Source: Candidatus Woesearchaeota archaeon (GTDB lineage Archaea > Nanobdellota > Nanobdellia > Woesearchaeales > B72-G16). Taken from it: a stretch of 35,646 bases of DNA. The first letter of the stretch is position 1; the number at the start of each line of letters is the position of its first letter. Made by a program: the position numbers and the translations under genes. The notes below the pieces were generated by a model. It saw nothing but the letters and a program-made list of their open reading frames with translations. It made no database searches and was not told the DNA's origin. Location of the stretch: positions 1 through 35,646 of the forward strand of contig QMQO01000012.1 in the NCBI GenBank assembly GCA_003650545.1. The letters are read 5' to 3'. This document shows positions 1 through 35,646 of this stretch, piece by piece.

Positions 1-190
1 ACAACCAATAAATACATATAAAATGCAATAAAGCATATAAAATGTATAGCTAAGAAAAGAGGTGGTTCTAAGATTATTCTAGAGAGAAACATCAGGCTAG
101 AAGACTAAATAGAATTTTGCTTGAGTAAAAGTGCGTAAGAAAAAAAAATAATAAGATATAAAAATAAAGCAAGAAAACTGTAAAATTTAA

Positions 191-340
191 AGCCCTGTAG
201 TGTAGTGGCCAAGTTCTTGGCTAAGAAGGCTAATCATGTCAGGCTCTGGAGAAGAAGAAAAGCTTTGGAAATACCTGGCGACGGCGGTTCGAAATGATAA
301 AATGACAGTTGTTTTGCTCACGAAAGTCCGCCCAGGGCTA
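191..340 (+). tRNA. tRNA-Gln(CTG) with three introns (213-233 at 21/22, 250-272 at 37/38, 294-326 at 59/60)
   Basis: Acceptor stem AGCCCTG/CAGGGCT plus discriminator A, with the A1-U72 pair typical of archaeal tRNA-Gln. Anticodon stem TCAGG/CCTGG with loop CT-CTG-GA; T-stem GGCGG/CCGCC. Removing three BHB-bounded inserts leaves a normal 73-nt cloverleaf. No encoded CCA. Confidence 0.93.
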
Positions 341-408
341 TTTTAGATGGCTATTTAGATTAATAGGATTAGCCAATTTGAAATCGAAAAATCAAATTAA
401 ACAAAACT

Positions 409-416
409 TTTATAAA
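409..416 (+). promoter_or_regulatory. Putative TATA box for the rps15 operon
   Basis: TTTATAAA preceded by an A-rich BRE-like stretch, about 110 nt upstream of the rps15 ATG. Confidence 0.55.
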
Positions 417-447
417 TCGTAACTAAATCTTATAGGTTATTCGAGAG

Positions 448-501
448 ATAAGCAGGTTTCGGCGTGCTTATACTGGAGAATAAGAAAAACTTATTTCTCC
501 A
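448..501 (+). promoter_or_regulatory. Structured 5' leader of rps15 (two hairpins), candidate ribosomal protein leader
   Basis: ATAAGCA(448-454)/TGCTTAT(465-471) stem capped by a TTCG loop, then TGGAGAATAAG(474-484)/CTTATTTCTCCA(490-501). Confidence 0.45.
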
Positions 502-524
502 AAAATAACTAAAAAGGTAGAACA

Positions 525-977
525 ATGGCAAGAATGCACTCAAGAGCAAAAGGTAAATCCAGTAGCAAGAAGCCTGTTGAAAGTAAGGCTTCATGGGTAC
601 GCTATAAACCAAAAGAGATGGAAATCATAATCCAACGTTTGGGTAAGGAAGGGAAGAGTGCTGCCCAGATTGGTCTGATCATGAGAGATGTCTATGGCAT
701 TCCAGATATCAAGAAGTTAACAGGAAAAAGGATATCCAAGATTTTGTCTGATAAAGGCTTACTACCTGAGTTACCTGATGACCTGCTTGCATTGATAAGA
801 AAATCTGTAAAAATCAGGAAACATCTAGAGGCAAACCATAAAGATCAACCTTCTATACGCGGGCTAACATTGACTGAATCAAAAATATTTAGATTGGTGA
901 AGTATTATAAAAGGTCTGGGAGACTGCCTTCTGATTGGAAGTATGATCCTAAACAGGTTAAGATTTTAGCTGAATAA
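525..977 (+). CDS. rps15: 30S ribosomal protein S15 (uS15, archaeal S15/S13e type)
   Basis: MARMHSRAKGKSSS N-terminus; LPDDLLALIRK...HKD...LTLTESKIFRLVKYYK...LP.DWKY signature. Confidence 0.98.
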   Translation: MARMHSRAKGKSSSKKPVESKASWVRYKPKEMEIIIQRLGKEGKSAAQIGLIMRDVYGIPDIKKLTGKRISKILSDKGLLPELPDDLLALIRKSVKIRKHLEANHKDQPSIRGLTLTESKIFRLVKYYKRSGRLPSDWKYDPKQVKILAE

Positions 978-1062
978 GAATAAAATAAATCTTTTGATTT
1001 TCACTTCTTTTTAGTATTAGAAATCTATTTAAAGCAACTGTAAATTCTAAATTTGAAAAAAA

Positions 1063-2454
1063 ATGGGGTTTGATGGATTTATTGAAAGAATTAATGAATT
1101 AGCAAAAGAGTTTAAAAAAATAGATAAAAATGAGAATATCAGGATAGTCAGCCATCTTGATGCAGATGGCATTAGTGCTGCTGCATTGCTAATAAAACTC
1201 TTTGATTTTGAAAAAATCAGATTTACACTAAACATCATAGAGCAGCTTGATAAACGGTTGATAAATGAAATTAAAAAAGAGAAATTTAATGTTATTTTCT
1301 TCACAGATCTTGGATCGGGTAACCTGGATTTAATTCAGGAGGGTTTAGCTGGAAAAAAGGTTTTTGTGATAGATCATCATGAGATTTCAGGCAGAGACGA
1401 TGGGTTATTACATGTAAATCCACATCTGTTTGGCTTAGATGGTAACAAGAGTATTTCTGGAGCAGGTGTTGTTTATTTTTTTGCAAAAGCTGTTAATGAG
1501 AAGATTAAAGATTTTGCTCACATTGCGGTGATTGGTGCTATTGGAGATGTTCAAGAAGACCAAGGCTTTGAAGGAATGAATAGTAAAATCTTGACTGACG
1601 CTGTTGAAAGCGGCAAACTCAAAATTGAACGTGGACTAAGGTTGTACGGACTAGATAGTAGACCAATACATAAAGTGCTTGAGTATAGCTCTGACATAAA
1701 AATACCTGGTGTTTCTGGAAGCGAGAGTGCGTCTGTTGCATTCTTACAGAGTATTGGAATAAAGATTCGTAATGAAAAAGAATTTAGACGATATTCAGAC
1801 CTAAGTACAAATGAAAAGAAAAGACTGGCAGCAGCAATCATCCTGAAAAGAGCTGATCAAGATAACCCCGAAGATATCTTTGGCAATATTTATGTGCTGC
1901 CTGATGAAACTGAAGGACCACTAAAAAATGCAAAAGAGTTTGCAACCTTGCTTAATAGTTGCGGTAGACTGAACCGTGCTTCTTTTGGAATTGGGGCTTT
2001 GCTGAATGATAAAAAACTTAAAAAAAAAGCCCTAGACAGCTTAAAAGACTATCGCAGAGAGCTTGTTAATGCACTTAACTGGTATCGTGATAACAGGAAA
2101 AATGTTATCACAAATGGAAAGTATATGATAATCAATGCAGAAGATAATGTGATGCACACCATAATTGGTACGCTTGGTAGCATGATCTCCAAAAGTGGTG
2201 AACATCCTGAGGGATTCTTGATATTAACATTAGCACAGTCCATGTATGGTTATACCAAAGCTTCTTTAAGAGTCGCAGGACAAAGCCAACACGATTTGCG
2301 TGAAATAATAAAAGAGATTGCTACTAAAGTAGATGGGGATTATGGTGGACATATGCAAGCTGCTGGCGCCTTGTTCGAAACTGAACGCGAAAAAGAATTT
2401 ATTAAAGAAGCTATGATTGTTCTTGATAAAAAAACAATGGAAGAAATTGTTTAA
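1063..2454 (+). CDS. DHH/DHHA1 RecJ-like nuclease, probable GAN (Cdc45/RecJ homologue)
   Basis: Motifs SHLDADG, DLGSG, DHH, GAIGD and C-terminal GGHMQAAG. Position directly after rps15 is the conserved archaeal context for this family. Confidence 0.88.
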   Translation: MGFDGFIERINELAKEFKKIDKNENIRIVSHLDADGISAAALLIKLFDFEKIRFTLNIIEQLDKRLINEIKKEKFNVIFFTDLGSGNLDLIQEGLAGKKVFVIDHHEISGRDDGLLHVNPHLFGLDGNKSISGAGVVYFFAKAVNEKIKDFAHIAVIGAIGDVQEDQGFEGMNSKILTDAVESGKLKIERGLRLYGLDSRPIHKVLEYSSDIKIPGVSGSESASVAFLQSIGIKIRNEKEFRRYSDLSTNEKKRLAAAIILKRADQDNPEDIFGNIYVLPDETEGPLKNAKEFATLLNSCGRLNRASFGIGALLNDKKLKKKALDSLKDYRRELVNALNWYRDNRKNVITNGKYMIINAEDNVMHTIIGTLGSMISKSGEHPEGFLILTLAQSMYGYTKASLRVAGQSQHDLREIIKEIATKVDGDYGGHMQAAGALFETEREKEFIKEAMIVLDKKTMEEIV

Positions 2455-2530
2455 TCCATTGTTTAATGTTTAATTGTTTCATTGTTTAATTGTTTAATTC
2501 TGATTTTTATTTAATATTGATTGTTTAATT
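2446..2530 (+). repeat. Degenerate tandem repeat of ATTGTTTAA beginning at the RecJ-like gene stop codon
   Basis: About 6-7 imperfect copies; the first contains the TAA stop at 2452-2454. Confidence 0.8.
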
Positions 2531-2613
2531 CTATTTTAATTTAATAAATTTTTATTCCTTTTTAATTTTTATAATTTTAATTTTATATACAAATTAGTAT
2601 ATTAATAGAAAAA

Positions 2614-2621
2614 TTTATATA
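2614..2621 (+). promoter_or_regulatory. Putative BRE/TATA promoter upstream of the hairpin cluster
   Basis: GAAAAA followed by TTTATATA; predicts a transcription start near 2645. Confidence 0.55.
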
Positions 2622-2673
2622 TTAGTTTAACTTTCCTATTTTATAGTATACAGAAGTAATAAATTCAACAAAT

Positions 2674-2970
2674 AGATCCTTAAAAGAATTAAGGATCTGG
2701 CACACTAATAAACTTATAGCATTATGATAGCTGGCTCTCCACTACATAATTCTCAACCCTTCCCTCACAACCTCTCTATGGAGAGCCACATCATATTCGT
2801 GATCATTGCTTTATTGCAGATTTTTTCACTCAACTATAAAAGCAATAAAGTGGTGATAAAGCTAGCTAAGCCCCCGAGCTTAGCATTATATACAGACATC
2901 ACAAGGCTGCATCTCTGAAGATGCAGCCTATCACCATCACAGGGGTCCGAGTGATTAGTAAAACGGTGAT
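2674..2970 (+). ncRNA. Candidate structured RNA or long 5' leader with six consecutive hairpins
   Basis: Stems: 2674-2683/2689-2698 (10 bp); 2732-2741/2779-2788 (10 bp); 2802-2817/2842-2857 (16 bp, 3 G-U); 2865-2871/2878-2884 (7 bp); 2904-2914/2919-2929 (11 bp); 2930-2935/2965-2970 enclosing 2936-2940/2951-2955. The G-U pairs favour the + strand. Confidence 0.6.
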
Positions 2971-2973
2971 GAC

Positions 2974-3108
2974 ATGAACACAAAATTTAATGATTTTCAT
3001 AATCATTTGCTTGAAGTGATAAGTACCACTAATTCATTTTTTGTGAATGTGGTGATTTTGTTAGTTTTAAGTGTCATTATGTTTCTTTCTAAAAAGGGGT
3101 TGACTTAG
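2974..3108 (+). CDS. Unannotated 44-aa small protein with one predicted transmembrane helix
   Basis: GGTGAT RBS at 2965-2970 and ATG at 2974. Translation MNTKFNDFHNHLLEVISTTNSFFVNVVILLVLSVIMFLSKKGLT. The stop lies 1 nt before the next ATG. Confidence 0.55.
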   Translation: MNTKFNDFHNHLLEVISTTNSFFVNVVILLVLSVIMFLSKKGLT

Positions 3109-3109
3109 A

Positions 3110-3871
3110 ATGAGTTCTAAAGACTATGAAATATCCAAACAAAAGTCATCCCGGATATTTGTAACGATTGATCAAGAAAAAGAACAGCTATTGGCATATG
3201 CCAAGAAATTGATGCGTGAGCCAAAATTTGAGATTTTAGTCTGGACTGAAGAAGCAAAAAAAAAGGTGTTGCATTATTTCGAGAGAATACTAGATGATCC
3301 GTGTGTTAAATATGTTGCGTGGCATCTAAGAAAACCTAAACATAAGAGTGTGTTGTACCATTCGATAGATGTTGCACTCATAGGTATTAGTTATGCTGTT
3401 GCAAACAAGCATGACGAAGCCACATGTCTGCTCTATGGAAAAGGTGGATTTATACACGATAATGGCAAGAGATTTATTCCAGTTGATATTATAAATAAGC
3501 CTGAAAAATTGAATGATGAAGAATTTAGTGTGATGAGACTACATGCTCCCTTTGGTTATGATGATCTAAGTGGTGCAGGATTTGAAGACGATGTTGCTAT
3601 AGCATGCACATCAGAACATCATCCAACTTATCCTCACATTTCAGGGGATGTTAGTGAACTTGGAAAATTAGTTGCTGTGTTTGACAGTTTTGGCGCATTA
3701 ACAGAGTATAGACCATATCCACGTTATTTCAAAAAATTGATTGTTGAAGGTAGCTTCAAGCCAAACGAAGCACTAGAAGTTCTGGTTGAAGATATGAAGG
3801 AAGGTAAACTTGATGCCAAAATCGTTCAAAGATTTGTTTCTATAGGAGAGATAAGTAGGTATATTCATTAA
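3110..3871 (+). CDS. HD-GYP-like metal-dependent phosphohydrolase
   Basis: HSIDVA, IHDNGK, IP.DIINKPEKL.DEEF.VMRLH, EHH..YP and D..GALT.YRPY match the HD-GYP motif order; the GYP loop is shortened. Confidence 0.85.
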   Translation: MSSKDYEISKQKSSRIFVTIDQEKEQLLAYAKKLMREPKFEILVWTEEAKKKVLHYFERILDDPCVKYVAWHLRKPKHKSVLYHSIDVALIGISYAVANKHDEATCLLYGKGGFIHDNGKRFIPVDIINKPEKLNDEEFSVMRLHAPFGYDDLSGAGFEDDVAIACTSEHHPTYPHISGDVSELGKLVAVFDSFGALTEYRPYPRYFKKLIVEGSFKPNEALEVLVEDMKEGKLDAKIVQRFVSIGEISRYIH

Positions 3872-3924
3872 GTATATTCATTAAGTATATTCATTAAGTA
3901 TGTTCATTAGGTAATGTTCATTAA
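3856..3924 (+). repeat. 13-nt tandem repeat (TAAGTATATTCAT) spanning the HD-GYP stop codon
   Basis: About five copies that decay progressively downstream. Confidence 0.9.
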
Positions 3925-4046
3925 CTTTTGTTAATCTACTAACTTTCATAAATTTTCATTAATTGAAGACTAATTAACTCTCCAAAAGCATATACTTGCA
4001 AAAAGCATATAAATAGCTTTTTTTATTCTTTTATAGAGGTAGATAG

Positions 4047-6566
4047 ATGCTAACAGATAAACAACAAAAAAAAGTGTTTAAGGTTAAAGCAAGTAAGCAG
4101 CCAGAGAATTATTACGCTGTGGAAATTCTGAAACAAGAAGGTTTTAGACGTAAAAAATGTAAATGTGGTACTTATTATTGGACTACAACTGATGCTAAAA
4201 CTTGCGATGATCCTGCTTGTTCTGGAGGATTTCGCTTTATCAATCAAAGCCCTGCTAAAAATAAGATGGATTATATCGAAGTGTGGAAGAGGTTTGCAGA
4301 GTTATTTAAAAAATGGGGATATACACCAATAGAGAGGTACCCTGTTGCAGCTCGTTGGAGGGATGATACAGATTTTGTGCAGGCTAGTATCTACGATTTT
4401 CAGCCTTATGTTGTGAATGGTGTTGTAAAACCACCTGCCAATCCTTTGGTTGTACCGCAGTTCTGTTTGAGATTTAATGATATCGATAATGTAGGCATTA
4501 CAGGTGCTCATTACACTGGCTTTGTGATGATTGGTCAGCATACATTTGTTCCACCAGAAGAATGGCAACAGGAAAAATACTTTACCGATATACACAACTG
4601 GTTAAAGCAAGGAATCGGTCTGTCAAATGAAGAGATAACTTATCACGAAGATGCATGGGCTGGTGGTGGTAATTTTGGGCCTTCGATGGAATTTTATTCC
4701 CGCGGTCTTGAGCTAGGTAATCAGGTTTACATGATGTTTCAGCAGACACCTCGCGGTAATAAAGAATTAAAGCTGAAAGTTTTGGATATGGGAATGGGTC
4801 ACGAAAGGAACGCATGGTTCACCCTTGGAAAAGCAACAAGCTATGAGACCACATTTCCAACAGTTATTGCAAAGCTTATGAAAATAACCGATCTAAAAGT
4901 AAATAAAGATGTGATGGAAAAGTTTTTACCTTACTCATCTTACTTGAACATCGATGAAGTAGATAATATAGAAAAGACTTGGAAATTCGTTGCAGATAAG
5001 ATAAACATTGAGGTTGACGAACTTAAAAAAACAATACTGCCATTACAAGGATTATTCTCTGTTGCAGAACACACTAGATCGTTGCTTGTTGCTATAAACG
5101 ATTGTGTGTTACCTAGCAACGTCGGTGGCGGATATAACCTAAGGGTTCTCCTAAGAAGAGCTTTAGGCTTCATAGATAAGTACAAATGGCAGATCAATTT
5201 AGAAGATGTAGCTAGATGGCATGCTTCATATCTAAAACCATTGTTTCCCGAACTGACGAAGAATCTTGATAATGTTGCAAGGATATTAGAAGTTGAAAGA
5301 AAAAAATATATCACAACAAAGGAGAAATCCAGAAAGATAGTCCAGACCCTTATAAAGAAAAAGATTAAAATTTCAGATGAAAAACTTATAGAACTTTACG
5401 ATAGCAATGGAATCAACCCTGAAATGGTTGCAGAAGAAGCTAGAGCAGAAGGGAAGGTAATTTCTATACCTGAAGATTTCTACGCGAGAGTTGCAAAAAA
5501 ACATGAAAAAAAAGAGATAGTTAGAGTTAGAGAAGAAAGATTTGACGTTAAGGATTTACCAGAAACTAAACTGATGTTTTATGAAGATGACAGAGTTAGA
5601 GAATTTGACACAACTGTTTTGGATGTCAAAGATAACGCTGTTATACTTGACCTTACATTTTTTTATCCTACTTCAGGAGGCCAAGATCACGATATAGGTA
5701 CTATAAATGGTAGGAATGTTGTGGATGTTATAAAACAAGACGGAGTTGTTGTTCATGTTCTTGATAAAAAACCAAACTTTAAGAAAGGGGACAAGGTGAC
5801 ATGTTATATAGATGATGAACATAGAAAACAGTTAACACAACATCATACTGCTACGCATATTGTTAATGCTGCAGCTAGAAAAGTTCTAGGCAATCACATT
5901 AACCAAGCAGGAGCTAAGAAAACTATAGAAAAAGCACATCTTGATATAACCCATTACCAGTCGATAAGCGAAGATGAATTAAAAAAGATAGAGACTGAAG
6001 CAAATAAAATTGTAAAAAGAGGAATTGAAGTTAATAAGTATTTTTTAGCTCGAGACGAAGCTGAAAGAAGGTTTGGCATGAACATCTATCAAGGTGGAGC
6101 TGTCCCAGGAGAAAAAATAAGAATTGTTGAGATTCCAGAAGTGGATGTTGAAGCGTGTGGGGGCACTCATGTAAATAATACTAAGGATGTTGGAGAGATA
6201 AAATTGCTAAAGAGCACTAAGATTCAAGATGGTGTGGTCAGACTGTTTTTCACTGCGGGTAGAGCAGCATCTGAAAAAGAAGAGGAAGAAAGTAAGATTC
6301 TTGACGAAGTTGCAGCTAATTTAGGTGTTAATGCTAAACAGGTTCCTGACAGAGTTGAAGAATTGTTTACAAAATGGAAGAAAGCTAAGAAAGCTATTAA
6401 GAAAGGGAAAAAGCTAGAAGAAAGTTTAGAGCTTAGTTCCACTAAGGTGTATGAGGGCGATGCTTTGGCCAAAGCATGTGAGATACTTCGTGTTCAGCCA
6501 GAGCATTTATTGAATACTGTTAAGAGATTCTTAAAAGAATTGGATGAATTTAAAAAGAAGTTGTAA
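4047..6566 (+). CDS. alaS: Alanine--tRNA ligase (archaeal type)
   Basis: N-terminal Cys cluster, ARWRDD..FVQASIYDFQP, QFCLRFNDIDNVG.TG.H, editing-domain HHTATH and ACGGTH motifs. Confidence 0.97.
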   Translation: MLTDKQQKKVFKVKASKQPENYYAVEILKQEGFRRKKCKCGTYYWTTTDAKTCDDPACSGGFRFINQSPAKNKMDYIEVWKRFAELFKKWGYTPIERYPVAARWRDDTDFVQASIYDFQPYVVNGVVKPPANPLVVPQFCLRFNDIDNVGITGAHYTGFVMIGQHTFVPPEEWQQEKYFTDIHNWLKQGIGLSNEEITYHEDAWAGGGNFGPSMEFYSRGLELGNQVYMMFQQTPRGNKELKLKVLDMGMGHERNAWFTLGKATSYETTFPTVIAKLMKITDLKVNKDVMEKFLPYSSYLNIDEVDNIEKTWKFVADKINIEVDELKKTILPLQGLFSVAEHTRSLLVAINDCVLPSNVGGGYNLRVLLRRALGFIDKYKWQINLEDVARWHASYLKPLFPELTKNLDNVARILEVERKKYITTKEKSRKIVQTLIKKKIKISDEKLIELYDSNGINPEMVAEEARAEGKVISIPEDFYARVAKKHEKKEIVRVREERFDVKDLPETKLMFYEDDRVREFDTTVLDVKDNAVILDLTFFYPTSGGQDHDIGTINGRNVVDVIKQDGVVVHVLDKKPNFKKGDKVTCYIDDEHRKQLTQHHTATHIVNAAARKVLGNHINQAGAKKTIEKAHLDITHYQSISEDELKKIETEANKIVKRGIEVNKYFLARDEAERRFGMNIYQGGAVPGEKIRIVEIPEVDVEACGGTHVNNTKDVGEIKLLKSTKIQDGVVRLFFTAGRAASEKEEEESKILDEVAANLGVNAKQVPDRVEELFTKWKKAKKAIKKGKKLEESLELSSTKVYEGDALAKACEILRVQPEHLLNTVKRFLKELDEFKKKL

Positions 6567-6573
6567 AAAAAAT

Positions 6574-7704
6574 CTATCCTATTATATTTCGTTTTCCATT
6601 TTTGAGTTCATAAAACATAAATTCTCTTAACACATCGCCATTTTCGTCTATTGAAATTTTACCTGAAGCTCCTTTCCAATCCTTGACAGAGTAAAGATAA
6701 TCTCTGATACAATCTGTGTTTTCCTCACAAAGTTGCATTGCTTCTGCTATAATGGTAGCTGTGTCGTAAGCATTTGCACCAAAAGTATCATCTTCTATCT
6801 CCTTACCATATTTTGCCTTGAAGGAGCTTTTATAGTACATAAAATCTTTGTCATTATCTGAACGTCCATAACTTGCATATTTTATGCCATCAACAGCAGA
6901 TCCTCCATTCTTCAACACATAATTCAGATCATATGTTTCTCCGCCTAAGATAGGCAGATCTATACCTAACTCCTTAATTTGTGTAGCAATTAATACTGCT
7001 TTTGGTGCAGATAATGGAACCACTAAAATAGCATCAGGTTCTTTAGCAGCAACTTTGATTATTTGTGTCCTGATGTCCTGGTCTGTAGATTCATAAATTT
7101 CCGAAACAATTACTTCTCCATCTAAGGCGTTTAACGATCTTTCAAATTCATCTCTCATGCCAATAGTGTAAGCATTATTTTCATAAATAACCCCTATTTT
7201 TTTATAGCCTAAGATGTTTGCAAGTTTTGCTGCTTGTTTAGCGAAATAGACAGAAGAGCTAGATAATCTAAAAACATAATCTCCTGCGTTAGTTATATCT
7301 GGGCTTGCTGCTATTGGCGATATTAGAATAACTTTATTTTCTTCTGTCAGTGGTGCCATTGCTAACATAGAGCTGCTACAAACTCCATTTATAATTACAC
7401 TAACATTGTTGTCATAAATAAGTTTATTCGCTGCAGTGAGTGCTAATTTAGGGTTACAAGCGCCATCTTCAACTATTAATTGTAATCTCCTTCCCTTTAT
7501 GCCACCATTTTCATTGATCTGATCTATGGATAGCTCAATAGATTCTAATGTGGGTATCCCTATTGCTGAAACTGGACCTGTCAGGGGTCCAATAAAGCCT
7601 ATCTTGATTGTGTTATCCTCTGGGGTTTGACAACCAGACAGACTCACAACTATCAAAATGACCATCAGTGTAATTATAACCTTAGCATGTGTAATCTTGT
7701 TCAT
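6574..7704 (-). CDS. LivK/LivJ-like periplasmic binding protein type 1 (lipoprotein)
   Basis: Signal peptide with LSGC lipobox; IKIGFIGPLTG, IN..GGIKG..L, ED..C.P, YVFR, AYD. Start placed at ATG 7704 because of a GGTGAT RBS. Confidence 0.9.
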   Translation of the reverse strand: MNKITHAKVIITLMVILIVVSLSGCQTPEDNTIKIGFIGPLTGPVSAIGIPTLESIELSIDQINENGGIKGRRLQLIVEDGACNPKLALTAANKLIYDNNVSVIINGVCSSSMLAMAPLTEENKVILISPIAASPDITNAGDYVFRLSSSSVYFAKQAAKLANILGYKKIGVIYENNAYTIGMRDEFERSLNALDGEVIVSEIYESTDQDIRTQIIKVAAKEPDAILVVPLSAPKAVLIATQIKELGIDLPILGGETYDLNYVLKNGGSAVDGIKYASYGRSDNDKDFMYYKSSFKAKYGKEIEDDTFGANAYDTATIIAEAMQLCEENTDCIRDYLYSVKDWKGASGKISIDENGDVLREFMFYELKNGKRNIIG

Positions 7705-7767
7705 GTGTATCACCCAACAAGTGTTATTAAACAATAGCAACAAATAATTATTTAAATATTCTTTCTC

Positions 7768-7778
7768 CCACTCGGTGG
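7768..7778. promoter_or_regulatory. Candidate operator CCAC-TCG-GTGG between divergent TATA boxes
   Basis: Inverted repeat between TATA-like boxes at about 7750-7758 (minus) and 7796-7803 (plus). Confidence 0.4.
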
Positions 7779-7825
7779 TATGTAATTTAAGAAGATTTAT
7801 ATATTAGAAGAATAACTTAACTCCC

Positions 7826-8590
7826 ATGGTAATCCCCATGATTAAGCCAATACTTGAAGATCTTGGATTAACAAAGAATGAAATTGCCGTATATTTAGCA
7901 TTAAACAAGATAGGGAATAGTACTGTTTCTTCAATAATAAAACAAGCTAAAATATCTAGTGGTAAAATATATGAGACTTTAGACAAGCTGATAGATAAAG
8001 GACTAGTAAGTGTAAACATAACCAATAACACCAAACATTTTCAGGCTACAAATCTCCAAAGATTAGAAGATTATGCAAAAGAGAAAGAAAATGAATGGAG
8101 ATTAAAACAAAAAGCTATTCAGGGATTATTGCCACAGATAAGTAAATTAAGAATAAAGAAAGAAAAGATTCCATCAGTTAGAATGTATGTCGGGTTAAAG
8201 GGGTTTAAGAATGCGGTCTATGACGCATTAGACTGTATGAAAAAAGGTGAAGTTATATTGGGGATGGGGATAACATCTAAAAAACAAAATAAAGCGTTAA
8301 ACACATTTTGGTTGAATTTCTCAAAAGAAAGAATCAGACGTAGAATAAAAGTAAGAAATCTTTTTTCTGAGAAGGAAAGTGAATTTATTGATGAATTTAA
8401 AAAAATGAAATATACTGAAAATAGGTACTTAGAAAATATCACACCCAATGCTGTAGACATTTTTGGTGATACTGTGTTGATATTCAGTTATGAAAAAACA
8501 CCCAGTGTAGTTACTATAGAAGATGAGAATGTTGCTATTTCATTTAAAGCGTTTTTCAATAGTTTATGGAAGATTGCTAATAAATTATAA
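7826..8590 (+). CDS. TrmB-family transcriptional regulator
   Basis: LEDLGLTKNE..VYLAL...IYETLDKLIDKGLV winged HTH, coiled coil, C-terminal effector-type domain. Confidence 0.9.
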   Translation: MVIPMIKPILEDLGLTKNEIAVYLALNKIGNSTVSSIIKQAKISSGKIYETLDKLIDKGLVSVNITNNTKHFQATNLQRLEDYAKEKENEWRLKQKAIQGLLPQISKLRIKKEKIPSVRMYVGLKGFKNAVYDALDCMKKGEVILGMGITSKKQNKALNTFWLNFSKERIRRRIKVRNLFSEKESEFIDEFKKMKYTENRYLENITPNAVDIFGDTVLIFSYEKTPSVVTIEDENVAISFKAFFNSLWKIANKL

Positions 8591-8591
8591 C

Positions 8592-8678
8592 ACTATCTCT
8601 TCATAATACCATCTCTTCTATAATACTATTTCTCATATTATCTCTTTGTAAGGCTATCTCTCTATAATACTATCTCTT
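8592..8678. repeat. Degenerate repeat (CTATCTCT..ATAATA unit) between convergent genes
   Basis: About six imperfect copies; the last contains the stop codon of the 8670-10334 gene. Confidence 0.75.
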
Positions 8679-10334
8679 AATAAACGCTTCGTATATGAAG
8701 CTCAGATAGCCAGTAACATAGAAAACAGCGTATATCAAAAAGAATAATATAAAGTAAAATGTTATGAATGGATTTGTTAATAATGTTGCTGTTATTGCGG
8801 ATAAATTATAGTCTAATATGCTCATAAAATAAATGAACACATAATATGTAAAAAATAATGTTGATAACGCAGTCATGATTACTATTGCAGCGTTGTAGAA
8901 GTGTTTTGTAAGATAATAACCAACAACGATAGCTATCACGATGTATAACAATGGCAATAGAAGATTCTGGTTGATTATTGTATGTGAAATTATATCAACA
9001 CCTACAAGATTCTTTGCTAGGATCTGCCTGATAGCAAAAGCAGGGATTGTGAAGAATGTAGTGACTGATACAAAAAATAAAATTACAAGTTTTCTAGGAA
9101 CGATAAAGTGCTTCCGCTTATAGATAACACCCCATATCACAGCAGGAATAACCATTAAGAAGAATAAACCAGTTATGTTTAAGATGTAAAGTATTGGCGA
9201 TAAGATCTTCTTGTACAACGGCTCTGCTGACTTAGCATCGTTTATTATTAAGTTGGATATTGGCTGATGTTGCTCAGGATTAAGTTTCTCATAATACAAT
9301 GTATCTATCAGAATTGGCGCTTTATCTGGACCACGGTCATAGCCTATTGTGTAAGGAAGTACGAATAAACCAACATCCACAATCATGAATAAAATCAGAA
9401 TACCTGAAAATGCAAGGGGTAATGTTTTTTTATCTTTAAAAAGCTCTAGAAATTTCTCATAAAAAGCATCCCCCCAGCTACCTAATTTGAATAAAATGTT
9501 TTTCGCTCTAAAACGCTCCTTGTGTTTCCATATTAGATAAGCAAAGAAAAAAATGCCAGTCATTAGTAATGGAGCATCAATGCCAATTGTTAGCCATTCT
9601 AAGGCTTGATTAGCAATGATGATGTAAAAACCTACTAATATAGCATACACAACACAGAATTTAGGGAATGATTTCATATTTTTTGTAATAGAGTAAACCA
9701 AACTTGGTTTTTTGGCGGGTAGATGCTTTACTATATAAAACGCTAATGCGATCATAGAAATCCCTGCTATGATAAAAAGTACTTTTTCATACACTTGAGC
9801 ATATTTTAATATTAGGAAAAAGAAATAGTTTAATGTTGCTGTACGTGCTTTCAGAAGTAATACTGCACTTTCAATCCCATTTGTAACCTTAATGAAGATT
9901 GAGGGATTTGTTATAGAAATAAGGTTAGTTACATTAGTAGATATAACATAGCTAAGGTTCGTAGGAGAAACAGTAGAAGGAATGTACTGAACTGCTGCTT
10001 TTACACCAAGAGGAACCTGCTCAACAATGTATGGCGTTATTTTTAAAGTAAGTTTTCCTATAGAACCTATGAATTTATAAAACGCGAATAGAAAATAAGT
10101 AAAGATCATTAAGAAGTCTAAATTTTTGTTTTCATTATTAAAGAATATCTTAGTTATACTGATTTTATATAAAAGGTAAAATAACGCTGTATAAGAGATT
10201 ATTTTTTTTATGTAGCTTACTTCTGCAGGGAGAAGCTCAAGAAAATCAAATATATTTAGAAGAATTAAAATAATTATTAGAATCTCTGCAGCATATAGCC
10301 TTATGTAGTTAACACCTCCTTTTAAATATTTCAT
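8670..10334 (-). CDS. Hypothetical multi-pass membrane protein (about 12-13 hydrophobic segments)
   Basis: 554-aa ORF with alternating hydrophobic helices and two soluble loops; no family recognised. Confidence 0.8.
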   Translation of the reverse strand: MKYLKGGVNYIRLYAAEILIIILILLNIFDFLELLPAEVSYIKKIISYTALFYLLYKISITKIFFNNENKNLDFLMIFTYFLFAFYKFIGSIGKLTLKITPYIVEQVPLGVKAAVQYIPSTVSPTNLSYVISTNVTNLISITNPSIFIKVTNGIESAVLLLKARTATLNYFFFLILKYAQVYEKVLFIIAGISMIALAFYIVKHLPAKKPSLVYSITKNMKSFPKFCVVYAILVGFYIIIANQALEWLTIGIDAPLLMTGIFFFAYLIWKHKERFRAKNILFKLGSWGDAFYEKFLELFKDKKTLPLAFSGILILFMIVDVGLFVLPYTIGYDRGPDKAPILIDTLYYEKLNPEQHQPISNLIINDAKSAEPLYKKILSPILYILNITGLFFLMVIPAVIWGVIYKRKHFIVPRKLVILFFVSVTTFFTIPAFAIRQILAKNLVGVDIISHTIINQNLLLPLLYIVIAIVVGYYLTKHFYNAAIVIMTALSTLFFTYYVFIYFMSILDYNLSAITATLLTNPFITFYFILFFLIYAVFYVTGYLSFIYEAFIKR

Positions 10335-10546
10335 GACTCTAGTTTATGAGGATTGCTATTTAAAAGTTGTGGTAAACAATGTTAAACTGAAGAAATCATA
10401 AAATATTTTTAATGATAAAAAATTCAATTTAAAATTCAATTTCTCAAAACAAATTTAATGTTAAAATATAGAAACAAAAATATAGAAACATAGAAATAAT
10501 ATAAAATTTATTTAATAAAAAATATTTTATTTAATAAAAAATTTAT

Positions 10547-10822
10547 CTATAACATCGCTCTTATCTGCTCAATTTTGTTTGCTATCTCTTCACCCTTATC
10601 TGTCAAGGATAAAAGTTTGAGCCTCCCTTGCTTGTCAAAGTTGATCAACTGAGACTTCTCCATTTGCTGTAGAATCTTAACAACATGTGAATAGGTACAA
10701 TCGATGCTTTTAGCAAGAGAGCTTGCATAAATCGATGCTTTTGCATTCTTTAGCTGAACTAACATCATAGCTGGCTTTTCTCGGAAAAAAACATTAAAGA
10801 TTGCTTTGTTCTTCATCATCAT
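10547..10822 (-). CDS. Small winged-HTH DNA-binding protein (MarR/ArsR-like)
   Basis: ASSLAKSIDCTYSHVVKIL helix-turn-helix and KQGRLKLLSLTDKG wing; GGGGG RBS upstream. Confidence 0.85.
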   Translation of the reverse strand: MMMKNKAIFNVFFREKPAMMLVQLKNAKASIYASSLAKSIDCTYSHVVKILQQMEKSQLINFDKQGRLKLLSLTDKGEEIANKIEQIRAML

Positions 10823-11013
10823 TATAACCCCCTATTCGATATATATAATAATTCGTATATGATTTAGTATATATAATGAAATCAACTAGTAATATTTAAA
10901 TGTTTCTATTTATTAGTGAGTAAAGTTACTATTACTACGATGTATATATTGGAGAATGCAATATAGCCTTCGCGATAATCTTAAATAAGTTGGTCAAATT
11001 GAAAAACATAAAG

Positions 11014-12894
11014 ATGTTATTTCCTTACAAAAATGTTAGAAAGGAACAGGACAAATTAATAAAATTGGTTGAAGATGTTATCAACCGCAACTCAAATCTG
11101 ATTGCACACGCTCCTACGGGTTTAGGAAAAACAGTTGCAACGCTAGCACCTGCATTGGACTATGCAATAAGGAATGACATGTCTATTTTATTTCTAACAT
11201 CAAGACACACACAACATCTGATTGCATTAGAAACACTAAAGTTGATAAAAGAAAAATTTAAGCAAGACATTGTTGTAACTAGTATGGTTGGAAAGAAGTG
11301 GCTTTGTGTGCAGCCAGGTGTTGCAACACTAAGAAGTTCTGAGTTTAATGAGTATTGTAGAAAGGTTCGCGAAGATAACAAATGTAACTTTTATTTAAAT
11401 ACGAAGAAAGGAGATCTAACGCTTAAAGCAAAGCTGCTTGTTGAACAACTGGAAAAACTTAGTCCACTTTCATCAGAAAATGTTGTTGAGTATGCTAAAG
11501 ATAAAAAACTTTGTCCTTATGAAATATCAATTGCTCTAGCAAAGAGATCTAAGGTTATAATTGCAGACTATTATTATGTATTCCATCCTAACATCAGCAA
11601 TAGATTCCTCAACAAGATCAATAAAAGTTTAAATGAATTCATTGTTATCATTGATGAAGGACATAATCTGCCAGCACGTATTCGCGATTTAATGACAGCG
11701 AAGATGAGTAATATTATATTAGAACGTGCGATTAAGGAAGCGCAAAAAATGAGGTTTGAAGAATCTGCTGAAATATTGAAGAATATAAAAGAGATTATTA
11801 TAAGTATGGCAGAGGATGTCGAAAATGAAAAGTATGTGAAAAAGGAAGACTTCTTGAATAAAATGAAGATATTGGATATCGATTATGAACAGTTGATTGC
11901 GGATCTTGAGTTTGTTGCTGACGAAATAAGAGAAATCCAAAAACAGAGCGCAATCGGTTTTGTTGCTGCTTTTCTTGAACAATGGCTTGGCCCAGACGAT
12001 GGTTTTGTCAGAATAATCAGCAAAGATGAAAAAAGGGTTGTTCTTAGCTATCGTTGTCTTGATCCTAGCTTAGCAACAAAACACGTGATTGACCAAGCTC
12101 ACTCTGTTATAATGATGAGTGGCACATTAATGCCAACAGATATGTATAAAGAGTTACTTGGCTTTGAAGAAGCTGAATTAGCAGAATTTGACAACCCATT
12201 TCCAAAAAAGAACAGGCTTAACTTAATAGTGCCAAAGACAACAACCAAGTTTACAATGAGAAATGAGCAACAATTTAAGGATATTGCAAAAGTATGTTCA
12301 GATATTGTGAACAATATCAATGGGAATTGTGCTATTTTTTTTCCAAGTTACTATTTATTGAATGCTGTTAATAAGTTCTTTGTTAATCTTTGTGAAAAAA
12401 CAACGTTTGAAGAGCATCAGAAAATGACTAAACAAGACAAAATAAGCATGCTCGACGGTTTTAAGGAGTATCAAGACACTGGTGCTGTTCTTCTGGCGGT
12501 TATTGGTGGAAATTTCTCAGAGGGTATAGATCTCCCTGGAGACTTATTAAAAGCAGTTATTGTTGTCGGACTACCTTTACAACGGCCGGATCTTGAAACG
12601 AAGAAGTTGATAGAATATTACGATAAGAAATTCGGTAAGGGGTGGGACTATGGTTATGTGTTTCCAGCTTTTTCTAAAGCGTTGCAATCTGCAGGAAGAT
12701 GTATCAGAAGCAGCGAAGATAAAGGGGCGATTGTTTTTTTGGACGAGCGTTACGCATGGCCTAATTACGTCAGATGTTTTCCTGACGACATTGATTTGAA
12801 GATTAGCAAAAATTATTTGAGAAAAATAACTGATTTCTTTAAAGGAGAGCAAAAGGATTTAGGAGAATTTGTTCACGTAAAAAGAAATGATTGA
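11014..12894 (+). CDS. xpd: XPD/Rad3-family Fe-S DNA helicase
   Basis: Q motif RKEQ, Walker A APTGLGKT, four Fe-S cysteines (WLC, EYC, KCNF, LCPY), DEGHN, SGT, EGID, QSAGRCIR. Start placed at the first ATG. Confidence 0.92.
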   Translation: MLFPYKNVRKEQDKLIKLVEDVINRNSNLIAHAPTGLGKTVATLAPALDYAIRNDMSILFLTSRHTQHLIALETLKLIKEKFKQDIVVTSMVGKKWLCVQPGVATLRSSEFNEYCRKVREDNKCNFYLNTKKGDLTLKAKLLVEQLEKLSPLSSENVVEYAKDKKLCPYEISIALAKRSKVIIADYYYVFHPNISNRFLNKINKSLNEFIVIIDEGHNLPARIRDLMTAKMSNIILERAIKEAQKMRFEESAEILKNIKEIIISMAEDVENEKYVKKEDFLNKMKILDIDYEQLIADLEFVADEIREIQKQSAIGFVAAFLEQWLGPDDGFVRIISKDEKRVVLSYRCLDPSLATKHVIDQAHSVIMMSGTLMPTDMYKELLGFEEAELAEFDNPFPKKNRLNLIVPKTTTKFTMRNEQQFKDIAKVCSDIVNNINGNCAIFFPSYYLLNAVNKFFVNLCEKTTFEEHQKMTKQDKISMLDGFKEYQDTGAVLLAVIGGNFSEGIDLPGDLLKAVIVVGLPLQRPDLETKKLIEYYDKKFGKGWDYGYVFPAFSKALQSAGRCIRSSEDKGAIVFLDERYAWPNYVRCFPDDIDLKISKNYLRKITDFFKGEQKDLGEFVHVKRND

Positions 12895-13006
12895 GAATTA
12901 CTTAGATGAAAACTTATAAATCAATGTATAAGATGTATAAGTTATGTATAAGTTAATTATTCTTCATCACAATTAAATTTAAATAAAACAAAAAAATAAA
13001 AATCAT

Positions 13007-14362
13007 ATGGATATCTTGTTTAGTTTGCAAAAAGATGGTATTAGAGTTAAATTCGAGAATAGAATATATAATCTGAAATATCCAAAAAAAATTTTCCAAA
13101 AATATCCAACGGCTATAAAAAAAAGTTGGTTTGATAACTTCGCCTATTTATCAACATTGGTTCTTCCTTTTGTTAATCCACGTGTTAATTCATTAAGGTA
13201 TAATACATCTTATCCTTTTTTTAAGTCTAGTTTTGATAAAATAATCTATGAAGGTATCCCTTCTGCTTACACAGACTTTAGTGAAAATGCAAAAGAGTTT
13301 TATAGAAGATTTGTTAACATTAATTATTCTTTTGCTAATTTCAAGATAAAACAGATTCCTAAATATAAACATAAGATGAAGAATAGAGCGGTTGTGGCAT
13401 ATTCTATTGGTAAAGATAGTCAGCTTACATTAGGAGTTGCAAATGAGCTTGGGTTAAAACCTGTAATAATTTATGTGAATGACATGGTTTCACCATCAGA
13501 GAATAAACTAAAGATTGAGTATAGCAAAGCAACTGCCCGTGACCTTGGTCTTGATTTTGTTGAGATTAAAAATGAACTAGAGATACTGAATGATTTTGAA
13601 ACATGGGATAGTCAAGAAACATGTATAAACTACATGCACTTGGTGACAAGCTTTGTGTTTGCTTCTTTACCTGTTGCACATAGCTATAAAGCCAAGTATA
13701 TTTTTATTGGTAACCAAGCAGATATGAGCAGTTCATTTGAGACAAAGCATGGTTATGTTGTGAATCCGTCTACAGATCAGACAATAGAAGCGACTACAGA
13801 ACATAATAGGATGGCTAAATTACTGACTAGCAACCAGACGGGCGTTTATTCTCTGATAAGACCGTTATATAATATTGCGATTACTAAAGTTCTGTTCAGC
13901 AGATACCCTGAAATTGCAAAGTATAACAGCAGTTGTTGTTGTCTAGATGTAAATGATGAAAAAAGATGGTGTCATGAGTGCAGCAGCTGTACAAGAACAA
14001 GTATTTATCTTTTGGCTTTAGGTATCGATCCAAAATTAGTTGGCCTTAGGAGTAAGTTCCTTGATAAAAAACATAAAAAATTTTATACTTTGTTTGATAG
14101 GAAGAGTAAGGATGTCGATGCAGATGATTATACAGACGTTGCAATCGAACAGCAAATGCTTGGATTTTATATGGCTTATAAGAATGGACATAAAGGTTAT
14201 CTGATTGATCTGTTTAAGAGAAAGTTTTTAGACGAAGCTAAGAATCGAGAAGATGAATTGTATAAAAAATATTTCTCTGTTTATGATACACCTGATATTC
14301 CCCGTGAACTGAAGAACAGAGTTATCAATATTTATAAAGAAGAATTGGAAGAGTTTAGATAA
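13007..14362 (+). CDS. PP-loop ATPase resembling the MurL (UDP-MurNAc-L-Ala-L-Glu epimerase) family
   Basis: PP-loop SIGKDS, GNQ...VN.S, YSLIRPL, SSC...WC..C..C zinc site; length about 450 aa. Confidence 0.6.
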   Translation: MDILFSLQKDGIRVKFENRIYNLKYPKKIFQKYPTAIKKSWFDNFAYLSTLVLPFVNPRVNSLRYNTSYPFFKSSFDKIIYEGIPSAYTDFSENAKEFYRRFVNINYSFANFKIKQIPKYKHKMKNRAVVAYSIGKDSQLTLGVANELGLKPVIIYVNDMVSPSENKLKIEYSKATARDLGLDFVEIKNELEILNDFETWDSQETCINYMHLVTSFVFASLPVAHSYKAKYIFIGNQADMSSSFETKHGYVVNPSTDQTIEATTEHNRMAKLLTSNQTGVYSLIRPLYNIAITKVLFSRYPEIAKYNSSCCCLDVNDEKRWCHECSSCTRTSIYLLALGIDPKLVGLRSKFLDKKHKKFYTLFDRKSKDVDADDYTDVAIEQQMLGFYMAYKNGHKGYLIDLFKRKFLDEAKNREDELYKKYFSVYDTPDIPRELKNRVINIYKEELEEFR

Positions 14363-15593
14363 AACTACTAAGCTTTCTTTGGTGTTTAAGATTCTTTAGA
14401 AGAACACTGTTTCTTAGTAAGTTGTTTATATCATAGTTGAATTTTTTTTTGACGAGTTTTTCAGCATAAAGATGCATGAGTTCTTTTGAAGCAAACACTA
14501 TTGGTTTAGCTTTCATTGCTTTTCTTGTGGCTTCTCGTACAACCCAGACACCTAATGGTGCAGCATATTCCCCTGTGATGAAACGTAAAGCTAGTACAGA
14601 AGCCTGTCTTTTTAGTTTTGCTAAATGCTCGACTATACCAATACGTGTTGCATAAAAGCCTCCTGCACAATTCTCTGCGTAAGTTTTTCTGCCAGAATAA
14701 GGTTCATAATCTGTTGTAAATGCTAGTTCGTTAGTTTTGTTCCAGCTAGCGCCAGGTGCATATGTTTCGAATAACTCATAACTCCATACTTCAGGGTAGC
14801 AAAGAATCAGATAGTAATTACCAAGGTAACCACCGAAAAAAGCTGTATAGGTATCCAATTCCTTATAGTCTTTAATTTTTTTCATAATATTTTTTGCAAT
14901 TGTGTCGTCACATGCTGTGATCGACCACATTGTTGGGACTAATCTACGTTGTGTTTTAACACCAAGATTACCTATACTCAACATTTTACTCAAAAAATTT
15001 TCATCAAAGCCAGACTTAAATAGATAGTATATTGCGTCTGCTGTCTTTAAATCAACATCACTGACAACCTTGTCAACTTTAGTATGTACCTTTGGATTGC
15101 TTGTCAATTCCAACTGCTGTAATTTTGCGTTTGGACCATGAGGAGCTTCGATGTGAGCTGTGTTTAATCTAAATTTGGGTTTATCTTTTAGTTTTAATTC
15201 TACACCAACAGGTTTACTTGCCATTCCTATCTCTTGACCCAATTCTAAAAAGCGATTGTCGAATTGCCGTATGTTTTGCTTAAAGCGGGAATTGATTAAA
15301 CTAGATCTTATTTCTATGAGTTCACGAATGTCATAACCTTCATTAGCCCACATACTAGGATTATCTAATGTGTCTGATGGTCTTGTCAGCTCCTGTGGAG
15401 CCATCACACCAACATTTACGTAGGGATAACCATATCTTCCAACAAATACTGTAGGACTAACTGAGCTGAAATCTGTTGCTTTAAATTGTCTTGACTTTAC
15501 TAAAGTTTCAGCTCTAACAACTATTGGACAGAAGTCTCGCCCACAAGCTTGCTTTGGGTAGCGCCCTTTACATTGTATACAAGGAATCTTCAT
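14355..15593 (-). CDS. nreA: Nre-family archaeal DNA repair protein
   Basis: N-terminal C..CKG....CG...CP, SPTVFVGRYGYP.V, RRLVPT.WSITA.D, GVWVVRE and C-terminal PIP box QRKLSSF. Confidence 0.93.
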   Translation of the reverse strand: MKIPCIQCKGRYPKQACGRDFCPIVVRAETLVKSRQFKATDFSSVSPTVFVGRYGYPYVNVGVMAPQELTRPSDTLDNPSMWANEGYDIRELIEIRSSLINSRFKQNIRQFDNRFLELGQEIGMASKPVGVELKLKDKPKFRLNTAHIEAPHGPNAKLQQLELTSNPKVHTKVDKVVSDVDLKTADAIYYLFKSGFDENFLSKMLSIGNLGVKTQRRLVPTMWSITACDDTIAKNIMKKIKDYKELDTYTAFFGGYLGNYYLILCYPEVWSYELFETYAPGASWNKTNELAFTTDYEPYSGRKTYAENCAGGFYATRIGIVEHLAKLKRQASVLALRFITGEYAAPLGVWVVREATRKAMKAKPIVFASKELMHLYAEKLVKKKFNYDINNLLRNSVLLKNLKHQRKLSSFI

Positions 15594-15717
15594 ACTATAT
15601 GCTAGAGTATAAGAATATATTAAATTTATGTTGACATATGTTGAGACGAGTCAAGTAAAAGGACACTAAAGCTTTCTGATTAATGTCTAATGCCTTTCTG
15701 ATTAATGCCTAATGCCA

Positions 15718-16533
15718 TTATATTTTTAAATTTTTATATATCAATTCAAGATCAGGGATTACTGCCTCGAAATCACTAATATCGTCAACTTCTTTATACC
15801 TGATAAACTGAGGCATCACACCAAGATGATAAATTTTTTGCATCGAGCTGCCAATTCTTTTTTTAATCTTCGGGTCGGTTGTGAAAATATCCATCTCATT
15901 TTTGCTTATAGCACTGCCTGTATCACAACCAAGAACAAATCCCTTCCCTTTAGTATCAGAAAGGGCAGGAATATAGAAAATACTTCCTAGATGCTCCCTC
16001 GGTACAGCCACGGTTAGATGTTCTCTTGCAAATCTACCACATTTCATTCTGCCTAGATTAATGCTATCGATTGTTTTACCATTTTGTGTTGGATCATAAG
16101 CATCATAATATGTTAAATGAAACTCTAATGGAGTTGGTTCTTTATTAAGTTTTATTTTTTCATTAAGAAAATCACTTATTTCCGGCTCGTTAAGTGTTCT
16201 GATAATAGTTTCTGATTTTTCTGTTGAAAAATCTTGATGCACTTTATTATTTGTTATATTTGTTATATTTTGTATGTATGTTTTTGCTGTAGATTGTGTT
16301 ATATTTTTTTGGTCTGTTCTTGTTGCTGCAAGATATGCTGCTAGTGTTAATGGTATAACTGCAGCTGCCAGGGCTTTATTATAATCGTGTCTTTTTTTCT
16401 CAAGCTGGTAGATGTGGATTTCTTGATCAGGGCAAACCCTAATCACATACTTTATTCCCTTAGGCATACTTAGCACTAAACCTTTTGACCCATCCAACAT
16501 CTGCAATATTTGACTATTGTGAAGTGGTAGCAT
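15718..16533 (-). CDS. Membrane-anchored protein with a 3D (MltA-like double-psi barrel) domain
   Basis: Hydrophobic ALAAAVIPLTLAAYLAA segment, then LTYY...TVAVP...LGS.FYIP...DTGSAI...MDIF. Start codon uncertain. Confidence 0.65.
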   Translation of the reverse strand: MLPLHNSQILQMLDGSKGLVLSMPKGIKYVIRVCPDQEIHIYQLEKKRHDYNKALAAAVIPLTLAAYLAATRTDQKNITQSTAKTYIQNITNITNNKVHQDFSTEKSETIIRTLNEPEISDFLNEKIKLNKEPTPLEFHLTYYDAYDPTQNGKTIDSINLGRMKCGRFAREHLTVAVPREHLGSIFYIPALSDTKGKGFVLGCDTGSAISKNEMDIFTTDPKIKKRIGSSMQKIYHLGVMPQFIRYKEVDDISDFEAVIPDLELIYKNLKI

Positions 16534-16738
16534 ATTATTGGTTGTTAAAGAAATTATATATAAAACTTTTGGTTTTGACTGTTGGCTGGTTTTGTTTTGT
16601 TGCTATTGCGTGTGATTTGTTATTGCGTGTGATTTGGTTGTCTGTTTTTCCTTCTTTTATTCTGAAATCACAAAACAAGGAATCATCACTAGAAATTACT
16701 AGTTAAATTTACTGGCATTAGATCTATTGGCAAATGTT

Positions 16739-17242
16739 TTACTGTGCAGTGATTAGTTCTCCCTTACAATAATGAGAATAGAAATTTAGCTGCTCAATGT
16801 CATTTATCTGCTGTAGTTCTGTAAGAGGGATCTTACAACTAATCTTATTATTCATGATGTCTTCTAATTTTTCTTTTGCAGCTGCTGCATTTTGTTCAAT
16901 CTGCTCTTTTATCTCTGGATTTTTTGTTATCTCTGCTTTTACTGCTGCATCGAACTTATGTAGATCTAAATCTATAATAATAAGCTCTACCTTACAAGCG
17001 TCTCTCTTTAGACCTTTTGACTTCACAATCATAGAAAGATCGTATAAATTAGAAACTTTATTGATTTGTAATTGTGCCGGATGACATACGCTAAAGCTCA
17101 TGAGAAATGGTTGCTGACAATCTTTGTCTCCTGCTGAACAAGAACCAAAGTTTTGTAACTTCACACAGCCTGTTAAAAGTAACACAGCTATCGTCAGCAA
17201 AATCAGCAAGACAATCATAGCTTTTGTTTTTATTTTTACCAT
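16739..17242 (-). CDS. Hypothetical lipoprotein with several cysteines
   Basis: Basic N-terminus, hydrophobic core and LLTGC lipobox; start placed at ATG 17242. Confidence 0.75.
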   Translation of the reverse strand: MVKIKTKAMIVLLILLTIAVLLLTGCVKLQNFGSCSAGDKDCQQPFLMSFSVCHPAQLQINKVSNLYDLSMIVKSKGLKRDACKVELIIIDLDLHKFDAAVKAEITKNPEIKEQIEQNAAAAKEKLEDIMNNKISCKIPLTELQQINDIEQLNFYSHYCKGELITAQ

Positions 17243-17360
17243 CTCTTTATAAAAAATCAAAAAGCATATAAAAAACTTTCTTTTTGTTGTTTTTTGTTGT
17301 CTGAAAGTAAAGCAAAGTTAAACCAAAAATAGTTAAACCAAAAATATAAAAGAGTGAAAG

Positions 17361-18524
17361 ATGCCGAATTTTCATGGACATGAGTACAAGTATTTAAGGG
17401 AACGCGAATTAAATGAGATATACATAACGATTGCAATCAGAACATTTGCTATTTCTATGATTAACTTGTTTATTCCTATATACCTATATAAACTTGGTAT
17501 TTCTTTAATACACATTGTATTATACTATGTATTCTTTTATACATACGCATTGTTCCTTAATTATCCAATATCCCTATTTGCAAATAAGATTGGGTTTAAA
17601 CATTCTATTTTAGCTAGCATGCCATGCATGGTCTTACTCTACATGCTGTTTTATTCCATTGATAAAGTTCCATGGTCTTTGCCTATGCCAGCGATATTAG
17701 CAATATTTGCATTTGTTGGTTCTTGTTCAGCTCTGCTATTTTGGATGGCATTTCACTTTGATTTTTCAAAATTCACAAGAAAGAGTAAAAGAGGAACTCA
17801 GGTTGGACTATTAAAAGCAATCACCACTGTTTTGAGCGTATTGGGACCTGTTGTTGGAGGAGTTTTAGCTTCAATTTCTTTTCATGCGACATTCGTTATT
17901 GCTAGTTTGCTGTTGCTTGTGTCCACCATACCCCTGTTTTTCTCTAATGAGGTTCATAGACCTATAAAATTCAAACTAAAGTATTTGTTTTTAAGAAAAA
18001 ACACAAATAAATTTATTGCACATCTTGGTGAAGGAATTAGGATTGCACCTGTGGAAGTTCTATGGCCATTGTTTATATTCATCTCAAAGATTGGTGTTGC
18101 TTCTGTGGGCCTGATCTTTTCGGCAGCTAACTTAGTTATGGCAGCTGTGATGTTTTATATTGGAAAAAAGAGCGATAAAAGAAAAAACAGACAAAAATTT
18201 CTTACATTTGGCACAATTAGCAATGGAATTATTACAGGCACAAGAGCCTTATTTGCAAATGTGTATGGATTCTATGCTACAACAATATTAGGTGGTTTAA
18301 CTTTTGCTTTTTTAATAGTACCTTTTCATGCAAGCATGTACAAACGAGCTAGTAGAGAACCGGAATATTTGATATTCAGAGCTATAACCCTTAACTGCGG
18401 AAGGATTCTTACTCTGCTCATTGCGATACTAGCATTCTTGTATATTGAGATGAAACTAGCATTCACAATCCTGTTTGTGATTGCTGGCTTGGGAGCAATA
18501 TTAATGTGGTTTACAAAAGAATGA
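17361..18524 (+). CDS. MFS-type transporter
   Basis: About 12 hydrophobic helices; ANKIGFK and GKKSDKRK loop motifs; LGPVVGG. Confidence 0.85.
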   Translation: MPNFHGHEYKYLRERELNEIYITIAIRTFAISMINLFIPIYLYKLGISLIHIVLYYVFFYTYALFLNYPISLFANKIGFKHSILASMPCMVLLYMLFYSIDKVPWSLPMPAILAIFAFVGSCSALLFWMAFHFDFSKFTRKSKRGTQVGLLKAITTVLSVLGPVVGGVLASISFHATFVIASLLLLVSTIPLFFSNEVHRPIKFKLKYLFLRKNTNKFIAHLGEGIRIAPVEVLWPLFIFISKIGVASVGLIFSAANLVMAAVMFYIGKKSDKRKNRQKFLTFGTISNGIITGTRALFANVYGFYATTILGGLTFAFLIVPFHASMYKRASREPEYLIFRAITLNCGRILTLLIAILAFLYIEMKLAFTILFVIAGLGAILMWFTKE

Positions 18525-18557
18525 AATTTAAAAAAAAGGAAAAAAAGGAAAAAGAAA

Positions 18558-19208
18558 GTGAAAAAGAAAAGAAAAAAGAAAAAGAAAGGAAAAAAGGAAG
18601 GAAAAAAGAAAGCTATGTTGTTAATAAGCCAAGGGATTGATAGTCCTGTTGCAGGCTGGTTGATGAAAAAAAAACTAGATATAATTGGATTGCATTTCGA
18701 TAACGAGGTTGGCTCAGCTAGTAAAGTTAAAAGGTTATGTAAGATAATTGGCGTAAAAAAATTATATGTGGTGAAGCACAGTTCCTTTATTACGAACATC
18801 ATAGAGAAAATAAACAGAAGATTTACTTGTGTTATCTGCAAAAGAATGATGTATAGAATCACTAATAAGATTGCTGAGAGAGAGAATTGCAGTTTTCTTA
18901 TAACTGGTGAGAGTCTCGGCCAGGTTGCTAGTCAAACATTAGATAACCTTGTTGTGCTTGATGATGCTAGCAAATTAGTTGTTTTAAGACCATTGCTAAG
19001 CTACGATAAAGAAGAGACAATACAGATTGCTAAAAGAATTGGCACTTATAGTATCTCTACTGAAGCTAATTGGCGCTGTAAGTACTTACCAAAAAAACCT
19101 GTAACAAAAGCAAAGTTAACAGCAATCAAAAAGCAAGAAGAAAGGTTAGATGTTAACTGGCTTGTAGAAGAATCTGTTAAAGGTGCAGTAGTGGTACGGA
19201 TACAATAA
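18558..19208 (+). CDS. thiI: ThiI-like tRNA sulfurtransferase, catalytic domain only
   Basis: SQGIDSPVA PP-loop, C..CKR.M, TGESLGQVASQT..NL, RPL..DKEE....A..IGT and a third Cys; no NFLD/THUMP domain. Start uncertain. Confidence 0.8.
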   Translation: MKKKRKKKKKGKKEGKKKAMLLISQGIDSPVAGWLMKKKLDIIGLHFDNEVGSASKVKRLCKIIGVKKLYVVKHSSFITNIIEKINRRFTCVICKRMMYRITNKIAERENCSFLITGESLGQVASQTLDNLVVLDDASKLVVLRPLLSYDKEETIQIAKRIGTYSISTEANWRCKYLPKKPVTKAKLTAIKKQEERLDVNWLVEESVKGAVVVRIQ

Positions 19209-19872
19209 AATAAATAATTATAAATATACATAATTACTATGACTCTTCAAGTAAAATAACAATAACTTCAATAACTTCTTATAAAACTTTTATGATAACT
19301 CGTTGTTTGGGTTTGTATAAGGTATCAATAGAGATAAATTTTTGTTTATTTTTCTGGGGCAATATAACATTTGCTATATATTTTCTATTTTCAGATTTTT
19401 TAGAAAAATATAAGGTATATAATTTTAAGAGATTAATTTTAAGGATTTAGAAAATATCATTCTAAGCGATGTTGAATAAAAGATGTTAATGCTATTCTAT
19501 TTTTTGTTTTAACTCATCAAATTCTAACAAATCTTTGATCTAACTGTGTATACATCTACTGTATACATCTACTCTGTATGGGTTTTTGTTTCTGCTCTTA
19601 TCCTTGGGGTTATCTTTTTGATATTTCTTCTACTAGCGTTTTCAAGGTCTTACAAGAAATCCTTATGTGGTTTTCCTTTCTAAATAATTTTGAAAACCCT
19701 TTTCTCATTTATATCACCTTATTTAAAAAGGAAGAGAGATTATATTGAGCCTATACAATGTTGAATCTATACAACTTGACCTTTAACCCAAAATCTTATA
19801 AATACTTATAAATACCTAAGAATTTAAACAGATTTAAACAGATATTGTATTTTTTTTAATTGAGGTTACATT

Positions 19873-20898
19873 ATGTTAACAAGAAAAGAATTAAAGGAGA
19901 TCAGAAAAGAACTGGACAATTGTGCAAATCCAATATTCTTTTTCCACGACGATCCAGATGGTTTGGCTTCATTCTTATTGTTGTATAGATATAAAAAAGA
20001 TGGTCATGGTGTTATTGTTAAAAGTCATCCTAAAATTGTGGAAGAATTCGCAAAAAAAGTTAAATACTACAATGCTGATAAAGTATTTATATTAGACCTA
20101 GCATTAGTTGATCAGGAGTTTATTGATGCTGTAAAAGTGCCTGTTGTATGGATAGATCATCACGGGCCGTTGAAAAGAAGAGGTGTTAAATATTTTAATC
20201 CACGTACCAGAAATCCAAAAGATAATTTTCCTGTTAGTTATATCTGCTATTTAGCTGTCAAAGGAGAGCTATGGATTGCTATGCTTGGTACTGTTGGAGA
20301 CTGGTTTATGCCTAAATTTGCCAAGACTTTTATGAAAAGATATCCTGACTTATTACCTGCAAATATTAAAAAACCCGAAGACGCGTTGTTTAAAACAAGA
20401 TTGGGAGATTTAATAAGGATTTCTTCTTTTGTGACTAAAGGTAAGATTTCAGAAGTGATGAAATGTGTAAAAATATTCACAAGAATCAAATCACCGTACG
20501 AAATTCTTAACCAAGAAACAGCTCAAGGAAAATATATCTATAGACGATATGAGAAAATTAACAAGGAATACAAAATTCTGCTTAGAAGAATACTAAAATC
20601 AAAAAAAGGGAAAAAAATACTTGTGTTCCCATACAAAGAGATAAAACATTGTTTTACAAAGGAACTTGCAAATGAATTATTATATTTGTTTCCAGATAAA
20701 GTTATCCTAATAGCCAGGGAAAAGGCCGGAGAGATGAAAACTAGTTTGAGGGCAAGGGATGTGGTGTTGCCACCGATTGTAAAAAAAGTGTTTACTGAGA
20801 TAGAGGGTTATGGTGGTGGGCACGAGCATGCCTGTGGTGCTGTGGTAAAGAAAAAGGACTTTGATAGGTTTGTCAAACTAATTGAAGATAATATTTGA
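19873..20898 (+). CDS. DHH/DHHA1 family phosphoesterase
   Basis: HDDPDG, ILD, WIDHH, GTVGD, SLR and GGGHEHACG motifs; GAGGT RBS. Confidence 0.9.
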   Translation: MLTRKELKEIRKELDNCANPIFFFHDDPDGLASFLLLYRYKKDGHGVIVKSHPKIVEEFAKKVKYYNADKVFILDLALVDQEFIDAVKVPVVWIDHHGPLKRRGVKYFNPRTRNPKDNFPVSYICYLAVKGELWIAMLGTVGDWFMPKFAKTFMKRYPDLLPANIKKPEDALFKTRLGDLIRISSFVTKGKISEVMKCVKIFTRIKSPYEILNQETAQGKYIYRRYEKINKEYKILLRRILKSKKGKKILVFPYKEIKHCFTKELANELLYLFPDKVILIAREKAGEMKTSLRARDVVLPPIVKKVFTEIEGYGGGHEHACGAVVKKKDFDRFVKLIEDNI

Positions 20899-20937
20899 GT
20901 AATGTTTAAATATTGTATGTTTTTTTTAATTATCTGT

Positions 20938-21083
20938 GCGGCGGTGGTCTAATGGCTATGACAGCGGCCTTCCAATCCTTATAAGAAGATAGCCGCTTAT
21001 CCGGGAAATGTCTCGGACCGTGCATTCGGAAATTCGAATTTCGAAGGGTCATGGCTTTTCTTACGAATGTCCCGGCCGCCGCA
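20938..21083 (+). tRNA. tRNA-Gly(TCC) with three introns (20975-20990 at 37/38, 21006-21032 at 53/54, 21039-21069 at 59/60)
   Basis: Acceptor stem GCGGCGG/CCGCCGC plus A; anticodon stem GCGGC/GCCGC with loop CT-TCC-AA; T-stem CCGGG/CCCGG. Removing three BHB-bounded inserts gives a 72-nt tRNA with a TTCGAAT T-loop. Confidence 0.9.
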
Positions 21084-21196
21084 TACGGTCCACACATCTA
21101 CGAGAATTAAAAAAAATATTTAGAAAAAAAATATTTAGCTAAAAAATAATTTAAAAACTAAAAAGTAATTTAAAAAATATAAAAATATTAAAAAAA

Positions 21197-22303
21197 TTAT
21201 TCTAATACAGATAATTTTCTATCTTTTACATTGTATAATTTTGTTTTAATTTGTAGCACCCTATCCTTAAATCCGTTGCTATTCAAAGCAGTAGGGTAAT
21301 CCTTAATAGTTAGTAGATGTTCTTTGATACAATCTTTAGTTACAGGGTTACAGTGCTTTGCTGCTTCTGCTAAAATTATTACTTCGTCATAACCATATGC
21401 TGCAGCAACCAAATCTGCTTTAGATGCATTAGGATGCTTCTCATTGTATTTTTTTGCAAAGTCTGTATCTTCCAAACCATATAAATCAAAGGTTATTATC
21501 CTCTGTAGTGTTTCTTCAGGTATGTTTTTTAAAACTTCATTAGGCACACACTCTGAACCTGATCCACATAAAATATTAAAATCAATATCCATCTCAACCA
21601 TTTGCTGGAAGAACGGTACAAACTCATCTGTCCATCCAACTATGATTATTGTATCTACGCCGTCATCTTTTGCTTTTGTGAATAATGGTTTAAAATCCGT
21701 ATCTCCAAAATTGTACCAGTATTCATTTATGTTCGGCTCGATTTCCTTTGCACCCTTTAAACAAAGATGGCTATACTCTGTCTGAGCTAGGATAGCTCCT
21801 AGTTTTTTAGTTTTATTATTGACTTTTGCATATCTAACCATTTTCTTGCAATCAGACTCTACATCCAAAAATGATTTGAATGCGTAGTCGTTTTCTTCTA
21901 GTATAGATTTTACATATCCCACATATACAAAAGGTGTTTTTTCATCTTTAAAAACAGGCGCAACTGCTAATGATGGCATTGAGAAATCAACTATTGCAGC
22001 GTCTATTTTGTCTATGTTTATAAGTTTCTTTGCCGCCATTACGGTTTCTTTTCCATTAGCCTTGCTATCTTCAATATATAAATCTAGTTTCATACCTTCT
22101 GAACTTATTTTATCTTTTGCAATCTCTGCTCCGTTTATAACAGGAACACCCCAATACGCACCCCACCCTGTTAAGGGTGTGATTATTCCAATTTTTAATG
22201 TTTTTATTGTTTCTTGACTATTTAAAGTATGCGTTGTAGTACAAGCAGACAACAAAATAGCTCCAATTATAACTAACACAAGTACTACATGTATGTTTTT
22301 CAT
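21197..22303 (-). CDS. LivK-like periplasmic binding protein type 1 (lipoprotein), second paralogue
   Basis: LSAC lipobox; LKIGIITPLTG, IEDS, AKKLINID, DFKP, AAYGYD; GAGGTG RBS. Confidence 0.85.
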   Translation of the reverse strand: MKNIHVVLVLVIIGAILLSACTTTHTLNSQETIKTLKIGIITPLTGWGAYWGVPVINGAEIAKDKISSEGMKLDLYIEDSKANGKETVMAAKKLINIDKIDAAIVDFSMPSLAVAPVFKDEKTPFVYVGYVKSILEENDYAFKSFLDVESDCKKMVRYAKVNNKTKKLGAILAQTEYSHLCLKGAKEIEPNINEYWYNFGDTDFKPLFTKAKDDGVDTIIIVGWTDEFVPFFQQMVEMDIDFNILCGSGSECVPNEVLKNIPEETLQRIITFDLYGLEDTDFAKKYNEKHPNASKADLVAAAYGYDEVIILAEAAKHCNPVTKDCIKEHLLTIKDYPTALNSNGFKDRVLQIKTKLYNVKDRKLSVLE

Positions 22304-22376
22304 TTTTACACCTCAACCAGTAATCTATCGTCACCGGCTAATAGTGATAACCAAAGAAGAAACATTTAAATATTTG

Positions 22377-22396
22377 CTACTATATGCATATAGTAG
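22377..22396. promoter_or_regulatory. Perfect 20-bp palindrome CTACTATATGCATATAGTAG, candidate operator
   Basis: Exact inverted repeat 1 nt before the TrmB ATG and just upstream of the minus-strand TATA-like box at 22364-22372. Confidence 0.6.
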
Positions 22397-22397
22397 T

Positions 22398-23162
22398 ATG
22401 AAAAAAATTGAGCCGATCCTTGAAAAAGTTGGGTTAACAAGACAAGAATCCAGGGTTTATGTTGCATTGTTGGAATTGCAAGAAGCCAAAGCAGGGGCTT
22501 TATGCAGGTTCACTAAGATAGCAAGTTCTAATATATATAACATTCTAGATTCCCTGATGAAGAAAGGTATTGTTAGTTATCGTGTTGAAAATAATATAAA
22601 AGTTTTTATACCTTCACCGCCAGAAGTGTTAAATGAGTTATTTCTTGAAAAACAAAAAAATCTTGATAGAGAAAGAAGAGAGATAGCTGAGCTTATACAT
22701 AGCCTTAAAAAAAGAAAGGTTAAAGAAGAACCATACTCTAATTATAAATACTACCAAGGTATAAGCGGACTGAAATCAATGTGGTATGAAATAAATTCTA
22801 TCATGAGCAAAGAAAATATAATAAAAATTCATACAGCCAAAAAGGGAAGTTACGAGAGATTGGTTGGTTTTTATACTGAACACCATAGGTCAAGACAAAA
22901 GAAGAAAGTAGAGGAATGGCTAATATATCCAAAGGAGGACTTAGAGTTAGCAAAAAAAAGAAAGAGAGAATTTAAACGCACAATTATAAAGTTTCTAGAT
23001 TTAAAAAATGATGCTGAATGGGGCATAGTTAAAGATAATTTCTTTATGCAATATGCTATAAGTAAAAAACCTCATGGCTTCTTGATAAAAGATAAGATAT
23101 TTGCAAAAACATTTGAAGAAGTTTTTGACAGACTCTGGAACATTGCAACACATAAGCCATAA
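22398..23162 (+). CDS. TrmB-family transcriptional regulator
   Basis: LEKVGLTRQE..VYVAL...IYNILDSLMKKGIV winged HTH; start placed at ATG 22398 by comparison with the other paralogues. Confidence 0.9.
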   Translation: MKKIEPILEKVGLTRQESRVYVALLELQEAKAGALCRFTKIASSNIYNILDSLMKKGIVSYRVENNIKVFIPSPPEVLNELFLEKQKNLDRERREIAELIHSLKKRKVKEEPYSNYKYYQGISGLKSMWYEINSIMSKENIIKIHTAKKGSYERLVGFYTEHHRSRQKKKVEEWLIYPKEDLELAKKRKREFKRTIIKFLDLKNDAEWGIVKDNFFMQYAISKKPHGFLIKDKIFAKTFEEVFDRLWNIATHKP

Positions 23163-23180
23163 CTCAACCAACTCAACCAA

Positions 23181-24332
23181 TCAACCAACAACCTTACTTT
23201 TTATCATAATATTTTCTCCCAATATTTTTTCCGCAGCAGGGATCAACTCTTCAAAATAATTAAGTCTGTTTTTAGTCTTTAGCTCTTCTATTGCTTTAGC
23301 AAACCATGATTTTATAATAGATTCGTGCTTTTCAATAGCTGCTACAAAATCCTGTTCTTGGATCTTCCGTTTTACATTCGTTTTGAAATATTCCTTTAAT
23401 GGTATCTCTGTTGCAGCTTCACACACTGCCTTTATATCAGCACCGGAAAAGTTTTTTGTTAACTCTAGGAGTTTTTTTCCGTTTATATTTGTGTCTAATG
23501 GCTTTCCCTTTAGATGTATCTTGAATATTTCCTTCCTAGCGTCATTATCCGGAAGCGGCACAAAGATCGTTTGGCCAAATCTGCCCTCTCTTCTTAATGC
23601 TAAGTCAATATTCCAAGGTTCATTCGTGGCTGCCAATAGTAATATTTTCTGATCTTTTGTTCCGAAACCATCCATCTCTGCCAATAGTTGTGTAATCGCA
23701 CCACGCTCATTTACTGGTGTTTGGCTCCTATCACCCCCTAATGTTTCAAATTCATCAAAAAAAATAATCGCTGGCTGATTCTTTCTTGCCTCTTCAAATA
23801 ATGCTGCTATGTTCCTTTCAGCTTCACCAACATACTTACTCTTTATGTCTGAAGCTTTTACATGAAAAAATGTTGCATTTGCTTCTCCAGCTGTGGCTTC
23901 TGCTATCAAAGACTTACCACAGCCTGGTGGACCATACATCAAGATACCACCACCTATCCTTTTCCCATAATGTTCATATATTTCTGGATAAAGAAAGGGT
24001 TTGATGATCTTGAATCTAATCTCATCCTTAAGCTGCTCTAAACCTCCTATATCCTTAAAACATAATTTGGTTTTTCTTGTTTGTGTCCGGATATTTTCTT
24101 TTTTGTTATCTGTCAAGAATTTGCTATTAAGTTTGCTATCAACAGAAATATCTTTGGCTTTATTATAACATTGTTTCGCCTTATCCATTAGTTCTCTTTC
24201 GCGAGTATTATTGCTCACAGAAAGCGAGATGTAAATCTCGCCTGCTTTCAGGAAAAGCTCTTTTGCTTTTTTTGGATCTTTTTCCGCTTTTGCTTGCTTG
24301 ATTTTTTCTTCAGCATCTTTTTCAGTACACAT
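23181..24332 (-). CDS. Single-ring classic AAA ATPase with a helical (MIT-like) N-terminus
   Basis: F.DIGGL, GPPGCGKS, SKYVGE pore loop, IIFFDE, AATN.PW.ID.ALRR.GRF, FSGADI. Confidence 0.9.
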   Translation of the reverse strand: MCTEKDAEEKIKQAKAEKDPKKAKELFLKAGEIYISLSVSNNTRERELMDKAKQCYNKAKDISVDSKLNSKFLTDNKKENIRTQTRKTKLCFKDIGGLEQLKDEIRFKIIKPFLYPEIYEHYGKRIGGGILMYGPPGCGKSLIAEATAGEANATFFHVKASDIKSKYVGEAERNIAALFEEARKNQPAIIFFDEFETLGGDRSQTPVNERGAITQLLAEMDGFGTKDQKILLLAATNEPWNIDLALRREGRFGQTIFVPLPDNDARKEIFKIHLKGKPLDTNINGKKLLELTKNFSGADIKAVCEAATEIPLKEYFKTNVKRKIQEQDFVAAIEKHESIIKSWFAKAIEELKTKNRLNYFEELIPAAEKILGENIMIKSKVVG

Positions 24333-24333
24333 T

Positions 24334-24990
24334 TTATATATACCTCAACATCATTTGTTTTTTTTCTTTGAATTTCTCATAGTTCTTGAATTCGTCTACC
24401 CCCAGTTTGTTTAGTTCCTTTAGGATCTTACCTGCTAACTCTGAGCGTTCTTCTTGGATACTTTGTTTTGGTTGGATTAAGTAGTTTAAACTCAGTGTGT
24501 ATTGTGGCGTTGTTATTTGTATAGGTGTTGTCTTTGGAATCGCATCTGCAAAAGCTTTCGTTGTTGCAGCTTCTGGCAATGTTTGGTGCGCAACTACAAC
24601 AGCATTATCTATAGCAGCGAACTTTTGTGTTTCTGTTGTCGCTGATTGTTCTGGTGTAATAATCAGTGTTTCTTTATTTTTGTCTGGTAGATAAAATTCA
24701 CTCAGCATTTTAGAGTCACCTACTGATCTTAATGGAGTGTTATTTTCGTAGTACATTGATGTTATGTTTGGTGTAGTGTTTGTAGTGTTTGTCGTATATT
24801 GCTTGCTGAATAATTCTTTGGTTTTTAGAGAATAGTTAGAGGAGTAACGAGAGCGATAATCAGAGCTATTATAGAGTTCTCTGCCAGCTGTAACAGCAAA
24901 TGGATCGTACTGCTTGTATTGTTTGAAAGGTCTATAACTAACTCTGCCATACGCAGTAATTACAAGTCCTAAGTGTCCTGAACAGACCAT
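24334..24990 (-). CDS. Hypothetical protein, Tyr/Ser/Thr-rich, in an operon with the AAA ATPase
   Basis: 218-aa ORF with AGGTG RBS; its stop is 1 nt from the AAA start codon. Confidence 0.75.
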   Translation of the reverse strand: MVCSGHLGLVITAYGRVSYRPFKQYKQYDPFAVTAGRELYNSSDYRSRYSSNYSLKTKELFSKQYTTNTTNTTPNITSMYYENNTPLRSVGDSKMLSEFYLPDKNKETLIITPEQSATTETQKFAAIDNAVVVAHQTLPEAATTKAFADAIPKTTPIQITTPQYTLSLNYLIQPKQSIQEERSELAGKILKELNKLGVDEFKNYEKFKEKKQMMLRYI

Positions 24991-25198
24991 TGTGACACCT
25001 TTATCAATTAATTAACCCTAAGATTTCAGAAAATATAAATTTTAGTGTGACGAGTGTGACATAAAAATCAAAGGGCACAAAGTTTATAAATATCCCACTC
25101 ATAGCACCAAATAATGAGTATCTTTGTTTAAATACAGATAAATAAGGCAGCTGCTTTAATTTCCATTATTTAAGATGATCATCATCAAAATAAGTGAT

Positions 25199-25296
25199 TC
25201 ATGATAAAACAACATGATAAAACACATAATAAAACACGCAGTAAAATACACAATAAAACATAGTACATAATAAATAAACATAAAATACATAATAAA
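25199..25296. repeat. Degenerate 12-nt tandem repeat (CATAATAAAACA)
   Basis: About seven to eight imperfect copies in the intergenic region. Confidence 0.75.
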
Positions 25297-25361
25297 AAAA
25301 TATAAGTTTTAAGAACAAACGAGTAAAAAATGAAATTTTTTGCCTAAAAGAGGTATTGTTA

Positions 25362-26054
25362 ATGGCTAAATCAAAAAATACTAAAAAAACAAGAAAGACA
25401 AAGAAAAAGGCAAAAAAAATTCTCATATTCTGTGCACACCCTGATGATGAAGTTATTGGTGCAGGTGGAGCTATTGCACACTATAAAAAGAAAGGACTCA
25501 CATCACTCGCAATAATATTTTCATACGGGGAAGGTAGTCACCCTTGGCAAAAGAAAAAGTTTATTGCTAAAACCCGTGTCCAAGAGTGTAGAAGAGCTGG
25601 AAAAATCATTGGGTGCGAAGAGCATGTCTTTCTTGGCCTAAAAGATGGAACATTGCAAAGTGGTGTAAAAAAACCATTTGTTGCAAAGAGTATAAGGAAA
25701 ATTGTTGAGCAAAATAAACCAAAGAAAATATTCACGCATTCAAAAGACGATCCTTTTCCGGATCATAGGGCTGTTCACAGAATTGTTTCAGAAACCTTAC
25801 ATAAAATGAAATATAAATGTGACTTGTATAGCTTTGATATATGGAATCCATTTAATATCCGCAGTAGAAATCAACCAAAGTTAGTTGTTGATATCAGCAA
25901 AGAGTTTAAAGATAAAATCAAAGCAATTAAAATATTCAAAAGCCAGAAAGCCAATGCAATAATCTTGTTAACCCCTCTTATATATCTTAGAGCAATACTT
26001 AATGGTATATACTATGGTTATAAATTTGCAGAGGTCTTCCTAAAGATTAAATGA
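25362..26054 (+). CDS. PIG-L/LmbE family N-acetylglucosaminyl deacetylase
   Basis: AHPDDE, SYGE, R..E...A, THS.DD..PDH, VDIS....K..A...FKSQ; GAGGT RBS before ATG 25362. Confidence 0.9.
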   Translation: MAKSKNTKKTRKTKKKAKKILIFCAHPDDEVIGAGGAIAHYKKKGLTSLAIIFSYGEGSHPWQKKKFIAKTRVQECRRAGKIIGCEEHVFLGLKDGTLQSGVKKPFVAKSIRKIVEQNKPKKIFTHSKDDPFPDHRAVHRIVSETLHKMKYKCDLYSFDIWNPFNIRSRNQPKLVVDISKEFKDKIKAIKIFKSQKANAIILLTPLIYLRAILNGIYYGYKFAEVFLKIK

Positions 26055-26094
26055 ATGCCTGAAAATTAAATGAATAAGAATAAAATGGTTCAAA

Positions 26095-27225
26095 ATGAAA
26101 CGATTAGTTATTGCATCCGATACATTTTTTCCGATGTATGACGGAGTTACTAGATTCATTGGTGAGATCGTACCTAGGCTTAAGAATGATTTTCTGATAA
26201 CCATAATCGCTCCTTCATATGATAAAACAAAGAAGGAGGTCTGGGAAGGGATACCCATAATAAAGATGCCAGTGTGTAGGCTGATTAAGGCTGCTGGCTA
26301 TCCAACCCCTATTCCTAGATTCTGTCGGATGTGGCGTATTATCGAAAAGGCAGATGTTGTGTTTGTGCAGTCCGGGCCTTTAATTGGAGGAGCAACTATT
26401 CTGATAAGTAAACTGCTTAGAAAGCCTGTTGTGATGTACATGCACCAGATTGGTTGGGAACAACTAGCCCATGTAGCTCACGGTCCTAAGTGGTGGAAAC
26501 TCTTTTTAAAATGTTTCACTAAGAACTATGCGCGATTTTTCAGCAACCTTTGTAATAAGGTTATTATTCCTAGTAAGGAAATCGAAACTATTCTTAGGAG
26601 CATTAAGATAAAATCAGATATTGTTCAAGCGCCTCTTGGTATCGATGTCGATGAGTTTACTCCTACAAAGGATATAGAATCTGCAAAAAAGGCTGTTGGC
26701 ATAGACCCAAGCAGGATTGTGATTGGTTATTGTGGTAGGATTAGCAAGGAAAAAGGTCTCGATACTCTTATAGAAGCTTTTAGAGACCTTAACAAAAAAT
26801 ATAAAAACTTGTTCCTGCTCGTTGTAGGAGAAGGAGAGAAAGATATTAAAGAAGCTATCGGTAAAGTTCCTAACACCAGGATTACAGGTTTTGTGAAAAA
26901 TGTTGTTGATTATTATCATGCAATGGATATATTTGTTTTGCCGTCATTGACCGAAACTACAGGTTTAACCATATTAGAAGCAATGTCTTGCCAGGTTCCA
27001 GTTGTGGTGACACCTGTTGGATTTGCATCGTACTTAAAGAACAAATTTAATGCGATGATTTTCCCTAAAAGGAGTGTTTATGTTCTTAAGAAAAGACTGG
27101 AAATTCTTATAAACGATCCAAACGAAAGGAAAGATATTGCAGAATCTGGAAGATTCACTGTTGAGAAGAGATTTACATGGACCACAACTTACAGGAAAAT
27201 TAAAAGGATACTTATGGAGTATTAA
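26095..27225 (+). CDS. GT4-family (GT-B) glycosyltransferase
   Basis: DTFFP..DGV, GRISKEKG, VVGEG, DIFVLPSLTETTGLTILEAM (E-X7-E). Confidence 0.92.
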   Translation: MKRLVIASDTFFPMYDGVTRFIGEIVPRLKNDFLITIIAPSYDKTKKEVWEGIPIIKMPVCRLIKAAGYPTPIPRFCRMWRIIEKADVVFVQSGPLIGGATILISKLLRKPVVMYMHQIGWEQLAHVAHGPKWWKLFLKCFTKNYARFFSNLCNKVIIPSKEIETILRSIKIKSDIVQAPLGIDVDEFTPTKDIESAKKAVGIDPSRIVIGYCGRISKEKGLDTLIEAFRDLNKKYKNLFLLVVGEGEKDIKEAIGKVPNTRITGFVKNVVDYYHAMDIFVLPSLTETTGLTILEAMSCQVPVVVTPVGFASYLKNKFNAMIFPKRSVYVLKKRLEILINDPNERKDIAESGRFTVEKRFTWTTTYRKIKRILMEY

Positions 27226-27248
27226 TAATAGTCTTTTATAATAGTCTT

Positions 27249-30200
27249 TTATATCTTCAAGCTGACGATCTTGCTCATGCCATGCTCGTTCATGCTAACA
27301 CCATATAATCGATCAGCTTCTGCAATTATACCATCGTTATGGCTTATAACAATATATTGAGCTTTTTCTGAATATTTCTTTATAAGTTCTGATAGCTTCT
27401 GTGAGTTATGCTTATCTAAAGCAGCATCAACTTCATCTAGCACATAGAAAGTGTGAGGATCATATTCTTGGATCGCGAAGATAAATGCTAGCGCTGTTAA
27501 CGTCTTTTCACCTCCTGATAATGAACGGACATCTAAGAATTTTGTACCGGAAAGATGAACCTTTATGTTAACACCCCCATCAAATGGATTATCTAAGTTG
27601 TCTAACTTTAAGAATGCACTACCTTTAGTTGTTAGAGCTTCAAAGAATCTCTGGAAATTTTTATTAACTTGTTCAAATGTAGCAGTGAAAAGTTCTTTCT
27701 TTTTTCCCTCTATCTCATCAATCATTGCAAGCACGTCATTTCTTTCTTTATTCAAAGTTTCTCGTTTTTCTAATAGATTTCGATATTCTCGCTCAGCATT
27801 ATCATATACTTCTAAAGCGCGCATGTTAATACTGCCAAGATTATCTACCAATTTTTCAAAATCAGATATCCGTCTCTTTAACTGCGACTCTGACAGATCT
27901 TCTTGAATTTCTGCTCCTTCGTAACGTTTAAACTCATCTTGTAGAGCTGATATCTCTGCAAGTAATCTTCCTATTTCCTCATTAACAGCGCCACTCTTCT
28001 CCTCGATAGAAATGATTCGTTCCTCTCTCTGTATTACTGATTTTTCATACTCTTGGATTTCATCGTTCAACTTTTGACGTGAACTAAACAGCGTTTTGAA
28101 CTGATTGTAAAAGTCTTTCTCTTGTTTTTCTTTTTCTATTAGCTGTTTCGACATTACTTCTATTTCTTTTTTCAGTTTCCTTATATCGGATTCAAAGTTG
28201 ATTTTTTCTTTTTCAAGTTGTTTTAGAACCTTATTGATATTATCATTCTCAGGCAATAGTATGTTTTGAAGCATCATCTCATCTCCTTTAGCTTCATTGT
28301 TTAGAGTTGTTAGTTGTTCTGCAATCTCTCTCTTCTTTTGTTCAAAGGCATTCAGCTCTGCAATCTTTGCTGGGTGGCGTAGTAAATTGATCTTCTCACG
28401 CAACTCCTGTTTCTTTATCTTGAGCCTAGCAAGTTTTTTGTTTTCTTCTGAAATGTTTGAGATAAGAGTATCAACTTCCTTTTCTTTCTCTGCCAGCTGC
28501 TTCTGTAGATTTTTTTTCTGATCCTTATCTGAATCAACATCACCTGAGTCTAAATGTAAAGATTTTTCCAGCTTAATAATCTCACCTTCTAATTCCGCTT
28601 TGAGTTCACGTAGGCGCATTATCTTTTCTTCATTTTCTTTCTTAGTTGATTCAATAACTGTTAGTTTAGAACTTATTTTTGCAATGTTTGCTGTGATCTC
28701 ATCGATATTATTCTGCAGCTCTTTTTCTTGAAAAGCGTACCCTGTTTTTTTAAGCTGTCTGTAGCCACCTTTCATTACTCCGCTCAGCTCAGAAATATCG
28801 CCATCTAAGGTCACCATCTTTGCTGTTCCAATTCCTAAACGTCTAGCAACATTTATATTGTCAACAACAAGGGTTTCACCAAAGACGTGTGAGAATACAT
28901 TCTTGTATTTATTATCGAATTTGATTAAACCTAGAGCAAGACCATGACATCCCTTATTTTTGGCAAGGTTTTTTGTTTCAGGTTTAATAAAAACAGGCTT
29001 GATCTTGTTTAATGGAAGAAATGTTGCAACACCAAGTTTATTTTCTTTTAGATACTTAATACAGCGGGCGGCTGTTGCATCGTTATCAACAACAAGACTT
29101 TTTATTTTAGAACCTGCTGCTACTTCTAATGCTTGTGCAAATTTTGAGTTAACCTGGCCAAGTTGTGATAGAGTGCCATGAATTCCGCGAATGTTCTTGT
29201 TTTCGAGCAAACGTTTAACCGCAATATCGCCAGCAACGAATTCCTTCATTCCTGCGCTTTTCGCTTTAAGTTTTTCAAGCTCTTCATTTAGCTTTGTTTG
29301 TTCTTCTTTTAACGTGTTAAGATTAATAGAGTTGTTAGTATCTTCTCTTATTGCTATATTAAGTTCAAGAGTTGCTTTTTTGAACAATTGGCGTTTTTCC
29401 CTTAAAATAGCAAGCTGTTCTTTTTGTTCTTTTTCTACTGCTAGGATTTTTTCTATCTTATCATCAACCGACTGTATTTGAAGCTCGATCCTGTCTTTAT
29501 CACGCAATAGATTTTGTTGTTGCTCGCGCATCTCCTGAATCTGTTTCTGGATCGCATCTGCTTCTTCATCTATTTTGTCCATTTCTTCTTCAACTGTTGC
29601 AACATCATCTAGCTTGTGTTTTTTCTTGAATTCTGTTATTTTTGTTTCTACTAGTTTTTGTTCTTTTTGTAAGCGCGCTTTTTCTTTTTCTCTGACCTCT
29701 TGTTTTTTCTTTAAGGCAGATATTTTTTCATCTATTTCTGCTTGTGCTTTCTGTAGTTGTTCAGTCCTTGATTTGATCCTAGAAATTTCGTTCTTGTGAC
29801 TTTCTATCTTGTTCTGCTTACTAGCTTGCTCTATTCGTATGCGTTCAACATCTTTATGGACTTGTAGCTGCTCGGCTTCACCTTTTTCTTCAATCTCTTT
29901 TGAAATCTTGTTGGCTTCAGTTTTGAGTTTTGATATTTTTTCTTTGTACTTAAGGATTTCTTTCTTTAGTTTTTGTATTTTTTTATTGTTCTCTTCAGAA
30001 AGTTTAACAAGGTTGTTTTTTTCAGTTTCTTTTTTCCTGATCTGGATATGGAGATTTGTTGCTTTATAATTATTTATTTGGTCATTTAGGTTCTTGTATT
30101 TTAGAGCTTGGTCACGATCTTTTTTTAGATCTTTTAGATATGACTCCCGCTCAGTTAGAATGATTTCGGCTTCCTTTAGGCGTTCCTCAACTCGTTCTAG

Positions 30201-32426
30201 TTCACGAATTGATTTTGCTTTTTTCTCTTCATATGTTGCAATACCTGCGACTTCTTCTATAATCTTGCGTCTTTCATCTGGTGACATCTCCACAAATCTT
30301 ATGATGTCACCTTGCAAAATTATGTTATATCCGTCAGGGTTTATTTTTGATTTGTCTAACAGTTCTAACACTTCTTGCCTTGTTCTTGTTTTATCATTTA
30401 TTTTGTAAATAGATTGTCCAGACTGTTTTACAATTCTACTTATTTTGATTTCTTCATCTGGCAATGGAAATGTTTTATTTTTGTTGTCAAAGTAGATTGC
30501 TACTTCTCCTTCTTTTGCAGGGTTTTTACTTTTGCCCCCATTGTATATTAGGTTTTTGGACTTCTCAGCACGCATACCTTTAGCAGAGCTTTTCCCAAGT
30601 ACAAATATCAAAGCATCTAAAATATTGCTATTGTGAATGAAAATACTATTGCCAATAAAGTTATGACAGTTAGGAATAGTCAAATCATAAACAAAGGGTT
30701 CTCCTTTAATTTTTCTAATAGAGGTCACTCTATCCCAAAAAATTTCGGAAGATGATATGACTTCAAAAAAATTAACAATTTTAATAGAACTATTAAGCAT
30801 TAATCTTATCTCTCTCTGAATAAAATCATATATTTTCTTAAGGTTCAAAGTTTTGGCTTTTATCTTTGAATCTGTCTTTGAATCAATCTGGGAATCTCCT
30901 CTCCGGTTTGAAGATATGTTTGACTTACCGAATCCAACAGATCCACCTACGAAATCATAAGATATATTCAACTCTTTTAATGTGTTCAAAAGAGAATCCT
31001 GATCTAGAATCATGTTTTTATGAATGTTTCTAATTTTATTTATTCTGTTTTTAAACATGGCTATTATTTCTTTTAGGCTTTTTCTAGTCGGGCAACTCCT
31101 GTTTTCAAGATAAGCTATTAATTTAGGATATTTTTTTCTCAAGGATCTATAGGATAACCTCAAGTCCTGAACGCCTTTTTTAATAAACACATTCACATTT
31201 TGCGGGAGAACATCCACATCCACATTGGAATTTGTAGAATCTGATTTCAGTTTTTTGATTATTATTTCCTCTAATTTTTTTTGTTTTGATGATTTTAAAA
31301 TGATGTTTTGATAAAATTTTTGTAGGTTGCTGTAACCATCTATATAAAGATAAAAATATTTGTCGCTTTTGGTTTTATTTTTAGTTTTTGTTGCACAATT
31401 GCTTTTTTCTTTTTTTCTTGAAATTATTCCGAATCTCAAAAGCAAAAGTTGTAATGTATCAATTAATTTGTTATTTTTAGTACAGTACTCTATTGTGGAA
31501 GTGCCTGACCTTATATAACCGCCACAATCATATAGCCCTGCAATTAAATTTGAGATTACAGAATTATTCGAAATTAGTAGTTCGGGAGGAATATTCTTGT
31601 ACATTGTTAATTTATTAAGTGGGGATCTGAATAGAGTACTTAAAAAATCAGAAATGTTTGTACTAAAACATGAAATTTTTTTAATGTTTTTTTCTATGTT
31701 TTTTTCTCTTCTTTCATGTATATGTACCTTTTTGAATAATTTCTGAACAAGATCCTTAAAATCAGCAACAAGATTTTCGTCGGAGTTAACAAACTCAATT
31801 TTGTTTTTGCTCAGATGACCCTTCCCAATTAAATAGCCTAAAAACCTTGCAAAATCTTCGGTTATTTTTTTGGGAAAATCTATTTTGAAATCTGTTTTGT
31901 TTACATTATTCAGATTTACATATTTTTTGTTTGAGAATTTCAGGATTCTTGGCGTTGCTATAAAATCTTCTTTAGTCAGATCTCGAACTAAAACACTTTT
32001 AACTTCCATTCCTTGAAGCGTCATGACAGGATGACAGCCTGTTGTAACAACCTTCTTACCTGTGTTAGTTGTTATTTCATACAAATATTTTTCTCCTTTT
32101 CTTTTAATAAAAGCAGAAATGTCTTTCTTTACAATCTTCATCGTTTTTGGGTCGAGGCCTAGACAGCGAATAATTTTAGGGTTATCTATTGTAAAGACAC
32201 CATCGTCCATTTTTATATGAAACCTTGAATTTTTTAGATTGTCTTCAACAATGTCTCCTATTTTAACTAGTTCACCATTATCAAGAAGGACTTCTGTGTC
32301 ATAACTACACGACTTCCCGCTACCATTTGGGCCAAGAACAACGTTAAATGTACCTCCAAACGGAATTTCTGTTTTCATGGCAAAGCTTTTGAAGCCTCGC
32401 ATCACCATTTTATTAATCTTCGTCAT
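27249..32426 (-). CDS. smc: Chromosome segregation protein SMC, intein-containing
   Basis: GFKSF, Walker A GPNGSGKS, Q-loop LQG, long coiled coils, hinge GIHG...G.ATFLPL, signature LSGGEK, Walker B LDEVDAALD, ISH. About 1165 aa after splicing. Start placed at ATG 32426 (AGGTGAT RBS). Confidence 0.97.
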   Translation of the reverse strand: MTKINKMVMRGFKSFAMKTEIPFGGTFNVVLGPNGSGKSCSYDTEVLLDNGELVKIGDIVEDNLKNSRFHIKMDDGVFTIDNPKIIRCLGLDPKTMKIVKKDISAFIKRKGEKYLYEITTNTGKKVVTTGCHPVMTLQGMEVKSVLVRDLTKEDFIATPRILKFSNKKYVNLNNVNKTDFKIDFPKKITEDFARFLGYLIGKGHLSKNKIEFVNSDENLVADFKDLVQKLFKKVHIHERREKNIEKNIKKISCFSTNISDFLSTLFRSPLNKLTMYKNIPPELLISNNSVISNLIAGLYDCGGYIRSGTSTIEYCTKNNKLIDTLQLLLLRFGIISRKKEKSNCATKTKNKTKSDKYFYLYIDGYSNLQKFYQNIILKSSKQKKLEEIIIKKLKSDSTNSNVDVDVLPQNVNVFIKKGVQDLRLSYRSLRKKYPKLIAYLENRSCPTRKSLKEIIAMFKNRINKIRNIHKNMILDQDSLLNTLKELNISYDFVGGSVGFGKSNISSNRRGDSQIDSKTDSKIKAKTLNLKKIYDFIQREIRLMLNSSIKIVNFFEVISSSEIFWDRVTSIRKIKGEPFVYDLTIPNCHNFIGNSIFIHNSNILDALIFVLGKSSAKGMRAEKSKNLIYNGGKSKNPAKEGEVAIYFDNKNKTFPLPDEEIKISRIVKQSGQSIYKINDKTRTRQEVLELLDKSKINPDGYNIILQGDIIRFVEMSPDERRKIIEEVAGIATYEEKKAKSIRELERVEERLKEAEIILTERESYLKDLKKDRDQALKYKNLNDQINNYKATNLHIQIRKKETEKNNLVKLSEENNKKIQKLKKEILKYKEKISKLKTEANKISKEIEEKGEAEQLQVHKDVERIRIEQASKQNKIESHKNEISRIKSRTEQLQKAQAEIDEKISALKKKQEVREKEKARLQKEQKLVETKITEFKKKHKLDDVATVEEEMDKIDEEADAIQKQIQEMREQQQNLLRDKDRIELQIQSVDDKIEKILAVEKEQKEQLAILREKRQLFKKATLELNIAIREDTNNSINLNTLKEEQTKLNEELEKLKAKSAGMKEFVAGDIAVKRLLENKNIRGIHGTLSQLGQVNSKFAQALEVAAGSKIKSLVVDNDATAARCIKYLKENKLGVATFLPLNKIKPVFIKPETKNLAKNKGCHGLALGLIKFDNKYKNVFSHVFGETLVVDNINVARRLGIGTAKMVTLDGDISELSGVMKGGYRQLKKTGYAFQEKELQNNIDEITANIAKISSKLTVIESTKKENEEKIMRLRELKAELEGEIIKLEKSLHLDSGDVDSDKDQKKNLQKQLAEKEKEVDTLISNISEENKKLARLKIKKQELREKINLLRHPAKIAELNAFEQKKREIAEQLTTLNNEAKGDEMMLQNILLPENDNINKVLKQLEKEKINFESDIRKLKKEIEVMSKQLIEKEKQEKDFYNQFKTLFSSRQKLNDEIQEYEKSVIQREERIISIEEKSGAVNEEIGRLLAEISALQDEFKRYEGAEIQEDLSESQLKRRISDFEKLVDNLGSINMRALEVYDNAEREYRNLLEKRETLNKERNDVLAMIDEIEGKKKELFTATFEQVNKNFQRFFEALTTKGSAFLKLDNLDNPFDGGVNIKVHLSGTKFLDVRSLSGGEKTLTALAFIFAIQEYDPHTFYVLDEVDAALDKHNSQKLSELIKKYSEKAQYIVISHNDGIIAEADRLYGVSMNEHGMSKIVSLKI
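30630..32309 (-). mobile_element. Intein (560 aa) with a degenerate LAGLIDADG homing endonuclease in the SMC Walker A motif
   Basis: Starts CSYDTEVLL directly after GKS; block B VTTGCHP; blocks C/E FLGYLIGKG and IAGLYDCGG; ends VYDLTIP..HNFIGN.IFIHN, followed by Ser+1 of SNILDAL. Confidence 0.96.
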
Positions 32427-32689
32427 AGTGCCTATCACCTGAGAGTTCTTCCCAGTGGTAATAATAAAGAGATTATTTATAAAGATTTTGTTTTATTTTT
32501 TATTGATTCTTGTCATATTACTTTATTTTTTTTTATTGGCTTGTATCTGCTTTGATAGATATTTATTTTGTAGATATTATTTTCTGATATTCTATATTTT
32601 AGTTGCATTATTTGATTCAATGCTCTTATTTATCTATATTTTAAAATTTATTTTATATCTAAAATTTATTTAAAAATTAAAAAATATTA

Positions 32690-33088
32690 TTAATCAGAAA
32701 TTATTTTAACATGCACTTTTCTGTTCCTTGGACCATCGAATTCTGCAAACATGCACCCTTGCCATGTACCTAACACTAAATGACCTTTGCTTATTAGTAC
32801 TGTTTGTGCACATCCAATTAAACTAGATTTAATATGCGCATCAGAATTACCTTCTGTATGTGCATAATCATTAAGCCTTGGTACTAGTTCTGCTAGCTTG
32901 TTTAGAATATCATGTTTAACATCGGGATCTGCGTTTTCGTTTATTGTTATGGCTGCTGTTGTATGTGGAACATATAAGATGCAGATTCCGTTCTGTACTT
33001 CTGATTCATGCACTATAGTTTCTACTTGAGATGTTATGTCCACTAGCTGATTTCTTGATGTGGTTCTAAGAGAGATTGTTTTTAACAT
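32690..33088 (-). CDS. yjbQ: YjbQ/UPF0047 family protein
   Basis: VDIT, PHTTAAITINENADPDV..D, HTEGNSDAHIKSSL, LGTWQG..FAEFDGPR.R; start at ATG 33088 (AGGTGAT RBS). Confidence 0.95.
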   Translation of the reverse strand: MLKTISLRTTSRNQLVDITSQVETIVHESEVQNGICILYVPHTTAAITINENADPDVKHDILNKLAELVPRLNDYAHTEGNSDAHIKSSLIGCAQTVLISKGHLVLGTWQGCMFAEFDGPRNRKVHVKIISD

Positions 33089-33093
33089 ATTTA

Positions 33094-33810
33094 TCACCTT
33101 TGTTGTATTTTTGGAGCTTTTTCATACGCGGCTTCAAACAGACGTTTCATTACATCTGCTACTGCTTTGTTTTTTATTAGAACCATTTCATTTCCTGGAT
33201 GTGGAGGGCTTATTAAACTGATTAAAATTCCTCCTTCATAAATTTTAATAGCGACAGCATCGTTATCAAAAGCACGAATGTTTTTATCAATCTTTAACCA
33301 CTTCTTCAAATTTTCCTTTGTTTCTTTATCATATCGCGCTAATGTTTTTAATATAGCCCCCCTCTTTTTTTCTTCTTTAAACTCTTTTATGAAATGATGA
33401 CTGAATTCTGATGTGTATCTTATTTTATATGAAAATTTTCTTGCTTTGACTTCTCTTACTAGCTTGTTAAAGCTGCGAGCACCCTTTGCAACAAAGATTT
33501 GTTCTCTTTCCTTCTCTTCATAATGCTTCTTCAGTTCATTTATATCTTTGTTCAATTGTTCCAACTCACTTCTTCTTTTTTTTAAAAGTTTGTTAAGATT
33601 TTCAGGATCAGAAGCTATAAATAGCTTTATTTTCTCTGGCACGATTTTAACAAGGTGTTTCCTGATTAAAGATTCTAATATATCATAAACCCTACTATAA
33701 GGGACGCCACTGTGTGAAGATATTTTTGAGGCTGAACTTTTACCTAACTTAACTAAAGCTTCATAAACCTTGCTCTCGTATTTGTTCAAACCAAGGATTT
33801 TGAAATCCAT
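33094..33810 (-). CDS. TrmB-family transcriptional regulator
   Basis: LGLNKYESKVYEAL...ISSHSGVPYSRVYDILESL canonical TrmB HTH. Confidence 0.92.
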   Translation of the reverse strand: MDFKILGLNKYESKVYEALVKLGKSSASKISSHSGVPYSRVYDILESLIRKHLVKIVPEKIKLFIASDPENLNKLLKKRRSELEQLNKDINELKKHYEEKEREQIFVAKGARSFNKLVREVKARKFSYKIRYTSEFSHHFIKEFKEEKKRGAILKTLARYDKETKENLKKWLKIDKNIRAFDNDAVAIKIYEGGILISLISPPHPGNEMVLIKNKAVADVMKRLFEAAYEKAPKIQQR

Positions 33811-33857
33811 GTATTAGTTAATATTTTTCTTTTCTATATAAATTTTTTGTTAATTTA

Positions 33858-33869
33858 CCACTTAAGTGG
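33858..33869. promoter_or_regulatory. Perfect 12-bp palindrome CCACTTAAGTGG, candidate operator
   Basis: Lies between divergent TATA-like boxes at about 33835-33842 (minus) and 33879-33886 (plus). Confidence 0.55.
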
Positions 33870-33942
33870 GGGCAAAAGTTTATATTCATGTGTTTGTAGT
33901 TGTCATTTATCAGTGATTAATGAATTAGTTTAGGTGGTGTAA

Positions 33943-34822
33943 ATGAAAAGCGCAAGAGATGTAGCGATAGCTGTAAAGAATATGGCATTACAAGAATTGC
34001 AAAAGTTAAATTATGTTCAATCAGTAACTTTGATAGGTAAAGAACCTGACAGGGATAGGATTATTGAGAGTGTTAATGATCTTGATACGATTATCATTGT
34101 TGAGGGAGATATGACTAAAGAAAAATATAATAAAATAGAAGAGATTTATATGAAGACTACTGAATTGAGTACACCTGATGTAGATGTTTCATATTCTATT
34201 AAAGATGGACCATTTAAGCCTGTGTCTGAAAAAGAAAAGGAAGTTTTTAGTCATGTTATACTTCACACTGAAGAGTCTTACTGTAGGAGTCCATTAATGT
34301 TAGTTAAGAATTCATGGCAATATGAAATGCCATACTTTGGAAAACCCGTAGCAGAAATTCAGAGTGTTAAAGGGGTTGATGAAGATATGTTGATTAATGG
34401 TGCACTTGGTTTGAACCATTTAATTGGGCTTGTAAAAAATGATGAAAGTGCATATCTTGATTGGGAAGATACAGATTCAGGAATAATGAGATCGAATATT
34501 TTTCCTCTTAAATTTATAGAAGCGAATGAAAGATTAGAGTTTTATTTTTACTCTATATTAAGGTGCGCAAGTAACACATTAAGATGGACTAACTGGGAAT
34601 AACCAGATAGGGATTGGTAAAGAGATGGTTCCTCTATTTGAAAAATATTGTTATGATTTTGCATATAAAAACTTGCCAAGGGAAGCTTATAAAGACAAAC
34701 GTCTAATGAGAAATAGACAATTAGTTTTATCTAAAAGGTTTGCAGATAGATATCAACAACAAACTATTGAGTTTTTGAAAACATTAAAAACTTATGTGAA
34801 AAGACTTAGATGTGAAACTTAG
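33943..34822 (+). pseudogene. Nucleotidyltransferase-fold-like gene apparently split by a +1 frameshift near 34588-34592
   Basis: ORF 33943-34602 has hG-x13-DLD (TLIG...NDLDTIII). The frame of ORF 34625-34822 is open back to 34583, so deleting one base gives a single protein of about 292 aa. Confidence 0.55.
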
Positions 34823-34827
34823 ATAGG

Positions 34828-35484
34828 CTAATACCCTTCTAATTTTCTTTGATGTTTTGCTTTTTTGATTTTTTTATAAGTGATCCATGTTTTTCTAAAT
34901 ATATCAGGATATTTTTCCCAATTTTTCTCAAGAAAACTACGAGTAACAGGATCGCTTGTGTAACCTGAACCAAAATCTTGGCCTATTTTCTTTTTTAATT
35001 GTTCTATTTTTCTATCGCGTACTACCTTTGCTATAATTGACGCGGCGGCAACAACAGGATGGTTAACATCAGCTTTATGTTCTGCTAGTAAATCTATATT
35101 TGGATTTTTCAGATGTATGTTCACAAAGTCAACATACATCTTTACATTATTACTTGGGCAATCTAGAATAACTTTGTCAGGCTTTAGTTTGTTGATGATA
35201 TTTGCACTCGTTATTGCCTCTAGCTTGTTCAGATTTAATGAGTCAGATTTTAAAGCTGCATCTATCTGAGACGGAGTAATAATTTCGATTTCGTGTTTTT
35301 TAGCTATCTTTAGAATTTCTTTATATAATTTTTCACGTTGATTTGGTGTTAATAATTTGCTGTCCTTTACTTTAAGAGCTTTAAATCTTAGTTCATCACC
35401 TTCTACAATTAAAATTCCACACATAACCATTGGACCAATTATAGGACCACGACCTGCTTCCTCTATTCCTGCAATTAATCTCAT
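34828..35484 (-). CDS. rnhB: Ribonuclease HII
   Basis: EAGRGPIIGPMV, VKDSKLLT, HKAD...PVVAAASIIAKV.RD, GSGYTSDP.T and C-terminal PIP-like QRKLEGY. Confidence 0.96.
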   Translation of the reverse strand: MRLIAGIEEAGRGPIIGPMVMCGILIVEGDELRFKALKVKDSKLLTPNQREKLYKEILKIAKKHEIEIITPSQIDAALKSDSLNLNKLEAITSANIINKLKPDKVILDCPSNNVKMYVDFVNIHLKNPNIDLLAEHKADVNHPVVAAASIIAKVVRDRKIEQLKKKIGQDFGSGYTSDPVTRSFLEKNWEKYPDIFRKTWITYKKIKKAKHQRKLEGY

Positions 35485-35646
35485 TGATATCTAAAAAAGA
35501 TAACTTCTTTTAAATGTTTCCAATTATTTATATAATATCAAGACTAAAAATTTTATTAGTAAACCAGATTTATAAGGTATTATGTTAATCGTATGGATGT
35601 CTTTTTCGTTAATAAAATTATTAATAAATTCTTTACAAACTTGTAA

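Follow-up and report, generated by a model that had tools for sequence, protein, structure and literature searches.

A probable tRNA-Gln(CUG) gene with three BHB-type introns in a Woesearchaeota-like DPANN archaeon

Architecture of the tRNA-Gln(CUG) gene

The window, that is, the whole 35.6-kb stretch of DNA analysed here (35,646 nt), carries near its start a tRNA-Gln(CUG) gene at positions 191-340 of the plus strand, in which four exons are separated by introns in the D-loop, the anticodon loop and the T-loop. Exon 1 (191-212) comprises the 5' strand of the acceptor stem, U8-A9, the 5' strand of the D-stem and the D-loop up to A21, and is followed by a 21-nt intron (213-233) at D-loop position 21/22 with a relaxed HBh' motif (H 4, h 0, h' 5). 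Exon 2 (234-249) provides the 3' strand of the D-stem, G26, the 5' strand of the anticodon stem and the residues C32 U33 C34 U35 G36 G37, with the anticodon CTG at 246-248, and ends at a 23-nt intron (250-272) in the canonical position 37/38, a BHB motif with one C.A mismatch in its central helix (H 3, h 7, h' 4). Exon 3 (273-293) holds A38, the 3' strand of the anticodon stem, the variable loop CGAC, the 5' strand of the T-stem and the T-loop sequence TTCGAA; a 33-nt intron (294-326) at T-loop position 59/60, with a strict hBHBh' motif (H 4, h 5, h' 3), separates it from exon 4 (327-340), which contains T60, the 3' strands of the T-stem and the acceptor stem, and the discriminator A340, CCA not being encoded. 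The intron positions 21/22, 37/38 and 59/60 were assigned by alignment to the standard tRNA numbering.

The exons account for 73 of the 150 nt, and the introns (21 + 23 + 33) for the remaining 77, the share of more than half that the earlier note, made from the letters alone, had counted. The acceptor stem consists of seven perfect base pairs (AGCCCTG, 191-197, with CAGGGCT, 333-339), and the four exons are colinear within 150 nt, so the gene is neither split nor permuted. The beginning of the acceptor stem (AGCCC...), the pair A1-U72 and the discriminator A are common to the tRNA-Gln genes of all 10 relatives compared, and this kinship, together with the anticodon CTG, identifies the product as tRNA-Gln(CUG). 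An A/T-rich, TATA-like element (ATATAAAAATAAA; 156-168, plus strand), read by eye and lying ~23-35 nt upstream of the mature 5' end, is a candidate archaeal promoter, and TTTATAAA-like boxes occur at similar distances from the tRNA-Gln genes of relatives; the assignment is tentative because the genome has a GC content of 33%. A TTTT run (341-344, plus strand) directly after the discriminator is a candidate terminator.

Identification and integrity of the tRNA-Gln product

ARAGORN, with or without its intron mode, called no tRNA in the raw window. Rfam at the gathering threshold returned no match in the whole window, and in E-value mode it gave five weak matches in the whole window, none of them a tRNA, and nothing but weak miRNA/snoRNA-like noise for positions 100-450. 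The expectation that standard finders overlook genes of this kind is thus borne out for ARAGORN and Rfam, at this locus as well as at the second tRNA locus described below. Splicing was done in a script, and ARAGORN was run on 11 variants in two modes. With all three segments excised, it reported a 73-nt tRNA-Gln(ctg), and in intron mode the excision of the D and T introns led to the same tRNA-Gln(ctg) with a 23-nt intron. No call was obtained for the variants with none, only the D, only the anticodon, or both the D and anticodon introns excised, and aberrant "tRNA-Ser" calls came from the variant with only the T intron excised (intron mode) and from that with the anticodon and T introns excised.

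ARAGORN was also built into a scanner that looked for BHB candidates together with a 7-bp acceptor stem. On the two strands, 1,183,808 spliced variants yielded four matches, all at 191-339, namely the three-intron Gln solution, a two-intron Pro-tgg and two forms of a two-intron Ser-aga. Six dinucleotide shuffles (580,800 variants) yielded a single match, a two-intron "tRNA-SeC", in runs with an extra T-arm prefilter under which the real window returned the same four matches. Looser first BHB criteria, which had produced 38,428 candidates on one strand, were discarded.

A profile HMM was built from six intronless tRNA-Gln genes of relatives. The earlier note had proposed scoring the 73-nt spliced product as a check, and against this profile the product reached 62.4 bits over positions 1-73 of 73, while the unspliced gene scored 23.5 bits. 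Retention of intron 1, intron 2 or intron 3 lowered the score to 50.3, 51.3 and 48.3 bits, respectively, and in the last case the match was truncated to positions 1-59. The acceptance by ARAGORN of the other scanner solutions would fit a two-intron tRNA of another isotype, either Pro(UGG), with 221-260 and 294-326 removed, or Ser(AGA), with 294-326 and either 227-270 or 246-279 removed. However, these forms score 49.6, 41.7 and 34.8 bits against 62.4 bits for the three-intron product, on a profile that favours Gln by construction; they share the acceptor stem, the D arm and the T arm with the Gln solution and differ from it only in a poorer middle, and their BHB motifs are weaker (h + h' = 5, versus 5 to 11 for the Gln introns). 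A different isotype is hardly credible on these grounds, and the Gln assignment is kept.

Two covariance models, R1 and the general tRNA model R2, were built from the tRNAs of relatives alone. The top R1 matches in the window fall at the tRNA-Gln locus, at 261-340 (17.1 bits, with a 34-nt T-loop insert) and at 191-246 (15.0 bits). Covariance-model matches in the window are partial (8.5-21 bits) because the models cannot span three introns. The tRNA-Gln(CTG) gene that the earlier note had placed at 191-340, with introns in all three loops, is therefore upheld by ARAGORN, the scanner, the profile, the covariance models and the pairing pattern, and the boundaries proposed there are the top-scoring ones.

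The failure of standard finders at the locus would also be expected of a decaying tRNA-Gln pseudogene, which had accumulated insertions and was no longer spliced or used, another copy supplying tRNA-Gln(CUG); the relaxed motifs at two of the three introns, which are not minimum-energy folds, and the confinement of the data to a 35.6-kb window of the genome are compatible with such decay as well. However, the stems of the spliced product are intact, with 20 of 21 cloverleaf pairs forming and the single exception, U13.U22, being common to 5 of the 10 relatives compared, and against every one of these relatives the gene shows three to eight compensatory pair changes, in which both sides differ and pairing is kept. 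The exons have a GC content of 62%, compared with 35% for the introns and 33% for the window. In addition, all three inserts end precisely where a 4-bp helix and 3-nt bulges predict, two of the intron positions are kept in the orthologue at a relative's locus (L024), and the tRNA-Gly gene in the same window has the same design. Taken with these observations, a pseudogene appears quite improbable, and a functional three-intron tRNA-Gln gene is the reading followed below.

Splice motifs and folding of the precursor

The D-loop motif has a central helix formed by GGCC (207-210) and GGCT (228-231), bulges AAG (211-213) and AAT (232-234), and an inner helix of TTCTT (214-218) with AAGAA (223-227). 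It is classed as a relaxed HBh' motif because an outer exon helix is absent. The earlier description of this motif holds for the central helix, the bulges and the coordinates, but not for TTCTT/AAGAA, which it had taken to be the outer helix and which is the inner one. The anticodon motif has a central helix of CTCT (244-247) and GGAA (267-270), in which a C244.A270 mismatch and one T.G pair occur, an inner helix GAAG/CTTT, and the anticodon stem as its outer helix; the relaxed BHB with a C-A mismatch described for the intron at 250-272 is thus confirmed. The T-loop motif consists of the central helix TTCG (288-291)/CGAA (321-324), bulges AAA (292-294) and AGT (325-327), the T-stem GGCGG/CCGCC outside and a 3-bp inner helix. 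For this intron (294-326), the "textbook" BHB of the earlier note is accurate, the motif being a strict hBHBh' that is present in the minimum-energy fold of the precursor. The same label fits only one of the three introns, because relaxed motifs, which are not favoured as local folds, occur in the D-loop and the anticodon loop. As is characteristic of the BHB family, each intron is delimited either by 3-nt bulges around a 4-bp helix or by one of the accepted relaxed variants (HBh'/hBH), and the presence of a strict hBHBh' motif in only one of the three concerns the subclass and not the family.

The 150-nt precursor has a minimum free energy of -48.5 kcal/mol (z = -2.73, 200 shuffles), compared with -41.6 kcal/mol for the best fold containing all three BHB motifs. 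The BHB conformer of the D arm (-6.3 kcal/mol) is 2.5 kcal/mol less stable than the local minimum-energy fold (-8.8 kcal/mol), and that of the anticodon arm (-4.4 kcal/mol) is 2.9 kcal/mol less stable than its local minimum (-7.3 kcal/mol). Protein binding could be what selects the BHB conformers of these two arms.

The sequence GGCYAAK is present three times (207, 219 and 228) across the D-loop exon/intron boundary, and other D-loop cuts are therefore conceivable. The gene might then be real, with its D-loop insert cut elsewhere, for example at 214-234, which would leave G22, or processed differently. The product of the 214-234 cut scores 61.8 bits versus 62.4 bits, and in the D region the lowest energy belongs to another hairpin, of 7 bp (206-212/217-223), as this possibility would allow. 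BHB cleavage falls after the second bulge nucleotide, however, and an intron at 213-233 is the only one for which both cuts obey this rule in 3-nt bulges, with a full 4-bp central helix and a 5-bp inner helix. In addition, this excision yields the junction GGCCAA|TCAT, the very sequence found in three relatives' genes whose D arm has no intron (L005, L051 and L052). A different D-loop cut is very unlikely in view of these features, and 213-233 is retained as the D-loop intron.

In the non-canonical introns, the exon strands of the central helices lie within palindromic exon words (GGCC, TTCGAA). An insert that carries a partial copy of such a palindromic word forms the 4-bp helix automatically, and these words are a possible clue to the origin of the introns and to the recurrence of position 59/60.

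A second three-intron gene, tRNA-Gly(UCC)

A hitherto unreported tRNA-Gly(UCC) gene lies ~20 kb from the tRNA-Gln gene, at 20938-21083 of the plus strand, and likewise contains three introns. The first (20975-20990, plus strand) is a 16-nt intron at 37/38 with the central helix CTTC/GAAG; the second (21006-21032, plus strand) is a 27-nt intron at 53/54 with the central helix TCCG/CGGA and a 5-bp inner helix; and the third (21039-21069, plus strand) is a 31-nt intron at 59/60 with the central helix TTCG/CGAA. The gene came to light as the third R1 match and as the top R2 match (20938-21025, 21.1 bits, E 1.6e-4). For a tRNA-Gly(tcc) call by ARAGORN, the two T-arm introns must both be excised. 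The spliced gene scores 40.6 bits versus 17.0 bits unspliced, and 20 of its 21 cloverleaf pairs form. All other R2 matches in the window are inside ORFs and score below 8 bits, so the window contains two tRNA loci, each with three introns. That the one further tRNA locus present matches the tRNA-Gln gene in its number of introns strengthens the earlier suggestion that this lineage has heavily intron-invaded tRNAs.

The two T-arm introns of tRNA-Gly are nested. The outer helix of the 59/60 motif appears (h 0 to 5) only once the 53/54 intron has been removed, and because both motifs share T-stem nucleotides, an obligatory splicing order, 53/54 before 59/60, is predicted. The final scanner did not recover the tRNA-Gly gene in the window, being blind to it because the 59/60 outer helix exists only after removal of the 53/54 intron. 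TTCGAA-like copies are present at 21025, 21033 and 21040, and an alternative pair of cuts (21006-21039 and 21046-21069) would give an identical mature tRNA-Gly.

Genomic context and host affiliation

The window has a GC content of ~33% and encodes housekeeping proteins of archaeal type (Pfam, across the window), including uS15, a DHH-CID RecJ/GAN-like protein, AlaRS, an XPD-like helicase, Nre, an intein-bearing SMC protein and RNase HII. Relatives of uS15 were found at 59 loci in a species-representative genome set, the closest having 54-63% identity, and nearly all of these loci belong to MAGs labelled Woesearchaeota, Nanoarchaeota/Nanoarchaeia or Parvarchaeota, several others being labelled "uncultured Methanosarcinales". 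For AlaRS, the top non-self match has 66% identity, and the names shown among the at least 120 matches listed are Woesearchaeota, Nanoarchaeota or Nanoarchaeia. The relatives of neither uS15 nor AlaRS point to a host in Thermoproteales or Crenarchaeota. Judged from these protein relatives, the host is a DPANN archaeon of Woesearchaeota-like affinity for which no close representative has been sequenced, and it has no kinship to Thermoproteales. A Pfam search of 26 ORFs in the window gave no match to the EndA (tRNA-intron endonuclease) or RtcB ligase families.

Several other features of the window were recorded. The SMC protein (1729 aa; 27249-32438, minus strand) contains an intein near its N-terminal ATPase, with a LAGLIDADG homing-endonuclease domain (Pfam Intein_splicing and LAGLIDADG_3). 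Two divergent gene pairs (6574-8590 and 21197-23162) each consist of a Peripla_BP_6 periplasmic-binding-protein gene and a gene for a TrmB-family regulator, and a third TrmB regulator is encoded at 33094-33810. Five ORFs of 173-554 aa have no Pfam match at E <= 0.001: 8670-10334 (minus strand), 13007-14362 (plus strand), 16739-17260 (minus strand), 24334-24990 (minus strand) and 33943-34602 (plus strand).

tRNA genes in the loci of relatives

ARAGORN in intron mode detected 40 tRNAs in the 59 uS15 loci of relatives (831 kb) and called an intron in 11. In the same loci, R2 with default filters gave 45 matches, comprising 28 of 72-77 nt (65-84 bits), 13 full-model matches of 90-153 nt (35-61 bits) and four weak or partial ones; these counts are lower bounds, because default filters would miss genes as disrupted as the two in the window. 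With the filters off, the six loci closest to the window in uS15 sequence (90.6 kb) contained four tRNA loci, three intronless and one with a single intron, indicating that heavy disruption is not general among relatives. Disruption of tRNA genes in the clade is thus widespread yet patchy, and the six introns in two genes of the window are the extreme among the loci compared.

In L022, L028 and L043, as in the window, uS15 has a tRNA-Gln gene immediately upstream, and the mature tRNA-Gln of the window is identical to those of the 10 relatives in 48-62 of 73-78 aligned columns. Intron positions are clear in the alignment of these genes (A4); the pair counts were made on spliced products, because the 3' strand of the anticodon stem is misaligned in two of its rows. 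A canonical intron is present in tRNA-Gln(TTG) genes of L024, L028 and L039. The nearest counterpart of the window gene is the tRNA-Gln(CTG) gene of L024 (1603-1754), which is of the same isotype and has introns at the same positions, 37/38 and 59/60, but has only these two. The tRNA-Gln(TTG) gene of L017 (5565-5677) has a D-loop HBh' intron and a canonical intron, and that of L041 (6101-6234) has a D-loop insert (from alignment A4 and reading), an anticodon-loop insert and six extra nucleotides after TTCGAA; the scanner gave no solution for this L041 gene. L017 and L041 thus resemble the window gene in having HBh'-type D-loop introns without an outer helix, but theirs follow G15, whereas that of the window gene follows A21. 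None of the genes from L024, L017 and L041 has three full BHB introns.

The 13-nt T-loop of the L041 gene (TTCGAA + CGAAAC + T) is too short for a BHB hairpin and, judged from its sequence, may be the remnant of a lost 59/60 intron. Inserts following TTCGAA were also seen at L041 734-867 (minus strand) and L028 2504-2589 (minus strand). At L028 9543-9775, upstream of uS15, the 5' part of the tRNA-Gln(TTG) gene occurs twice in tandem ahead of the gene itself, which has a 17-nt canonical intron (starts at 9543, 9615 and 9687); the arrangement looks like a partial tandem duplication of the tRNA gene. ARAGORN also called a tRNA-Thr with a 453-nt intron at L043 19580-20213.

Proposed maturation of the tRNA-Gln precursor

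In its Woesearchaeota-like DPANN host, the segment at 191-340 very probably serves as a functional tRNA-Gln(CUG) gene, which would be expressed as a precursor of ~150 nt with three BHB-type introns spliced by proteins. This reading is supported by the arrangement of exons and introns, by the motifs, by how well the product scores and covaries, and by the fact that a second gene and relatives show the design again. By analogy with the established archaeal pathway, transcription, cleavage and ligation would follow, and the EndA would have to accept relaxed motifs in loops other than the anticodon loop. Transcription from the A/T-rich promoter would yield the ~150-nt precursor, in which each intron and its flanking exon would fold as a BHB or a relaxed HBh' motif, with the splice sites in 3-nt bulges around the 4-bp helix. 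EndA would cut at 212|213 and 233|234, at 249|250 and 272|273, and at 293|294 and 326|327, and an RtcB-type ligase would join the four exons into the 73-nt tRNA. Since CCA is not encoded, its addition after splicing is proposed. The three motifs of the tRNA-Gln precursor are structurally independent, and any cutting order would be possible.

Motifs outside the anticodon arm that lack an outer helix need a broadened EndA, which may be an (alpha-beta)2 enzyme, an epsilon2 enzyme or, in DPANN, an alpha4 enzyme with an L3 loop (PMC5829648). A relaxed EndA in the host lineage is thus a reasonable expectation from this literature (PMC5829648), and because the host is not crenarchaeal, the enzyme would be expected from the literature to be of a different type from that of Thermoproteales.

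Implications and comparison with known intron-rich tRNA genes

Neither multi-intron tRNAs in archaea nor disrupted tRNAs in DPANN lineages are new to the literature. The presence of up to three introns per gene is an established feature of archaeal tRNAs, and strict, relaxed and nested introns have all been described (PMC8450103). Among DPANN archaea, Kaneta et al. 2018 reported an EndA with an L3 loop and increased tRNA disruption, including multiple-intron genes, in an analysis that included one Woesearchaeota and one Pacearchaeota genome (PMC5829648), and the incomplete tRNA sets of DPANN genomes were taken there to point to undetected disrupted genes (PMC5829648). A search of the literature, which took in the running text of PMC5829648, returned no description of three-intron tRNAs specifically in Woesearchaeota.

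The present genes are of value mainly for annotation, as hidden DPANN tRNAs, and because they show three-intron and nested-intron genes cleanly in a lineage new for them. Because ARAGORN and the Rfam tRNA model miss two good tRNA genes in this window, DPANN surveys that report missing tRNAs may miscount. Among 208 complete Nanobdellota genomes, tRNAs for all 20 amino acids were found by tRNAscan-SE in 96, and split (trans-spliced) tRNAs were raised as a possible cause (bioRxiv 10.64898/2026.05.13.725050). With six introns in two genes, the sole tRNA loci in 35.6 kb, the lineage might have some three introns in each of the majority of its tRNA genes, or in every one of them, although this is doubtful. 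If true, it would represent the densest archaeal tRNA intron load known, relative to a comparison maximum of 71 introns in 46 genes (PMC8450103), and such hidden genes could explain the tRNAs apparently missing from complete Nanobdellota genomes (bioRxiv 10.64898/2026.05.13.725050). With two triple-intron genes within 35 kb of a DPANN genome that is AT-rich and mesophile-like, heavy intron invasion now reaches further than Thermoproteales and Asgard archaea. These two genes and the tRNA-Gln genes of relatives, with one or two introns, make up a natural series in which the gain and loss of introns and their co-evolution with EndA specificity can be studied, and the nested 53/54 and 59/60 introns of tRNA-Gly add a prediction about the order of splicing.

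Thermoproteales have a mean of 0.84 introns per tRNA gene, with 71 introns in 46 tRNA genes in Pyrobaculum calidifontis (PMC8450103). The genes of the window resemble those of Thermoproteales in having up to three BHB-type introns at canonical and non-canonical sites, and the tRNA-Gly gene is nested in the same way; unlike those genes, they belong to a 33%-GC, Woesearchaeota-like DPANN host and not to a crenarchaeon. The DPANN tRNAs of Kaneta et al. 2018 come from the same superphylum as the present gene (PMC5829648). One eukaryotic nuclear tRNA gene has introns distributed over the same three arms, but it is processed by a eukaryotic endonuclease. In the Asgard lineages Atabeyarchaeia and Freyarchaeia, introns are present in 92-95% of tRNA genes, more than half of which have several, and many of these introns are non-canonical and some genes are missed by tRNAscan-SE (PMC11291895). 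Their tRNA sets are likewise intron-rich; they belong to a different superphylum, and the likeness to the genes described here is one of intron load (PMC11291895).

Follow-up and report, generated by a model that had tools for sequence, protein, structure and literature searches.

Does the run of inverted repeats in front of an HD-GYP-type gene in a contig from a DPANN archaeon (Woesearchaeota) encode an RNA, and if so, what does that RNA control? The window analyzed here is the whole 35,646-nucleotide stretch of this contig, from a genome designated G000, and a first-pass annotation made from the letters alone had proposed that six back-to-back stems in it form a structured leader or small RNA. 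Archaea have, to our knowledge, yielded few leader RNAs or RNAs that resemble riboswitches, and a full-text literature search within one collection returned no paper on riboswitches in Woesearchaeota. The hairpin cluster is real: all six stems were present at the places given to them, both in the sequence and in a scripted listing of pairs. Because its fold is kept in a distant relative, the region appears to be an undescribed regulatory RNA. The reading that we favor, with modest confidence, is that positions 2645 to 2973 form a new cis-acting structured 5' leader that gates translation of an operon encoding a peptide and an HD-GYP protein. A conserved RNA before an HD-GYP operon would give a handle on the control of this pathway in an uncultured lineage.

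The annotation had read a good TATA box with a BRE ahead of the stems, and TTTATATA indeed lies there behind an A-rich, BRE-like run (Table 1). The string at 2604-2624 is repeated in many places in related genomes at 90 to 100% identity (BLAST), as expected of a consensus promoter. A script count across G000 placed the peak of TTTAWATA 20 to 60 nt before the ATG of long open reading frames (ORFs), whereas the TATA box at this locus lies 360 nt before the ATG. A script scan found no TTTAWATA between 2622 and 2974, and hence no separate promoter box between the RNA and the ORFs, and a scan of the same interval in the window and in G002, a genome from another family of the same Nanoarchaeota order, turned up no T run that is conserved. 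We infer that leader and ORFs are transcribed together. The sole run of five or more T residues in the leader is a T6 at 2821-2826, inside the H3 loop, which, judging from sequence, could stop some transcripts. The first of the two downstream ORFs had no match in Pfam. The product of the second, which passed the cut-off for Pfam HD, scored 21.6 bits for HD_5, under the cut-off of 27.2; in an alignment it keeps the H, HD, H, HH, and D motifs and has a shortened GYP loop, and its nearest solved structure is 4mcw (E = 1.1e-11), followed by 5z7c, a 3'3'-cGAMP phosphodiesterase. GGTGAT is used as a type of Shine-Dalgarno (SD) sequence in G000: it occurs 24 times in the 30 nt ahead of long ORFs, and in 20 of these cases it begins at -16 to -6. 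RecJ is encoded upstream of the module and AlaRS downstream of it, and the module is flanked by tandem short repeats.

Table 1. Features of the leader and its operon in the window, and of the homologous locus in G002 (positions prefixed L010)
Feature	Position	Strand	Details
Second TTTATATA copy	2582-2589	+	Read from the sequence
Promoter	2608..2621	+	A-rich BRE-like run, then TATA box TTTATATA at 2614-2621
Putative 5' leader RNA, ~330 nt	2645..2973	+	Start ~2645 predicted from TATA position; z = -5.73
H1	2673-2683/2689-2699	+	11 bp; 5-nt loop AAGAA
H2 outer stem	2724-2728/2790-2794	+	5 bp
H2 inner stem GGCUCUCC/GGAGAGCC	2732-2741/2779-2788	+	10 bp
H2 loop	2742-2778	+	37 nt, G-free, C-rich; contains conserved CCCUUCCCUCA (2757-2767)
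H3	2802-2817/2842-2857	+	16 bp, three G-U
H3 loop		+	24 nt; contains 18-nt block UUUCACUCAACUAUAAAA (2824-2841)
H4	2865-2871/2878-2884	+	7 bp; loop CCCCGA
H5	2904-2914/2919-2929	+	11 bp; loop CUGA
H6, expression-platform hairpin	2930..2970	+	Minimum-free-energy (MFE) fold
Small ORF, 44 aa	2974..3108	+	C-terminal half hydrophobic; stop TAG 1 nt before next ATG
HD-GYP-related phosphohydrolase gene, 253 aa	3110..3871	+	Pfam HD 28.1 bits (cut-off 22)
G002 homologous leader	L010:~1391-1771		Same module order as window
G002 small ORF, 33 aa	L010:1772-1873		Stop 2 nt before HD-GYP ATG

The + strand from 2640 to 2975 folds with a predicted MFE of -95.1 kcal/mol, compared with -63.4 +/- 5.5 kcal/mol for 100 dinucleotide shuffles (z = -5.73), none of which folded as well; the advantage over shuffled sequence on which the annotation had staked its proposal is thus present. 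The opposite strand of the element gave a weaker z of -3.67. Inspection of the H2 loop sequence confirmed that its 37 nt lack G, and CCGAG occurs twice, as had been noted, at 2947-2951 as well as in the H4 loop. An SD-like GGUGAU (2852-2857) sits in the 3' strand of H3. In the MFE fold, the partner of GGTGAT (2965-2970) is 2930-2935 and that of GUGAU (2951-2955) is 2936-2940, so the earlier suggestion that the sixth stem hides the ribosome-binding site of the small ORF agrees with the predicted pairing, and the SD is also occluded in the fold of the G002 element. The anti-SD is AUCACCAUCAC at 2930-2940, with the conserved CCAUCACA at 2934-2941, and its partner is the SD GGUGAU of the small ORF. 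A scan of both sequences for conserved complementarity gave only H1 to H5, with no conserved pseudoknot or multihelix junction; a GUAAU/AUUAY closing helix read by eye was absent from the scan and was rejected. A kissing contact between the CCCC loop of H4 and the GGGG loop of H6, which the annotation had thought possible, did not hold up, being likewise absent from the scan, and G002 lacks GGGG at the matching place.

One full-length homologue was found, in G002, with the same five hairpins and a folding z of -5.29 (-3.03 for its opposite strand). The order of promoter, RNA, small ORF, and HD-GYP gene is common to both loci; the downstream HD proteins are 25% identical over 133 aa, and the outer neighbors in G002, a NUDIX gene upstream and a beta-helix protein gene downstream, are unlike those in the window. 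The two elements were misaligned by MAFFT, and model-based and anchored script alignments were used instead. In these alignments, 53 of 60 pair positions were paired in both sequences: both partners had been replaced at 17 of them, one partner at 8, and neither at 28; this is the comparison with a related genome that the annotation had called for, and the covariation rests on a single sequence pair because only two full-length copies are known. For H2 and H3 in the model's own alignment, 96% of cells were paired, compared with 33 to 61% when the partners were slid by one to three columns, and double changes in the two sequences numbered 7, against 0 to 3 in the slid controls. Furthermore, the helices of the window/G002 alignment contained 10 G-U pairs and 1 A-C. 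Since a DNA palindrome would give equal numbers of each, this excess argues for RNA-level structure on the + strand, as the annotation had deduced from G-U pairs in stem 3, and the compensatory changes speak for it as well.

The G002 counterpart of H1 (L010:1441-1463) has two G-U pairs and one both-side change, and that of H4 (L010:1625-1647) has one of each. The inner stem of H2 is identical in G002 and its outer stem has three both-side changes, H3 keeps 14 of its 16 pairs in alignment A5 (six changed on both sides and four on one), and the counterpart of H5 (L010:1667-1688) keeps its pairing with both-side changes at 5 of 11 aligned pairs. The loop blocks of 18 nt in H3 and 11 nt in H2, by contrast with the changing stems, are identical between the two sequences, although the HD proteins encoded downstream share only 25% identity. 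In the G002 MFE fold, AUCACA (L010:1696-1701) pairs with UGUGAU (1762-1767), 4 nt before the ATG, a match between SD and anti-SD of only 6 bp. The conserved CCAUCACA is thus predicted in silico to pair with the SD of the small ORF in two separately computed MFE folds.

In the cis-acting leader that we favor, the strong consensus promoter would drive a two-gene operon encoding a hydrophobic peptide and an HD-GYP-type phosphodiesterase, and its RNA would form five independent hairpins, H2 and H3 exposing long unpaired loops of fixed sequence. By default the SD of the small ORF would be hidden, masked in the sixth hairpin by CCAUCACA, which resembles the 16S tail. A factor recognizing the conserved loops or the H2 hairpin would shift this pairing, and the identical GGUGAU in the 3' strand of H3 could compete for the same anti-SD; the shift would then open the ribosome site. 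Translation of the HD-GYP gene would be coupled to that of the small ORF because its start lies only 1 to 2 nt from the stop of the latter. Candidates for the factor are proteins, RNAs, and small molecules.

The element had no credible match to a catalogued RNA family. Rfam gave no match anywhere in the window at gathering score, nor, with E allowed up to 0.1, at the G002 locus or in the five ftsZ leaders described below; at E up to 10, the region 2400-3200 matched only snoR25 (E = 3) and rliE (E = 7.6), neither of them credible. These results bear out the annotation's failure to find motifs of signal recognition particle (SRP) RNA, RNase P RNA, or the c-di-GMP-I riboswitch. SRP RNA and RNase P RNA were rejected as candidates, with no match in the window and with copies elsewhere in G000 (C6:34236-34509, 152.4 bits, RF01857; and C14:22145-22436, 124.1 bits, RF00373), and the c-di-GMP-I (RF01051) and c-di-GMP-II (RF01786) riboswitches were rejected because neither covariance model matched the region. 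A 60-bit c-di-GMP-I match does occur on G000 contig C38, which has a bacterial-type promoter (TTGACA-17-TATACT) and a GC content of 0.416, against 0.33; given the promoter type and the higher GC content, the contig is probably contamination, and the match was left out. The annotation had named a MITE or transposon end as the explanation that would undo its own. This candidate was rejected, since BLAST of 2600-2980 against G000 returned only the query itself and other matches of at most 33 nt. Two covariance models, R1 for the element and R3 for its H2 hairpin, each had a single match in G000. The element is therefore single copy and not a repeated element.

Full-length copies appear to be rare. 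When the element was compared with 40 relatives by BLAST, most matches fell in its promoter part, and the body was matched only in G002. Allowing up to 2 mismatches, the 18-nt H3 loop matched in 65 of 401 genomes of the order, exactly only in G000 and G002, and a reversed control of the pattern matched in many genomes too. Two loci with one mismatch, in G309 and G385, proved on reading to be unrelated, and none of 49 H3-loop loci (29 + 20) was real when re-scored with R1. Over 151 genomes of the order, R1 found only G000 and G002, a 21.9-bit match in G149 being rejected because it has no comparable hairpin series. The exact 18-mer occurred at 50 metagenome-contig loci and 34 genome-contig loci, of which R1 retained just two: L079, which is the contig of the window itself, and L140, whose score equals that of the G002 locus; among viral contigs, 12 loci and 1 further locus were checked, and none was real. 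A further model, R2, found no homologue in 80 more genomes of the order, a match in G189 being rejected because it covers only the unstructured part of the model. Relatives of the window's HD protein, at most 35% identical, occur in 17 of the 401 order genomes (E up to 1e-8), and R1 found nothing at 16 of these loci. On a 151-genome sample of the phylum, R2 gave a single match, confined to H2, in G454.

The H2 hairpin, with its GGCUCUCC stem and long C-rich loop, is part of a wider hairpin family, apparently with one member per genome. Stem and C-rich loop were found upstream of ftsZ in five genomes (G454, G282, G055, G339, and G118), and the nine H2-type loci read span seven families, two of the loci being only tentative members. 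At all nine, the hairpin is on the same strand as the next gene, 20 to 230 nt before its start codon, with the C-rich strand as the sense strand of that gene. The loop is 33 to 50 nt long and the stem sequence is invariant. The genes that follow encode FtsZ, HD-GYP proteins, a 431-aa unknown protein, and a secreted protein, the unrelated genes being those at the two tentative loci. The module is therefore not specific to HD-GYP genes, since it recurs elsewhere before ftsZ and other genes. The proposal of a structured leader for the peptide and HD-GYP operon thus survives in part: the gene order recurs in G002, but H2 alone also stands before ftsZ and other genes. That ftsZ leaders have this hairpin too would strengthen the handle that the HD-GYP leader offers on control of its pathway. 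In G118 and G016, an SD lies between hairpin and ATG with no room for a promoter, so the hairpin must belong to the 5' untranslated region. A T-rich tract directly follows the hairpin at four of the five ftsZ-adjacent loci (G055, G118, G339, and G282) and could be the archaeal terminator of a separate small RNA. R3 found one strong match per genome in five of five genomes, all of them among the model's seven training sequences, so that matches in them were to be expected, and the informative result is that no further copies appeared. A cis element dedicated to one gene explains a single-copy H2 before varied genes no better than a free-standing RNA gene does.

Such a gene would make a trans-acting small RNA whose C-rich, G-free, anti-SD-like loops mask the ribosome sites of several mRNAs, and its position before the HD-GYP operon or ftsZ would be incidental or an added cis effect. 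We regard this as unlikely. Precedents in archaea are M. mazei sRNA154 and sRNA41, small RNAs described as masking ribosome sites (PMC5867862). A consensus promoter of its own, one strong R3 match in each of the five training genomes, and a downstream gene that varies between families would all suit a free-standing RNA; at nine of nine loci, nevertheless, the hairpin points the same way as the next gene and lies near its start codon, and in G118 and G016 it is too near the SD and ATG for the mRNA to start separately. The T-rich tracts right behind four of the ftsZ-adjacent hairpins would likewise suit it, but neither the window nor G002 has a run of at least five T residues or another terminator signal after H2-H5. 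As to targets, the H2 loop pairs at -16 kcal/mol or better with 5% of 808 ribosome-site regions of G000 (best, -24.9 kcal/mol), with no clear outlier, yet the HD gene's own site ranks only 73rd of 808, and 10-mers complementary to the conserved blocks occur in G000 in about the number expected by chance. The 9 bp that the H2 loop can form with the ribosome site of the HD gene (-13.9 kcal/mol) were dropped as evidence of specificity because of that rank and because they have no G002 counterpart. A new riboswitch class, in which the conserved loops and linkers would pocket c-di-GMP, pGpG, or cGAMP and feed back on the HD-GYP enzyme through the SD-occluding hairpin, seems to us improbable. The genes downstream of the two full-length copies are both of HD-GYP type though otherwise only 25% identical, as in the usual riboswitch pattern of a conserved aptamer ahead of variable genes with related functions, an SD-occluding platform is predicted in both folds, and GGDEF genes are present in both genomes (four in G000 and three in G002) and in 182 of 401 sampled genomes of the order, so that c-di-GMP turnover genes are widespread there. 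However, the RNA, in two genomes, is far rarer than those genes, it consists of simple hairpins in series, for which the scan returned neither a junction nor a pseudoknot that is conserved, no c-di-GMP-I, c-di-GMP-II, or other Rfam riboswitch matched it, and H2 alone stands before ftsZ and unrelated genes. We give similarly little credence to a broader proposal, in which this RNA would be the first of a new class of riboregulators in archaea: the invariant loops of H2 and H3 would sense a nucleotide second messenger of the c-di-GMP pathway or a dedicated RNA-binding regulator, and H2 would gate ftsZ translation in sister families; were it true, one shared RNA module would tie second-messenger signaling to cell division in DPANN archaea.

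The remaining two explanations dispense with a regulatory RNA. An explanation at the DNA level is disfavored and very improbable, whether the region is taken for what is left of a MITE or transposon, for a transcription-factor target made of inverted repeats, or for part of a replication origin. The arms are inverted repeats with few or no mismatches and lie in an AT-rich intergenic region, with tandem short repeats beside the module, but the element is single copy in its genome, its stems show compensatory changes around fixed loops, and G-U outnumbers A-C 10 to 1 on the + strand. An invariant H2 stem would be expected of a protein-binding site, but a loop length that varies from 33 to 50 nt and a C-rich strand that is always sense for the next gene do not suit this explanation. 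It is just as improbable that the region encodes a small protein. A 64-aa frame (2724-2918) does span H2-H5, and G002 has a 57-aa ORF over H3-H5, with SLNYK across the conserved loop block in both; yet the two sequences differ by 1 nt in length between the conserved blocks, so that no frame is common to both, the G002 frame through the H2 loop block stops before H3, and the peptides are unrelated beyond residues forced by conserved nucleotides. Neither ATG is preceded by an SD, and the substitutions track base pairing, not codons.

Returning to the cis-acting leader, its closest parallels include the c-di-GMP-I and -II riboswitches, which also form structured 5' leaders with a platform that occludes the ribosome site before c-di-GMP turnover genes; the RNA in the window is about four times longer, is archaeal, and strings its hairpins one after another where those riboswitches have a compact junction. 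RNA thermometers and the leaders of type I toxin mRNAs are long structured 5' leaders that sequester the SD, and in the window, too, the SD of a short hydrophobic ORF is predicted to be covered by an anti-SD upstream of it. The small ORF in the window differs in being translationally coupled to an enzyme gene: judged as a type I toxin-antitoxin system, the locus has a hydrophobic 44-aa ORF and an occluding leader, and the tight coupling to an enzyme gene is atypical. A further difference is that the two large invariant loops suggest recognition by a partner rather than simple melting. For binding or reporter assays, H2 (~70 nt) or the full leader (~330 nt) would serve as a usable RNA element. 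Small RNAs that act on ribosome-binding sites through C-rich loops include RsaE/RoxS. Like these and the M. mazei sRNA154 and sRNA41, the window element has its own promoter and unpaired, C-rich, G-free loops complementary to purine-rich ribosome sites; unlike them, the window and G002 elements have no terminator after them and are always co-oriented near the next gene, there is no sequence relationship, and scans for complementary 10-mers and for loop pairing identified no targets. CsrB/RsmZ are multihairpin RNAs that act as protein sponges through repeated short loop motifs. The RNA in the window is likewise a series of hairpins, but its loops are long, mutually different, and without GGA motifs.

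The genome that contains the window (G000) comprises 1.64 Mb in 133 contigs and is 85% complete. The genome collection holds no relative from the same family, and the relatives compared here are single representatives of other families within one large order. The window itself is AT-rich DNA of a DPANN archaeal lineage, and the genes around the hairpin element (approximately 2645-2973) all lie on the + strand.

Features of the window around the hairpin element, and ftsZ of the same genome
Feature	Position	Strand	Remarks
Ribosomal protein S15	525-977	+	
Archaeal RecJ-family nuclease	1063-2454	+	NCBIfam RecJ_archaeal, 411 bits
Intergenic region with hairpin element	between RecJ and 44-aa ORF		
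44-aa ORF	2974-3108	+	
HD-domain protein	3110-3871	+	253 aa
Alanyl-tRNA synthetase	4047-6566	+	
ftsZ (G000)	C15:173-1240		

The sequence and a scripted pair list bore out the presence and position of the six stems described in the first-pass annotation (here H1 to H6, from 5' to 3'), and the 37-nt loop of H2 (2724-2794) indeed contains no G at all. The + strand from 2640 to 2975 folds at -95.1 kcal/mol, versus -63.4 +/- 5.5 kcal/mol for dinucleotide shuffles (z = -5.73), and none of 100 shuffles folded as well; the complementary strand gave z = -3.67. Searches of Rfam 15 returned no match at gathering score over the whole window and, with E values up to 10, two chance-level matches between 2400 and 3200. 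The Rfam comparison found no credible family on the element, c-di-GMP-I riboswitches included, and the earlier statement that SRP and RNase P RNAs are absent agrees with the location of both of these G000 RNAs on other contigs. In kind, the element would represent a new family, without an Rfam entry, among structured regulatory leader RNAs, a known class. An origin as a MITE or transposon end is excluded because the element is single copy in G000, and a 64-aa ORF (2724-2918) was rejected as protein coding, its frame not being conserved in the homologue described below.

The same element occurs in a genome from another family, G002 (locus L010, approximately 1391-1771); folded independently, it yields the hairpin series again (+ strand, z = -5.29; - strand, z = -3.03). 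In a helix-by-helix alignment of this one pair of sequences, pairing is retained by both at 53 of 60 positions: 28 pairs are unchanged, 8 differ on one side through G-U, and 17 differ on both sides, the compensatory changes that the first pass had proposed looking for; the other 7 are broken in one sequence, chiefly at helix ends. In a tool-made alignment of H2 and H3 (2802-2857), 96% of cells were paired, with 7 double changes, versus 33 to 61% and 0 to 3 when partners were slid by 1 to 3 columns. The H3 and H5 (2904-2929) stems differ almost wholly in sequence between the two genomes; the H3 loop block UUUCACUCAACUAUAAAA (18/18 positions), the H2 loop block CCCUUCCCUCA (11/11), and CCAUCACA, directly 3' of H5, are identical. 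A DNA palindrome is expected to yield G-U and A-C pairs at 1:1. The helices hold them at 10 to 1 (P of about 0.006 against 1:1, by simple binomial arithmetic), and this departure indicates that the structure acts as RNA on the + strand, as the G-U pairs had initially suggested. The element is a real, conserved + strand RNA structure.

The promoter proposed at first reading is present as a TTTATATA box at 2614-2621 with an A-rich run in front. The 20 to 30 nt around this box recur as 90 to 100% identical stretches at many sites in related genomes, as a consensus promoter would. TTTAWATA boxes in G000 peak 20 to 60 nt upstream of the ATGs of long ORFs, and the element's TATA box lies 360 nt from the next ATG, so that a leader of approximately 330 nt would be exceptional for this organism. 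In neither the window nor G002 does the leader hold another TATA box, or a conserved T run, ahead of the ORFs. A second TTTATATA box, at 2582-2589 and lacking an A-rich run, is found 32 nt upstream of the presumed promoter box. Five exact copies of ATTGTTTAAT, spaced 8 to 31 nt apart, occupy 2446-2529, between the RecJ stop codon and the element promoter; nothing similar to these was seen in G002. The window leader's one T6 run (2821-2826) lies inside the H3 loop, where it could end some of the transcripts as an archaeal terminator; the matching position in G002 reads TCTTT.

The gene order noted downstream of the RNA, a small peptide followed by an HD-GYP gene, is repeated in G002, where the element precedes a 33-aa ORF, with 2 nt between its stop and the start codon of an HD-GYP protein. 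In the window, a single nucleotide separates the TAG of the 44-aa ORF from the HD protein's ATG. The G002 protein scores above cut-off for Pfam HD and HD_5 and has an intact HHE..DG.GYP motif. Among solved structures, the window protein is closest to 4mcw (E = 1.1e-11) and to a 3'3'-cGAMP phosphodiesterase; in alignment its H, HD, H, HH, and D motifs are retained, but the GYP loop is shortened. Because the two proteins, which differ in length, are only 25% identical over 133 residues, and because the outer neighbors of the element differ, the conserved unit consists of promoter, RNA, small ORF, and HD-GYP gene, and in it the RNA loops have been preserved far more closely than the HD protein. 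Directly 3' of the HD gene stop, at approximately 3863-3925, a 13-nt unit (GTATATTCATTAA and variants) is repeated in tandem about five times, ahead of the alanyl-tRNA synthetase promoter region. G000 also carries a second, much stronger HD-GYP (HD_5) gene (C60:4556-5053; 147 bits, in a 539-aa frame), and model searches found no other copy of the RNA element in G000.

The first-pass annotation had proposed that the RNA sequesters the Shine-Dalgarno (SD) sequence of the small ORF, and both independent minimum free energy folds predict such pairing by the conserved CCAUCACA region. In the window model, 2930-2935 pairs with GGUGAU at 2965-2970, which is separated by 3 nt from the ATG at 2974; in the G002 model, AUCACA pairs with UGUGAU, separated by 4 nt from its ATG. 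Long ORFs of G000 show clear enrichment of GGTGAT and related words from -16 to -6 (for GGTGA, 50 occurrences versus 8 at -30 to -20), indicating that the organism uses ribosome sites of this type. GGUGAU also occurs on the 3' strand of H3 in the window, and GAGGUGGAUC lies in the linker between H3 and H4 (2865-2884 in the window) in G002. As read from the sequence, these may compete for the anti-SD strand in a three-part arrangement.

No third full-length copy was found with models of the whole element, applied to 151 genomes of the order (R1) and to 80 more plus a 151-genome phylum sample (R2), or with the 18-mer of the H3 loop, sought at no more than 2 mismatches in 401 genomes of the order (including G121 and G374, flagged unpublished) and exactly in metagenome, genome, and viral collections; these searches recovered nothing beyond the contig that carries the window and the record of G002. 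All loci discussed here come from genomes without such a flag.

H2 is part of a wider hairpin family. The R2 phylum search gave a weak match (26.6 bits) to H2 alone in G454. Its stem is GGCUCUCC/GGAGGGCC as in H2, with a single U-G pair, and its loop is C-rich and lacks G; a TATA box precedes this hairpin and the ftsZ start follows it. The stem pattern with a 25- to 55-nt loop was found in 10 of 351 genomes of the order, versus 2 for a reversed control. Besides G000 and G002, C-rich, G-poor loops occurred in G282, G055, G339, and G118, in each case on the sense strand 32 to 100 nt upstream of the ftsZ ATG. Six further matches (G170, G350, G160, G336, and a second G118 site) were dismissed as chance, lying inside 341- to 685-aa frames at GC-rich loci. 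Hairpins upstream of ftsZ are thus known from five genomes in three other families (loci L206, L207, L209, L212, and L213 in G454, G282, G055, G339, and G118, respectively), with a GGCUCUCC/GGAG(A/G)GCC stem and a C-rich, G-poor loop of 33 to 50 nt; Rfam gave nothing on these leaders. When aligned, the seven H2-type hairpins share an invariant stem and the loop pattern UUCU.A ... CCCC.C. A model built from them (R3) gave exactly one strong match (57 to 71 bits) in each of G000, G002, G454, G055, and G118; since all five genomes supplied training sequences, these matches are expected by construction, and the informative result is that there is no second copy. Four complete genomes of other families gave weak matches only. 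Those in G085 (GGCUCCCU/AGGGAGCC, 24.2 bits, upstream of a 431-aa ORF of unknown function; L228) and G016 (GGUGCCCC/GGGGCACC, 18.2 bits, 20 nt upstream of the start codon of a signal-peptide protein; L229) look like diverged members with compensatory stems, an assignment we regard as tentative, and those in G157 and G025 are doubtful. H2 thereby gives the element an added, unexpected link to ftsZ leaders. The ftsZ leaders of G000 (upstream sequence of 172 nt, to the contig end) and G002 themselves lack an H2-type hairpin. In the former (C15:1-172), AAUCAUCACA just before a GGGGU ribosome site resembles the CAUCACA elements of the window leader.

The element is a sound candidate for a regulatory leader, of which we infer the mechanism. 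We lean toward a leader acting in cis: at all nine loci read, spanning seven families and including the two tentative members, the hairpin points the same way as the following start codon and lies close to it; in G118 and G016 it is separated from the ATG by the ribosome site, with no space left for another promoter; and the operon and predicted SD-occluding hairpin are kept in both full-length copies. Next comes a free-standing small RNA that blocks ribosome sites in trans, which we consider rather unlikely; it would fit the single copy per genome, the variation of the downstream gene among families, and the T-rich tract, a possible archaeal terminator, that follows the hairpin at four of the five ftsZ-adjacent loci. 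The H2 loop is generically anti-SD-like, pairing at -16 kcal/mol or below with 5% of 808 G000 ribosome-site regions, among which the HD gene ranks 73rd and the small ORF 388th, and 10-mers complementary to the conserved blocks occur in G000 at about the chance number; these rankings and counts single out no target, either in cis or in trans.

A true ligand-sensing riboswitch would be a special case, and an improbable one. GGDEF genes are present in G000 (four, on contigs C9, C107, and C34), in G002 (three, on C6 and C4), and, at E values up to 1e-10, in 182 of the 401 genomes sampled from the Nanoarchaeota order, single-contig complete genomes among them (the tally includes eight flagged unpublished: G205, G337, G374, G182, G244, G209, G207, and G303), which makes it plausible that the HD-GYP operon belongs to a c-di-GMP network; the RNA, however, is far less widespread than that network. 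Neither G000 nor G002, both incomplete genomes, yielded a DAC-domain gene. Within a limited literature collection, full-text search returned no paper on woesearchaeal riboswitches, and HD-GYP, archaea, and riboswitch together returned only works in which the bacterial Vc2 riboswitch serves as an assay. G000 also yielded a match to the c-di-GMP-I riboswitch (C38:8950-9045, - strand; L191; 60 bits against a gathering score of 35), upstream of a frame of >1100 aa. It was set aside: C38 is probably a bacterial contaminant of the bin, as suggested by its bacterial-type TTGACA-17-TATACT promoter and its GC content of 0.416, versus 0.33 for the window's contig.

Follow-up and report, generated by a model that had tools for sequence, protein, structure and literature searches.

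A tRNA-Gly(UCC) gene split into four exons by three bulge-helix-bulge (BHB) introns lies at 20938-21083 (+) of the window, by which is meant the whole 35,646-nucleotide stretch of Candidatus Woesearchaeota DNA that was analysed (contig C12 of the assembly). It is highly probable that this 146-nt stretch is a functional gene with a precursor of about 146 nt, in which two T-arm introns are coupled and the intron at 53/54 is likely to leave before that at 59/60. The design is not new, as the 53/54 and 59/60 pair, tRNAs with three introns and a dependent order of removal have all been published already. Taken alone, the gene adds another example of an established design and mainly corrects an annotation. 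The pattern of note is a very high intron load combined with a conserved 53/54 intron specific to tRNA-Gly and a single EndA without specific loops.

Anatomy of the tRNA-Gly(UCC) gene

Exon 1 (20938-20974, +) comprises tRNA positions 1-37, with the acceptor 5' strand, the D-arm, the anticodon stem 5' strand and the anticodon UCC. It is followed at the canonical 37/38 site by intron 1 (20975-20990, +; 16 nt), in which GAAG pairs with C32-C35 (CTTC/GAAG). This motif is closed by the anticodon stem and its intron-side helix is 1 bp (h6/c4/h'1). Exon 2 (20991-21005, +) supplies positions 38-53, made up of the anticodon stem 3' strand, a 4-nt variable region and the T-stem 5' strand. Intron 2 (21006-21032, +; 27 nt) is inserted at 53/54, where CGGA pairs with U48-G51 (TCCG/CGGA). 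Its intron-side helix, AAUGU/GCAUU, has 5 bp (outer part AATG/CATT) and the exon-side helix 1 bp (h1/c4/h'5).

Exon 3 (21033-21038, +) is a micro-exon of six nucleotides, TTCGAA, which forms T-loop positions 54-59; an identical T-loop is found in intronless orthologues. Intron 3 (21039-21069, +; 31 nt) is inserted at 59/60 and its CGAA pairs with T54-G57 (TTCG/CGAA). The motif is closed by the T-stem (h5/c4/h'1 once intron 2 is removed), which is contiguous only after removal of intron 2. The intron side of this motif consists of 1 bp, an internal loop and a hairpin of 6-7 bp, and the intron holds a second copy of TTCGAA at 21040-21045. Exon 4 (21070-21083, +) completes the tRNA with positions 60-73, comprising the T-stem 3' strand, the acceptor 3' strand and discriminator A; CCA is not encoded.

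The central helices, each of 4 bp between 3-nt bulges, are fully paired (4/4) in all three introns, and splice sites in the BHB model fall after the second nucleotide of each bulge. All three motifs are relaxed forms with one 1-bp flank each, departing from the strict hBHBh' form by h'=1 in introns 1 and 3 and h=1 in intron 2. The coordinates, helices and lengths that the earlier note on this DNA had given for the three introns, together with the second TTCGAA, are all present in the sequence.

Upstream of the gene is a TATA-like A/T-rich box, TTTAAATA (20905-20912, +), 26-33 nt before tRNA position 1. Read from the sequence, it is a candidate archaeal promoter, an assignment for which we assume the usual spacing rule for archaeal TATA boxes, and the gene is presumably expressed.

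In its unspliced form the window yielded no tRNA with ARAGORN and nothing from Rfam at the gathering threshold. The four exons joined in silico give 72 nt that ARAGORN recognizes as tRNA-Gly(tcc), in which the acceptor stem (7 bp), anticodon stem (5 bp) and T stem (5 bp) are paired throughout. The GC content of the joined exons is 65.3%, against 30-36% for the window. Compared with seven orthologous tRNA-Gly(UCC) genes that lack introns, this spliced product shows 60-68 identities over its 72 positions.

Introns were sought in an unbiased way by removing up to three segments, each with a 3-4-3 bulge-helix-bulge and at least one good flanking helix, and by testing the remainder for a cloverleaf. 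On the 146-nt stretch this gave a single solution (cloverleaf score 29), which is that of the earlier note, with the two T-arm introns at 53/54 and 59/60 around the 6-nt exon at 21033-21038. The reversed genome, used as a chance control, gave one solution from 1110 acceptor-stem anchors, with a score of 24 against 29 for the real gene.

The exact boundaries of the T-arm introns had been regarded as slightly ambiguous, owing to the second TTCGAA. Were the copy at 21040-21045 the true T-loop exon, the introns would be of 34 and 24 nt, the mature sequence would be identical and TTCG at 21040-21043 would be able to pair with CGAA at 21064-21067. This is a very improbable arrangement. The 53/54 intron ends in CGGA plus 2 nt directly before TTCRAA in 11/11 homologous genes, only the first copy adjoins the T-stem after removal of intron 2, and no solution using the second copy was obtained in the intron search. 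The ambiguity is resolved in favour of the micro-exon at 21033-21038.

Introns in relatives and in other tRNA genes

A first sample of 40 relatives, one per family, allowed 19 loci to be fetched, 14 of which were solved as tRNA-Gly(UCC). Seven of these have no intron, three have a 59/60 intron only, two combine 37/38 with 59/60, one has 37/38 only and one (G032) has 53/54 only. A 59/60 intron is therefore found in the tRNA-Gly(UCC) of 5/14 solved relatives (19 loci fetched).

For a second sample, the 3' half of the gene was compared with 400 other genomes of the order (E ≤ 0.001). Matches were found in 10/400 genomes, belonging to ten different families, and every one of them covers exon 2 and intron 2; no homologue of intron 3 was found among the 400 at this threshold. 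Nine new loci were parsed and eight solved, all with the 53/54 intron plus other introns, G032 having been solved in the first sample. The tRNA-Gly(UCC) gene of one relative, G258, has both the 53/54 and the 59/60 intron around the same 6-nt exon, and so shares the double T-loop intron design seen here.

When the 53/54 introns of 11 genes were aligned, their ends were invariant and the loop variable. In the helices of the motif 97.3% of cells are paired, compensatory changes occur in 3/10 pairs, and the observed covariation was reached in 0/500 shuffles. The 53/54 intron is homologous in the tRNA-Gly(UCC) genes of ten other genomes, and its motif has the support of helix covariation.

A further tRNA-Gly(UCC) locus, in G143 (L112:1456-1616, -), shows four insertions by eye, in the D-loop and at 37/38, 53/54 and 59/60. 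It gave no solution at a search depth of 4, even with a relaxed rule. At 59/60 the central helix pairs at 3/4 positions and there is no intron-side helix. The locus may represent a gene with four introns or a copy in decay; the insertions would exceed three introns, which the portions of the literature drawn on here state to be the maximum per tRNA gene.

The assembly comprises 1.64 Mb in 133 contigs, with 36% GC, and is 85% complete. With standard tools, ARAGORN with intron search reports 7 tRNAs in the whole genome, and RF00005 has 11 matches at E ≤ 1, seven of them exceeding the cut-off. At E ≤ 1e-4 the number is 6, and among the 40 relatives (one per family) it ranges from 0 to 41, with one genome having fewer than 6. 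The 6-11 tRNAs reported by standard finders would wrongly suggest a crippled translation system. The range of 0-41 visible to RF00005 within the order also indicates that the load of disrupting introns differs greatly between families with near-identical EndAs.

A census by intron search started from 1766 anchors. Solutions were obtained at 23 loci, of which 17 were kept as credible genes. At least 17 tRNA genes carry 31 introns, or at least 1.8 introns per solved gene, in a census that is partial and biased, being blind to acceptor-stem introns, split or permuted genes and more than three introns. Twelve of the 17 have a 59/60 intron, seven have three introns (one of these, the 80-nt solution for Tyr-GUA, is doubtful) and three have none. 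In extracts from the tRNAscan-SE 2.0 paper, Pyrobaculum calidifontis is given 71 introns in 46 tRNA genes and Thermoproteales 0.84 per gene (PMC8450103).

Six loci with a solution were dropped. Five of them (C1:54120, C2:83602, C4:44367, C14:26008 and C120:2182) either had a score under 29 or lacked confirmation from ARAGORN, and C14:12370 combined a long variable arm with a His-AUG anticodon, which is implausible.

The other tRNA in the window, tRNA-Gln(CUG) (191-340, +), is undetected by ARAGORN and Rfam. The intron search bears out the earlier view that it too has three introns and has the 59/60 site in common with the Gly gene. Its introns (all +) lie at 213-233 (D-loop, 21 nt), 250-272 (37/38, 23 nt, central helix 3/4) and 294-326 (59/60, 33 nt). 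An intron of this gene contains a decoy, CTTTGGA, which resembles a UUG anticodon loop and belongs to the intron helix.

A survey of intron positions and similarity across the genome, as the earlier note had proposed, places 59/60 as the commonest site (12/17 solved genes). The motif there always involves the T-stem, T54-R57 and an intron 3' end of YGAA plus 2 nt. Eleven 59/60 introns were compared for evidence of transposition within the genome, and no local alignment scored ≥ 12. Their common sequence is limited to the 3' YGAA plus 2 nt that the motif requires for pairing with the universal T-loop, and the introns are otherwise unrelated in sequence. Among the 11 compared there is no sign, at the level of sequence, of recent copying.

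One might ask whether the locus at 20938-21083 results from misassembly or from decay into a pseudogene, with a working tRNA-Gly(UCC) in the unassembled 15%. The assembly, in 133 contigs, is 85% complete, and just one public run, of DNA and possibly the source of the assembly itself, contains the locus. No second match to the gene was found in its own genome as assembled to 85% (the other matches have E ≥ 2.5), and a second tRNA-Gly(UCC) gene could lie in the unassembled part. Such decay or artefact is nevertheless extremely unlikely, given the perfect stems, the three central helices each paired at 4/4 and the match of the exons to orthologues at 60-68/72. An equal architecture is present in other genomes, and the majority of this genome's remaining tRNA genes share the same construction. 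The reading of the locus as a functional tRNA-Gly(UCC) gene is retained below.

Competing folds and the probable splicing order

Nucleotides at positions 49-51 contribute to two helices, namely the central helix of the 53/54 motif and the T-stem, which closes the 59/60 motif. The 53/54 and 59/60 motifs are therefore mutually exclusive, and the competition between folds proposed in the earlier note is upheld. The 146-nt precursor is a compact natural substrate whose 6-nt exon lies between two splice motifs that cannot form together.

A sequence of events may be proposed for this precursor. After transcription of about 146 nt, EndA would cut each 3-nt bulge between its second and third nucleotides, and the exons would be joined by RtcB. 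The canonical 37/38 intron would form an independent domain and be removable at any time. The 53/54 motif would borrow the T-stem 5' strand, with U48-G51 paired to CGGA of the intron, while the 59/60 motif would pair T-loop T54-G57 with CGAA of its intron and need the T-stem as closing helix. Cutting and ligation at 53/54 would then be followed by refolding, which brings the T-stem up against the T-loop, and by cutting and ligation at 59/60. Mutual exclusion would presumably also block simultaneous cuts, by which the 6-nt exon would be freed.

Folding was calculated with ViennaRNA at 37 C under the nearest-neighbour model and expressed as the cost above the optimum, a treatment that ignores the enzyme and co-transcriptional folding. 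The motif of intron 1 is in the optimum of the full precursor (ddG 0.0, pair probability 0.62). The 59/60 central helix together with the T-stem costs +10.6 kcal/mol in the full precursor, with a probability of ~0; once intron 2 is removed it is itself the optimum (0.0), with a probability of 0.4-0.6. The 53/54 motif costs +7.9 kcal/mol in the full precursor and +10.5 kcal/mol when intron 3 has been removed, so that it is cheaper before removal of intron 3 than after. It has to compete with a 7-bp hairpin that the T-stem 5' strand forms with the start of intron 2, and with a CAUUCG/CGAAUG helix that joins introns 2 and 3 through their 3' parts. Among eight relatives the 53/54 motif has a cost of 1.0-8.0 kcal/mol.

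The earlier note had proposed an obligatory order with 53/54 first. These energies agree with 53/54 being first; they do not carry the word obligatory, since even the 53/54 motif is +7.9 kcal/mol costlier than the optimum. The gene and its junctions could be right and the order still not strict, with EndA cutting whichever motif forms transiently, 59/60 first or stochastically. Besides the unfavourable 53/54 motif (+7.9 kcal/mol), this looser scheme is favoured by the 59/60 central helix with free bulges, which does not require the T-stem and costs only +6.7 in the precursor. The energy model is, moreover, blind to protein binding and to co-transcriptional folding, and in the full precursor of G258 the 53/54 motif costs more than its 59/60 counterpart (+6.0 vs +2.7).

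However, as long as intron 2 is present, the 59/60 central helix lacks a contiguous closing helix and is flanked on the intron side by a single base pair, and its pairing probability is ~0 in the precursor compared with 0.4-0.6 after removal of intron 2. Published multi-intron cases also show a dependent order, as reported in sections of PMC8450103. Unordered splicing is therefore an unlikely account, yet one of some weight. Ordered splicing, with 53/54 before 59/60, is plausible on the modelled energies.

Dependence of one intron on another is an idea already in print and not new in principle. Dependent intron removal was reportedly described by Tocchini-Valentini et al. in PNAS in 2009. The tRNAscan-SE 2.0 paper states that removal of one intron is needed before the next motif forms (PMC8450103).

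Splicing enzymes and comparison with known systems

EndA is encoded in this genome (G000) by a single gene for 176 amino acids on contig C6 (G000:C6:38247-38774, -; equivalent to L021:1474-2004, -). The protein matches PF02778 and PF01974, and TIGR00324 with 117.5 bits. The gene adjoins, head-to-head, that for RNase Z (L021:2078-3022, +; TIGR02651, 305 bits). In the 85% complete assembly there is no further match to PF01974 or PF02778 and no paralogue at E ≤ 10 that might be a second EndA subunit; a missing second subunit could be in the unassembled part.

Alignment with the EndA of M. jannaschii (1a79) covers 172 residues without a gap. Compared with the alpha subunit of S. tokodaii there is an 11-residue gap at the N-terminal insert, and compared with N. 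equitans alpha there are 6 residues fewer before the catalytic His. The spacer between Tyr and His is 9 residues in this EndA and in 80/80 related EndAs. The protein has the features of an alpha4-type enzyme: a single gene, N- and C-terminal domains, Tyr, His and Lys where the catalytic residues of 1a79 align, and an absence of specific loops. An epsilon2 enzyme with the ARMAN-2-specific loop was not found, the one EndA being of alpha type and 176 aa; nor, in this assembly at 85% completeness, was the beta subunit with a Crenarchaea-specific loop that characterizes (alpha-beta)2 enzymes.

RtcB is encoded on contig C10 (G000:C10:11502-14324, -) in one open frame of 1008 aa. The RtcB profile matches this frame in two pieces (1-50 and 45-426) about 1.5 kb apart. 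The insertion is probably an intein in the tRNA ligase.

The closest published parallel in design is pre-tRNA-Pro(GGG) of ARMAN-2, which according to the legend of Fig. 1C has introns at 53/54 and 59/60 (PMC3239211, 2011). As far as that legend goes, the two genes, both from DPANN, have the same two insertion points and a 6-nt piece of the T-loop between BHB introns. They differ in the isoacceptor, which is Gly(UCC) here, and in the additional canonical third intron here. The ARMAN-2 motifs are strict hBHBh' in the wording of the legend, unlike the motifs of the present gene with their single 1-bp flank each. ARMAN-2 is also credited in that source with a three-unit epsilon2 EndA with a specific loop, in contrast to the single 176-aa alpha-type EndA found here.

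Pre-tRNA-Cys(GCA) of ARMAN-2 has a 13-nt intron at 59/60 with a relaxed hBH/BHL motif, which was cleaved in vitro according to Fig. 4 of the same paper (PMC3239211). It resembles the 59/60 intron here in its site and in a relaxed motif closed by the T-stem, and in ARMAN-2 this motif was cut experimentally. The enzyme that cut it is of epsilon2 type, unlike the EndA found here.

Genes with three introns are listed for Thermoproteales in extracts from Kanai 2015 (PMC4390854), which name tRNA-Glu(UUC) of Pyrobaculum calidifontis and tRNA-Pro(UGG) of P. islandicum. These likewise have three BHB introns in one tRNA gene. They belong to Crenarchaeota with an (alpha-beta)2 EndA bearing the Crenarchaea-specific loop, whereas the present gene is from DPANN and the loop is absent.

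A literature search on Woesearchaeota or DPANN together with tRNA introns found PMC5829648 alone on the topic. That paper (Kaneta et al. 2018, PMC5829648) associates DPANN alpha4-type EndAs that have the L3 loop with a greater number of disrupted tRNA genes, and notes that the tRNA sets of such genomes are incomplete. The present genome is like the DPANN cases described there in having a single-subunit EndA and being rich in disrupted tRNA genes. Unlike L3-loop EndAs, its enzyme has no insertion before the catalytic His, where the N. equitans enzyme has 6 additional residues.

The most interesting loose end is the relaxed motifs set against a loop-less EndA. Cleavage of relaxed motifs has been assigned, in the relevant passages of PMC3239211, PMC3488258 and PMC5829648, to EndAs that bear loops or have two subunits. 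By these published rules a loop-less single EndA should not cut the relaxed motifs predicted here, and the combination would be at odds with them; this EndA presumably does cut them. If there is no second subunit, broad substrate tolerance may have arisen here without loops L1-L3, to which it is tied in the literature. Alternatively, tolerance may have shifted onto the RNA, with introns chaperoning their own ordered refolding. Under such RNA-borne tolerance the 53/54 intron, specific to Gly(UCC) and conserved across 11 families, would be ancient and maintained by selection rather than recently inserted. It is possible, although we offer it tentatively, that some Woesearchaeota-type lineages, with this genome as one of the extreme cases, have among the most intron-dense tRNA gene sets known, mostly with relaxed motifs and mainly at 59/60, and that these are served by one loop-less EndA like that of M. 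jannaschii. The 176-aa EndA and this precursor together bear on the link between loops and broad specificity, and on an order enforced by refolding of the RNA.

Two other features of the window were observed. A GC-rich intergenic element (2860-2951, +) contains two perfect hairpins and is flanked by GTGATGA-like and CTGA motifs. An E-value scan of Rfam assigned no family to it, the only match nearby being at chance level (snoR25, 20.3 bits, E 0.89). Possible identities are a small RNA and a fragment of a disrupted tRNA. At 27249-32438 (-) an SMC protein of 1729 aa is encoded, with an insertion matching Intein_splicing and LAGLIDADG near its N-terminal ATPase head.
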